A stretch of 64,000 nucleotides of DNA from positions 17,856,001 to 17,920,000 of the forward strand of contig NC_043007.1 of assembly GCF_006345805.1 (NCBI RefSeq), written 5' to 3'. Numbering within the stretch: the stretch's first letter is position 1; the number at the start of each line of letters is the position of its first letter. This document shows positions 1 through 64,000 of the stretch, one piece after another. Source of the DNA: Octopus sinensis. Taxonomy: Eukaryota. The notes beneath the pieces are model-generated. The model ran no database searches, was not told the origin of the DNA, and was given only the letters and a program-made list of their open reading frames with translations. Position numbers and translations under genes: made by a program.

Positions 1-10
1 ACAAATTTTA

Positions 11-75
11 CGCTAAGTGACGGGGACGTAAACACACCAGCATCGGTTGTCAAGCAATGCTAGGGGGACACACAA

Positions 76-151
<76 letters not shown>

Positions 152-314
152 CGACAGGCTTCTTTCAGTTTCCGTCTACCAAATCCACTCACAAGGCATT
201 GGTCGGCCGGGGCTATAGCAGAAGACACTTGCCCAAGATGCCACGCAGTAGGACTGAACCCGGAACCATGTGGTTGGTAAGCAAGCTACTTACCACACAG
301 CCACTCCTACGCCT
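11..314 (-). mobile_element. SINE-A (tRNA-derived, bipartite, internal microsatellite), tail truncated
   Basis: Reverse complement of the head GGCGCAGGAGTGGCTGTGTGGTAAG...GGTTCAGTCC seen in about 10 other copies here; internal (CA)n(TA)n. Confidence 0.9.
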
Positions 315-725
315 GTTTATTTATTTATTTTTTTTCGTTAACTTACTCTAAAGTTTCAGAGAGGAAATTCTCAACTGAAAATATTTTTCAAATTTGTGAA
401 TATGAAATAATGAACTCACAATAATTTAAATGACAAACTGAGAACCGCAGAGTTTATAAACAATTAAAAATTAAGCCAAGGATAGACATTGACAGAGTAA
501 ATGACGTCATGGATCAATGTCAGTGGGTGCACTGCATTGTAGAATAATGGAGAGGAAAAGACAAAGGAAAGTAACTGATTTTGTTAATTAAATCGACTCC
601 CACACAAGCACGTATTCTCTCTTCCCATTTCTTTCCCTTATTATGCTTAACGATATGTGTGTACGTGCATTCGGTTAAGCATAGCGATACTTATAAACCG
701 CTTATTCGAACTCAGTATACATATG

Positions 726-3700
726 CATAAGAAAGGTAGCTGTACTCTAAAAACCGTGTAGTTGGGATTACAGTTCCATCATAAGAAAGGTAGTTGTACT
801 CTAAATAACCGTGTAATTGGGATTACAGTTTTATCATAAGAAAGGTAGTTGTACTCTAAATAACCGTGTAATTGGGATTACAGTTTTATCATAAGAAAGG
901 TAACTGTACTCTAAAAACCGTGTAGTTGGGATTACAGTTCCATCATAAGAAAGGTAGTTGTACTCTCAATAACCGTGTAATTGGGATTACAGTTTTATCA
1001 TATGAAAGGTAACTGTACTCTAAAAACCGTGTAGTTGGGATTACAGTTCCATCATAAGAAAGGTAGTTGTACCCTCAATAACCGTGTAATTGGGATTACA
1101 GTTCCATCATAAGAAAGGTAGTTGTACTCTAAAAACCGTGTAGTTGGGATTACAGTTCCATCATAAGAAAGGTAGTTGTACTCTCAATAACCGTGTAATT
1201 GGGATTACAGTTCCATCATAAGAAAGGTAACTGTACTCTAAAGACCAAGTAGTTGGGATTACAGTTCCATCATAAGAAAGGTAGTTGTACTCTAAAAACC
1301 GTGTAGTTGGGATTACAGTTCCATCATAAGAAAGGTAGTTGTACTCTCAATAACCGTGTAATTGGGATTACAGTTCCATCATAAGAAAGGTAACTGTACT
1401 CTAAAAACCAAGTAGTTGGGATTACAGTTCCATCATAAGAAAGGTAGTTGTACTCTAAAAACCGTGTAGTTGGGATTACAGTTCCATCATAAGAAAGGTA
1501 GTTGTACTCTCAATAACCGTGTAATTGGGATTACAGTTCCATCATAAGAAAGGTAGTTGTACTCTAAAAACCGTGTAGTTGGGATTACAGTTCCATCATA
1601 AGAAAGGTAGTTGTACTCTCAATAACCGTGTAATTGGGATTACAGTTCCATCATAAGAAAGGTAACTGTACTCTAAAAACCAAGTAGTTGGGATTACAGT
1701 TCCATCATAAGAAAGGTAGTTGTACTCTAAAAACCGTGTAGTTGGGATTACAGTTCCATCATAAGAAAGGTAGTTGTACTCTCAATAACCGTGTAATTGG
1801 GATTACAGTTCCATCATAAGAAAGGTAACTGTACTCTAAAAACCGTGTAGTTGGGATTACAGTTCCATCATAAGAAAGGTAGTTGTACTCTCAATAACCG
1901 TGTAATTGGGATTACAGTTTTATCATAAGAAAGGTAGTTGTACTCTAAAAACCGTGTAGTTGGGATTACAGTTCCATCATAAGAAAGGTAGTTGTACTCT
2001 CAATAACCGTGTAATTGGGATTACAGTTTTATCATAAGAAAGTTAGTTGTACTCTAAAAACCCTGTAGTTGGGATTACAGTTCCATCATAAGAAAGGTTG
2101 TTGTACTCTGAATAACCGTGTAATTGGGATTACAGTTTTATCATAAGAAAGGTAGTTGTACTCTAAAAACCGTGTAGTTGGGATTACAGTTCCATCATAA
2201 GAAAGGTAGTTGTACTATAAATAACCGTGTAGTTGGGATTACAGTTTTATCATAGGAAAGGTAGTTGTACTCTAAAAACCGTGTAGTGGGATTACAGTTC
2301 CATCATAGAAAGGTAGTTGTACTCTAAATAACCGTGTAATTGGGATTACAGTTTTATCATAAGAAAGGTAGTTGTATTCTAAAAACCGTGTAGTTGGGAT
2401 TACAGTTCCATCATAAGAAAGGTAGTTGTACTCTAATAACCATGTAGTCGGGATTACAGTTTTATCATAAGAAAGGTAGTTGTACTATAAATAACCGTGT
2501 GTAGTTGGGATTACAGTTCCATCATAAGAAAGGTTGTTGTACTCTAAATAACCGTGTAATTGGGATTACAGTTCCATCATAAGAAAGGTAGTTGTACTCT
2601 AAATAACCGTGTAATTGGGATTACAGTTTTATCATAGGAAAGGTAGTTGTACTCTCAATAACCGTGTAGTTGGGATCACAGTTTTATCATAGGAAAGGTA
2701 GTTGTACTCTCAATAACCGTGTAGTTGGGATTACAGTTTTATCATAAGAAAGGTAGTTGTACTCTAAATAACCGTGTAATTGGGATTACAGTTTTATCAT
2801 AAGAAAGGTAGTTGTACTCTCAATAACCGTGTAGTTGGGATCACAGTTTTATCATAGGAAAGGTAGTTGTACTCTCAATAACCGTGTAGTTGGGATTACA
2901 GTTTTATCATAAGAAAGGTAGTTGTACTCTAACTAACCGTGTAGTTGGGATCACAGTTTTATCATAGGAAAGGTAGTTGTACTCTCAATAACCGTGTAGT
3001 TGGAATTACAGTTTTATCATAAGAAAGGTAGTTGTACTCTCAATAACCGTGTAGTTGGGATTACAGTTTTATCATAGGAAAGGTAGTTGTACTCTCAATA
3101 ACCGTGTAGTTGGGATCACAGTTTTATCATAGGAAAGGTAGTTGTACTCTCAATAACCGTGTAGTTGGGATTACAGTTCCATCATAAGAAAGGTAGTTGT
3201 ACTCTAAAACCGTGTTGTGTGGGATTACAGTTCCATCATAAGAAAGGTAGTTGTACTCTCAATAACCGTGTAATTGGGATTACAGTTCCATCATAAGAAA
3301 GGTAACTGTACTCTAAAAACCAAGTAGTTGGGATTACAGTTCCATCATAAGAAAGTAGTTGTACTCTAAAACCGTGTAGTTGGGATTACAGTTCCATCAT
3401 AAGAAAGGTAGTTGTACTCTCAATAACCGTGTAATTGGGATTACAGTTCCATCATAAGAAAGGTAACTGTACTCTAAAAACCGTGTAGTTGGGATTACAG
3501 TTCATCATAAGAAAGGTGTTGTTGTACTCTCAATAACCGTGTAATTGGGATTACAGTTTTATCATAAGAAAGGTAGTTGTACTCTAAAAACCGTGTAGTT
3601 GGGATTACAGTTCCATCATAAGAAGGTTTTGTACTCTCAATAACGTGTAATTGGGATTACAGTTTTATCATAAGAAAGTTAGTTGTACTCTAAAAACCCT

Positions 3701-6700
3701 GTAGTTGGGATTACAGTTCCATCATAAGAAAGGTTGTTGTACTCTGAATAACCGTGTAATGGGATTACAGTTTTATCATAGAAAGGTAGTTGTACTCTAA
3801 AAACCGTGTAGTTGGGATTACAGTTCCATCATAAGAAAGGTAGTTGTACTATAAATAACCGTGTAGTTGGGATTACAGTTTTATCATAGGAAAGGTAGTT
3901 GTACTCTAAAAACCGTGTAGTTGGGATTACAGTTCCATCATAGAAAGGTAGTTGTACTCTAAATAACCGTGTAATTGGGATTACAGTTTTATCATAAGAG
4001 GTAGGTGTTGTATTTAAAAACCGTGTAGTTGGGATTACAGTTCCATCATAAGAAAGGTAGTTGTACTCTAATACCATGTAGTCGGGATTACAGTTTTATC
4101 ATAAGAAAGGTAGTTGTACTATAAATAACCGTGTAGTTGGGATTACAGTTCCATCATAAGAAAGGTTGTTGTACTCTAAAAACGTGTAATTGGGATTACA
4201 GTTCCATCATAAGAAAGGTAGTTGTACTCTAAATAACGTGTAATTGGGATTACAGTTTTATCATAGGAAAGGTAGTTGTACTCTCAATAACCGTGTAGTT
4301 GGGATCACAGTTTTATCATAGGAAAGGTAGTTGTACTCTCATAACCGTGTAGTTGGGATTACAGTTTTATCATAAGAAGGTAGTTGTACTCTAAATAACC
4401 GTGTAATTGGGATTACAGTTTATCATAAGAAAGGTAGTTGTACTCTCAATAACCGTGTAGTGGGATCACAGTTTTATCATAGGAAAGGTAGTTGTACTCT
4501 CAATAACCGTGTAGTGGGATTACAGTTTTATCATAAGAAAGGTAGTTGTACTCTAACTAACCGTGTAGTTGGGATCACAGTTTTATCATAGGAAAGGTAG
4601 TTGTACTCTCATAACCGTGTAGTTGGAATTACAGTTTTATCATAGAAAGGTAGTTGTACTCTCAATAACCGTGTAGTTGGGATTACAGTTTTATCATAGG
4701 AAAGGTAGTTGTACTCTCAATAACCGTGTAGTTGGGATCACAGGTTTTATCATAGGAAAGGTAGTTGTACTCTCTCAATAACCGTGTAGTTGGGATTACA
4801 GTTCCATCATAAGAAAGTAGTTGTACTCTAAATAACGTGTAGTTGGGATTACAGTTCCATCATAAGAAAGGTAGTTGTACTCTATAACCGTGTAATTGGG
4901 ATTACAGTTTTATCATAGGAAAGGTAGTTGCACTCTAAATACCGTGTAATTGGGATTACAGTTTTATCATAAGAAAGGTAGTTGTACTCTCAATAACCGT
5001 GTAATTGGGATTACAGTTTATCATAAGAAAGGTAACTGTACTCTAAAAACTGTGTAGTTGGATTACAGTTCCATCATAAGAAAGGTAGTGGTACCCTCAA
5101 TAACCGTGTAATTTGGATTACAGTTTTATCATAAGAAAGGTAACTGTACTCTAAAAACCGTGTAGTTGGGATTACAGTTCCATCATAAGAAAGGTAGTTG
5201 TACCCTCAATAACCGTGTAATTGGGATTACAGTTCCATCATAAGAAAGGTAACTGTACTCTAAAAACCAAGTAGTTGGGATTACAGTTCCATCATAAGAA
5301 AGGTAGTTGTACTCTAAAAACCGTGTAGTTGGGATTACAGTTCCATCATAGAAAGGGTGTTGTACTCTCAATAACCGTGTAATTGGGATTACAGCCATCA
5401 TAAGAAAGGTAGTTGTACTCTAAAAACCGTGTAGTTGGGATTACAGTTCCATCATAAGAAAGGTAGTTGTACTCTCAATAACCGTGTAATTGGGATTACA
5501 GTTCCATCATAAGAAAGGTAACTGTACTCTAAAAACCAAGTAGTTGGGATTACAGTTCCATCATAAGAAAGGTAGTTGTACTCTAAAAACCGTGTAGTTG
5601 GGATTACAGTTCCATCATAGAAAGGTAGTTGTACTCTCAATACCAAGTAATGTAATTGGGATTACAGTTCCATCATAAGAAAGGTAACTGTACTCTAAAA
5701 ACCGTGTAGTTGGGATTACAGTTCCATCATAAGAAAGGTTGTTGTACTCTGAATAACCGTGTAATTGGGATTACAGTTTTATCATAAGAAAGGTAGTTGT
5801 ACTCTAAAAACCGTGTAGTTGGGATTACAGTTCCATCATAAGAAAGGTAGTTGTACTATAAATAACCGTGTAGTTGGGATTACAGTTTTATCATAGGAAA
5901 GGTAGTTGTACTCTAAAAACCGTGTAGTTGGGATTACAGTTCCATCATAAGAAAGGTAGTTGTACTCTAAATAACCGTGTAATTGGGATTACAGTTTTAT
6001 CATAAGAAAGGTAGTTGTATTCTAAAAACCGTGTAGTTGGGATTACAGTTCCATCATAAGAAAGGTAGTTGTACTCTAAATAACCATGTAGTCGGGATTA
6101 CAGTTTTATCATAAGAAAGGTAGTTGTACTATAAATAACCGTGTAGTTGGGATTACAGTTCCATCATAAGAAAGGTTGTTGTACTCTAAATAACCGTGTA
6201 ATTGGGATTACAGTTTTATCATAAGAAAGGTAGTTGTATTCTAAAAACCGTGTAGTTGGGATTACAGTTCCATCATAAGAAAGGTAGTTGTACTCTAAAT
6301 AACCATGTAGTCGGGATTACAGTTTTATCATAAGAAAGGTAGTTGTACTATAAATAACCGTGTAGTTGGGATTACAGTTCCATCATAAGAAAGGTTGTTG
6401 TACTCTAAATAACCGTGTAATTGGGATTACAGTTTTATCATAAGAAAGGTAGTTGTATTCTAAAAACCGTGTAGTTGGGATTACAGTTCCATCATAAGAA
6501 AGGTAGTTGTACTCTAAATAACCGTGTAATTGGGATTACAGTTTTATCATAAGAAAGGTAGTTGTACTCTAAAAACCGTGTAGTTGGGATTACGGTTCCA
6601 TCATAAGAAAGGTAGTTGTACTATAAATAACCGTGTAATTGGGATTACAGTTCCATCATAAGAAAGGTAGTTGTACTCTAAAAACCGTGTAGTTGGGATT

Positions 6701-9700
6701 ACAGTTCCATCATAAGAAAGGTAGTTCTACTCTAAATAACCGTGTAATTGGGATTACAGTTTTATCATAAGAAAGGTAGTTGTACTCTCAATAACCGTGT
6801 AATTGGGATCACAGTTTTATCATAGGAAAGGTAGTTGTACTTTCAATAACCGTGTAGTTGGGATCACAGTTTTATCATAAGAAAGGTAGTTGTACTCTAA
6901 AACCGTGTAGTTGGGATTACAGTTTTATCATAAGAAAGGTAATTGTACTATAAATAACCGTGTAGTTGGGATTACAGTTTTTCATAGGAAAGGTAGTTGT
7001 ACTCTCAATAACCGTGTAGTTGGGATCACAGTTTTATCATAGGAAAGGTAGTTGTACTCTCAATAACCGTGTAGTTGGGATTACAGTTCCATCATAAGAA
7101 AGGTATTTGTACTCTCAATAACCGTGTAGTTGGGATTACAGTTCCATCAAAAGAAAGGTAGTTGTACTCTAAATAACCGTGTAATTGGGATTACAGTTTT
7201 ATCATAGGAAAGGTAGTTGTACTCTCAATAACCGTGTAGTTGGGATCACAGTTTTATCATAGGAAAGGTAGTTGTACTCTCAATAACCGTGTAGTTGGGA
7301 TTGCAGTTCCATCATAAGAAAGGTATTTGTACTCTCAATAACCGTGTAGTTGGGATTACAGTTTTATCATAAGAAAGGTAACTGTACTCTAAAAACCGTG
7401 TAGTTGGGATTACAGTTCCATCATAAGAAAGGTAGTTGTACCCTCAATAACCGTGTAATTTGGATTACAGTTTTATCATAAGAAAGGTAACTGTACTCTA
7501 AAAACCGTGTAGTTGGGATTACAGTTCCATCATAAGAAAGGTAGTTGTACCCTCAATAACCGTGTAATTGGGATTACAGTTTTATCATAAGAAAGGTAGT
7601 TGTACTCTAAAAACCGTGTAGTTGGGATTACAGTTCCATCATAAGAAAGGTAGTTGTACTCTCAATAACCGTGTAATTGGGATTACAGTTCCATCATAAG
7701 AAAGGTAGTTGTACTCTCAATAACCGTGTAGTTGGGATTACAGTTTTATCATAAGAAAGGTAGTTGTACTCTAAATAACCGTGTAGTTGGGATTACAGTT
7801 TTATCATAAGAAAGGTAGTTGTACTCTCAATAACCGTGTAATTGGGATTACAGTTCCATCATAAGAAAGGTAGTTGTACTCTAAAAACCGTGTAGTTGGG
7901 ATTACAGTTCCATCATAAGAAAGGTAGTTGTACTCTCAATAACCGTGTAATTGGGATTACAGTTCCATCATAAGAAAGGTAGTTGTACTCTCAATAACCG
8001 TGTAGTTGGGATTACAGTTCCATCATAAGAAAGGTAGTTGTACTCTAAATAACCGTGTAGTTGGGATTACAGTTTTATCATAAGAAAGGTAGTTGTACTC
8101 TCAATAACCGTGTAATTGGGATTACAGTTCCATCATAAGAAAGGTAGTTGTACTCTAAAAACCGTGTAGTTGGGATTACAGTTCCATCATAAGAAAGGTA
8201 GTTGTACTCTCAATAACCGTGTAATTGGGATTACAGTTTTATCATAAGAAAGGTAACTGTACTCTAAAAACCAAGTAGTTGGGATTACAGTTCCATCATA
8301 AGAAAGGTAGTTGTACTCTAAAAACCGTGTAGTTGGGATTACAGTTCCATCATAAGAAAGGTAGTTCTACACTAAATAACCGTGTAATTGGGATTACAGT
8401 TTTATCATAAGAAAGGTAGTTGTACTCTCAATAACCGTGTAATTGGGATCACAGTTTTATCATAGGAAAGGTAGTTGTACTCTCAATAACCGTGTAGTTG
8501 GGATCACAGTTTTATCATAAGAAAGGTAGTTGTACTCTAAAAACCGTGTAGTTGGGATTACAGTTTTATCATAAGAAAGGTAATTGTACTATAAATAACC
8601 GTGTAGTTGGGATTACAGTTTTATCATAGGAAAGGTAGTTGTACTCTCAATAACCGTGTAGTTGGGATCACAGTTTTATCATAGGAAAGGTAGTTGTACT
8701 CTCAATAACCGTGTAGTTGGGATTACAGTTCCATCATAAGAAAGGTATTTGTACTCTCAATAACCGTGTAGTTGGGATTACAGTTCCATCATAAGGTAGT
8801 TGTACTCTAAATAACCGTGTAATTGGGATTACAGTTTTATCATAGGAAAGGTAGTTGTACTCTCAATAACCGTGTAGTTGGGATTACAGTTTTATCATAG
8901 GAAAGGTAGTTGTACTCTCAATAACCGTGTAGTTGGGATTACAGTTTTATCATAGGAAAGGTAGTTGTACTCTCAATAACCGTGTAGTTGGGATCACAGT
9001 TTTATCATAGGAAAGGTAGTTGTACTCTCAATAACAGTGTAGTTGGGATTACAGTTCCATCATAAGAAAGGTAGTTGTACTCTAAATAACCGTGTAGTTG
9101 GGATTACAGTTCCATCATAAGAAAGGTAGTTGTACTCTAAAAACCGTGTAGTTGGGATTACAGTTCCATCATAAGAAAGGTTGTTGTACTCTAAAAACCG
9201 TGTAGTTGGGATTACAGTTTTATCATAGGAAGGTAGTTGTACTCTAAAAACCGTGTAGTTGGGATCACAGTTTTATCATAGAAAGGTAGTTGTACTCTCA
9301 ATAACCGTGTAGTGGGATCACAGTTTTATCATAGGAAGGTAGTTGTACTCTCAATAACCGTGTAGTTGGATTACAGTTTTATCATAGGAAGGTAGTTGTA
9401 CTCTAAAAACCGTGTAGTTGGGATCACAGTTTTATCATAGGAAGGTAGTTGTACTCTAAAAACCGTGTAGTTGGGATTACAGTTTTATCATAAGAAAGGT
9501 AATTGTACTATAAATAACCGTGTAGTTGGATTACAGTTCCATCATAAGAAAGGTAGTTGTACTCTAAATAACCGTGTAGTTGGATTACAGTTTTATCATA
9601 GAAAGGTAGTTGTACTCTAAAAACCGTGTAGTTGGGATTACAGTTTTATCATAGGAAGGTAGTTGTACTCTAAAAACCGTGTAGTTGGGATCACAGTTTT

Positions 9701-10351
9701 ATCATAGGAAAGGTAGTTGTACTCTAAAAACCGTGTAGTTGGGATTACAGTTCCATCATAAGAAAGGTATTTGTACTCTCAATAACCGTGTAGTTGGGAT
9801 CACAGTTTTATCATAAGAAAGGTAGTTGTACTCTAAAAACCGTGTAGTTGGGATTACAGTTCCATCATAAGAAAGGTATTTGTACTCTCAATAACCGTGT
9901 AGTTGGATTACAGTTTTATCATAAGAAAGGTATTTGTACTCTCAATAACCGTGTAGTTGGGATCACAGTTTTATCATAAGAAAGGTAGTTGTACTCTAAA
10001 AACCGTGTAGTTGGGATTACAGTTTTATCATAGAAAGGTAGTTGTACTCTCAATACCGTGTAGTTGGGATTACAGTTCCATCATAAGGTAGTTGTACTCT
10101 CAATAACCGTGTAGTGGGATTACAGTTCCATCATAAGAAAGGTAGTTGTACTCTCAATAACAGTGTAGTTGGGATTACAGTTCCATCATAAGAAAGGTAT
10201 TTGTACTCTCAATAACAGTGTAGTTGGGATTACAGTTTTATCATAGGAAGGTAGTTGTACTCTCAATACCGTGTAGTTGGGATTACAGTTCCATCATAAG
10301 GTAGTTGTACTCTAAAAACCGTGTAGTTGGAATTACAGTTTTATCATAGGA
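726..10351. repeat. Satellite array, 54/55-bp monomer, about 175 copies
   Basis: Head-to-tail AAAGGTAGTTGTACTCT(AAAA/CAATA)ACCGTGTA(G/A)TTGGGATTACAGTT(CC/TT)ATCATAAG; spacing measured as 55,55,54 at 781/836/891/945; no unique spacers. Confidence 0.98.
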
Positions 10352-10804
10352 TAAAATTTAATATCGATCTTCGGTGTCCAGAAAGTGCTTTAATGGTCAT
10401 CAGTCCGATAAAAGCTTACATCCGTGGAAATTGACTTTAATTTTAATACTATTAATAATACTCAACAAGTGGAAAACACATGGGCCTGTCCCTAAAGTGA
10501 GGAAATATATGATACTGTGGAACAATGTTTCGTGTTTTTGTTTTTCTAAACTGTTATGAAGTGGTTTAAGGAAGATTTGGCATCTGTTTCTAGTAGATCG
10601 AGAAATCACGTAAAAGTTTCGTCTACGTGGTGTCCGTTCCCATACAGACGCACTTGTGCGACTTCTTGTATGCAGGGAATGGAAGTTTCCTATTGGCTAA
10701 AATTACGTAATTGTACATGTTTGTAACGTTTGTATTATTAATTCCTAGAAAACAAATGTGATTTTCACCAACATGCAAAATTACATCAATGTACTTATCC
10801 CCTC

Positions 10805-10828
10805 TCTATCTATCTATCTATCTATCTA

Positions 10829-10908
<80 letters not shown>
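10805..10908. repeat. (TCTA)n(TCTG)n compound microsatellite
   Basis: Direct reading. Confidence 0.95.
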
Positions 10909-10946
10909 ATTCTCGGGAAAAACGAAGAGAACTGTTAAACACGTTC

Positions 10947-11332
10947 GGATCTTTTCGGTTTGAACGGCAGTTTTTAACATAATTTCTAAGTAACTAAAAA
11001 ATTTTAAACTTCGTATACTGGTAGAATGTGTTTATAAAACATCTTTTTCTCTTGGCTTTCTTCAGAAAATTCTATAGTTTGTAAGATATTTGTTGTTTTT
11101 TTCTTCAATTTCTGCAATTTCAACCAATCAATGACCGTCTATTGAGGTAAACAACATTCTGTGTTTATTCATTGGGTTTATTTACATTTGTGAAGAAAAA
11201 AAGATACCCTTCCCCCCATCCCTAACCCTAAAATAGATTGAAATGCAATAGATCGATACTAGGGTCATAATTATGGGTGACAATTTCATATGACACCGCT
11301 AGAAAAAACTGCCGTTCAAACAGAAAAGATCC
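10947..11332. mobile_element. MITE with ~30-bp TIRs (GGATCTTTTCGGTTTGAACGGCAGTTTTT) and 8-bp TSD
   Basis: TIRs at both ends; ACACGTTC duplicated at 10939-10946 and 11333-11340; further copies at 46972, ~49500 and 52841. Confidence 0.93.
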
Positions 11333-11401
11333 ACACGTTCCAGTATTGGAACTATATGGAGATTTTAGAGTAAGTTAACGAAAAAAAAAATAAAAATAAA
11401 C

Positions 11402-11809
11402 AGGCGCAGGAGTGGCTGTGTGGTAAGTAGCTTGTTTACGAACCATATGGTTCCGGGTTCAGTCCCACTGCGTGGCATCTTGGGCAAGTGTCTTCTGCTA
11501 TAGCCCCAGGCCGACCAATGCCTTGTGAGTGGATTTGGTAGACGGAAACTGAAAGAAGCCCGTCGTATATATGTATATATATATGTGTGTGTGTGTGTTT
11601 GTGTGTCTGTGTTTGTCCCCCTAGCATTGCTTGACAACCGATGCTGGTGTGTTTACGTCCCCGTCACACTAGCGGTTCGGCAAAAGAGACCGATAGAATA
11701 AGTACTGGGCTTACAAAGAATAAGTATCGGGGTCGATTTGCTCGACTAAAGGCGGTGCTCCAGCATGGCCGCAGTCAAATGACTGAAACAAGTAAAAGAG
11801 TAAAAGAGT
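11402..11809 (+). mobile_element. SINE-A full length
   Basis: A-box-like TGGCTGTGTGG, B-box-like GGTTCAGTCCC, central (TA)(TG) tract, tail GGCGGTGCTCCAGCATGGCCGC...(TAAAAGAG)n. Confidence 0.93.
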
Positions 11810-11858
11810 AATCCATGAGTTAAAGAGATAAGGGTGAGTGGGGCGGTATAAGAAAGAT

Positions 11859-12244
11859 GTGGAGGCGCAATGGCCCAGTGGTTAGGGCAGCGGACTCGCG
11901 GTCATAGGATCGCGGTTTCGATTCCCAGATCGGGCGTTGTGAGTGTTTATTGAGCGAAAACACCTAAAGCTCCACGAGGCTCCGGCAGGGGATGGTGGTG
12001 ATCCCTGCTGTACTCTTTCACCACAACTTTCTCTCACTCTTACTTCCTGTTTCTGTTGTACCTGTATTTCAAAGGGCCGGCCTTGTCACTCTCTGTGTCA
12101 CGCTGAATATCCCCGAGAACTGCGTTAAGGGTACACATGTCTATGGAGTGCTCAGCCACTTGCACGTTAATTTCACGAGCAGGCTGTTCCGTTGATTCGG
12201 ATCAACCGGAACCCTCGTCGTCGTAACCGATGGAGTGCTTCCAC
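11859..12244 (+). mobile_element. SINE-C1 (tRNA-Arg-like head)
   Basis: Head GTGGAGGCGCAATGGCCCAGTGG...GACTCGCGGTCA...GGTTTCGATTCC; 11-bp TSD ATAAGAAAGAT (11848-11858, 12245-12255). Confidence 0.93.
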
Positions 12245-12374
12245 ATAAGAAAGATATAAAATATATCCAAAAAGTAGGATGTGATCGATCGGAGGATGAG
12301 AGAGGATAAGAGGAAGAAGAGAGGACGGACAAGCGATCTATTGTGAAAGTAGGAAGTTGAGTGACAAGTAAAGG

Positions 12375-12448
<74 letters not shown>

Positions 12449-13105
12449 AGGACGGGAGTCAAAGGTCATAATATGAAAGAAGCGAATAAAACAGGTGACA
12501 TGATTTAGGTCAAAATTGGAGAAATTTGTGTAAATTCATTCAGAGAAATGAAGTAGAAAAATGTGTTGGTTACATGGATGTGACATGAAAATTCTTCTTA
12601 TTCAGAAGATCAACATTTGATTATCATTCACACACGGTGGCGTGTGAACAATATTCTTAAAATCAAACATTTACTCGCGACAACTTCTAGGCTTTGTTAC
12701 TAATTCAGGTCTTAACCAAATTAGATGGTATTTACATTTTACATTTTTAGATTGGTCACGTTATAATTTACATTTCGTGCTAGATAATTTTAAAATTGGT
12801 TCGGTAGGAAAAAAAAAGTTTGAGTCAAACACGTGAGATCTCAAACGGGAGAATAACGCCTGAAATCGACTTTGAGTCCAAATATTTTTTTTAAAAATCG
12901 ATATTTCATTTTAGCTTATATGATAGATCTCGGCGACAGGAATCTATCCATGTTAAAAAAAATTAAAATAAAAAACTATTGGGGCCAAGTGTGTGTGTGT
13001 TATATAATATATATATATATAATATATATATATATAATATATATATATATTAATATATATATATATATATATATACAATATATATATATTATATAAAGGG
13101 GTAAG

Positions 13106-13441
13106 ACTCCCTTCGGTCATGAATGACCATGGGATTGCACCTACAAGTTACCCTCCTAGACACAAGTCCGGGCAAGGTTGTTTATGGAAGGCCAGCAGTT
13201 GCCCATGCATACCAGCCTCCCCTCTCCATCCACGCACCAGTGTTATCCAATGGAAAGGCAAAGGGGCCGATACAGCTTTGCACCTGCGACGTCACAACTC
13301 ATTTCTACAGCTGAGTGAACTGGAGCAATGTGAAATAAAGTGCCTTGCTCAAGAACACAACACGCAGCCCGGTCCGGGATTCGAGCTCACAATCTCACGA
13401 TCGTAAGCTCGACGCTCTAACCACTGAGCCATGCGCCTTCA
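13106..13441 (-). mobile_element. SINE-D (tRNA head plus conserved central domain)
   Basis: Minus strand reads GAAGGCGCATGGCTCAGTGG...GAGCTCGAATCCC...CTTGAGCAAGGCACTTT...CAGCTGTAGAAATGAG; second copy at 61311. Confidence 0.85.
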
Positions 13442-13478
13442 TATATATATAATATATATAATATATATATATATATAT

Positions 13479-13524
<46 letters not shown>

Positions 13525-13531
<7 letters not shown>

Positions 13532-14768
13532 AATAAAATAGAACATATGCATCTATATAACATATATGTACGTACCTACCTCTACATGTACATATACACG
13601 CATATATGTGTACAGGACACCAAAAAGACGTCGAACATATAGAGAGACGAAAAACATAGACACAAACCAAGGAACAAGACAAGCAAAAAAAGAGATACAG
13701 GACAATAAGCACAACGAAAAATCCCCTTCTCAGTCGCTAAGGTTTCATCTACTAAACGTTTCGAAGGATAAAAGCGAGACGTATACTTCGAAGAAAACTT
13801 CCTTCCTGCGAAAAGCAAATCAATTAAAATTCTGAGATCTTTTCGCAGAGGGGTAAAAAAGCAAGACGGTAACGACAATACAAACATATAAACAGTAAAA
13901 AATATATATATATAAACAGTGGGAAAATAAATATATACAGTGAGAGACAGGACAAGGAGAACAAGATAAGAAGGGCTGTTAACGCCAGACGAAAAAAGTA
14001 TTGCAAACGCTGGATTATAGTGGACGACGAGAGAGAAAGAATGTCGACCAGTAGCCTTAGAAGGCGGGCGAGAAAAGACAGGATAGCAGTTACGACGGAA
14101 GTATCGTCGCAGATGGACGACGGAATGGGGGAGGAGGAGCAAGAGGAAGAGAGAGAAGAAGGGGAATGTGCGAGGAGACCATGAAGAACGGTGAGGGGGA
14201 GAGAGGAGAGAGGAAGAGACAAGTTAAGTGAGGGAAAAAAGACGAAAAAGGGAAGTGGGAGAGAAAGAAAGAAAGATGCAGAGTCGCGTGAGAGTTAATA
14301 TCAAGGCTAACTTGATAAACAGAACAATCTTACTTAATAGGGTGCGTGCGTTTAGTCGTATAATATGTTAATAAAATAGAACATATGCATATATATAAAC
14401 ATATATGTACGTACCTACCTCTACATGTACATATACACGCATATATGTGTACAGGACACCAAAAAGACGTCGAACACATAGAGAGACGAAAAACATAGAC
14501 ACAAACCAAGAACAAGACAAGCAAAAAAAGAGATACAGGACAATAAGCACAACGAAAAATCCCCTTCTTCAGTCGCTAAGGTTTCATCTACTAAACGTTT
14601 CGAAGATAAAGCGAGACGTATACTTCGAAGAAAACTTCCTTCCTGCGAAAAGCAAATCAATTAAAATTCTGAGATCTTTTCGCAGAGGGGTAAAAAAAGC
14701 AAGACGGTAACGACAGTACAAACATATAAACAGTAAAAAATATATATATAAACAGTGGAAAAATAAAT
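13525..14768. repeat. ~407-bp direct repeat pair (13525-13932, 14363-14768) around a purine-rich spacer
   Basis: Near-identical blocks 838 bp apart. Confidence 0.9.
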
Positions 14769-14814
14769 GTATGTATGTATATGTGTGTATGTATGTGTAT
14801 ATATATATATATGC

Positions 14815-14845
<31 letters not shown>

Positions 14846-15229
14846 TGTATGTATGTATGTATATCGATTTACTTTCAAAATTCTTTGAGTAGCCAAAGAA
14901 TAATGGTGCATCTCCGATGAAGAACGCTTTTTCCCGATACAGAGCTTTTAGATATTTCCCAATTATTGTTCTGTTCTCTGAAGACAAGAAGAAGATGTTT
15001 TCCCACCGTCTTTAATCATCAGAGCTAAGACTACTCGCGAGTGCGCGCACACACACGTGCGTGCATGTATATTATTACAATGAAAAATGCAGGCGCATGC
15101 ATATTAGTATTCTTAAGTTATTACACCTGGAAAATTACAGGAAAAGATTTGTATTAGGTCGTCAAGTATAAAATTTGTAGTAAAATATGGTAAACTTTGA
15201 CAGCTGCTCATTTTGCGCCATTATTATAA

Positions 15230-15462
15230 AAGGCGGCGAGCTGGCAGAAATGTTAGCACGCCGAGCGAAATGCATAGCCGTATTTCGTCTACCGTTACGT
15301 TCTGAGTTCAAATTCCGCCGAGGTCGACTTTGCCTTTCATCCTTTCGGGGTCGATAAATTAAGTACCGGTTACGCACTGGGGTCGATGTAATCGACTTAA
15401 TCCGTTTGTCTGTCCTTGTTTGTCCCCTCTATGTTTAGCCCCTTGTGGGCAGTAAAGAAATA
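15230..15462 (+). mobile_element. SINE-B monomer
   Basis: AAGGCGGCGAGCTGGCAGAA...GAGTTCAAATTCC...GTAAAGAAATA; 9-bp TSD ATTATTATA. Confidence 0.92.
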
Positions 15463-15964
15463 ATTATTATATTTTGACAATCTTTACTTTTTTTGTTAGA
15501 AAGCTGGCACATCTATTTCTTTATTCTAACTCATTTTGCTCTTTATAAAGTATTTATAAACGTTTTTGCTATTTTTTGTTTAGAGATGGATAAGAAATTA
15601 ACATTCAGAAATTGATGTGAACCTTAAATGTCTTAGTCAAGTGCGGGCAGTAAAAGTTACATATTTCCAACGAATCAATAGATAGCTTGCTTCATTATAG
15701 TGTACAGATATGATTGCAGAGGTTATAAACCGTCAGGATTTTCACAATACTAACGAGCTCTTTCTTCCTATAAGGTCAGGAATTTTCTGCAGATATAATG
15801 GAATTAATTTGATTGGAATGAATCTTATGATTATTACTTAGATCAAAATATGTGTGTGTGTGGAACGTAGCCTTTTTCCATAGCATTAGTGATTAAATTA
15901 TAATTTATATTTCGTTTTTGGATTTGGTTTGCAAGATTCTTTATATGAGTTCGTGTGTTGAAGC

Positions 15965-16258
15965 ATATTCTGTTGTGTCTGGGGAGAGTCATTTTCTTTT
16001 TCTGCCTTATAATTTAACATACTCACCGGTAAAATTTCCATTTATTTCTTATTTTTATTTTCCTAAAATTTTCGTTGCGTCTTGCAACCTTTTCAATAGT
16101 CTTGACTTCAATAGTCTTGACTCTCTATTGAAAAGGTTGCAAGATGCAACGAAAATTTTAGGAAAATAAAAATAAGAAATAAGTGGAAATTTTACTGGTG
16201 AGTGTGTTACATTACAAGGCACAAAAAGAAAATTACTCTCCCCAGACACAACAGAATA
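15965..16258. repeat. Fold-back inverted repeat, ~135-bp arms, 25-bp spacer
   Basis: 15965-16099 is the reverse complement of 16125-16258 with about 8 mismatches. Confidence 0.92.
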
Positions 16259-16553
16259 TCTATATATAAAACTAAAGTTGTGTGTCTGTCTCCTACGATT
16301 TAGATTCCTAACTACTCCCACATTTTGCGGTGCAGTGTAACCAAAAGCGGGTATCTTATAGTCGTGATTCATATCGAGCCCTTCTGGGTATTAGCGCGCG
16401 TCTACGATGAGTCAACGATTTAAAAAAAAATTTAACATAATTTTTTTTCCATTTTTAATGCATTTTTTTGCTATTTTTTGGCTATAACTCTCTAAAAATG
16501 CTTATATAGTTATTTTCCTTACAAACCCGAGCAACGCCGGGCGATACTGCTAG
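16259..16553 (+). mobile_element. Non-autonomous Helitron
   Basis: 5' TC, 3' CTAG, subterminal hairpin CCCGAGCAACGCCGGG, between A and T, no TSD; second copy at 56873. Confidence 0.85.
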
Positions 16554-16701
16554 TAATTTATAAACAAATTGTAATATAAAAGACTACACTTTGTCATGAT
16601 TGTAATTGGAACTCACATCCACAATATTTTCTTGGTCGTAATTTGGCTTTATTACAACAGCATCAGCAAAGTATGAAATTTTAAATTCTCTTTGTATCAA
16701 A

Positions 16702-16937
16702 TATTCTTTTATTCTTTTACTTGTTTCAGTCATGTGACTGTGGCTATGCTGGAGCACCGCCTTTAGTCGAACAAATTGACCACAGGACTTATTCTTTGTA
16801 AGCCCAGTACTTATTCTATCGGTCTCATTTGCAGAACCGCTAAGTTACGGGGACGTAAACCCACCAACATCGGTTGTCAAGCGATGGTGGTGGGGACAAA
16901 CACAGTCATACAAATACATACATACATCTCCCCCCCA

Positions 16938-16981
<44 letters not shown>

Positions 16982-17544
16982 GGCGCAGGAGTGGCTGTGT
17001 GGTAAGTAGTTTGCTTACCAAACACATGGCACCTTGGGCAAGTGTCTTCTACTATAGCCTCGGGCCGACCAAAGCCTTGTGAGTGGATTTGGTAGACGGA
17101 AACTGAAAGAAACCCGCCGTATATATGTATATGTATGTGTGTGTGTGTGTGTGTGTTTTGTGTGTCTGAGTTTGTCCCCCTAACATTGCTTGACAACCAG
17201 TGCTGATGTGTTTACATCCCCGTAACTTAGCGGTTCGGCCAAAGAGACCGATAGAATAAGTATTGGGCTTACAGAGAATAAGTCCTGGGGTCGATTTGTT
17301 CGACTAAAGGCGGTGCTCCAGCATGGCCGCAGTCAAATGACTGAAACAAGTAAAAGAGTAAGGAGTATATATATATATAGGCGCAGGAGTGGCTGTGTGG
17401 TAAGTAGCTTGCTAACCAACCACATGGTTCCGGGTTCAGTCCCACTGCGTGGCATCTTGGGCGAGTGTCTTCTGCTATAGCCCCGGGCCGACCAATGCCT
17501 TGTGAGTGGATTTGGTAGACGGAAACTGAAAGAAGCCTGTCGTA

Positions 17545-17578
<34 letters not shown>

Positions 17579-17920
17579 GTGTGTTTGTGTGTCTGTGTTT
17601 GTCCCCCTAGCATTGCTTGACAACCGATGCTGGTGTGTTTACGTCCCCGTTACTTAGCGGTTCGGCAAAAAAGAGACCGATAGAATAAGTACTGGGCTTA
17701 CAAAGAATAAGTCCCGGGGTCGATTTGCTCGACTAAAGGCGGTGCTCCAGCATGGCCGCAGTCAAATGACTGAAACAAGTAAAAGAGTAAAAGAGTATAT
17801 ATATACGACGGGCTTCGTTCAGTTTCCGTCTACCAAATCCACTCACAAGGCTTTGGTCGGTCCGAGGCTATAGTGTGACTGAACTTGGAAACATGTGGTT
17901 GGGAAGGAAGCTTCTTACCA
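16702..17920. mobile_element. Nested SINE-A cluster: split minus copy (16702-16910 and 17804-17920) enclosing two plus copies (16981-17360, 17379-17797)
   Basis: The two arms of one minus-strand element flank two complete plus-strand elements joined by (TA)n. Confidence 0.85.
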
Positions 17921-19013
17921 ATAATAACATAACTATTGCTTATCATGCAGATTACAAGATAGAATTTATTTGTTTCTTCTCTAATCTAACTTTTAAATAT
18001 CATAGAATATAGATGTATAAATGTTTTATTTGCGTTGGTATCATATAGTGCAACATTACTCAGGAGAATTAATTAGGATAAAATGCTAAGTCAACGCAAA
18101 GCACTTAATTAAATTTCAAAATTAAAATACTAAATTGTACTTAGGGGTCATTTAGTTGAATACTTAATAGTTTTAAAGCTAAATCCCATCATTTTCAGTC
18201 TGTTTGCCAAGGTTTCCACCATTATTGACAGATATTTTACATTGAAGAGCATTCAAGGAATTACACTTTAAGATTCCGAATTAACCAAGATCAAGAAAGG
18301 ACTTTATATTCCAGGTTTCAGCTACTGTGGGTTTTGGGAGATTATAATCCATTAGATTGCATTTTAGTACTTGACTAGTACTTATGCTGTCATCTGATAA
18401 AGCAGAGAAGTCAATCCCTGCAGGATTTGAACTCAGAGCTCAAAGATGTGGGTAGCTAAATTCAATTGCTCTACTGATTCTTCCACCTACTGTTTGACCT
18501 TACTTGCTAAAATAATGGTATAAAGTACACAGATTGTATGCCGAAGGATGTTGTTATTGTTATTGTTGTTGCTTGGCATTGAATAGTTCAGTGGGGACAA
18601 GTGACAGTCAACAAGTTACAACCGACAAACCACATGTAAGTTACAGACTAGTTACAGTCCATAAATCAGTCATTATGTCACAGCCAAGTCACAATTAACA
18701 CGTTACAGTCATGTTACAGTCAAGTTACAACCAAGCCAACAAGTCACAGGCGTGTTATAATCAACGTGTAACATCAACAAGTCGCAGTCAACAAGACACA
18801 ACCAACATGTCACAATCAATGCGTTACAGCCAAGTTACTGATGAGTTACAATAAAGATGCCACGGTCAAGAAATCAAAGTGAACAACTCTATAAGGTTAG
18901 ATAAAGAACGTTGTGAAAATTGAATATTAATTTGATTAGCATCAATTAAAAACCAACGGTCTAGCATGTAGAAAAATCTGAAGATTCAGAAAAATGATAT
19001 TACATGCATATAA

Positions 19014-19353
19014 GAGGGATGACCACTAAGTGGACATCCATTATGCTAGAAGTCGACCCCCCCCCTATGGTCTTACCACTAAGAAAGGAATGTTCTCGAG
19101 AAAATTTAGCAAACGCCAGAACGTAAGCTTACGTTCACTTAGTGGTCATCCTTCGCGTGTGTACCGTTGGCGATTTTGCCCCCGTCTTCCCTTCTCTGGA
19201 TCTTTCCTTTTCCTATGTTTCTGACGAAGAGCTCCGCTCGAAACGTTAAATCCTCCTTCTTCCCTTCCTTCCTGAGCGTCCAATAATATTATATTTGTTC
19301 CACGTCCTCGCGTTGTTGTGTTTTCTCTTTGTGTTTTCATGTTTGGATTAACT
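19014..19353 (+). mobile_element. Penelope-like terminal repeat (pLTR) fragment with an inverted segment
   Basis: 19155-19353 matches 52087-52288 (minus); contains a hammerhead core; 22-bp inverted repeat 19014-19035/19133-19154. Confidence 0.65.
19216..19285 (+). ncRNA. Candidate type I hammerhead ribozyme
   Basis: CTGACGA-A-GAGC-tcc-GCTC-GAAA-CGTT...AGCGT-C: core, 4-bp helix II, helix III and GUC site at 19278-19280; helix I weak. Confidence 0.6.
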
Positions 19354-19841
19354 ATATATATACACATATATATACGAGGGGCTTCTTTCAGTTTGTCTGC
19401 TATTTCTTGCATGCTCCCGACCACATTAAGCCCTCTCCTCCCTTCTATTGGTTCTGAAAGTTGTTCGGGAAGGATGATTTGCGTATCAGTCAAGACTAAA
19501 ATAAATCGGTGGAGACAGAGTTTAAGACGTTTCAATGTTCCATGGACAATAGAATGAGTGAGAAGCGGAATTGTACAACTTATTCTTTCTGTATAATATC
19601 AATCATGTTTTATATTTGACTTGTCTCAGTCTTCGGACTGCGGCCATACTGGGGCACCATCATAAAGAGTTTTAGTTGAGAAACTCACCTCCCCCCCACC
19701 AGTAATTATTTCTTTTAAAATTTGACCCTACTCGTATTCTATTGGCCTCTTTTTCCAAACAGCTAGTTTACAGATGATATAAACAAACCCACACCGGTTA
19801 CCAAGTGATACTAAGGGAACAGGCGTAAAACAACACGTACA

Positions 19842-20448
19842 AAGGCGGCGAGCTGGCAGAAACGTTAGCACGCCGGGCGAAATGCGTACCCGTATTTCGT
19901 CTGCCGTTACGTTCTGAGTTCAAATTCCGCCGAGGTCGACTTTGCCTTTCATCCTTTCGGGGTCGATAAATTAAGTACCAGTTACGAACTGGGGTCGATG
20001 TAATCGACTTAATACCTATGTCTGTCCTTGTTTGTTCCCTCTATGTTTAGCCCCTTGTGGGTAATAAAGAAATAGGTATTTCGTCTGCCGCTACGTTCTG
20101 AGTTCAAATTCCGCCGAGGTCAACTTTGCCTTTCATCCTTTCGGGGTCGATTAAATAAGTACCAGTTACGCACTGGGGTCGATATAATCGACTTAATCTG
20201 TTTGTCTGTCCTTGTTTGTCCTCTCTGTGTTTAGCCCCTTGTGGATAGTAAAGAAAGGGGTATTTCGTCGGCCGTTACGTTCTGAGTTCAAATTCCGCCG
20301 AGGTCGACTTTGCCTTTCATCCTTTCGGGGTCGATTAAATAAATACCAGTTACGCACTGAGGTCGATGTAATCGACTTAATCCGTTTGTCTGTCCTTGTT
20401 TGTCCCTTCTATGTTTAGCTCCTTGTGGGTAGTAAAGAAATAAGAAAT
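19842..20448 (+). mobile_element. SINE-B trimer inserted into an old SINE-A-like element
   Basis: One full unit plus two units restarting at GGTATTTCG (20075, ~20259); single TSD ACAACACGTACA (19830-19841, 20449-20460). Confidence 0.92.
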
Positions 20449-20859
20449 ACAACACGTACACACGCGCGAGCGCACAAACACTATTGATAGATAGGTATAC
20501 GATGGCTTCACTCACAAGGTATTTCTCGACTTGGTATTACAGTAGAAGACGCTCGCCCAAATAGCCGCGCAGTGGGGCCGAACCCGACACCACGTGGTTG
20601 CAAAGCGAGTCTCTTAACCACACCAGCCATGCCCGCAGCCTATTGCATGTTATTTTTTTCTACATATTATTGATCATTCATAAAAAAGAAAGAAAAACAA
20701 CGAAGTAAAAACACAATCTTATGATTTTGCTACTTCATAAATAAATCTCTCTCTGTATTTATTTCCTCATTTTTGAATCAATACCTCAAAAACCAGTGGC
20801 AAGCACACACCCACACTCAGCAACATAACGGAGCTGAGGGGATGGGTGGAGAGAAGCAA

Positions 20860-20926
20860 CATCACCACCACCACCACCACCACCACCACCACCACCACCA
20901 CCACCACCACCACCACCAACAACAAC

Positions 20927-20978
<52 letters not shown>

Positions 20979-21000
20979 CGACGACGACGACGACGACGTA
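20860..21000. repeat. (ACC)n(AAC)n(GAC)n compound trinucleotide tract
   Basis: Direct reading. Confidence 0.95.
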
Positions 21001-21304
21001 ATCTTGAGGTTATTTCTGTGTATTTATTTAATCATCCAATGGAATGTGGACCAACTGAAACTAATGTCAATCTATTTCATTGAATTTTATTATTATTATT
21101 ATTATTATTGCTTTGAAACCGCAAAGCAAACACACACGCACACGCACACACTACAAACAAAAAGCAATGATATCATCAACTCCCAACTACAAACATTTGT
21201 TGCAATTCAAAACAGAAGGAACACTGAACTAAAGGGAACTCAATGACAATGACGATGACGATGACGACGACGATGACGACTATGAAAAGAAAGAAGAGTA
21301 ACAA

Positions 21305-21765
21305 CAGGCAGCTGGCAGAAACGTTAGCGCGCCGGGCGAAATGCTTAGCGGTATTTTGTCTGCCATTACGTTCTGAGTTCAAATTCCGCCAAGGTCGACT
21401 TTGCCTTTCATCCTTTCGGGGTCGATTAAATAAGTACCAGTTACGCAATGGGGTCGATATAATCGACTTAACCCGTTTGTCTGTCCTTGTTTGTCCTCTC
21501 TGTGTTTAGCCCCTTGTGGGTAGTAAAGAAATAGGTATTTCGTCTGTCGTTACGTTATGAGTTCAAATTCCGCCGAGGTCGACTTTGCCTTTCATCCTTT
21601 CGGGGTCGATTAAATAAGTACCAGTTACGCAGTGGGGTCGATATAATCGACTTAACCCGTTTGTCTGTCCACTCTATGTTTAACCCCTTGTGGGTAATAA
21701 AGAAATAAGAATCGTTAGCACGCTGGGCGAAATGCTTAACGGTATTTCGCCTGCCGCTACGTTCC
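21305..21765 (+). mobile_element. SINE-B dimer plus partial third unit
   Basis: Junction GAAATA-GGTATTTCG at 21534. Confidence 0.88.
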
Positions 21766-22704
21766 TCTTCTTCGACACCACAACACAGTCGCACTGGCTG
21801 AACACCACCACTGGCTGTGGTTTTCTGCCTGTCTACCTCCAGAGGCAATGCGCCCCCACTAACGGAGCTTAAGATAGTAGCTGAGAGCAGCACACTTCAC
21901 CTTTCCTGTAAAGAAACCAGTTGTAAATAGCAGTTGTACTTGCAGTCTTTTCTCTTCGCTTGCCGGAAGCCTGAACTACAGAAAGAACAAGAAGAATGAT
22001 GGAAGGAGATGATATTCCTCCGATATCATAAACCTTGCCTTCCATTATTAAGCACTTTCAGCTTCATACCTATTATCATTGGAGCAACAAGGTATATGCC
22101 AACTCGTCTAGAGTAAAGTATTGCTGAACTTGGGTTCTTGAGAAGAGAACGCAAATCCCTAATTCCTACACTGCAAATGATCACGCTGTCTGGGACTGTA
22201 AAAATCTGCAATACCTTTTTAAGATTTAAGGGATAATGACCAGCACACTGTACTTTCATTCACAACTTTGCTATTAAGCAGGTGGCCGGTCAAAATCTAT
22301 TCTGAATTAAAAGGAGAAAGAAAACATACATACGTACGTACGTATGTGTGTATTTATGTATGACGGGCTACCATACAGTTTCGTCTACGAAATTCACACT
22401 TGCAAGGCATTGGGCGGCCCAGATGCTGTGCGGTGGGACTGAATCCGCGATCATGTGGTTGCAAAGCGAGCTTCTTCACCACACAGCCGTGCCTGCACCA
22501 TAGTGATGGTGACAGGGTTTCAATTTCAGACAACTACGGAATTGATAAGAAATTCCTGGTGAAAGGTATTAAGGAAGGTTTAAGATGGAATATCTGCTAG
22601 TTGTTGTTGCTGTTGCTGTCGTGAGGGTGATAGTAGTGGTGCTGTTGTGTTATGTAGAAGTCTCTAGAAGTTGTAGCAGTGACAGTGATAGTAGTAGCGT
22701 GTTT

Positions 22705-23094
22705 GTGGAGGCGCAATGGCCCAGTGGTTAGGGCAGCGGACTCGCGGTCATAGGATCGCGGTTTCGATTCCCAGACCGGGCGTTGTGAGTGTTTATTGAG
22801 CGAAAACACCTAAAAGCTCCACGAGGCTCCGGCAGGGATGGTGGTGATCCCTGCTGTACTCTTTCATCACAACTTTCTCTCACTCTTACTTCCTGTTTCT
22901 GTTGTACCTGTATTTCAAAGAGCCGGCCTTGTCACTCTCTGTGTCACGCTGAATATCTCCGAGAACTACGTTAAGGGTACACGTGTCTGTGGAGTGCTCA
23001 GCCACTTACACGTTAATTTCACGAGCAGGCTGTTCCGTTGATTCGGATCAACCGGAACCCTCATCGTCGTAACCGACGGAGTGCTTCCATATCC
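22705..23094 (+). mobile_element. SINE-C1
   Basis: Matches 11859 copy; 12-bp TSD AGTAGCGTGTTT (22693-22704, 23095-23106). Confidence 0.93.
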
Positions 23095-23144
23095 AGTAGC
23101 GTGTTTATGAAGACGCTTCATAGATGCTATTGTTGTTGCTGTTG

Positions 23145-23625
23145 TCTTCTTCCTCTTCCAATCAGGACTCACGCCATTAGCCACAAAAGAATAATCTCTA
23201 ATTCGAGCCTACTCTAAGCTACTAAAAGTGCGTGTGGCAACTTGAAGATCCTTCCACCACACGCGATAGACTGGCAGTTGCACGGGCGCGAAAGCTACGT
23301 TGTTATCCTCATTCCGTAAACGGTGACTTTTTAACGGGTGGAGAGCTGAACCATCCTGGGGTACAGAGGATTCGCAATCTAGACTAGGGTCTGAAAGTTT
23401 ACCACACCATAGTGGGCTACACCATGGTTCCTCTGCTTTGTGGCAGAAGTAGGAAGAAAGAGTGAGAGAAAGTTGTGGTGAAAGAGTACAGCGGGGTCCA
23501 CCCCCACCCCTCGTGGAGCTTAGGTATTTTTTGCTCAATAAACACGATGCCCGGTCTGGGAATCGAAACCACGTTCTTACGACCGCGAATCCGCTGCCCT
23601 AACCACTGGGCCATTGCGCCTCCAC
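23145..23625 (-). mobile_element. SINE-C3 (SINE-C head and body, different tail)
   Basis: Head as in C1; 15-bp TSD TTGTTGTTGCTGTTG (23130-23144, 23626-23640). Confidence 0.8.
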
Positions 23626-24213
23626 TTGTTGTTGCTGTTGCAGCAGTCATGGTAGTGGTGATATGTTGCCTTGGAGAAGTTGTTGCAATAATTGTAGGGG
23701 GTGGTGGTGGCGGTGGCGGTGATGCATTTGTGTAAGAACCTCTTAGAAAGATTGTTACCTTTGTCGTTGTTGTTGTTGTTGTCAGGGTCGGCGATGGTAG
23801 TGGTGGTGATGTTGGTGGTGGTGATGATGATGATGATGATGATGGTGAGGATGGTGGTGATGTCGATTAGTTTATATAAAAATCTCTTGAAAAAAAGATT
23901 GTTAGGGATGGTGACGATGGTTTGGTATCGGTGGCGGTGTTGGAGGTATGTTTATATAGAATTTGCCTTGGAGAGAAAAAAGTAGGTGTAGGTGGGGGTG
24001 GTAGTGGTCATGACAGTGATGCATTTTGGAAAGATTATTGCTGCACTTGTGGTGGTGGTGGTGGGGGCGTTTCTTAAGCGGAAGATTCTCGGCGGGAGAA
24101 ATCGTTGCTATTGTCTCAAAGGATAAATGTCTGCTGTTCAGTGAAGCGTTTATAAATCGACGAAAAAAATTTTTTAAAGCCAAAACACTGCCAACTGCCT
24201 CTCTCGTTCGTTG

Positions 24214-24254
<41 letters not shown>

Positions 24255-24457
24255 CGAGTGTGCGTAGGTGAGAGTGTGTGGGTATATGAGTGTTTGTATG
24301 TGTGTGTGTATGTGTGAAAGTGTGTGTGAGTGTGTATATGTGTGTTTATGTGTGTGTGAGTGTCTGTGTGTCCTGTATCACTGCCATATACCTTTACTGG
24401 TTTCTGTATGCTGAGGCAGCTGGAAGTCCCTGTATTGAAGAATGGTCCCATCAGAGG

Positions 24458-24497
<40 letters not shown>

Positions 24498-24589
24498 CGC
24501 TTGGTAAGAGGGAGAGAGAAAGAAAGAGGAGAACTGTTGTGAAGAAAAGGAGGTGTAGGAGTGGATGCAAGGGATGATAGAGAAGGGAA

Positions 24590-24906
24590 GAAAGACAGGA
24601 AAGTGGAAGAAAGAAGAGGAAAGATTTGGCAGAGGTGGTGGTGGTCGTGGTTGGAAGTGATCAGAGAGAGAGAAAGATAGTGTGTGTGTGAGAGAGAGTG
24701 TTTGTGTGAGAGAGAGAGGGGAGGGTGAAAGAGAGAGAAGAGGGTGAAAGAGAGAGAGAAGAGGGTGAAAGAGAGAGAGCGGGGAGGGGAGAGTGAAAGA
24801 GAGAGGAAAGGAGTAAGAAATAGAGAGGGAGAGAGAGAGAGAGATCAAATAGGTGAGATATGGAAAAAGGGAAGAAGGGAAGCAACAGCATTTATACGAG
24901 AAGGAA

Positions 24907-24957
<51 letters not shown>

Positions 24958-25440
24958 TGAGAGAGAGAGAAAGGAGAGAAAGAGAGAGAAAGGAGAGAGA
25001 TGAGGAAGGAAGAGCAAATGGGAGAAGAAGCGGGTGGGATAAGGTAGAGGTGGGGAGAAACTGTTTTTGTAACACTACCACCACCACCTCCACCACCCCC
25101 ACCACCAACAACAACAACATGAACGATAACAGCAGCAACACGAACTCCAACAGATGTAATCTTTTTATTGATGACAACACATCTATATACACTCACATAT
25201 ATACACCCATGAATCTACGCATAATAATATTGAGAGATATGCATCAAAATCTGCTCCCCCCCTTCTCCCTCACCCGATCATATATGCACCACACAGACAC
25301 ACACATACACACACATACACACACACATACACACACATGCACACACACATACATACACAGGCACACACACAGACACACACACACACACACATACACACAC
25401 ACATACATACACACACACACAGACACACACACAGAGCACC
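24590..25440. repeat. GA-rich and CA-rich low-complexity region
   Basis: Direct reading. Confidence 0.9.
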
Positions 25441-25624
25441 ATCCACCAGGCAGCGTCTGCTTTATGATTTAATCTTTTGATATTTTGACTGAATAAGACC
25501 CGAGGAAGGTAGGGGGGATGGGTCGGGGTGGGTTGAAGGGGAAATTAGTTAATTGTTAGTATTTAAAGAAAATATTGATTGGTTTATTGATAAAAGCAAA
25601 TATTAGTTTTTAAAAAAAATGTCT

Positions 25625-26480
25625 TCCAGTTACCACCACCACCACTACCACCATTTAAACCACCGCCAGAGTACCACCACCACCACCACCACTACCACCA
25701 CCATTTAAATCACCGCCAGAGTACTACCACCACCACCACCACCAAGAACAACAACACCACGATCACCAGTGCAACCACCACCACTACCACCTCCATCATC
25801 ACTATCGTTGTCGTCATCATCATCATCATCATCATCAACAACATTCTGAAATCACCACCAATGTGAACAACAACAATAACAACAACACTACAGTAATCTT
25901 CACTACTGCAATGATCCCAAGCTCTGACAGATGCAACTACAACCTCCACCACCGCCACTCTCATCTCCACAACATTCCCTACACACCAACACCTGTAACA
26001 TTGCCACCATCTCAACCACTACCTTCTCTATGCACTGTCATAATTTCCCCTAATATCATCGGCACCACTTCATTCCCCAGCACTTCACCAGCATCACCAC
26101 CACCAGCTCCATTGCCACCAACCCCACCGCCACTACCACCAGTACCACTACCACCAGCGACAGCTCCATTAATGTTACCTTCGCCACCACTACTACTACC
26201 ACCACCACCACCACACCACCACCATCACCACCATCACCACCACCGACGCCGCCTCCACCAACAGCAGCAGCACCACCACCACCACTACCACCAGCGATAC
26301 CTTCACTAACGATACCACCCCCACCCCCACCACCACCACCTTCACCAGAACCAATACCACTAGTATCAGCACTAGCAGTACCACCACCTCTACCTCCACA
26401 AGAACCATCTTTACTAGCGCCATCACCACCATCTCCATCTGCACCACCCATCATCCCCACCCTCAGTGCACCGCCAAACT
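25625..26480. repeat. (ACC)-rich degenerate low-complexity tract
   Basis: Direct reading; includes a duplicated CCACCACCATTTAAA(C/T)CACCGCCAGAGTAC block. Confidence 0.9.
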
Positions 26481-27494
26481 TCACGACTACACATTTCGCT
26501 CCTCACAAGTTACGTTTCTACAAACCCCAGTGATTGACTCAGAGTGTCCCCTTGAAAAGATGGAGCAGTTCTTTAATATCGACTGATATAACCATTGGTG
26601 GTCCTATCGACTGACATTGCGACAGATATATGTAACCCATTTTTGACCCTGGATTACAAACTGGTAACACATTGATTATCAAATTCTATTTTAGGAGTGA
26701 ACCCAACCGATACTTTATAGGTCCTGTTTTTTTACTGCTTCATTTCAAAACATAATTCTACTAAACTTATATATATTAAATCTTTCATGATCTTTATAGA
26801 CACGAAGAATTTTTAAGCTGTTCAAGACAGTTTTTGAAATTAGAAACCAAAACAGTTGCTGACTCTATGCAAATAAGTTAATAGCAAAGTAAAAAGCGGA
26901 AAATGAAAATGAAGAAAACAAAACAAACATCTATATTCTTTGGTAACTGACACTAACAGAGGTGAAAGAAGCAGCAGTTTTGGTTTTCTGCATTGAAAAG
27001 CTACACATTGGAATTTGGATATTTTACTAAATAAATAACGTGCTTATAATAAACATTATAAACTCATTACATTCCAGACTACTCTACTAAATTAGCAAAC
27101 ATACCAGATATTTTGGGTGCGAAGATGATCCAACAAACGTAGTTTTGCTACCTGTCGATAGACTCTAACACAATACAAGCGAACAAGGCAGTTTCTATCT
27201 GAGCCAACAAAGGAAAATCTTGGCGAGCATTCATCCTTCTTGCAATAATCGTCAGTTCTTTCTAAAAATAACATCCCTATTTTTAAATGGACACGACAGA
27301 GATACTGTAATACTGGAACCCTAAAATAAAAAAAAAAAATACTTGTTGTCCCTGAAGAGTTCACACATTTTGTGTATTAAATGCTTACAACAACCAAGAA
27401 ACAAGAAAATAACTTTGGATTAGTTACTCTCTCGGTTCTTTCATTTCCTCTTTTCTTCAAAAAAATCTTTCTCGATTCTGTCAAAGTTAACACT

Positions 27495-27532
<38 letters not shown>

Positions 27533-27964
27533 GCAGCAGTAGCAGCAGCAGCAGCACAGCAGCAATAAGTAGGAGTACCAGGATCAGGTGTTTGCCAAGG
27601 TCTACTAGAAGGTGAGGTTATATTTCCAGATACAATTTTATTTTCTTCGTTTTTGTTGTTGTTTATTTTTAAAGTGACCTTTTCTTTTATCCTTCTGGAG
27701 TCAACAAGAGCAAAGCAAAAAAAAACAAAACAAAACAAAAAACAAGCAACCAGACAGACAGTTTAGAGCGTGCCGGATATGACAGAGGTGTGTGCTGACT
27801 GGTAATACGCAGTGTTGCAGGAGACCCGTCAATCAGGGTAAACTCGACGAAACACTCGTTAAAATAGTTCGTGAACACACGCTCCAAGCCTGTTTCATAG
27901 CACACGAACCCACCCTGCCTATTGACTATTCTGTCAATCTCTTTTATCCATTGTATCTATTTCA

Positions 27965-28197
27965 TACCTATTTCTTTATTGCCCACAAGGGGCTAAACAT
28001 AGAGAGGACAAACAAGGACAGACATAGGTATTAAGTCGATTACATCGACCCCAGTGCGGAACTGGTACTTAATTTATCGACCTCGAAAGGATGAAAGGCA
28101 AAGTCAACCTCGGCGGAATTTGAACTCACAACGTAACGGTAGACGAAATACTGCTAAGCATTTCGCCCGGCGTGCTAACGTTTCTGCCAGCTCGACC
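27965..28197 (-). mobile_element. SINE-B monomer retaining 4 nt of the multimer junction
   Basis: Minus strand ends GAAATA-GGTA. Confidence 0.88.
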
Positions 28198-28632
28198 GTC
28201 TCATCTCTACATCGTCTCTTCTATTTACTGTATCATAATGTCCATAACTGAACATGATTGAGAGGAAAGCACCCGAATTATGTATATTGAATATTCTCCA
28301 TTCATACATCTTCCATCCATATCTTATTACCTAAACCTCTCGTTATCTTTCCTAATAATGACGCTTGAGTTAAGACAGTTGATAGCCAGTTGCCTTTATC
28401 CGTCTCCTTGATTCTTCTGTCACCATGTTATGTCACGGGCTAATACGAAGGCTTGGGTAACCAGACAATTACGCTCTGGCTTCTCATCAACACCTTATCT
28501 CTCCCCAGTGCACCACTTTAATCCACCCACATATAATTTCGGGTGGCACTGCATCTCCTACTCAACCCATCTCCACTACCCTTATCACTCTTTGACACAC
28601 TCTCTCTCTCTCTCTCTCTGTCCATCTCTTTT

Positions 28633-28806
28633 TTATTCTCTTTTACTTGTTTCAGTCATTTGACTGCGGCCATGCTGGAGCACCGCCTTTAGTCGAGCAA
28701 ATCGACCCCAGGACTTATTCTTTGTAAGCCTAGTATTTATTCTATCGGTTCTTTTGCCGAACCGCTAAGTTGCGAGGATGTTGGGGGGACAAACACATTC
28801 ACACAA

Positions 28807-28849
<43 letters not shown>

Positions 28850-29023
28850 TTCATATATACGACGGGCTTCTTTAAGTTTCCGTGGACCAAATCCACTCAC
28901 AAGGCTTTGGTCGGCCCGTGGCTATAGTTGAAGACACTTGCCCAAGATGCCACGCAGTGGGACTGAACCCGGAACCATGTGGCTAATAAGCAAGCTACTT
29001 ACCACACAGCTACTCCTGCGCCT
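28633..29023 (-). mobile_element. SINE-A full length
   Basis: Head, internal (CA)n and tail all present. Confidence 0.9.
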
Positions 29024-29025
29024 AC

Positions 29026-29068
<43 letters not shown>

Positions 29069-30216
29069 ACACTAACCCTTGGCACTACCGTTTCCCTTCC
29101 CACACTATTTAAGCTCTTCCCTAACACTGTCTCTGTTAATCTCCCCTCTTCCCATCCCCCTTTCTCAACAATAAACCTAGTTAATTCCAAGAATCAACTC
29201 GAACATTGATGAACCGTCCAACTCATGTAACCATGGAAAACGGACCGATCCACATCATCACTGGTCATTCCTGGTCATCGCTGGTTCCATCTCTCCCCAC
29301 CCTATTGCCCTTACCATTTTCTTTCACACTGATCCATGACATTTATCTTCCCATTTTCTCACCTCTGCCTCTCCCATTATTCTTCCTTAATACTCTTCTC
29401 TCTGTTACTCTCTTCATTACCACCCTCTTACAACAATAAATATGTTTTTTTTTTCATCATGCATTTACTAATACACTTTCACATTATGAGTTACAAGGTA
29501 ACCCCTCGAGTGCAGATTCACTGAAGGAGTTTCTTTGTAGGATTTTGGTAAAAAAGAAACAAAAAAAGACTCGAACAGTGACCACAAAGTGCGTGAGGGT
29601 TTTTTTTTTTTAGTCTTACCGATAGTAAGACAATCTCTATAGTTTTGGTGCACGAAAAAAATGTGCCCAGTACTCTGTGGTGCCTGGAAGGGTATCAGTC
29701 CGTAGAAACCGTGCCTAAAATTGAGACATTACAGCAAGACGTGCTCCCCTTTCCGACCTGTCGGATCCTATCGAACCATACAACCAGATGATAGCATGGA
29801 AAATAGTGTAAAATGATTGGCAGTGGTGGTGGTGATGACAACGACGACGACAGTAGCGGCGGCGGCGACGACGACGACAGTAGCGGCGGCGGCGGCGACG
29901 ACGACGGCGGCGGCGACGACGACGGCGATGACGACGATGAGACAATAATTGGGCAGCAAATTTACACATACATACACACTTACATAAACGTGTGTATTCA
30001 TATGTATGCATTACAAAGCAACCTCGGTTCTCGAACGTTTCACTTCGAACAAAAAATTCGAGATGAAAATGCCTCGGTTCTAAAAAAAAATTTCGGTTTC
30101 CGAGCAACATTGCCGAACCGAGCCGAACCAAGTTAACCCGAACGGAATCATTTCTGAGTCGACCGCCGTGTTGTGTTGTACTTTTCTTTTCCAGTTCCCT
30201 TCATTAGCTCTTCGTC

Positions 30217-31112
30217 ATGGCTCCAAAGAATCATAGCAGTGATACTGGTAAAGGGAAAAGAAAATTTGAGAGAAAAACAAGTGAAGTGAAGAAAGAAATC
30301 ATCACAAAACACGAAAATGGCGTTCGTGTGTCAGATCTCGCTGTGCAGTGCGGTATGCCTAAGTCGACAATATCTACTATTCTAAAAAATAAGGAAGTGA
30401 TAAAAGCAGCTGATATTGCAAAAGGAATGACTGTTATTAATAAACAAAGACCAAAGATACTCGAAGAAGTGGAAAAGTTATTGCTTACTTCTATAAGTGA
30501 GAAAAAGTTAGCAGGTGACAGTATCGGTGCAGCATTTATTTGTGAGAAAGCATTAGAAATTTATAATGATCTAGTAAAGAAAACCCCTCGTACAAGTACC
30601 GAAAGTGATACTTTTGAATCCAAAGCTAGTAGAGCCTGGTTCGAGAAATGTAAGATAAGTGAAATACATAAGTGTAATTAGGCATGGAGAGGCGGTGAGT
30701 TCAAACAAGGAAGTGGCTGAGAAATATGTGACTGAGTTTAGTGACTTGATAAGGGAAGGACGTTATCTCCCCCAACAAGTGTGTAACGTGGATGAAACAG
30801 GATTATTTTTGAAACGAATGCCAAATAGGACCTATATTACTAAGGAGGAAAAAGCATTGCCAATGAAAGATAGACTTACTCTTTGCTATGCGGCAACGCA
30901 AGTGGCGATTTCAAGGTCAAGCCATTGCTTGTTTACCATTGCGATAACCCGAGGGTTTTCAAAAGAAACAATGTTATGAAGAGTAAATAGCCTGTTATGT
31001 GACGGGCTAATACGAAGGCTTGGGTAACCAGACAATTTTTTATTGAGTGGATTCATTAAGTTTTTGCCCCGAGTGTTCAAAAAATATCTGCAAGAAAAAA
31101 AATACCACTAAA
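30217..31112 (+). pseudogene. Tigger/pogo transposase remnant (two CENP-B-type HTH domains and DDE start), frameshifted
   Basis: KKEIITKHENGVRVSDLAVQCGMPKSTISTILK; SRAWFEK; QQVCNVDETGL; MKDRLTL; split over several frames. Confidence 0.9.
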
Positions 31113-31585
31113 ATGCTTCGCAAATATCTCCGAGTAAAACCACTAATAGAAGAGAATATGACTAAGAACTGCGTGTACTCTATCACATGCAGCTGTGGTA
31201 GGTTATACAAAGGCGAAACATGCCGCCCCCTCAAAATAAGGGTAGAGGAACATCGCAAAGCTGTAACACGGGGAGATATTGATAAATCGGGTATAGCTGA
31301 TCATTTGGAAACTTGGAGACCACCTTCCCCTGTGGGATGAAGTTAAAATAATAGACAGAGAACACCACTGGAAAATACGAAAACTAAAAGAAGCAGCACA
31401 TATGCTAGGACACAACAACCTCCTGAGCAGACCGAGTGCAGATATGAGCAGCATATGGGAACCGTATTAAGGAAGGATAGGAGAATATTAGATTTATAAG
31501 ACCAAAAATTCACTCCATAATTGCTCACAGGTATATGGCGTAGTACTAACCCCAAGATTCTGAGTTCGATTCCAGGCAGTGACCA

Positions 31586-31668
<83 letters not shown>

Positions 31669-31850
31669 GGAAGAAGAAGAAGAAGAATAACAATAACAAC
31701 AACAACAAAAAATACCTTAGGAATGAGAACCCAGGTTCGAAATTTCCCCAAGACACCTAATGAAGGCTGGAGGGTATATCAGCCGAAACGTGTTAACAAC
31801 ACACAAGATAAGGACAAATATCCGTCAATTATAAATAATGTAAATAATCT
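31100..31850 (+). mobile_element. Penelope-like element 3' part: GIY-YIG endonuclease remnant plus terminal repeat with degenerate hammerhead
   Basis: CVYSITCSCGRLYKGETCRPLKIRVEEHRKAV...KSGIADH; CTAATGA-A-GGCTG...CAGCC-GAAAC at 31757-31789. Confidence 0.85.
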
Positions 31851-32062
31851 AAACGTTTTTAATACTAAAATATATATTCATCTGGTGCTTGGAAACGAAT
31901 TAATCTTTTTTTACATTAATTGTAATTGGAAAAAATGATTCGGTTCTCGAACAATTAGATTTTAGAACAGACTTTCAGATGGTCGAGAACTGAGGTTGCT
32001 ATCTATCTATCTATCTATCTCTTTCTCCCCTACTCTCTTTCATATAATGTGTGTGTGTGTGT

Positions 32063-32112
<50 letters not shown>

Positions 32113-32379
32113 TGTTAGACCAAAAAGGATCTGCTCCGCCTAAACCAGTATTACCTGTCCTATCGCCGAGCCGCCAATAGCTTATTTCGCTACGTCACTT
32201 CAGGATCTTACCTTTTGTGTATAGAGGTTACCTTGACCGTATTGGCTGATGAACTCAATAAAAATTATGCAGCCATTCATCAAACCAATAAATGGAGGGA
32301 GATGCTCCATTAAAGATTTTGAGTTTGGTTTGTCATTACTGGTTCTCTTGACAAATTCAGCATCTAGTTGTCTCACTCA

Positions 32380-33230
32380 TATATACTGGCACTACTTTTC
32401 CTTTGCACCATGTGATTAGGTCATTTGCTGTCCATAAGAACAGGAGTTTCTATGGGCAACTGATCTTAAATACATCTATTGTGGATGGGAAATTATATCA
32501 AGCAAAGAGAGAATGAGTACTGAACATTGATGAACACCAACCTGTATGCTAAATTCCTCGCAGGATTCTTTGTTAGCCTTCACCTTCCTGATGACAACCC
32601 CTGCTTAGCTTGTACAGCTGTCACAAGCCATTGATCTATCCTCTAAACCTATTAGCAAATATCAGACTACAGATTACAGAACCTTGTCTACGGCCTTCTC
32701 TAAGCCGACAAAAACTAGGTAGGAGAGATTACTCTTAGCTTATGACAACTGCAGTTGTCGCAAAAGTAAGAAACTGTTGGTAGTATCCGTCCATGCATAA
32801 ACCCGAATTAATTCTTTTCCTAATGAGCTGTACTTTAACTCTTTCAATAGCTTTCGTAACCTGGTCCAAAAATCTAATGCCTAAAAGTTGCTTTTCCCTT
32901 GAGCGTCACCTTTGCCATAGTTACAGATGTTGAAGATACTGCTATACCAGTCATTGGGTGCGGCACCGTCCTCTGTACCACCTCACAGACTATGCAACTA
33001 AACCTTATAGTCTCGCTTTAAACACAGCTCTCAAGTTGAATGTCTGGTACGTCTATTGGGTTTTTCAGTGGGAAGGCTCTTTTGCTCCCATACATCGTCC
33101 TCATTCAGCAATATTTCGTAATTAGAACTCCCAAGCCTCTACTTTTGTTTTTCAGTGTCAACGAGGGCAAGAAAGCTTTTGTCATTTCGCCCACATTTCA
33201 TGCAACGATCGCACAATTCTCTCACCTTGC
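32380..33230 (-). pseudogene. RTE (BovB-like) reverse transcriptase fragment, highly decayed
   Basis: Minus strand gives YLVFVGLEKAVDKV (~FVDLEKAFDRV), QVGVHQCSVL (~GVHQGSVL) and GKGDA motifs with many stops. Confidence 0.75.
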
Positions 33231-33372
33231 AATACAAAATGTCTCACATCTTTGATCATCACGTTGCAGAACATATGAACTAATGCACACCTCAAATTTT
33301 TACCTTTTCGTTTGCTAAATATATCTCATATATAACTTCTTTTCAGGCTGCTTGGTTCAACTGAACCCAAGT

Positions 33373-33756
33373 ATACATACGTACGTACATACATACATAC
33401 ATACATACATACATACATACATACATACATACATACATACATACACACACACATACATACATACATACGTGCATACACACATACATACATACATGCATAC
33501 ACACATACATACATACATACATACATACATACATACATACATACATACATACATACATACATACATACGTACATACATACATACATACGTACATACATAC
33601 ATACGTACATACATACGTACATACGTACATACATACATACATACATACATACATACAAACTTACATACATATATACATACATACGTACATACGTACATAC
33701 GTACATACATACATACATACATACATACATACATACATACATACATACATACAAAC

Positions 33757-33787
<31 letters not shown>

Positions 33788-33790
33788 CAC
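33373..33790. repeat. (TACA)n microsatellite, about 420 bp
   Basis: Direct reading. Confidence 0.97.
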
Positions 33791-33947
33791 ACACATATAT
33801 ATATATGTATATGTATATGTATACTAATAAACGTACTTATATATACATGTGTCTGTGTGTTTGCCTGTGTGCGTGCGTGTGTGCCACATTGTGAAGATAG
33901 TATACTTAATTTGTATATTAGCTCTATTCAGGTGAACCATGTCTGAA

Positions 33948-33999
<52 letters not shown>

Positions 34000-34333
34000 G
34001 AGAGAGAGAGAGACAGACAGACAAACAGAGAGGGAGAGAAAAAGAGAGATAGAAAGGAAGAGAAAGGGAGAGGGGGGTGTCATCAGTGTCGTTATTGTCA
34101 TTATAATTCTTTCTAATTATTTCTAATTTTAGTACAAGGCCAGTAATTGTTTTGTCGGTAGGTGGAAGTCGTTTACATCGAGCCCAACCCCCACTACTCA
34201 CCTGCTACTTATTTTTATTCTCATAAAAAATAATCAGATTATGCTTGTTTCTCTAGGCATCGATTGGATGGGCCTTCTTCAGAAGTGCTTTGTCGTCTTC
34301 TGCTGAAATGCTGCATCCTCATATCAGGCCCAG

Positions 34334-34812
<479 letters not shown>

Positions 34813-35367
34813 AATGCCCTGATACAGTACCAGGCAGTGGCTCTCATGGCTTCTGATCTTAACTTATTGGAAGTGTTATCATGTACATTGTTTTGTCTTG
34901 GTATAAAAGATGGGCTACAACAAATATTCTGCTCAATACCACAGATTTGCTTGTCAGTTGTTTGACCATAACCCGTTGAGAATGTCCCTTAGTGGTTGAC
35001 GATATGTGCATCTCATCATGAGCAGAAGTAGTGGGGGAGCATCATAGCCATATGTTGAAAGGAATTCTTAGAGGTTTGGATAATTCACCTCTGGAAACAT
35101 GGGTGTTTCATTCAACATCCTTAAACAACCCTTATTCAGGGACCTTTTGAGCGGGATGGGTTACTCGACCAGAAGAAAGTTCTAACTGGGCCCCACCTGC
35201 AAGGTCATGTGCTGCTTATCTTGATATGAGATCGCCATGTCGCACACATATGGCTGTGATGCATGTGCCTGGTGTACCTTTATCAGACGGGTAGTCATGA
35301 TGGGTATACTGGGCTTCGTATATTTTACCCCAGTGTCACTTTCATGGCATGCACTGCTCTCTTACTC
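34813..35367 (+). mobile_element. Dispersed ~550-bp repeat ending in (AAT)n, probable LINE 3' UTR
   Basis: Second copy at 41776-42213; both end CTCAATAATAAT. Confidence 0.6.
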
Positions 35368-35430
<63 letters not shown>

Positions 35431-35962
35431 CCTTTTTACTATAGGCACAAGGCCTGAAAGTCGATTACAACGATCCCAGTGGTACTTAATTTATCGACCC
35501 CGAAAGGATGAAAAGCCAAGTCAAATATGGCGGAATTCGAACTCAGAACGTAAAGGGAGACGAAGTGTTGCTAAGCATTTCGCCCGCTACGCTAACAATT
35601 CTGTCGCTCGCCACCTTAATAATAGTAATACTAACCCTTTCTCCTGGAAGCACAAGCCCTCAGATTTCCGGGAAGAGGACTAGTCGACTAGCATTTCGCC
35701 CGGCGTGCTAACGATTCTGCTAGCTCACCGCCTTTCCTAAATTTTGCAACAAGGACAGCATGTTTTGGGGTAGGAGATGAGTTGATTACATCGACCCCAG
35801 TGTTCAAATGGTACCTATTTTAGCGGCCCCCAAAAGGATAAAAGGCAAAGTCAACCTCGGCAGAATTTGAACTCAGAACGTAACGACAGGCGAAACACCG
35901 CTAAAAAATTTCGTCCAGCGCGCTACCTTCTTCTTCTTAACAACAACAACAACAACAACAAC

Positions 35963-36290
35963 AACGTTTCTGTAAAAGAAATGGAGAAACTTTCAAAATA
36001 CAAAAACCTGGAAATAGAGGTAACTCGAATATGGAATCTAAAAACAGAAACAATTCCTGTCATAGTAGTCGCATTAGGTATGATAAAAAATATTCAGACA
36101 AATACATAACAAAAACACCAGGACTTACAAATATTTATAACATACAGAAAATTGCACTACTGGGCACTGCACACATCCTACGCAAAACGCTTTCAATACA
36201 GTAACCATAAGAGCATCACAGCAAACCACAGCACATACCTAAGGCACACAGAGCTGTGCTCGGTAGTGAAGTGAAAGCACGCTATAAAAA
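35963..36290 (+). mobile_element. 5'-truncated R4/Dong-like LINE 3' end
   Basis: Same family as 34438; (AAC)n before and (AAT)n after. Confidence 0.85.
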
Positions 36291-36935
36291 TAATAATAAT
36301 AATAATAATGATGATGATGATGATGATGACGATGATGATGATGTAATGGAGTGCTACTTTCTGGGTAATCCGAGAAATGATAATGAAGTACCCGCTAGGA
36401 GATATAGGAAAAGAATGCACAGGGCATGGAGCGACAGAAGCCTATTTGAATTGAGTGAACAAAATCAATGTGACCAAGCTAGGGCCATTAGAAAGAATGA
36501 ATGGTTATCTCCAGTTGAACTAGAAAGCATTAAGAGACGGGTGCTTAGGGATAGTAAGACCAGCGGTGAACGGAAGGATGAAGGAGAAAATGCAGATACT
36601 GGTACTATGGCAGTAGAGTTAAAGGAAGAAAACAAGAATGAGACTGAGATAATTGATCAGGAAAGCGATGAGAGAACGGAGGAACAGATGTCCATTTCAA
36701 ATGAAATCATTGATATTTGGATCTCTGGTGAACAGAACTTTCATACGGAGTTTTAAAAAGTAGACAGTAAGAAACTCAATGAATGGGTCAGGAAGATAAA
36801 GGATATCACTTGTGATATCAGGGCTGACAACATCTCAGACACCAACAATCTGATAAATGGAATCTCGATCTTTATAGCCCGGAAGTTAGGTTTGAAAGCC
36901 AAAGGTAGATGTCAACATAACCTGAAGAAACCGTA

Positions 36936-37160
36936 GGAGGCGTAGGAGTGGCTGTGTGGTAAGTAGCTAGGTGTAGGAGTGGCTGTGTGGTAAGTAGCTT
37001 ACTTACGAACCACATGGTTCCGGGTTCAGTCCCACTGCGTGGTTGAGCAAGTGTCTTCTTCTATAGCCTCGGGCCGACCAAAGCCTTGTGAGTGGATTTG
37101 GTAGACGGAAACTGAAAGAAGCCCGTCGTATGTATGTATATATATATATATATATATATA

Positions 37161-37235
<75 letters not shown>

Positions 37236-37448
37236 TGTGTGTTTGTGCTTGTCCCCCCAACATCGCTTGACAACCGATGCTGATGTGTTTGCGTTCCCGT
37301 AACTTAGCGGTTCGGCAAAAGAGAATGATAGAATAAGTACTAGGCTTACAAAGAATAAGTCCTGGGGTCGATTTACTCGACTAAAGGCGGTGCTCCAGCA
37401 TGGCCACAGTCAAAATGACTGAAACAAGTAAAAGAGCAAAAGAGTAAA
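36936..37448 (+). mobile_element. SINE-A with duplicated first ~33 nt
   Basis: (G/T)GTAGGAGTGGCTGTGTGGTAAGTAGCT occurs twice; approximate TSD AAACC(G/A)T. Confidence 0.9.
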
Positions 37449-38694
37449 CCATGGAAATATAACGCAGTCTATTAACGAGACCAGAAATATTCTGGAACGG
37501 AAAAAAAAGAAATGAAGTTCAGTGAGAGAAATATGTTGAGCGAGAGAAGAAGTATAGGGTGAAGAGAAAGAGAATCAATGCTGTGATTGAAGAGTTAAAA
37601 TAGAGTTTGAAAGCTAAAGCACATAAACTAAAGAGATATGAACAGAGAATTGAGCAGTACAGATTAAACAGACTTTTCGAACAAAAGCAGAAATGAGTCT
37701 ATCAGGAACTGGATAGGAAAGAAAAAGGTGAAAAAGCCGTGCCAGATGTTGAAGAAAGCAAAAGATTCAGCAACACAAAACAGAAGCAGAGTGGTTAAAG
37801 ACACTCAAAGAGGAGAGCGGAGAGTATTAGCAGGAGGATTTGAGAATAACCGAGAAAATGATTATAGATTAGGCAGGAAAATTCCTAACTAGAAAGCGCC
37901 TGGCCCAGATGGGGTTCAGGATTTTGGCTTAGGAACTTTACAGCTCTGCACAGGAGAACTGCGAGACAGATGGACGAAATACTGATTAGTGACATCCAAG
38001 TACTGGTCTGGATGACAAAAGGAAGAACGGTACAATGCTAGAAGGATCCAAGTAAAGGGAATGTGGTTGGAAGTTTCCGACCAGTATCTTGTTTGCCACT
38101 GATGTGGAAACAGGTGACGGGAATCACATCAAACAGCATCTATAAGTACCTAGATGAGAACGACCTACTACCAGTGGAACAAAAAGGGTGTAGACGTAAG
38201 AGCAGAGGAACGAAGGATCAATTACTAATCGATGAGACTACCCTGGCTGACTGCAAGAAGAGACACAAAAATTTGGCGATGGCATGGGTGGACTACAGGA
38301 AAGCATATGACATGGTTCCACATTCGGGGATTATTGAATGCCCTAAACTGTTTAAGGCCTCCCACAATATCCTGAAGTTAATACAAAACTGAATGACAAC
38401 GTAGCGAACTGAACTCACAGTATGGGGAGATAAGCTGGGAGAGGTAAATATCAAAAGAGGGATCTTTCAAGGGGACAGTTTGTCGCCTCTCCTATTTGTT
38501 GTCTGCATATTGCCACTAACAAGCATTTTAAGAAAGATGCGTGTAGGTTACATGCTAGGCAAGGTGAGAGTAAACATCCTGTGGTTTATTGATGACCTTA
38601 AGCTATTCGCTAAAACTGAGAAAGAAACTGAAAGTTTGACGGCAACAGTGCATATGATTAGCAAAGATAATGGCATGGAATTTGGGCAAAGATA

Positions 38695-40165
38695 TTGGCA
38701 TGGAAGTTGGGGCCGAATCATACCCCGAGCAGTTTAACTGGTCCGTCAGGCCAGTGTCTGACAGCACTAACTCATGGCATCGACCTACCTCTCCAGGTGC
38801 CAACTGTAAGCCCAAAGACGTGTTGGCTTTGATTTTGGGCCCTTGCAACCGACTCATATTCCTTTAGAATGGTGCCGACCATCTGTGGAGGCACATGGCC
38901 TTGCGGACTCACGGTCGAGGGATCGCGGGTTCGAATCTCAGACCGGGCGATGTGTGTGTTTATGAGCGAAACACTTAAGCTCCACGCGGCTCCGGCAGAA
39001 GGTGATGGTGAGCTTCTGCTGACTCTTTCGCCACAACTTTCTCTCACTCTTTCCTCCTGCATCTTGCAGCTCACCTGCGACGGACCGGCGTCCCGTCCAG
39101 GTGGGGAACCTATACGCCAAGGAAACCGGGAAACCGGCCCTTATGAGCCAGGCATGGCTCGAGAAGGAACAAACAAGCCGACCATCTCTACCTCGGAGGC
39201 GTCCGACACCATGATAGTGACGTCGTCCGTGTACGCTGACACTACACACCCTTGTCCCAGTTCAAAAGGGCTGTCCCTTAACTATTTCAACTTCTACAGC
39301 AGTGGATCAAGATCCAGCACATGCAGAAGAGGCGACGGCAGGCAGTCCTGGCGGACCGTGTGTGCAATGCAAAGCGATTCGATAGGTGGCTGCTTACTTT
39401 GACCATCGAGCAGGTGCCGCTGTTCAATGCAGCGATCCAGACTCTGAAAACGGGCCCGAAACCGGCTGCTTTCAGGACGGCTTCCATGTGGCGATGGTCG
39501 ACTCTATAGAGTGCTTTCGACTGGTCCAAATTTATTGTGCACATTTGCGCTTCCCTGACCAGACTATCGACGACAAGCACCAACCTTTTCGCTAACACCT
39601 TGGCTAAAATCTTAAACTCTGTGTTTAGAGAATTTTGGGCCGAAAATTCCCTACCACGCCTCTACTATCGGTGTTCTTCCTCAGCAGCGTCATCACATCC
39701 CGGATAACAGCACTAGGAATTTTCCAGTTTTGCTGCCAGTTACGGTAGACATCTGCCTAGATGCCGCCAAATAAATCTGGTATGAACATAGAATTCATTG
39801 AGTAGACCATCCGAACCGGACGATTTGCGACTTATGCAATCGTTCATCTCCTCCTGTATTTTAGCCGCCGTTATCAGCTTTTCGCAGAACCTCCTGTCCG
39901 CTGCCAAGAGCCGCTGCAGGCTGTCCAGGAACAAACTAAAGTTTGCTACCGTCGTCGACCCATTGCCTTCCCTAAACAGCCGCGCGAAGTGCTGCTGAAA
40001 AGCCACATACATCTGCTCAGAACCCAGTAGCACACGCCCGTCCCATTCCGTCAGAGACCCCGATCGTGGTTTTGTAGCTACGTGGCGTCTCCACTGTTCG
40101 GGTCAATCGGACAGCTTTAGTTCCTTCATGTTTTAGCGTACGGGCCTTAACTCTGACAATGCAAC
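38695..40165 (-). pseudogene. L1/Tx1-clade reverse transcriptase fragment
   Basis: SRKSSGSDGLLNEFY; INLDQSKALYRVDH; SAYTDDVTI (YADD-like); GPVKLLGV. Confidence 0.85.
38884..39176 (+). mobile_element. SINE-C2 (SINE-C-like head and body, different tail)
   Basis: 10-bp TSD GCCGACCATC (38874-38883, 39177-39186) inside the Tx1 fragment. Confidence 0.85.
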
Positions 40166-41136
40166 CTTCGTGTTTCGCCTCCAAGAAATGGTCGGTCGCG
40201 ATGCCTTTACTACTCGTAATTTACTTACTAGTTCTCTCTCTAAACTATTTCTTTCTCTCATTGAAGTAATAGATTCAAGAACAGTACCCTTAACCAGATA
40301 TGGAGGTGGAATTATAGACTGGACCAGAAACGAAATAAAGAAATTTTACAGAAAATCTAGGAAGTTGTTGGCCATGTATGGAGCCTACCATCCGAAAGCT
40401 GATGTCAATCGGCTGTACTTGAAGAGGGACCAGGGTGGAAGAGACTTAATAGCAGTAGAAGAATGTGCACACATGGAAAAAAAGTCTAGCACAGAAAAAC
40501 TACTAAAGGTAGTTAAGAAAGAGCAGGTGATGAAGCACGTAATGGGAGAAAAGGACAAGAATGAAATACAAAGAGAGCCCGTCAGACAGAACGAAGAGAA
40601 ACTTCTGTGTGGCCAATTTTGGAGGGCTACTGAAGACGTATTTGGAACATAATCCTGAGTTTTGTTTAAAAAAAGGGTCAATTAAAAAAAAGAAACAGGG
40701 AACCTGATTGGAGCAACCCAAGATTAAGCGATAAAAAGAAACAATTTGAGAAAAAATATAATGGAGAGAATGTATAAGAAAAATGTAAAACCTGTGGTAC
40801 TTGGAACGAGACAGTGGCACACATCACCTAAAATTTGAAAATAGGAAGAATTTGGTGCATGCGAAGAGTAAAGGTCGTGCCTATAGTAATTGGTGCTGGG
40901 ATCAGTAAGCCAAGATATAGACAAATGGCTGAAGGAGATTGAAATAGAATGCCCGGTAGAGCTCCAACAGAAAGTTTGACTCTTAAGGACTGCAAGGATT
41001 ATCAGGAGGGTCCTAAGCAGTTGAAAGACTGCTGGAAACTTGTGGATACCTAAGATTACAAGTAGTAACCTGCTATCCACATAATCCCTAGCAGGAATAA
41101 CACCGAACCAAAATAATAGTTTGAAAATTTTGGCAC

Positions 41137-41570
41137 AAGGCCAGCAATTTTGGAGGAGGGGTTAAGTTAATTACATTGACCTCAGTATTCAACTGGTACT
41201 TATTTTATCGACTCCGAAAGGAATGGAATGTAAAGTCGACCTTGGCTGAATCTGAATTCAGAACGTTAAGACGGATGAAATGCCGCTACGCATTTTGTCC
41301 GGCGTGCTGATACTTCTGCCAGCTCGCCGCCTTAATAATAACAATAATAATAATTCTTTCTACTGGAAGCACAAGGCCTCAAATTTGGGGAAAGTGATTA
41401 AGTCGATTACATCGACTCCCAGTTGTCGACTGGTGCATATTTTATCGACCCCGAAAGGATGAAAGACAAAGTCGACCCCGGTGAAATTTGAACTTAGAAC
41501 GTAAAGGACGGATGAAATGCTGCTACGCATTTTGCCCAGCGCACTAACGATACTGCCAGCTCGCCGCCTA
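41137..41570 (-). mobile_element. Two diverged SINE-B-related copies
   Basis: TCGACCCCGAAAGGATGAAAG...GAATTTGAACT...CTGCCAGCTCGCCGCC twice. Confidence 0.8.
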
Positions 41571-41733
41571 GTAGTAGTAGTAGTAGTAGTAGTAGCAGAA
41601 GGCATCAAAGGGGATATAAAGGAAATTGGAATAGAGTGCCAGTAGAACTGTTACAAAAGATTTGCCTGCTTTCCAGAATAATCAGGAAAGTATTAGATAG
41701 CTGAAAAGAATGGATAGCATGGTGCCGTGGAGA

Positions 41734-41775
<42 letters not shown>

Positions 41776-42213
41776 TCAATACCACAGATTTGCTTGTCAG
41801 TTGTTTGACCTTAACCAGTTGAGCATGTCCCTTAGTGGCTGACAATATGTGCATCTCTGATCACGAGCAGAAGTAGTGGGGGAGCATCATAGCCATGTGT
41901 TGAGAGGGATTCTTTGGGGTTTGAATAGTTCACCTCTGGAAACATGGGTGGTTCTTTCAACATCCTTAAACAACCCTTATTCAGGGACCGTTTGAGCGGG
42001 ATGGGCTACTCAACCTGAAGAAAATTCTAACTGGGCCTCTTCTGCAAGGTCATGCACAGTTTATCTTGATATAAGATCACCATGTCGCGCACATATGGTT
42101 GTGATGCATGTGCCTGGTATACCTTTATCAGACGGGTAGTCATGATGGGTATATTGGGCTTCGTATATTTTACCCCAGTGTCACTTTGATGGCATGCACT
42201 GCTCGCTCACTCA
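41776..42213 (+). mobile_element. Second copy of the (AAT)n-tailed repeat at 34813, 5'-truncated
   Basis: High similarity to ~34932-35367; (AAT)n on both sides. Confidence 0.6.
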
Positions 42214-42227
42214 ATAATAATAATAAA

Positions 42228-43262
42228 TACAAATAGCCACAAAACACGAAAACAAAAACTGTTTTCAGTCTTTTAGGAAACTGACAAATGCAAAAAAGAA
42301 ATCATGGTACCTAACAGCTATGAATGAAAAGAAGAAACAACAAAAGCTGTAAAGCAACTGAAACCCAAACTAAAACTGGAACAGCAACGGATCATGATAA
42401 AACGATGGCAAGAAAATCCCCTTCATGGCAAATAATGGGTTAAAGTAAACAGAAAAGAAATAGACAAAGCAAAATCCCGACAATGGCTGAGAAGCTCAGG
42501 ACTCAAAGCAGAAACAGAGGGATTTTTAATTGCAGCACAAGACCAAAACCTTTTCAGCAGAAATCACCACAAACATGTAACGAAAAGAAATACAAGTAAC
42601 TGCAGAATATGTGGAGATGGAGAAGAAACAATAAATCATATTGTCTCTGGTTGCCCAGTCCTGGCTAAGAAGGAATATATTCACAGATACGGCAGCTATG
42701 TCAACACTACGGAATAACAACAGAAAAAACATGGTGTAGGCACACGCCAGAAAAGGGTCACAGAAAATGAGAAAGCAACCATACTCTGAGATATGCCAAT
42801 ACACAGAGATAGAGAAATTAAGGGCAATAGACCGGATATAGTTGTCAGAGTCCCCCCCCCCCAAAAAAAAAGCTTTCGAATCGATGTATCAATACCAATA
42901 GATGACAGTGTTTCTCTAAAAGAAACGGAGAAACTTTTAAAATACAAAGACCTGGAAATAGAGGTAACTCGAATCTGGAGTCTAAAAACAGAAACAACTC
43001 CTATCATAGTAGGTGCATTAGGTATGATAAAAAAATGTTACATATAAAATAAGCATTATACATACATTACAAAAACACCAGGATTTACAAGTGTGTATAA
43101 TAAACAGAAAATAGCACTATTAGGTACCGCACACAACCTACGTTGAAACACTTTCAATACAGTGAAAATAAGAGCACCACAACAAACCACAGCACATACC
43201 CAAGGTACACTCAGCTGCGCTCGGTGGTGCAGTGAAAACACATGATAAAAATAAAACTACTG
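42228..43262 (+). mobile_element. R4/Dong-like LINE 3' 1 kb (CCHC knuckle plus RLE)
   Basis: QWLRSSGLKAETEGFLIAAQDQ; CRICGDGEETINHIVSGC; RPDIVV...IDVSIP; tail (AAC/AAT)n. Confidence 0.88.
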
Positions 43263-43477
43263 AACAACAACAACAGCAACAACAATAATAATAATAATAA
43301 TAACAATAATAGTGAATTGAGAAACTTAGAAAAAGCCAGAAAACTACTAACAGCGTACCGAAATTACCACCCCAAAGCAGACGCAGAAGGAGGCCGTGGC
43401 CTGATACAGATAGAAAACTACTATAAAATAACAACAGTTGGACTAGCAAAGTACTTGGAAACAAAGAGGGGAAAACT

Positions 43478-43869
43478 GGATGGATAGAAGCACTCCGTCG
43501 GTTACGACAACGAGGGTTCCGGTTGATCCGAATCAACGGAACAGCCTGCTCGTGAAATTAACGTGTAAGTGGCTGAGCACTCCACAGACACGTGCACCCT
43601 TAACGTAGTTCTCGGGGATATTCAGCGTGACACAGAGAGTGACAAGGCCGGCCCTTTGAAATACAGGTACAACAGAAACAGGAAGTAAGAGTGAGAGAAA
43701 GTTGTGGTGAAAGAGTACAGCAGGGATCACCACCATCCCCTGCCGGAGTGTCGTGGAGCTTTAGGTGTTTTCGCTCAATAAACACTCACAACGCCCGGTC
43801 TGAGAATCGAAACCGCGATCCTATGACCGCGAGTCCGCTGCCCTAACCACTGGGCCATTGCGCCTCCAC
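43478..43869 (-). mobile_element. SINE-C1
   Basis: 11-bp TSD AGGGGAAAACT (43467-43477, 43870-43880). Confidence 0.93.
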
Positions 43870-44045
43870 AGGGGAAAACTACTGCACGTAGTAAAGCAAC
43901 ACGAGAAAAAGGAAACGTTTTTGACAGAGCAAAAAAGTGGTACGAACATAAGCCTGAAGGCATAATCGAAAATGATAACGTAAAGATCCTATGGGATTTT
44001 ATGATTCAGTGCGACCATGATATAGAGAATAGGAAGCCGGACATA

Positions 44046-44296
44046 AAGCGGCGAGCTGGCAAAAAGGCGGCGAGCTGGCAGAACCGTTAGCACGCCGGGC
44101 GAAATGCTTTGCGGTATTTCGTCAGCCGCTGCGTTCTGAGTTCAAATTCCGCCGAGGTCGACTTTACCTTTCATCCTTTCGGAGTCGATAAATTAAGTAC
44201 CAGTTTCGCACTGGGGTCGATGTAATCGACTTAATCCGTTTGTCTGTCCTTGTTTGTCCCCTCTGTGTTTAGCCCCTTGTGGGTAGTAAAGAAATA
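44046..44296 (+). mobile_element. SINE-B with 5' duplication and 30-bp TSD
   Basis: CATGATATAGAGAATAGGAA(GC/AT)CGGACATA at 44016-44045 and 44297-44326. Confidence 0.9.
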
Positions 44297-44713
44297 CATG
44301 ATATAGAGAATAGGAAATCGGACATAGTATTAATTGAGAAAGAAAGCAAACGATGCTGGATCATAGATATGGCATGTCCAGCTGACAACAAGGTATGTGA
44401 TAAGGAAGAAAGAAAAGTCAATAGATATGAGAGGTTAGCTTGGGAAGTTAAGCAGTTGTGTTCGATGGAAAAGGTGGTAGTAGTACCAATAATTGTCAGA
44501 GTGCTGGAAACAGTGAGTAGAAATCATGAGAAGTACATGGAACAAATAGGGACTGCAGTAAGGGTTGAGCACTTGCAGAAAACAGCACTGCTTGGAACCG
44601 CTCGAATACTCTGGATGGTGCTCGAAAAATAAGGAGTGTTACCTTAGTTCACTGGTAGTGAACAGCTGGCACCATAGTACATCTCCAGCGATAGAAGTCG
44701 TGCAAAGACAATA

Positions 44714-44770
<57 letters not shown>

Positions 44771-44959
44771 TAATATAATAATAATGGTTTAAATTTTTGG
44801 CACAAGGCCAGCAAGCTTGAGGAAAGGTGTAAGTCGATTATATCGGCCCCAGTCTTTAACTGGTATTTATTTTATCGACACTCGAAAGGATGAAAGGCAA
44901 AGTTGACCTAGGCGGAATTTGAACTCAGAACGTAAAAAACGAACGAAATGTTAAATATA

Positions 44960-45753
44960 TATTTCTTTACTGCCCACAAGGGGCTAAACATAGAGGGGGC
45001 AAACAAGGACAGACAAAGTGATTAAGTTGATTACATCGACCCCAGTGCGAAACTGGTACTTTATTTATCAACCCCGAAAGGATCAAAAGCAAAGCCGAAC
45101 TCGGCGGAATTTGAACTCAGAACGTAAACGACAGACGAAATACCTATTTCTTTATTACCCACGAGGGGCTAAACACAGAGGGCACAAACAAGGACAGACA
45201 TGGGTATTAGGTCGATTACATCGACCCCAGTGCGTAACTGGTACTTAATTTATCGACCCCGAAAGGATCAAAAGCAAAGTCGAACTCGGCGGAATTTGAA
45301 CTCAGAACGTAAACGACAGACGAAATACCTATTTCTTTATTACCCACAAGGGGCTAAACACAGAGGGGACAAACAAGGACAGACATGGGTATTAGGTCGA
45401 TTATATCGACCCCAGTGCGTAACTGGTACTTAATTTATCGACCCCGAAAGGATGAAAGGCAAAGTCGACCTCGGGGGAATTCGAACTCAGAACGTAGACG
45501 ACAGACAAAATACCTATTTCTTTATTACCCACAAGGGGCTAAAGACAGAGGGGACAAACAAGGACAGACATAGGTATTAGGTCGATTACATCGACCCCAG
45601 TACGTAACTGGTACTTAATTTATCGACCCCGAAAGGATGAAAGGCAAAGTCGACCTCGGCGGAATTTGAACTCAGAACGTAACGACAGACAAAATACGGC
45701 TACGCATTTCGCCCGGCGTGCTAACGTTTCTGCCAGCTCGCCGCCTTTTTGTT
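44960..45753 (-). mobile_element. SINE-B tetramer inside an older SINE-B-like copy
   Basis: Unit starts at 44960, 45145, 45330, 45515 (185-bp period); single TSD AAATGTTAAATATA (44946-44959, 45754-45767). Confidence 0.93.
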
Positions 45754-45809
45754 AAATGTTAAATATATTGCCCAACATGCTGACGATTCTGCCAACTCAC
45801 CGCCTTAGC

Positions 45810-45841
<32 letters not shown>

Positions 45842-46234
45842 CAACTTCTTTTTTGTGGCTTCACCGACCCAAGTCATTGAGATGAATATCTAAAGAAAAA
45901 ATACAACGTAGAAAACCGGTGGGATTTACATCGATCAAAAAAGAAAAGCAAAAGCAATAACATATAACAAAGAGAATTCTCAGAAATAAACGAACGAACA
46001 AATAGAATTCTTCTGTCGCGGTGCACTCGACCTAAGGTGTTATTGTCATAAAACATGTATAGACTGTGATCACGTGTAAAACCTGAGAACAATAAAGGTC
46101 ACTTTAATGACTTGTGGGGACACCGTATTTCCATAGGCCACCATGATATACTAAAAGATAATAAAAAACCTTTTATGAATCAATGTGTCCTACTGTATTA
46201 GCAGTGCTGTTAAATCGCTTGGTGAGGTTATTTA

Positions 46235-46444
46235 TCTCTTTTACTCTTTTACTTGTTTCAGTCATTTGACTTGCGGCCATGCTGGAGCACCGCTTTTAGT
46301 CGAGCAAATCGACCCCAGGACTTATTCTTTGTAAGCCCAGTATTTATTCTATCGGTTCTCTTTTGCCGAACCGCTAAGTCACGAGGACATAAACACACCA
46401 GCATCGGTTGTCAAGCATGGCTAGGGGGAACAAACACAGACACA

Positions 46445-46543
<99 letters not shown>

Positions 46544-46700
46544 GACAGGTTTCTTTCAGTTTCCGTCTACCAAATCCACTCACAAAGGCTTTGGTCGGCC
46601 CGAGGCTATAGTAGAAGACAGTTGCCCAAGGTGCCACGCAGTGGGACTGAACTCGGAACCATGTGGCTAGTAAGCAAGCTACTTACCACACAGCCACCTC
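46235..46700 (-). mobile_element. SINE-A
   Basis: Tail, internal (CA)n(TA)n and head present. Confidence 0.9.
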
Positions 46701-46971
46701 TACAGATTTTCTATGGAAATTATAGCTAACAATGATTTGTAACGACGCTTCGTATCCGACTACGTGTAATATAAATAACAATGCGATCGAAGGAAAAGTA
46801 GGCAATAGGTGTGTATGCCATATTTCAGGAGTTCTTGCTCCTTCATGAGGACAACATCCAAACCATTAACCTCCACGAACTCAAATTCTGTAGAGATAAC
46901 CTTAAGAAGTGAAAATATAGATCAGTGGTTTTCAACTGATGTGCATACCCTTGGCGGTCCAAATCAGATTT

Positions 46972-47389
46972 GGATCTTTTCGGTTTGAACGGCAGGTTTT
47001 TCTAGCGGTGTCATATGAAATTGTCACCCATAATTATGACACTAGTATCGATCTATTGCATTTGAATCTGTTTTAGGGTTAGGGTTAGGGTTGGGGGGGA
47101 AGGGTATCTTTTTTTCTTCACAAATGTAAATAAACCCAATCTGTTTCTTAAACGAGGGACATATTCATACGGTACAGAATGTTTTCACCTCAAATAGACG
47201 TCAATGATTGGTTGAAATTGCAGAAATTGAAGAAAAACGACAACAAATATCTTACAAACTATAGAATTTTCTCAATAAAGCCAAGAGAAAAAGATGTTTT
47301 ATAAACACATTCTACCAGTATACGAAGTTTAAAATTTTTTAGTTACATAGAAATTATGTTAAAAACTGCCGTTCAAACCGAAAAGATCC
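46972..47389. mobile_element. GGATC-TIR MITE, possibly inside a larger hAT-like non-autonomous element (46923-47964)
   Basis: Both TIRs present; weak 8-bp TSD TCAGATTT/TAAAATTT; outer CAGTGGTTTTCAAC...ATTAAGAACCACT ends are imperfect. Confidence 0.88.
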
Positions 47390-48050
47390 TAAAATTTTGT
47401 TAAAGCTTTGAGCAAAAAGTTAGTTACACTTCTACAGTGCACAAAATATTTTAACAATTTAAAAAAAATGCAATTCATTATAATATCGTGGCGCTAATGC
47501 TACTTAATTTCTTCCGACCTGGCGGACTAATAGTGCAACTCAGTCAGTCTTGTTGACTGTGTATTAGTTAAAGCTACAGCTTTAATTAAGTCTGTCCAGA
47601 GTTACCTTTCTTCGGTATTTCCCATTGATAACATCTAAAAATCTGGAAACGCAGCGACTGGGAATCCGACAGTGGGGCAGTACCGGACAAACATGAGGTT
47701 TTTACACGTTTTACCATAAGAGAGAGTTTTTGTCTCCATAGTAACTGCTGCGAATTTACCTCTAGAAGTTGAAATATGTCACAAACATAGTTTAACTAAT
47801 CTAAAGGTGACATGTGTCTAAATACTGTTCGACACTGAGATTGCTTAATTATAAAAATATAATAGGATTCTTTTTTCTAAAAAAAAAGCAAAACAAAAAA
47901 ACATAGGAGTCCATCAGAGTAGGGATTAAAAGGGGCCATAGACAAAAGAGGATTAAGAACCACTTATATCGGCTGAAATATTAAGGCGGTGTTCTGGCAT
48001 TTTGCGGTGCTGGTCGAAGACTATAATGTTTTTTGTCTGAAATGTATGAT

Positions 48051-48411
48051 GTGGTAAGTTGCTTGCTAACCAACCACATGGTTCCGGGTTCAGTCCCACT
48101 GCGTGGCATCTTGGGCAAGTGTCTTCTGCTATAGCCCCGGGCCGACCAATGCCTTGTGAGTGGATTTGGTAGACGGAAACTGAAAGAAGCCTGTCGTATA
48201 TATGTATATATATATAAGTGTGTGTGTATATGTTTGTGTGTCTGTGTTTGTCCCCCTAGCATTGCTTGACAACCGATGCTGGTGTGTTTACGTCCCCGTT
48301 ACTTAGCGGTTCGGCAAAAGAGACCGATAGAATAAGTACTGGGCTTACAAAGAATAAGTCCCGGTGCTCCAGCATAGCCGCAGTCAAATGACTGAAACAA
48401 GTAAAAGAGTA
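48051..48411 (+). mobile_element. SINE-A, 5'-truncated
   Basis: Family match. Confidence 0.88.
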
Positions 48412-49019
48412 TGTGAGTATGCAATAAAATGCATAAAATTATGATATAATAATAAAAAACAAAAAAAAGACAACCTAAATTATCTGGTATTTAATCCTAA
48501 TCTATCGGTGTCTTTTGCCGAATTGCTAATTTACGGGGACGTAAACAAACCGACATTAGTTGTCCAGCAGTGGGGGAGTACAAAGACAAAGACACACACA
48601 CACATGCACGGTCACACACATGCACAGTCACACACACACACACACACACACACATGCACGGTCACACACATGCACAGTCACACATACACACACACATATA
48701 TATATAAAAGTTCAGTTAGAGGTAAATAAACCTCATTAAAGGATAATAATATCCAATGAATTTATTGGTTTCCTACCTATTATTTATTTTGAATATTAGG
48801 TTTAATATTCAAAAATAGGTAATTAAATAAACCGAGGTTTATATTTAAGAAAAAAAAGAAGAAAAAAAGAGATAAATGGTGAAACCGTATGGCATATTAC
48901 CAGTCGATGTACGTCACTAGCCCAGAAAGAATAATAATGATATTTATTAATTACAAAAATAGACATAATCTCTGACAACTTAATTAAAATAATTAAATCA
49001 TTATAAAGTTGAATCTCGT

Positions 49020-49420
49020 CGGAGGTCACACACTCGTGGCATGTCCAACCATTTCCCACCTGTGGGCTCATGTCGAACGACTGCTGTCACGTGTGAGACG
49101 TGTCGGTTTATCAGCCGAGTCTATCGTCAGTATCGTCACGCCTCCTTCATTCAAACGGGAAGGAAGAGCTATTTTTATCATACTTGTGGCTATGGCGAAA
49201 GAATGTATCTGGTCGACGCGTCTGAAAGGATTGGAGACAAACACTTTCCTCTCTGGTCAATCTCTCATCAACTTCTTCAAGTATCACTTGAAAAGGAAAG
49301 AGAGAGTAGAGAGGCAGGTTTTGTCTAGCGAATGTTTAAAAAAAAAGATGGGAGAATGTAGCAAGGATGGCACGTATGAATGACGAAGCCACCTTGAGCA
49401 TAATCCTATGAACCCGGAAA
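49020..49420 (+). pseudogene. L1/Tx1 ORF2 C-terminal fragment
   Basis: HTLVACPTISHLWAHV...AMAKECIWSTR resembles the HxxxxCP...W...AK..IW..R end of Tx1 ORF2. Confidence 0.6.
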
Positions 49421-49479
49421 AATTTAAAACAGAGTTACTTACTTGCAAATAAATGTGTTAACATGTGACATTATTGACC

Positions 49480-49893
49480 ACAATTTCATATGACACCGCC
49501 GTTTTTTCTAGCGGTGTCATATGAAATTGTCACCCATAATTATGACCCTAGTATCGATCTATTGCATTTCAATCTATTTTAGATTTAGGGTTAGGGGTGG
49601 GGGAAGGGTATCTTTTTTTCTTCCCAAATGTAAATAAACCCAATCTGTTTCTTAAACGAGGGACATATTCATACGGCACAGAATGTTTTCACCTCAATAG
49701 ACGGTCATTGATTGGTTGAAATTGCCGAAATGCAAGATATTAAAGACCAAATATCTTACAAACTATAGAATTTTCTCAATAAAGCCAAGAGAAAAAGATG
49801 TTTTATAAACACATTCTACCAGTATACGAAGTTTCAAATTTTTTAGTTACCTAGAAATTATGTTAAAAACTGCCGTTCAAACCGAAAAGATCC
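49480..49893. mobile_element. GGATC-TIR MITE lacking one TIR, capped by a 20-bp hairpin
   Basis: Body matches 46972 copy; right TIR ends at 49893. Confidence 0.85.
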
Positions 49894-49952
49894 AAGAATT
49901 CTTATATACACACGCTGACATAGAACCAACGTTGAACCCTTTATTCGCAATA

Positions 49953-50727
49953 CTAGCAGCATAGCCCGGCGTTGCCCGGTATGTAAGAAACTTTGTCGAT
50001 AAGCAATGCTCTTTACCTTTTTACCCTTTTTTGTACTCATTGAACCGTTATTTTGTAAAATGAAGCCTAAAAGGCATTAAGGCATTCAAAGCACCGTTCC
50101 CTTGCATGCATGAAGAAGTAGGGAAAATCTATGTGAACTTTCAAAAAATATCGCAGAAAAATCGGTTTGCTATGTGTGCCACATATAATGTAATTAACCG
50201 ATTTTTTCCAGTAATAACGTATCCTATTGGAATCAAAAGGGCCATATAGCTCCTTGGAGCAGACATGATGCTCGCTGTGAATTTCAAAAAAAATTCCTGC
50301 CAATTTGTTAAAGATATTGTCGAAAATATGTCATCTTGAATTTGAACGCGATTTCCCAAAATGGCATGATTTTATCGATTTTTCTGATGGTAAGGTATTG
50401 CCTGGAAAACTAACGTCAGAATTAAGTTCCTTAGAGTAACATTAAGCTTCACCATGAGTTTAGTGAAAACCGAATACAAGTTGTGAAAACTACAACGGAA
50501 AATGTGTTGCATATGATAAGCTTAGATTCTCGACCCCATGTCGAATTTATCGATTTTTTTCAGAACTGGGGGAACTTTTCAAAGTTTTCGCTGCGTTAGT
50601 TTTGAATTATGACATTGGGCTATGTGTGTGTCAAGTTTCATCAGAATCGGTTGAAAGCCGTGGTCAGGGTGAGGGTACAACCTGACAGACACACAGACAG
50701 ACAAACTGCCTTTTATATATGTAGAGA
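49953..50727 (-). mobile_element. Non-autonomous Helitron (second family)
   Basis: Minus strand starts A|TCTCTACATATATAAAAG and ends CCGGGCAACGCCGGGCTATGCTGCTAG|T. Confidence 0.8.
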
Positions 50728-50828
50728 TTACCGAATCTGGAACTTAACTATGGTCTGTCTATAGCACTTATACAGCATTACTTGACACATTTGGTTCTCA
50801 ATGACACTATTATCTCTTTATATATATC

Positions 50829-50859
<31 letters not shown>

Positions 50860-50862
<3 letters not shown>

Positions 50863-51454
50863 TTCTTTACTACCCACAAGGGGCTAAACACAGAGGGGAC
50901 AAACAAGGACAGACAAAGGGATTAAATCGATTACATCGACCCCAGTGCGTAACTGGTACTTAATTTATCGACCCCGAAAGGATGAAAGGCAAAGTCGACC
51001 TCGGCGGAATTTGAACTCGGAACGTAACGACAGACGAAATACGGCTACGCAGGTCGCCCGGCGTGCTAACGTTTCTGCCAGCTCGCCGCCTTAACCACAT
51101 GGTTCCAGGTTCAGTCCCACTGCGTGGCATCTTGGGCAAGTGTCTTCTGCTATAACCCCGGGCCGACCAATGCCTTGTGAGCGGATTTGGTAGACGGAAA
51201 CTGAAAGAAGCCTGTCGAATATATATATATATGTATGTGTATGTGTGTGTTTGTCCCCCTAGCATTGCTTGACAACCGATGCTGGTGTGTTTACGTCCCC
51301 GTCACTTAGCGGTTCGGCAAAAGAGACCGATAGAATAAGTACTGGGCTTACAAAGAATAAGTCCTGGGGTCGATTTGCTCAACTAAAGGCGGTGCTCCAG
51401 CATGGCCACAGTCAAATGACTGAAACAAGTAAAAGAGTAAAAGAGTAAAAGAAT
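50860..51454. mobile_element. SINE-B (minus, 50860-51093) abutting a head-truncated SINE-A (plus, 51094-51454)
   Basis: Family matches; divergent orientation. Confidence 0.88.
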
Positions 51455-52055
51455 ATATACACACACACAGTAGACTCTCACGTCGAAGACGATGTATGAG
51501 CGTTCAGCTTTTTTTGCCGAACGACATGCGCAACTGATGTATTTACAGTGATCAAATGTTCGTGCTGCACATTAGTTCGCTCTCTGCATCAAACTGACGT
51601 TGCATGAACAGGTGCACAGTGTGCCACGAGTCAGGTGTTGAAGTGATCGCAAAGCTACGTAAGTATTATTTTTTTTTTACTGAAGAACACAACGTACCAC
51701 TCGGTCTAGGAATTGACTTCACAATCGCTGGATCGTGAGCGCAACAGAGATCTACTAGACCAAGCACCCTCAAACACACACACACACACACACATTGGCG
51801 CAGGTGTGGCTATAGGTGTAGGCGTGGAATGCGTTGTAAGAAGCTCGCTTCCTAACCACATGATTCCGGGTTCCGTCGCCATCGCGTCGCACCTTGGCTT
51901 GGTATTTTCCACGCACACGACCAGAGCTTTGTGAGTGGATTTGATAGACGGAAAAGTGAATGAATGAACGAATGTATGTATGTATGAGTATGTATGTATG
52001 TATGTATGTATGTAGTATGTATGTATGTATGTATGTATGTATGTATGTGTGTGTG

Positions 52056-52086
<31 letters not shown>

Positions 52087-52087
<1 letters not shown>

Positions 52088-52288
52088 GTTAATCCAAACA
52101 TGAAAACACAAAGAGAAAACACAACAACGCGAGGACGTGGCACAAGTATAGTGTTATTGGACGCTCAGGAAAGGAAAGAAAGGATTTAACGTTTCGAGCG
52201 GAGCTCTTCGTCAGAAACATAGAAAAAGAAAAGATCCAAGGCAGGGAAGACGGAGGAAAAAAATCGCCAACGATACACACGCGGTCAC
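52087..52288 (-). mobile_element. Second Penelope-like pLTR copy with hammerhead core at 52160-52214
   Basis: Minus strand CTGACGAAGAGCTCCGCTCGAAACGTT...GAGCGTC; same 3' end TTTGGATTAACT as the 19353 copy. Confidence 0.7.
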
Positions 52289-52332
52289 ATATTGAATGTG
52301 TATGCATGCATGTATGCATGTATATTTGTGTA

Positions 52333-52434
<102 letters not shown>

Positions 52435-52840
52435 TTAGGTGTACGTAAGTATTTGTAAGTATGTGTTTATATTGATGTACAAATATTTGTGTATTTGTAA
52501 CGGACAATCTTTAGAGTCAGCGGTTACGAATGGTAACGGTTGATGAAAATATATCTTTTTACGCTTAATGAATCTTTACATCGAGAAGCCAAGTGTAACG
52601 TGGTTGTTACCAAAATGTAACGCGTGTGATGTTGAAGAAGACGAAAGAAGAACGGTTGGTCGAAACTGATGTTGACTCCAAATTTTATCTACCGTTACTT
52701 TATGTATAGCCACACACGACGGCGCACGTGTACAATATAATTGAGAGTTCATTTTTCCTTGTATAAGTGTGTACAAGTTCTTGTCATTCTAGTAGTAGGA
52801 AAAAGGTAGATAGAGTGATGCTTGTTAGAAGGGAAAGATG

Positions 52841-53261
52841 GGATCTTTTCGGTTTGAACGGCAGTTTTTAAAAATAATTTTCACGTAACTAAACACTTTT
52901 AAACTTCGTATACTGGTAGAATGTGTTTATAAAACATCTTTTTCTCTTGGCTTTATTGAGAAAATTCTATGGTTTGTAAGATATTTGTTGTTGTTTTCTT
53001 CAATTTCTGCAATTTCAACCAATCAATGACGTCTATTGAGGTGAAAACATTCTGTACCGTATGAATATATCCCTCGTTTAAGAAACAGATTGGGTTTATT
53101 TATATTTCTGAAGAAAAAAAGATACCCTTTCCCCCACCCCTAACTAACCCTAACCCTAAAACAGATTGAAATGCAATAGATCGATACTAGGGTCATAAAT
53201 ATGGGTGACAATTTCATATGACACCGCTAGAAAAAAACTGCCGTTCAAACCGAAAAGATCC
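52841..53261. mobile_element. GGATC-TIR MITE
   Basis: Both TIRs intact; no recognisable TSD. Confidence 0.9.
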
Positions 53262-54599
53262 GTCTCTGGTTATCTCTGGCGACTGCTTTTCACCATCTTG
53301 TATTTATAAGAACACAGACCAGCCAGAAAAAGAGATATATCGTTTAGATAATGGATAAATTAATGTAGGCCGCTCCTTATCTATATCAACTTTTCATGGC
53401 ATAGAAGAGGCTAGAATTTTAAGTGAAAGAAACATATATTGACTTGGCAGTGCCAGGTGTTGAATGTAACTCTAATCCATGCTGTTGAAATGTTAGGGGA
53501 AATTTGCCGATTCAAGTTCGAATCTACTCTATGCCCAAATGAAGTCACTACATAGAAATAGATCCATATAACTACGCACACAAATACGGACACATACACA
53601 CGCGCGCACGTGCACGCAGGCACACGTGCACGTACGCACACATACACACACATAAACGCATACATACATACACGCGCAAAAAATACATAAAAATAAGTGA
53701 TTCAGCGGGAAAAATATTAAAGCAATAAAAAAATTTTCATAGAAACTGCCGAACAAATAATTTCGGTTTTAATACACGAAAGGTCGCCTAAAAGATTATA
53801 AAATGAATAATAGGAATAAATACAAGATTTGATTGTTTGTTTGTTTGTATTATGTATGTATGTATGTATGTATGTATGTATGTATGTATGTATGTATGTA
53901 TGTATGTATGTATGTATGTCTATGTCAGGTCACTTTCGAGTGCTACTGGTAACATGTAACCCAGTACAACCTGTTGCATGGTCGGGTCGTTGGCGACTAA
54001 ACCGGCAACCCCACCAAACTTGCTTGGTGAAGAGGGTGTTTATTGGACACCCTGCGGGATGAGAAGCAAAACCCGTCAAAGGGCGGAGGAACTCTTGAGA
54101 GTCAACGGCCATCCAATAAATGTCTTGAGGCTGTATCATGCGCGGGGACATAGAAATAATCGGACTGAATACCCGATCGCGCGGTTAAACCATTGGGAGT
54201 GAAGGACTCCTAGCCTTTGTTAGGGCATCCTTCTAGGAGAAGGTAACTCAGGTAACTGGGATAACTCCGACATAAAAGCTGCGGCTCAGTGGTTACCGAT
54301 GATGTTGACTTGTTCTTCTTTTCGGATTATGGCTGATGTTGCTTAGTGAGTGGGATTGACTCAGTGCGCAGCCTTTCCTCACTTTAAAAAAAATCTTCTT
54401 GCACAGGCATTGCATGATAACAACATTGCTCATGATTGTTGATGGTGCTGTGAGTCTCATCTGAATGGCTGGCTGTAGCCTTAAAAAGCAAATAAAAGTC
54501 ACATTGGATCACAGCACTAATAACAGTTAAGCTTCGTGCAATGGCCATACTCGATAACGAGGGAGCAGCCATCATGTATGTATGTATATTTATGTGTAT

Positions 54600-54805
54600 A
54601 TGACACTAGGGTTCTTGCTGAAGTTAAGGTCACATCAATCCAAGTCATGCTTCTTAAGAACCAACTTCGATGGAGAGGCCATCTCATACGTATGAATGAT
54701 GAGCGCTTCTTCGTGCAAATTGCTTTATGGTGAGCTTATGGCGGGAAGCAGGAATACAGTAGGCCGAAAAAACAAATTACAGAGACTCATGAAAACCAAA
54801 TCTGA
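54600..54805 (+). pseudogene. RTE ORF C-terminal fragment
   Basis: KNQLRWRGHLIRMNDER...KLLYGELMAGSRNTVGR. Confidence 0.75.
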
Positions 54806-55114
54806 AATGTCTCAGAAGTACTATATCCATATCCATACATGTGCGTGCGTATATATACATGTGTGTGTGTGTCTGTGTGTGTGCATTATAGATGGATAGA
54901 TAGATAGCCAGATGGAAAGATAGATAGATCTGTGCATATGTATGTGCTTGTATGTACGTGTTTGTGTGTGTGCGTGTGTGTGTGCATTATAGATGGATAG
55001 ATAGATATGTGTATATGTATGCGCTTGTATGTATGCGTTTGTGTGTGTGTGTGTGTGTGTGTGTGCATTATAGATAGATAGATCTGTGTATATGTATGCG
55101 CTTGTATGTATGTA

Positions 55115-55163
<49 letters not shown>

Positions 55164-55631
55164 ATGAGTTCAAACACACAAAAGACAAATCAACTAAGAG
55201 AAATAAGTCAGGTGACCAGTGGCATCAATTAGGTCAAGACGGACAAAAAAAAAAAACAATGATACACTAAAAAGCACACAAAACAACTATTTTTGAATTA
55301 TAGAAATTAATCTTCTCTTCGAGAGGACCTAAAAAATATAGGAAGGAAAAAAGTGATCGAATGAAAAGGTGAGATAATTGAAAGAATGAAATATTCTCCT
55401 GAATAGACATGTTATTATGAAAACCACCGACTGGAATTGTTAATTTTATTTGTTTAGTTACTGAGGCGAGCGAGCAGTCATGGACACGTGTTTTCACTTG
55501 AATAGTTGTCTCACACACGTGTTATGAATTGTAAAATTTATTGTATCCAACAATGTGTTATACCAATAACAACTACCACCACCGCCATCTTCACCTAACT
55601 AAATCTAATTTGTTACTATTAATACAAGCCA

Positions 55632-55789
55632 TACTCTTTTTTACTCTTTTACTCGTTTCAGTCATTTGACTGCGGCCATGCTGGAGCACCGCCTTTAATC
55701 GAGCAACTCGACCCCGGGACTTATTCTTTTGTAAGCCCAGTACTTATTCTATCGGTCTCTTTTGCCGAACCGCTAAGTAACGGGAACAT

Positions 55790-55862
<73 letters not shown>

Positions 55863-56429
55863 GAGATAGGGGTTGTAAATTCAACCCTCCATGGGATAGC
55901 ATATATCCAATATACTGCTAGAGAAGTACCCAACAAAGCTAATACATAAATGTTAAAAATTGCGATGCAATTAATTCATTTACTGTATTAGGTGGGCAAA
56001 GGTAAAATTATTTTTACCGTAAATTAATAATACAAAATGAGAAAATGGAGAAACGTATCTAAATCAATCATCAACTATCAGATAATACCGAATCATATAC
56101 TTTATTAAAACACTACACAATAGCAATGAGATTAGACATTAATACAGTACAATAATTACAAACAATAAGGTGAGATATAACTAAATAAATATAACAAGAT
56201 ATAAAAATACATTTACATTATAACTGACAGCTGTTTCGGCCATACAGCTGTCAGTATTTTTATATCTTGTTATATCTATTTAGTTATATCTCACCTTATT
56301 GTTTGTAATTATTGTACTGTATTAATGTCTAATCTCATTGCTATTGTGTAGTGTTTTAATAAAGTATATGATTCGGTATTATCTGATAGTTGATGATTGA
56401 TTTAGATATATTTCCCCATTTTCTCATTT

Positions 56430-56470
<41 letters not shown>

Positions 56471-56590
56471 GACGGGCTTCTTTCAGTTTCCATCTACCAA
56501 ATCCACTCACAAGGCTTTGGTCAGCCCGAGGCTATAGTAGAAGACAGTTGCCCAAGGTGCCACGCAGTGGGACTGAACCCGGAACCATAC
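55632..56590 (-). mobile_element. SINE-A split at its microsatellite (arms ~55632-55800 and 56468-56590)
   Basis: Complementary arms in the same orientation on either side of a ~570-bp insert. Confidence 0.8.
56031..56433. repeat. Fold-back inverted repeat, 180-bp arms, hammerhead half-motif at apex
   Basis: 56031-56210 vs 56254-56433 with few mismatches; apex CTGACAGCTGT-TTCGGCCAT-ACAGCTGTCAG. Confidence 0.92.
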
Positions 56591-56732
56591 CACAAAAAAA
56601 AAAAAAAACTTTACGACCTTAATTCTTCACACTCTTCTACTAGTCTCAAAGCCATGTCATTTTATACAACCTCGCCTTTAAAATACATACTTGCGCCGGA
56701 CAAAATGCTTAGCGGCATTTCTTCCGGCTTTA

Positions 56733-57282
56733 CGAGGGGTGCTGAAAAGTTCCTGGCTTCAAGGGTATCGCGAAAAGCCTGGCTGGAGGTCCAACATTCG
56801 GAGTTCTGATACAGGACTTAGTAAAACTGAAGGGTCCGCTACAATAAGTGTGTGACTCAGAAAGTGGGAATATCTTTATATATAAAAGTGAAGTAGTGTG
56901 AGTGTCTGTCTCCTTCGACTTAGATTCCTAACTACTCCCACATTTTGCGGTGCAGTTTAACCAAAACCGGGTATCTTATAGTCGTGATTCATATCGAGCC
57001 CTTCTGGGTATTAGCGCGCGTCTACGATGAGTCTACGATTTTAAAAAAATTTACCATCATTTTTTTCCATTTTAATTCATTTTTTTCGCTATTATATAAG
57101 GGAAGTAACTCTCTAAAAATGTCTACGATGAGTCAACGATTTAAAAAAAATTTACCATCATTTTTTTTCCATTTTTAATGCATTTTTTGCTATTTTTTGG
57201 CTATAACTCTCTAAAAATGTTATTTCCCTTACAAACCCGAGCAACGCCGGGTGATACTGCTAGTATTGAATATAATCATAAA
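56733..57282 (+). mobile_element. Mariner-type non-autonomous fragment interrupted by a Helitron
   Basis: TA|CGAGGGGTGCTGAAAAGTTCCTGGC resembles a mariner TIR; partner TIR not found. Confidence 0.45.
56873..57263 (+). mobile_element. Non-autonomous Helitron with ~100-bp internal tandem duplication
   Basis: Matches 16259 copy; TC...CTAG; GTCTACGATGAGTC...CTCTCTAAAAAT block occurs twice. Confidence 0.85.
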
Positions 57283-57830
57283 CAAGAGCACTCAGAAAGC
57301 GCAAACCTCCGTTAGGGCAACACCAACGTCCTCTCAACAATTGGCCAGAGATGATTTGTAAAATGAGAATATCTGGAATAAACTCGGCTGTTCTCACAAA
57401 CGAGAATACTAAAAATGAACCAGATCGCTCTCAAAAATTAAGTAAAAAAAAAAAAAAGGTAAAATATTCCAGAATCCTTGTCTAGTACCGGATCGATCCT
57501 AAAAGCTAATCAGTTCGTACCAATCACGAGGCCAAACATACACACACACATTTTTACATGCTGTAATGTTAGATTTGTTCATGTCATAAGACCAGAGCGT
57601 TGCATCGTTATGGCAATATAGATAGACGTCAGTCTCCTTCAGATCCACCTGCAGCCTCCAGTGAACAACACGGATCTTAATTTTTGTTCTCTGGGTCTTC
57701 TTTTTCGTTTGCTTATACATTTACGTTATCATTTTCCCCTTATCTTCGCTCTAGAAAACCCACGTCGTATAGGCGCCATGCATTAACCTGGATGTTTAAG
57801 ACTTGATTATGCGGCTTAGTATGTTCTACC

Positions 57831-58201
57831 GTGGAGGCGCAATGGCCCAGTGGTTAGGGCAGCGGACTCGCGGTCATAGGATCGCGGTTTCGATTCCCAG
57901 ACCGGGCGTTGTGAGTGTTTATTGAGCGAAAACACCTAAAGGGGGATGGTGGTGATCCCTGCTGTACTCTTTCACCACAACTTTCTCTCACTCTTACTTC
58001 CTGTTTCTGCTGTACCTGTATTTTCAAAGGGCCGGCCTTGTCACTCTCTGTGTCACGCTGAATATCCCCGAGAACTACGTTAAGGGTACACGTGTCTGTG
58101 GAGTGCTCAGCCACTTACACGTTAATTTCACGAGCAGGCTGTTCCGTTGATTCGGATCAACCGGAACCCTCGTCGTCGTAACCGACGGAGTGCTTCCACC
58201 G
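57831..58201 (+). mobile_element. SINE-C1 with small internal deletion
   Basis: TSD TGTTCT(A/G)CC (57822-57830, 58202-58210). Confidence 0.9.
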
Positions 58202-58630
58202 TGTTCTGCCATAAAGTACATCCCGTCTTATATGTATATCCTAACTTCAGCATTGGATAGCTTCTACATTAATAACAATCAGACCTATACATCTAGCTCC
58301 ATCGTTTAAAATTCGCTCACCTCCCTTTCATGGAATCCATATACATAATATATATATGCTAAAGAATTCTAGTGGGATTCATAATGCCTACTCAAGTTTT
58401 TACCAAACTTGGTGTGCTGACTTAATGCAATGCAGAAGCAGTATATCTCAAATTTCAGCTTTCAAGTTTAAATATTTTAGGAGTTATAGAGTTTTCAATT
58501 TGTTACCACTTAGACCCTACTTTTGGAAATATCCTCTTCTTCTCCTTTTTATTTCGGTGACGCTAAAAACTCTGAGTATATTAACTGTTTTTCAGAATAG
58601 TAGGCTTATCCAATTGGAATATCTAAAATA

Positions 58631-60350
58631 ATGTCTTATAAGAAACAAAAATATCTGGACGAAGAATCTCGTGCAATTTCAAGACTCACATAGGAAAAGA
58701 AGACCTGTTCCACTAGAAGAGCATTCTTTGAAAAACGACTGCAGGATACCAATGAAACTTCAAATTGTCGGTCGCTACCTGTTCCTTGGAGGTACCATCA
58801 AAGGATGGAAAGAAAGAACAAAGGAAATTTCGAAAGAAGTAACTTTTTTATGGCAAAAGAAATTAAATTTCCCGTATTTATCAATTCAAAATGTATAAGC
58901 AAAAGTAGAAAAGTGTTGAATACCTACGATAAATGTGTAAAACGAGGAAAATACGATTCATTGAAAGGAATTTTTGACATCACAAAGGAGAACGGTGAAT
59001 GGTTGTGCAGTGAAGATAGGTTATATTATCTTCAAATTGAAAACACGGGACAAGTTGGGTATGGAATTGGAAAGGTAGCCAGTCCCAAAACTATCCATCC
59101 ATCCATCCATCCATCCATCCAAAAGAAGAAAAGTGTCCTTAATGCCAAATTCAACCAGAGAAACTCCAGTGTCATCGTCAACGTCTGAAGCAGAGACTGA
59201 AAGTGAATATCAAGAACCCGAAAATTCAGATGAAGAATCCACACACACAAGGAGGAAGTATAGAAAACTGGAACTGCAACCAAATTAGTAATATCTTCCA
59301 AGCTATCAACCTCAAAAGCAACAACAGTTTGTAGACAATTATCTCAAGAGGGAATCAATGTCGAGACTCCTTCCCAATCTGGTATTTACAGATCGACTAT
59401 CAAAGAAAATGTTAAACTAAAAAAAAAAAAATGAAGAAAACACTACATTTAGAAAACTGGTCATTGCATTTTGATGATAAACGTATTGATGACCAAGAAT
59501 ACCAAGTGCTAGTTTTAAAGAATGAACTGGAAGAAGTTAAGTCAGAAGCACTCCAATTACCAAACGGAAAAACCGATACTGTTGAGAAAGGAATAACAGC
59601 TGTTTTAGAAGAATACAAGTTTTGGAACTGTGTAAAGATGAATGTCGCTGATACAACGAGCTTGAACCCTGGGAAAATAAATGGCATTGTCATTCAGTTG
59701 CAAAGACTGTTTGCTCAAAAGGGTTTGAAAGAACTACAATTTATTGGTTGTCAGCATCATTCTTCGTGTTGTAATGGATAACGAACTTGGAGAAAAAAAA
59801 GTCATCTCCCAATATTGAATATGCATTCATCCCAGAGCTTCTAAATAATTACGAGAAACTCCAGGCTAATTTCAATAATGGTGAAGAAAAGATTACTGAA
59901 TTAGCAGGATGGCGAGATGACATGAAATTTCTATTTCATTTGACCAGTGTTTTACGTTTCTTTGAAGAAACCGACAAATTTTTTACTTTAAAGTTTCAAA
60001 AAAATACCCAACTTAAGTAATGCAAGATGGAATTCTCGAGCAATACTAACTCTTGTGGTATTTATTCTTTTACCAGAGAAAAGAGTTTTGCTTCTCAATG
60101 TTTGTCGATTCATCTCTTACAGCTGGGCAAATTTTTCGTTTACTGACCGAATATTAAATGCACATGATTATCAGAAGTTATGTGGTAGCCTGCAAGTTCA
60201 TAAAAAGCATTGAACCATCAAAACTGCAAGTTCCCAGAAGAAATCAGAGTGCAGAACGGGCAGTCAAGTGCCTTCAACATCTTTATGATGTTTGTAAACA
60301 TAAGGAGAAACTTTAGCTTCGATTTATTTTATCTAAAAAAACATTAATTC
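58631..60350 (+). pseudogene. Decayed cut-and-paste DDE transposase, probably a divergent hAT-related type
   Basis: Across frames: LHFDDK, VADTTSLNPG, IGCQHH, ARWNSR, NQSAERAVK; many frameshifts; TIRs not found. Confidence 0.7.
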
Positions 60351-61152
60351 TTTGTTATCTTTAAAAATTTGCTAACATTCAGCTCTCTTTTTCTTTTACA
60401 GTTACTTAAATTTGGAAATAATCTATAAAATTAAAAATATGTATTGTTTTTAATTTTGTATGTTATCGAATGCTTGTAGTGACCTCTGTCTTAAAATGGC
60501 CTAGCTTTGAACCTTTACATAGAGCAATTTCAATTCAGAAATATTAAGAATGTATAAATACACTTTTATACTGGAGCATTATATTTAAATTAAATGCTGT
60601 TCTTAATCTATTTATTTACTTTAGTTGAATTTAATATTAACTTAATATTCGATTCCACTGATGTTCCATTTTCAATACTACTTTTATAGCTGGTACAATT
60701 ATTACCTTGTTGAAATTAACTCCTGATCTCTGGCTTCTCTACCCTATAGCCTTCCTTCTAATGCTTTGTATAATTCTTTGCCGCCTCACACCGTGCTTGA
60801 ATCACAATGCTAAACTGCTATTTTCAGACTTTCTCTTCTTGTTTGCAACAGTTTTTAGTGAGTTTTTAGCCCACTAATTTAATATAATGTCCGGTCATCC
60901 TTCGATAGCTGTAGGAATTAATCCAGCGAGGAACAACAACAATTCGTATGAGTTTTCGAAGACTTCATGTACCTGGTGTATTTATTTCAATCCGGGATGA
61001 GAGCATTTATACACAGCTTGTATATTAACATTTGACAGAACAGACGGATTAACTGGTACTTATTTAATCGACCCCGAAAGGATGAAAGGCAAAGTCGACC
61101 TCGGCGGAATTTGGACTCAGAACGTAGCGGCAGACGAAATACCGCTAAGCAT

Positions 61153-61239
<87 letters not shown>

Positions 61240-61310
61240 AATCTACGTACATACATGCACACATACTTATATACACACACACACGCTCACACACAAACAC
61301 ACACACGTAT

Positions 61311-61642
61311 GTGAAGGCGTATGGATCAATGGTTAAAGCGTCAGGTTCTCAATCGTGAGGGTGTGAGTTCGAATCCCGGACTGGGCTGTGTGTTGTGTTC
61401 TTGAGCAAGACACTTTATTTCATGTTACTCCTGTTCACTCAGCTGTAGAATTGAGCTGCGACACCACTGCTGCCAAGTTGTATCAGCCTTTGCCTTTCTC
61501 TTGGATAACATCGGTGGCGTAGAGACGGGAGGCTGGTATGCATGGGCGACTGCTGGTCTTCCATAAACAACCTTGCTTTGACTTGCGCCTCGGAGGGTAA
61601 CTTTCTAAGTGTAATCCTATGGTCATTCGTGAACAAAGGGGC
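61311..61642 (+). mobile_element. SINE-D
   Basis: GTGAAGGCGTATGGATCAATGG...GAGTTCGAATCCC; matches 13106 copy. Confidence 0.85.
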
Positions 61643-61650
61643 TCATATCC

Positions 61651-61719
<69 letters not shown>

Positions 61720-62255
61720 CACACACACACACACATCTAGTACAGAGATGAGTTTGACATTTATATGAGACGAGAAGACTTAAACACAGATTATAATACC
61801 CTTCCTTCGTCATATCAGATATTACACATAGAGCAGAGAGGTGTACTGTGGATTGCTGGGGTAATCTACCACTCTGGCCCATTGGACTATAGTTTTACGG
61901 GGTTTTTTTCCTCTCTGAAATAAACTTTTGTTTTATCTTTTACAGACATCAACTGAGAGATCAAGAAAAACAACTGCAACAGAAGTACAGAGCCTTAACA
62001 GCATCAGAAGCAACTACTACGGCAACAACTGTGAATATAAAGATTGGCGGAATATCTGTAAGAATTACGGTAATGACTATTGATGTATGAATAGGAACAA
62101 CGCTACCAATGAAACAGAAGTAGCACTAACTGCACTAACATTACGACTGCAACAACAGCTATACCAACTGCACTATCACTAACGACAAAAGCAGCAGCAG
62201 TAGCAGTAGCAGCAGCAGCAAAAAGAACAACAACATCAACAATAATATTATTATA

Positions 62256-62675
62256 TATTTCTTTACTACCCACAAGGGGCTAAACATAGAAGGGACAAAC
62301 AAGGACAGACAAACGGATTAAGTCGATTACATCGACCCCAGTGCGTAACTGGTACTTTATTTATCGACCCCGAAAGGATAAAAAAGGCAAAATCGACCTC
62401 GGCGGAATTTGAACTCAGAACGTAACGACAGACGAAATACCTATTTCTTTATTACCCACTAGGGGCTAAACATAGAGTGGACAAACAAGGACAGACAAAC
62501 GGATTAAGTCGATTATATCGACCCCAGTGCGAAACTGGTACTTTATTTATCGACCCCGAAAGGATGAAAGGCAAAGTCGACCTCGGCGGAATTTGAACTC
62601 AGAACGTAACGACAGACGAAATACCGCTAAGCATTTCTCCCGGCGCGCTAACGTTTCTGCCAGCTCGCCGCCCTT
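62256..62675 (-). mobile_element. SINE-B dimer
   Basis: Units start at 62256 and 62442; 19-bp TSD CAACAATAATATTATTATA (62237-62255, 62676-62694). Confidence 0.93.
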
Positions 62676-62694
62676 CAACAATAATATTATTATA

Positions 62695-63801
62695 ATGTCG
62701 TATTCTGAGGTATCCCGGATTATCGAATTACAAGAGGAACAAGCTCAAACCAATATTCGTTTATCTAATGTAGAAGCAAAGCTTGATCAAGTTCTTCAAC
62801 GTCTTAACCCTATTCAGCAAGTTCGACTGACGGCATTAGAGGGCAAGCTGGATCGTGTTCTAGTACACTTGAGCCCCATTCAGCAGCTCCGCCTCTCTTC
62901 TCTGGAATCTAAGTTAGACCAGGTTTTCCGACATATCGTTAGACAAAGTATTGATCGAGTGCAATATCGACGAGACTCAATCACTGACTCAATATGTACT
63001 GAAGCTACTACCTCAACAAGTAGAACTATTCAACAGAGTAGTGGCCAGCTTTCAACAGGAACCAACAGAACTCCGATAAAATCTCGGACCACTTGTTATG
63101 ATCGTTCCGCCGTTAATCAAATAAAATATGAATGGCTGTTAAACAACCAAACAAATTCTTCTCCGGTCCCTACACGTCTGGACTCGCGGCCATCAACACC
63201 GATCGAGTCATCGAATATTCAGGCACAAGAAGAAAGCCAATCCGGACACAACAGTATGGCGTTGTACGGCTCGGAAATCAGCCAACCCAACTCACCTTCT
63301 CCGAGTCATGGCAGTCGGCCTTCGTCAAGTTTGTCAGTTCAGTTTTGCCAGAAGTCGAGTCTTAACCGAAATCAGACAATTCATTACGGTTCATCTGTTC
63401 AGCATGGAAGTGGTCAGGGATCCCCACAAACCCAGGAGAAAGCAGTGCATCAGTTCGCCAATATCCAAACTTTATCGACGTATGTAAAGCAAAAATTAGA
63501 TTCCAGATATCTGTCTGGTCGTGACCGACAAGAGCTTCGTATTTTGCTTCAGCTTTCAAACTTTGAAAATGTGTTAAGCAATGCTTTGAGAAAAGATGTC
63601 TTGAACAGATTACAAATGTTTAGCGCAGTGGTAACGCATGGATGGTCAGCTGCTTCGAGGATCTCTGCAAGGCAGTCAATCATACTTCAGGATATGACTA
63701 GACGTATGCAGGAAATACAAGTATCCCGTGGAAGTAACCGATTTAAAATATCACGTTTTCATAAACTTGCTCCGAAATCATCTCGAAAGAAAAAAGCTTG
63801 A
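62695..63801 (+). CDS. Intact single-exon 368-aa orphan ORF: N-terminal 22-aa coiled-coil-like repeats, S/Q/P-rich linker, helical C-terminal region, basic tail
   Basis: ATG with A at -3; no stops over 1107 nt; repeats RLxxLExKLDxV with differing synonymous codons; AATAAA at 63939. Confidence 0.7.
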   Translation: MSYSEVSRIIELQEEQAQTNIRLSNVEAKLDQVLQRLNPIQQVRLTALEGKLDRVLVHLSPIQQLRLSSLESKLDQVFRHIVRQSIDRVQYRRDSITDSICTEATTSTSRTIQQSSGQLSTGTNRTPIKSRTTCYDRSAVNQIKYEWLLNNQTNSSPVPTRLDSRPSTPIESSNIQAQEESQSGHNSMALYGSEISQPNSPSPSHGSRPSSSLSVQFCQKSSLNRNQTIHYGSSVQHGSGQGSPQTQEKAVHQFANIQTLSTYVKQKLDSRYLSGRDRQELRILLQLSNFENVLSNALRKDVLNRLQMFSAVVTHGWSAASRISARQSIILQDMTRRMQEIQVSRGSNRFKISRFHKLAPKSSRKKKA

Positions 63802-64000
63802 GAATTATGACATCAACGTTGTCATTAAGCTTTGTTCACAAGTCGGGGCTTGACTGAAATTGTGTGAAATGTGTGAAATTATTCTAAATGGTAAATAAGT
63901 GTGAGAAAACTTGAAGAAGAAAACAACAACGTATGAACAATAAATTCAGTAGGTCATCTCTAAAAACAAACCCTCCCAGTTTATCAAGAAAATAAGGTTG

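What the first reader, a model, noticed from the sequence alone, without database searches (positions are those of the whole stretch)
62695..63801. Intact orphan 368-aa ORF whose internal repeats show protein-level constraint
Seen: every recognisable TE ORF here is broken, but this one is open for 1107 nt. Three 66-nt units start at 62758, 62824 and 62890 (RLSNVEAKLDQVLQRLNPIQQV / RLTALEGKLDRVLVHLSPIQQL / RLSSLESKLDQVFRHI). They keep amino acids while changing codons: RL = CGTTTA/CGACTG/CGCCTC; KLD = AAGCTTGAT/AAGCTGGAT/AAGTTAGAC; PIQQ = CCTATTCAGCAA/CCCATTCAGCAG. A disordered S/Q/P linker, an amphipathic region (ELRILLQL...LNRLQMFSAVVTHGWSAA) and a basic end (KSSRKKKA) follow. Inference: a real coding sequence, either a lineage-specific oligomerising nuclear protein or an active or domesticated gag/ORF1-like gene; the layout loosely recalls retroelement ORF1 proteins. 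I cannot name the family.
Basis: partly seen in the sequence, partly recalled or inferred. Interest (0 to 1): 0.78.

Follow-up and report, generated by a model that had tools for sequence, protein, structure and literature searches.

The report
Cephalopod gene tamed from a retroelement
This intact 368-codon reading frame is a real, single-copy gene kept under strong selection in octopuses, argonauts and cuttlefish, and its sequence shows it was captured long ago from the first gene (ORF1) of a small hepatitis-B-virus-like jumping element.

Summary
They agree at codon positions 1 and 2 but not at position 3.

The gene is not an orphan. Intact 366-382-aa orthologues exist in Octopus bimaculoides, Argonauta hians and Sepia-type decapods. 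dN/dS is 0.04-0.17.

Its C-terminal helical domain (residues 254-342) is homologous to ORF1 of a rare family of compact retroelements of about 2.7-2.8 kb, which carry only ORF1 and an RT-RNase H Pol. A library-wide HMMER search gave E 2e-9, hhalign gave 98% probability, and the reciprocal retroelement-only profile scored 65-70 bits.

The reverse transcriptase of these elements is closest to HEART, the hepadnavirus-like retroelements of ticks. Their RNase H region passes Pfam's cut-off for the hepadnaviral polymerase C-terminal domain.

The layouts are collinear: coiled coil, linker, helical domain, basic tail. No RT or recombinase lies near the cephalopod gene.

Its cellular function is unknown. 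My inference is a self-associating, nucleic-acid-binding scaffold. Homology to viral core (capsid) protein was tested and not shown.

The parts
62695..63801 (+). Complete single-exon coding sequence, 368 aa plus stop (ATG 62695, TGA 63799-63801)
   Evidence: Open frame. It is identical to a protein already in the public collection, and 368 aa in O. bimaculoides XP_014789141.1. Nucleotide conservation with Argonauta starts and stops at the ORF borders (62690-63801).
62695..62757 (+). N-terminal helix lead-in (residues 1-21, SRIIELQEEQAQTNI)
   Evidence: Residues 7-38 align to residues 3-34 of retroelement ORF1 N-termini by hhalign, P 1e-3, probability 22%, which is suggestive only. AF2 gives a helix over residues 3-94, pLDDT 60-88.
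62758..62823 (+). 22-residue repeat unit 1 (RLSNVEAKLDQVLQRLNPIQQV)
   Evidence: Invariant or nearly so in Argonauta and decapods.
62824..62889 (+). 22-residue repeat unit 2 (RLTALEGKLDRVLVHLSPIQQL)
   Evidence: MAFFT places the single coil of retroelement ORF1 on this unit.
62890..62937 (+). Repeat unit 3, first 16 residues only (RLSSLESKLDQVFRHI)
62980..63444 (+). Variable Ser/Thr/Gln/Pro-rich linker (residues 96-250), predicted disordered; much longer than the retroelement ORF1 linker
   Evidence: Composition. pLDDT below 50. dN/dS is highest here, 0.086 against 0.024 in the C-terminal part. Alignment.
63073..63138 (+). Conserved island inside the linker (PIKSRTTCYDRSAVNQIKYEWL, residues 127-148), cephalopod-specific, absent from retroelement ORF1
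   Evidence: Invariant columns P127...L148 in A1. Short predicted helix at 138-150.
63454..63720 (+). C-terminal four-helix domain (residues 254-342) homologous to retroelement ORF1; invariant R..R.EL..LL ... RL ... V..GW..A
   Evidence: HMMER E 2.1e-9 against 1.84 billion proteins. hhalign probability 98%, E 1.6e-13. The retroelement-only profile scores 65-70 bits against 7.9 bits at most for 200 shuffles. AF2 domain model pLDDT 77, about 90 over the core.
63721..63798 (+). Basic tail (residues 343-368; ...FKISRFHKLAPKSSRKKKA), at the position of the Arg/Gly-rich tail of retroelement ORF1
   Evidence: 10 Lys/Arg in the last 28 residues. Alignment with RGGRGGGRGRGK-type tails.
62256..62674 (.). 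Young insertion of two tandem SINE-like units, 20 nt upstream of the start codon (it ends at 62674; the 3' target-site copy 62675-62694 lies between it and the ATG); not part of the ancestral gene
   Evidence: Two copies of about 186 nt, 95-98% alike. The insertion is absent from the orthologous O. bimaculoides site.
62236..62255 (.). Target-site duplication, 5' copy (TCAACAATAATATTATTATA); the 3' copy is 62675-62694 and abuts the ATG
   Evidence: Perfect 20-nt direct repeat. There is a single copy at the empty site in O. bimaculoides, L017:9981-10000.
63938..63943 (+). AATAAA, a possible polyadenylation signal 137 nt after the stop
   Evidence: Read directly from the sequence. Not tested.

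Best explanation
The ORF is a host gene of coleoid cephalopods that was domesticated from the whole ORF1 (the gag-position gene) of a compact HEART-like, hepadnavirus-related retroelement.

Shown: it is intact, apparently single-copy and under strong purifying selection in octopods and decapods. Its C-terminal helical domain is homologous to ORF1 proteins that lie directly upstream of RT-RNase H Pol genes. It has lost any Pol neighbour.

Inferred history: after capture, the N-terminal coil unit was triplicated into 22-residue units, the linker grew and gained a conserved island, and the Arg/Gly tail became a Lys-rich tail.

Inferred mechanism (about 35-40% confidence): the protein keeps the ORF1 activities. 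It self-associates through the long N-terminal coiled coil and the helical domain, and it binds nucleic acid or enters the nucleus through the basic tail. It would then work as an oligomeric scaffold or RNA- or DNA-binding protein in an ordinary cellular process. An arms-race restriction factor seems less likely, because both folded modules are almost invariant over long spans of time.
For: Orthologues: O. bimaculoides 368 aa, Argonauta 366 aa (83% identity), Sepia-type decapods 369-382 aa (54% identity).

dN/dS: 0.043 against Argonauta with synonymous sites saturated; 0.10 against O. bimaculoides at dS 0.17; 0.17 between two decapods.

Locus: flanks are collinear with O. bimaculoides, and conservation with Argonauta stops at the ORF borders.

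Homology: library-wide search E 2.1e-9 to P0016, plus four more ORF1s. hhalign 98%, E 1.6e-13. The reciprocal retroelement-only profile gives 65-70 bits, E about 1e-13 at Z = 1.84e9, with shuffles at 7.9 bits or less.

Linkage of ORF1 to Pol: L008, L011, L013.

Classification of the donor: RT is closest to HEART at 95-158 bits, against DIRS 62-96, nackednavirus 70-79 and Ngaro 27-55. The NJ clade with HEART and nackednavirus has 68% bootstrap support. PF00336 scores 25-37 bits, above its cut-off of 22.4, in four family members.

Architecture: collinear, and the N-termini align at P 1e-3.

No RT or tyrosine recombinase in the window or within 10 kb in three other species.
Against: There is no direct evidence of transcription or protein. 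The Logan contigs are collinear with genomic DNA, so they are not proof of mRNA.

Orthology with Argonauta and Sepia rests on best hit and single copy, not on synteny. The tblastx collinearity was a shared LINE tail.

The host of the donor-like elements is unidentified, and no such element was seen in a cephalopod, so the donor lineage in molluscs is inferred.

RT tree support is moderate (58-68%).

No structure or family gives a functional handle: Pfam, PDB sequence search and Foldseek were all negative. The proposed mechanism is analogy, not a test.
Confidence: 0.8

Rival explanations
1. The gene is an exapted capsid (core) gene of the hepadnavirus lineage. On this reading, ORF1 of the HEART-like elements is a true homologue of the core protein of proto-nackedna-, nackedna- and hepadnaviruses, and the cephalopod protein may still form capsid-like shells, as Arc does.
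For: The donor Pol is HEART- and hepadnavirus-like. The element has the core-plus-polymerase plan at about 2.7-2.8 kb, with a 40-nt terminal direct repeat that recalls pregenomic-RNA redundancy (PMC12691608).

ORF1 is 177-221 aa with an RGRGRG tail, like nackedna- and proto-nackednavirus cores.

The best hhalign path between the core alignment and the ORF1 alignment falls exactly on the conserved core helix 4b/5 motif: L.R.LW...FGW against LSRLQ..VVTAGW.
Against: That alignment is not significant: P 0.06-0.1, probability below 1%. Pfam shows no core-family hit. Foldseek of the domain model finds nothing in PDB or BFVD with E below 0.6. No terminal-protein domain was recognised in Pol.
Confidence: 0.15
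2. The gene is a restriction factor. A domesticated ORF1 would poison the assembly of related retroelements or viruses, as Fv1 does in mice or the Ty1-derived factor does in yeast.
For: It is derived from a retroelement structural gene and keeps the oligomerisation and domain modules. There is precedent for gag-derived restriction (title and abstract of PMC10951436, seen).
Against: dN/dS in the folded modules is very low (0.02-0.05) and they are nearly invariant between octopus and Argonauta. No positive-selection signal was tested. No related active elements were seen in the cephalopod sequences at hand.
Confidence: 0.12
3. It is an active or recently active retroelement ORF1 in the octopus genome.
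For: Homology to ORF1. It is a single intron-less ORF in a repeat-rich region.
Against: There is one copy per genome in the collection. The locus is the same in O. bimaculoides. The ORF has been conserved since the octopod-decapod split. No Pol lies nearby. dN/dS is 0.04-0.17.
Confidence: 0.02
4. The direction was the reverse: an old cephalopod or animal host gene donated this domain to the retroelements.
For: The retroelement ORF1 family is rare in the databases, about ten proteins, so the direction is not proved by numbers.
Against: At least two retroelement sub-families, only about 28% identical to each other in ORF1, both carry the domain next to Pol. No host-gene homologue was found outside coleoids among 1.84 billion representatives. 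The host gene is intron-less.
Confidence: 0.05

Closest known systems
HEART elements (hepadnavirus-like retroelements of arthropods; Gong & Han 2018, cited in PMC12691608 and PMC11551314)
   Same: The RT domain of the ORF1-bearing elements is 28-39% identical to tick HEART RT (95-158 bits) and clusters with HEART and nackednavirus. The RNase H region passes Pfam's hepadnaviral PF00336 cut-off.
   Different: HEART was described from ticks and insects, whereas the host here is unidentified. Whether HEART has this ORF1 could not be checked, because the paper and its sequences are not held. The window holds only the ORF1-derived gene, not an element.
LAP2alpha domain of mammalian TMPO and ZNF451 (domesticated ORF1/GAG of a DIRS1-like retrotransposon; PMC4495291)
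   Same: Both are the first ORF of a non-LTR-type, RT-RNase H retroelement, taken over by the host, encoded by one large exon and kept under purifying selection. The LAP2alpha domains evolve at dN/dS 0.16-0.38.
   Different: There is no sequence match to Pfam LAP2alpha. The donor is HEART-like, not DIRS1-like, and no tyrosine recombinase was found. Here a stand-alone gene was formed, not an alternative 3' exon of an older gene.
Core (capsid) proteins of proto-nackednaviruses, nackednaviruses and hepadnaviruses
   Same: Same position upstream of the polymerase gene. Similar size for the retroelement ORF1 (177-221 aa), all-helical, with an Arg-rich C-terminal tail. The L.R.L...GW motif lies in the same register.
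   Different: Homology is not statistically supported (P 0.06-0.1). There is no Pfam or fold match. The cephalopod protein has a long coiled coil and a 155-residue linker that cores lack.
LTR-retrotransposon Gag-derived genes (Arc, PNMA, RTL/SIRH)
   Same: They are the same kind of event: a retroelement structural gene becomes a conserved host gene.
   Different: No match to any Gag or capsid family, by sequence or by fold. The donor class is different.
LINE-1 ORF1p
   Different: There is no Pfam hit to the L1 ORF1 family. The homologous ORF1s here are linked to an RT-RNase H Pol of the HEART/hepadnavirus type, not to a LINE ORF2.

Membership tests
Domesticated retroelement ORF1/gag-derived host gene | Significant homology to the ORF1 of bona fide retroelements | tested here: met
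   E 2.1e-9 library-wide; hhalign 98%; reciprocal profile 65-70 bits against 7.9 or less for shuffles.
Domesticated retroelement ORF1/gag-derived host gene | The homologous ORF1 is physically linked to a reverse transcriptase gene in the elements | tested here: met
   L008 ORF1 81-638 then Pol 695-2542. L011 ORF1 10001-10666 overlapped by Pol to 12461. L013.
Domesticated retroelement ORF1/gag-derived host gene | Single orthologous locus across species, without the element's other genes or repeats | tested here: met
   One contig per genome. Flanks are collinear in O. bimaculoides. No RT or recombinase within 10 kb. Synteny with Argonauta and Sepia could not be shown.
Domesticated retroelement ORF1/gag-derived host gene | Purifying selection over long time | tested here: met
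   dN/dS 0.043, 0.10 and 0.17 in three comparisons.
Domesticated retroelement ORF1/gag-derived host gene | Expressed as mRNA and protein | not testable with these tools
   No expression data are at hand. RefSeq models of 368 aa exist. The Logan contigs are collinear with the genome.
HEART / Blubervirales-related retroelement (for the donor elements, not the window) | RT domain groups with HEART, nackedna- and hepadnaviruses rather than DIRS, Ngaro or Gypsy | tested here: met
   Bit scores. NJ tree, 58-68% bootstrap, which is moderate.
HEART / Blubervirales-related retroelement (for the donor elements, not the window) | Hepadnavirus-type polymerase C-terminal (RNase H) region | tested here: met
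   PF00336 scores 25.0, 26.5, 33.3 and 36.8 bits against a cut-off of 22.4. DIRS relatives score 16.6 or less.
HEART / Blubervirales-related retroelement (for the donor elements, not the window) | Terminal-protein domain or protein priming; epsilon signal | not tested
   No other Pfam family scored with E at or below 0.1 on the Pol proteins, so no terminal-protein family was recognised. The Pol N-terminus is acidic and looks disordered. RNA signals were not examined.
Hepadnaviral / nackednaviral core protein | Sequence or profile similarity to core proteins, including the helix 4b/5 motif | tested here: inconclusive
   hhalign P 0.06-0.1, probability below 1%, but the top path lies on the motif. 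No Pfam core hit.
Hepadnaviral / nackednaviral core protein | Core-like fold | tested here: not met
   Foldseek of the pLDDT-77 monomer model gave no hit with E below 0.6 in PDB or BFVD. A monomer model of a dimeric fold is a weak test.
DIRS-order (tyrosine-recombinase) retrotransposon gag / LAP2alpha | LAP2alpha-type ORF1 domain; tyrosine recombinase in the element | tested here: not met
   No LAP2alpha hit. No recombinase in L008, L011 or L013; the only recombinase hit belongs to another element in L007. RT is closer to HEART than to DIRS.
Retroviral / LTR-retrotransposon Gag capsid (Arc, PNMA, RTL) | Capsid NTD/CTD fold or Pfam Gag families | tested here: not met
   No Pfam hit. No fold hit.
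LINE ORF1p | Match to the L1 ORF1 family (coiled coil plus RRM plus CTD) | tested here: not met
   No Pfam hit at E up to 10, apart from generic coiled-coil noise.

The most novel reading that the evidence does not exclude
ORF1 of these HEART-like elements is the retroelement counterpart of the hepadnavirus and nackednavirus core protein. If so, coleoid cephalopods have kept, for the whole time since octopods and decapods split, a domesticated capsid gene of the hepatitis-B-virus lineage that may still assemble into shells. This would be the first host gene known from that lineage, and a sequence bridge between retroelement ORF1 and viral core.
Probability: 0.15. Interest if true: 0.85.

Novelty: new member of a known kind. 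Interest (0 to 1): 0.6.

Why it matters
Host genes made from retroelement structural genes (Arc, PNMA, RTL, LAP2alpha) have repeatedly turned out to do important cell biology. None has been described from the HEART/hepadnavirus-related branch of retroelements, and I found none described in cephalopods.

The finding turns an 'uncharacterized LOC' into a gene with a known origin, a defined domain plan and clear experiments. It also brings to light an ORF1 family for a poorly known group of compact retroelements that sit next to the ancestors of hepatitis B viruses. This bears on how those viruses acquired their capsid.

Tried and rejected
- Pfam on the protein gave only sub-threshold coiled-coil noise.
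- A PDB sequence search with the cephalopod profile found nothing.
- The full-length AF2 model was too poor to use, pLDDT 48.
- Foldseek of the domain model against PDB and BFVD found nothing.
- A word-indexed search with the domain profile added only a few more unnamed ORF1s.
- IMG/VR and JGI metagenome scans for relatives found nothing.
- Circularity of L008 was tested by terminal overlap and is absent.
- A tyrosine-recombinase search in the elements found none. My first label of 'DIRS/Ngaro-like', based, was dropped after direct comparison with HEART RT domains.
- Synteny with Argonauta by tblastx was only apparent. The collinearity came from BLAST sum statistics, and the one strong hit is a shared LINE tail.
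- The host of the donor-like contigs could not be identified. The clusters carry no names, no papers mention the accessions, and neighbouring genes were uninformative.
- A literature search for LOC106882852 found nothing.
- The O. vulgaris 749-aa fused gene model is not taken as the true structure. Only its last upstream exon maps in the window. That exon is not found in Argonauta, and conservation with Argonauta stops at the plain ORF.
Full report
**1. The observation**

The frame 62695-63801 (+) is open for 368 codons. The three units begin at 62758, 62824 and 62890 and read RLSNVEAKLDQVLQRLNPIQQV, RLTALEGKLDRVLVHLSPIQQL and RLSSLESKLDQVFRHI.

Between units, amino-acid identity is 41-59%. 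Codon positions 1 and 2 agree at 36-73%, but position 3 only at 14-36%. No DNA-level repeat is detectable. The duplication is therefore old and held at the protein level.

The middle region (residues 96-250) is 21% Ser, 10% Thr and 10% Gln. The last 28 residues hold 10 Lys/Arg.

**2. It is a gene, not an orphan**

The word-indexed protein search found three groups:
- the same protein, on a 77.5-Mb contig;
- a 366-aa protein of Argonauta hians (83% identity);
- a 90%-identity cluster of 369-382-aa proteins (54% identity) that includes Acanthosepion (Sepia) pharaonis.

The window protein's own 90%-identity cluster also holds O. bimaculoides XP_014789141.1 (368 aa, 'uncharacterized LOC106882852') and a 749-aa O. 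vulgaris model.

In the three-way alignment, residues 1-85 and about 255-368 are almost invariant and the middle varies. The exception is a conserved island, PIKSR..YDRSA.N..KYEWL, at residues 127-148.

Nei-Gojobori dN/dS values:

| Comparison | dN | dS | dN/dS |
|---|---|---|---|
| Window vs Argonauta | 0.083 | about 1.9 (saturated) | 0.043 |
| Window vs O. bimaculoides | 0.017 | 0.17 | 0.10 |
| Two Sepia-type decapods | 0.021 | 0.13 | 0.17 |

Flanks are collinear with O. bimaculoides at about 89% identity, against 95% in the ORF. Similarity to Argonauta begins and ends at the ORF borders (62690-63801). That supports the plain 368-aa single-exon coding sequence.

**3. Where it came from**

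An exhaustive HMMER search used the cephalopod profile against 1.84 billion representative proteins. It gave only nine hits.
- Three were generic coiled coils that matched the N-terminus.
- Five were small unnamed proteins that matched profile positions 242-351; the best was P0016 at E 2.1e-9.

P0016 (185 aa) lies at L008:81-638, directly upstream of a 615-aa ORF with RVT_1 and PF00336. P0022 (221 aa) lies at L011:10001-10666 and is overlapped by a Pol ORF with the same two domains. P0024 lies upstream of RT and RNase H pieces in L013.

Homology is robust in both directions. hhalign of the cephalopod alignment against the retroelement ORF1 alignment gives 98% probability and E 1.6e-13 over 89 columns. 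A profile built from retroelement ORF1s alone scores the five cephalopod proteins at 65-70 bits, which is E about 1e-13 even at Z = 1.84e9. Two hundred shuffles reach 7.9 bits at most.

The two kinds of protein are collinear: N-terminal coil, acidic or Ser/Pro linker, helical domain with invariant R.R.EL..LL...RL...V..GW..A, then a basic tail. The N-termini also align, residues 7-38 against 3-34, at P 1e-3 and 22% probability. This is suggestive only, because coiled coils match easily.

The simplest history is capture of a whole ORF1, then triplication of the coil unit and growth of the linker.

**4. What the donor elements are**

Their Pol ends right after RNase H. No tyrosine recombinase, integrase or protease was found in L008, L011 or L013.

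The L011 copy is about 2.84 kb and is bounded by an identical 40-nt direct repeat at 9892-9931 and 12692-12731. An older 5'-truncated copy at 6058-6884 ends at the same 3' point. L008 and L009, from two sequencing runs, are 2677 and 2673 nt with the same 5' end.

A database search with Pol first suggested DIRS-order relatives. Direct comparison with RT-domain pieces from Data set S4 of PMC12691608 changed that picture.

| Compared RT group | Bit score | Identity |
|---|---|---|
| HEART (tick hepadnavirus-like retroelements) | 95-158 | 28-39% |
| DIRS | 62-96 | |
| Nackednavirus | 70-79 | |
| Gypsy | 41-60 | |
| Ngaro | 27-55 | |

An NJ tree puts the family with HEART and the nackednavirus at 68% bootstrap, apart from DIRS and Ngaro.

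The thumb and RNase H region scores 25-37 bits on Pfam PF00336 (hepadnaviral polymerase C-terminal domain, cut-off 22.4) in four members. DIRS relatives score 16.6 bits or less.

The elements are multi-copy and diverged within one sample, and some copies sit on large eukaryotic contigs next to host genes. They are therefore genomic retroelements of an unidentified animal host.

**5. Is ORF1 a viral core homologue?**

Published core alignments (Data set S3 of PMC12691608) show a conserved L.R.LW...FGW helix and RGRGRG or SPRRR tails. This resembles LSRLQ..VVTAGW plus RGGRGGGRGRG in the retroelement ORF1s.

I aligned C-terminal core pieces from eight animal and environmental viruses (the human virus was left out) and compared profiles. 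The best path falls exactly on that motif, but P is 0.06-0.1 and probability is below 1%.

The domain model (pLDDT 77, four helices) has no Foldseek match in PDB or BFVD.

Core homology is therefore not shown. It remains the most novel reading that the evidence does not exclude.

**6. Why the window copy is domesticated, not active**

- There is one locus per genome.
- The site is the same in O. bimaculoides.
- No RT or recombinase of any of the tested kinds lies in the 62 kb upstream in the window, or within 10 kb either side in O. bimaculoides, Argonauta and Sepia.
- The ORF has been conserved since the octopod-decapod split, which I recall as a few hundred million years ago. That date is from general knowledge and was not computed here.
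- No relative was found outside coleoids.

**7. Likely mechanism**

What is shown is the origin and the selective constraint.

What is inferred is function. AF2 predicts one long helix over residues 3-94. Within each unit the hydrophobic spacing is 3-4-3-4-3, interrupted at N/S-P-I-Q-Q (read from the sequence). This fits a coiled-coil oligomeriser.

The C-terminal helical domain and the basic tail occupy the places of the ORF1 assembly domain and its nucleic-acid-binding tail.

I therefore favour a self-associating, nucleic-acid-binding (possibly nuclear) scaffold with a housekeeping role, because the folded modules evolve at dN/dS of 0.02-0.05. A restriction-factor role is a weaker alternative.

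**8. Comparison with known cases**

The nearest precedent in kind is the LAP2alpha domain of TMPO and ZNF451, a domesticated DIRS1-like ORF1 (PMC4495291). There is no sequence relation to it.

The gene is a new member of the class 'retroelement structural gene turned host gene'. It comes from a donor group (HEART-like) and occurs in a host group (cephalopods) for which I found no description.

**9. Handling note**

L008, L009 and L011 may hold near-complete copies of a virus-like retroelement of an animal.
- Printed: no nucleotide stretch longer than about 90 nt. ORF translations of L008 and L011 appeared, before the hepadnavirus link was recognised.
- Saved: whole fetched loci, including these, were written to /scratch as BLAST query, subject or database files. 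This happened and again, after I had flagged the risk. All scratch files were deleted.
- Viral proteins were used only as short pieces copied from a paper's supplement.

Noticed in passing
window 62236-62694: A 419-nt insert (62256-62674) made of two tandem SINE-like units of about 186 nt lies 20 nt upstream of the ATG. It is flanked by a perfect 20-nt target-site duplication, TCAACAATAATATTATTATA. The orthologous O. bimaculoides site is empty, so the insertion is young and now lies in the gene's 5' leader.
   Followed up: yes
window 61944-62060 and 62711-62713: The O. vulgaris 749-aa model (CAI9729695.1) joins an upstream exon (ending at 62057, GT at 62058) to an AG acceptor inside the ORF, skipping the ATG. 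Only that one exon maps in the window. It is not found in Argonauta, and two other annotations give 368 aa. The model is probably a chimeric prediction, perhaps provoked by the SINE insertion.
   Followed up: partly
L008:1-2677, L009, L011:9892-12731, L013, L014, L010:2877-3218, L012:958-1311, L007:10001-10645: This is a rare, undescribed-looking family of compact retroelements (about 2.7-2.8 kb, ORF1 plus an acidic-spacer-RT-RNase H Pol). The RT is closest to tick HEART elements, and the L011 copy has a 40-nt terminal direct repeat. Several diverged sub-families occur in runs SRR29346471 and SRR29346472 and in two ENA assemblies. The host is unidentified.
   Followed up: partly
L007:9509-9685 and L011:6058-6884: 5'-truncated Pol 3' ends lie upstream of, and in the same orientation as, an ORF1 copy: about 316 nt away in L007 and 3.4 kb away in L011. 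This suggests head-to-tail arrays or 5'-truncated insertions, and the integration mechanism is unknown.
   Followed up: partly
L007:19550-20645 (-): An unrelated DIRS-type element (RT, Dam-like methyltransferase and tyrosine recombinase) lies 9 kb from the ORF1 copy. It is a reminder that a nearby recombinase need not belong to the same element.
   Followed up: partly
window 49009-49383 (+): A 124-aa ORF is the C-terminal tail of a LINE-type ORF2 (H..CP...W motif). It is 43% identical to Argonauta L001:7920-8240. It is a shared repeat family, not synteny.
   Followed up: partly
window 63073-63138: A conserved island in the otherwise variable linker (PIKSRTTCYDRSAVNQIKYEWL) is invariant at 15 positions across octopus, Argonauta and decapods and absent from retroelement ORF1. 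It may be a binding motif gained after capture.
   Followed up: no
window 61111-61880 and 62180-62235: Simple repeats lie upstream of the gene: (CTATCTAT)-type and (CA)n/(GT)n tracts that give spurious ORFs on both strands, and a CAG/CAA-rich tract just before the target-site duplication.
   Followed up: no
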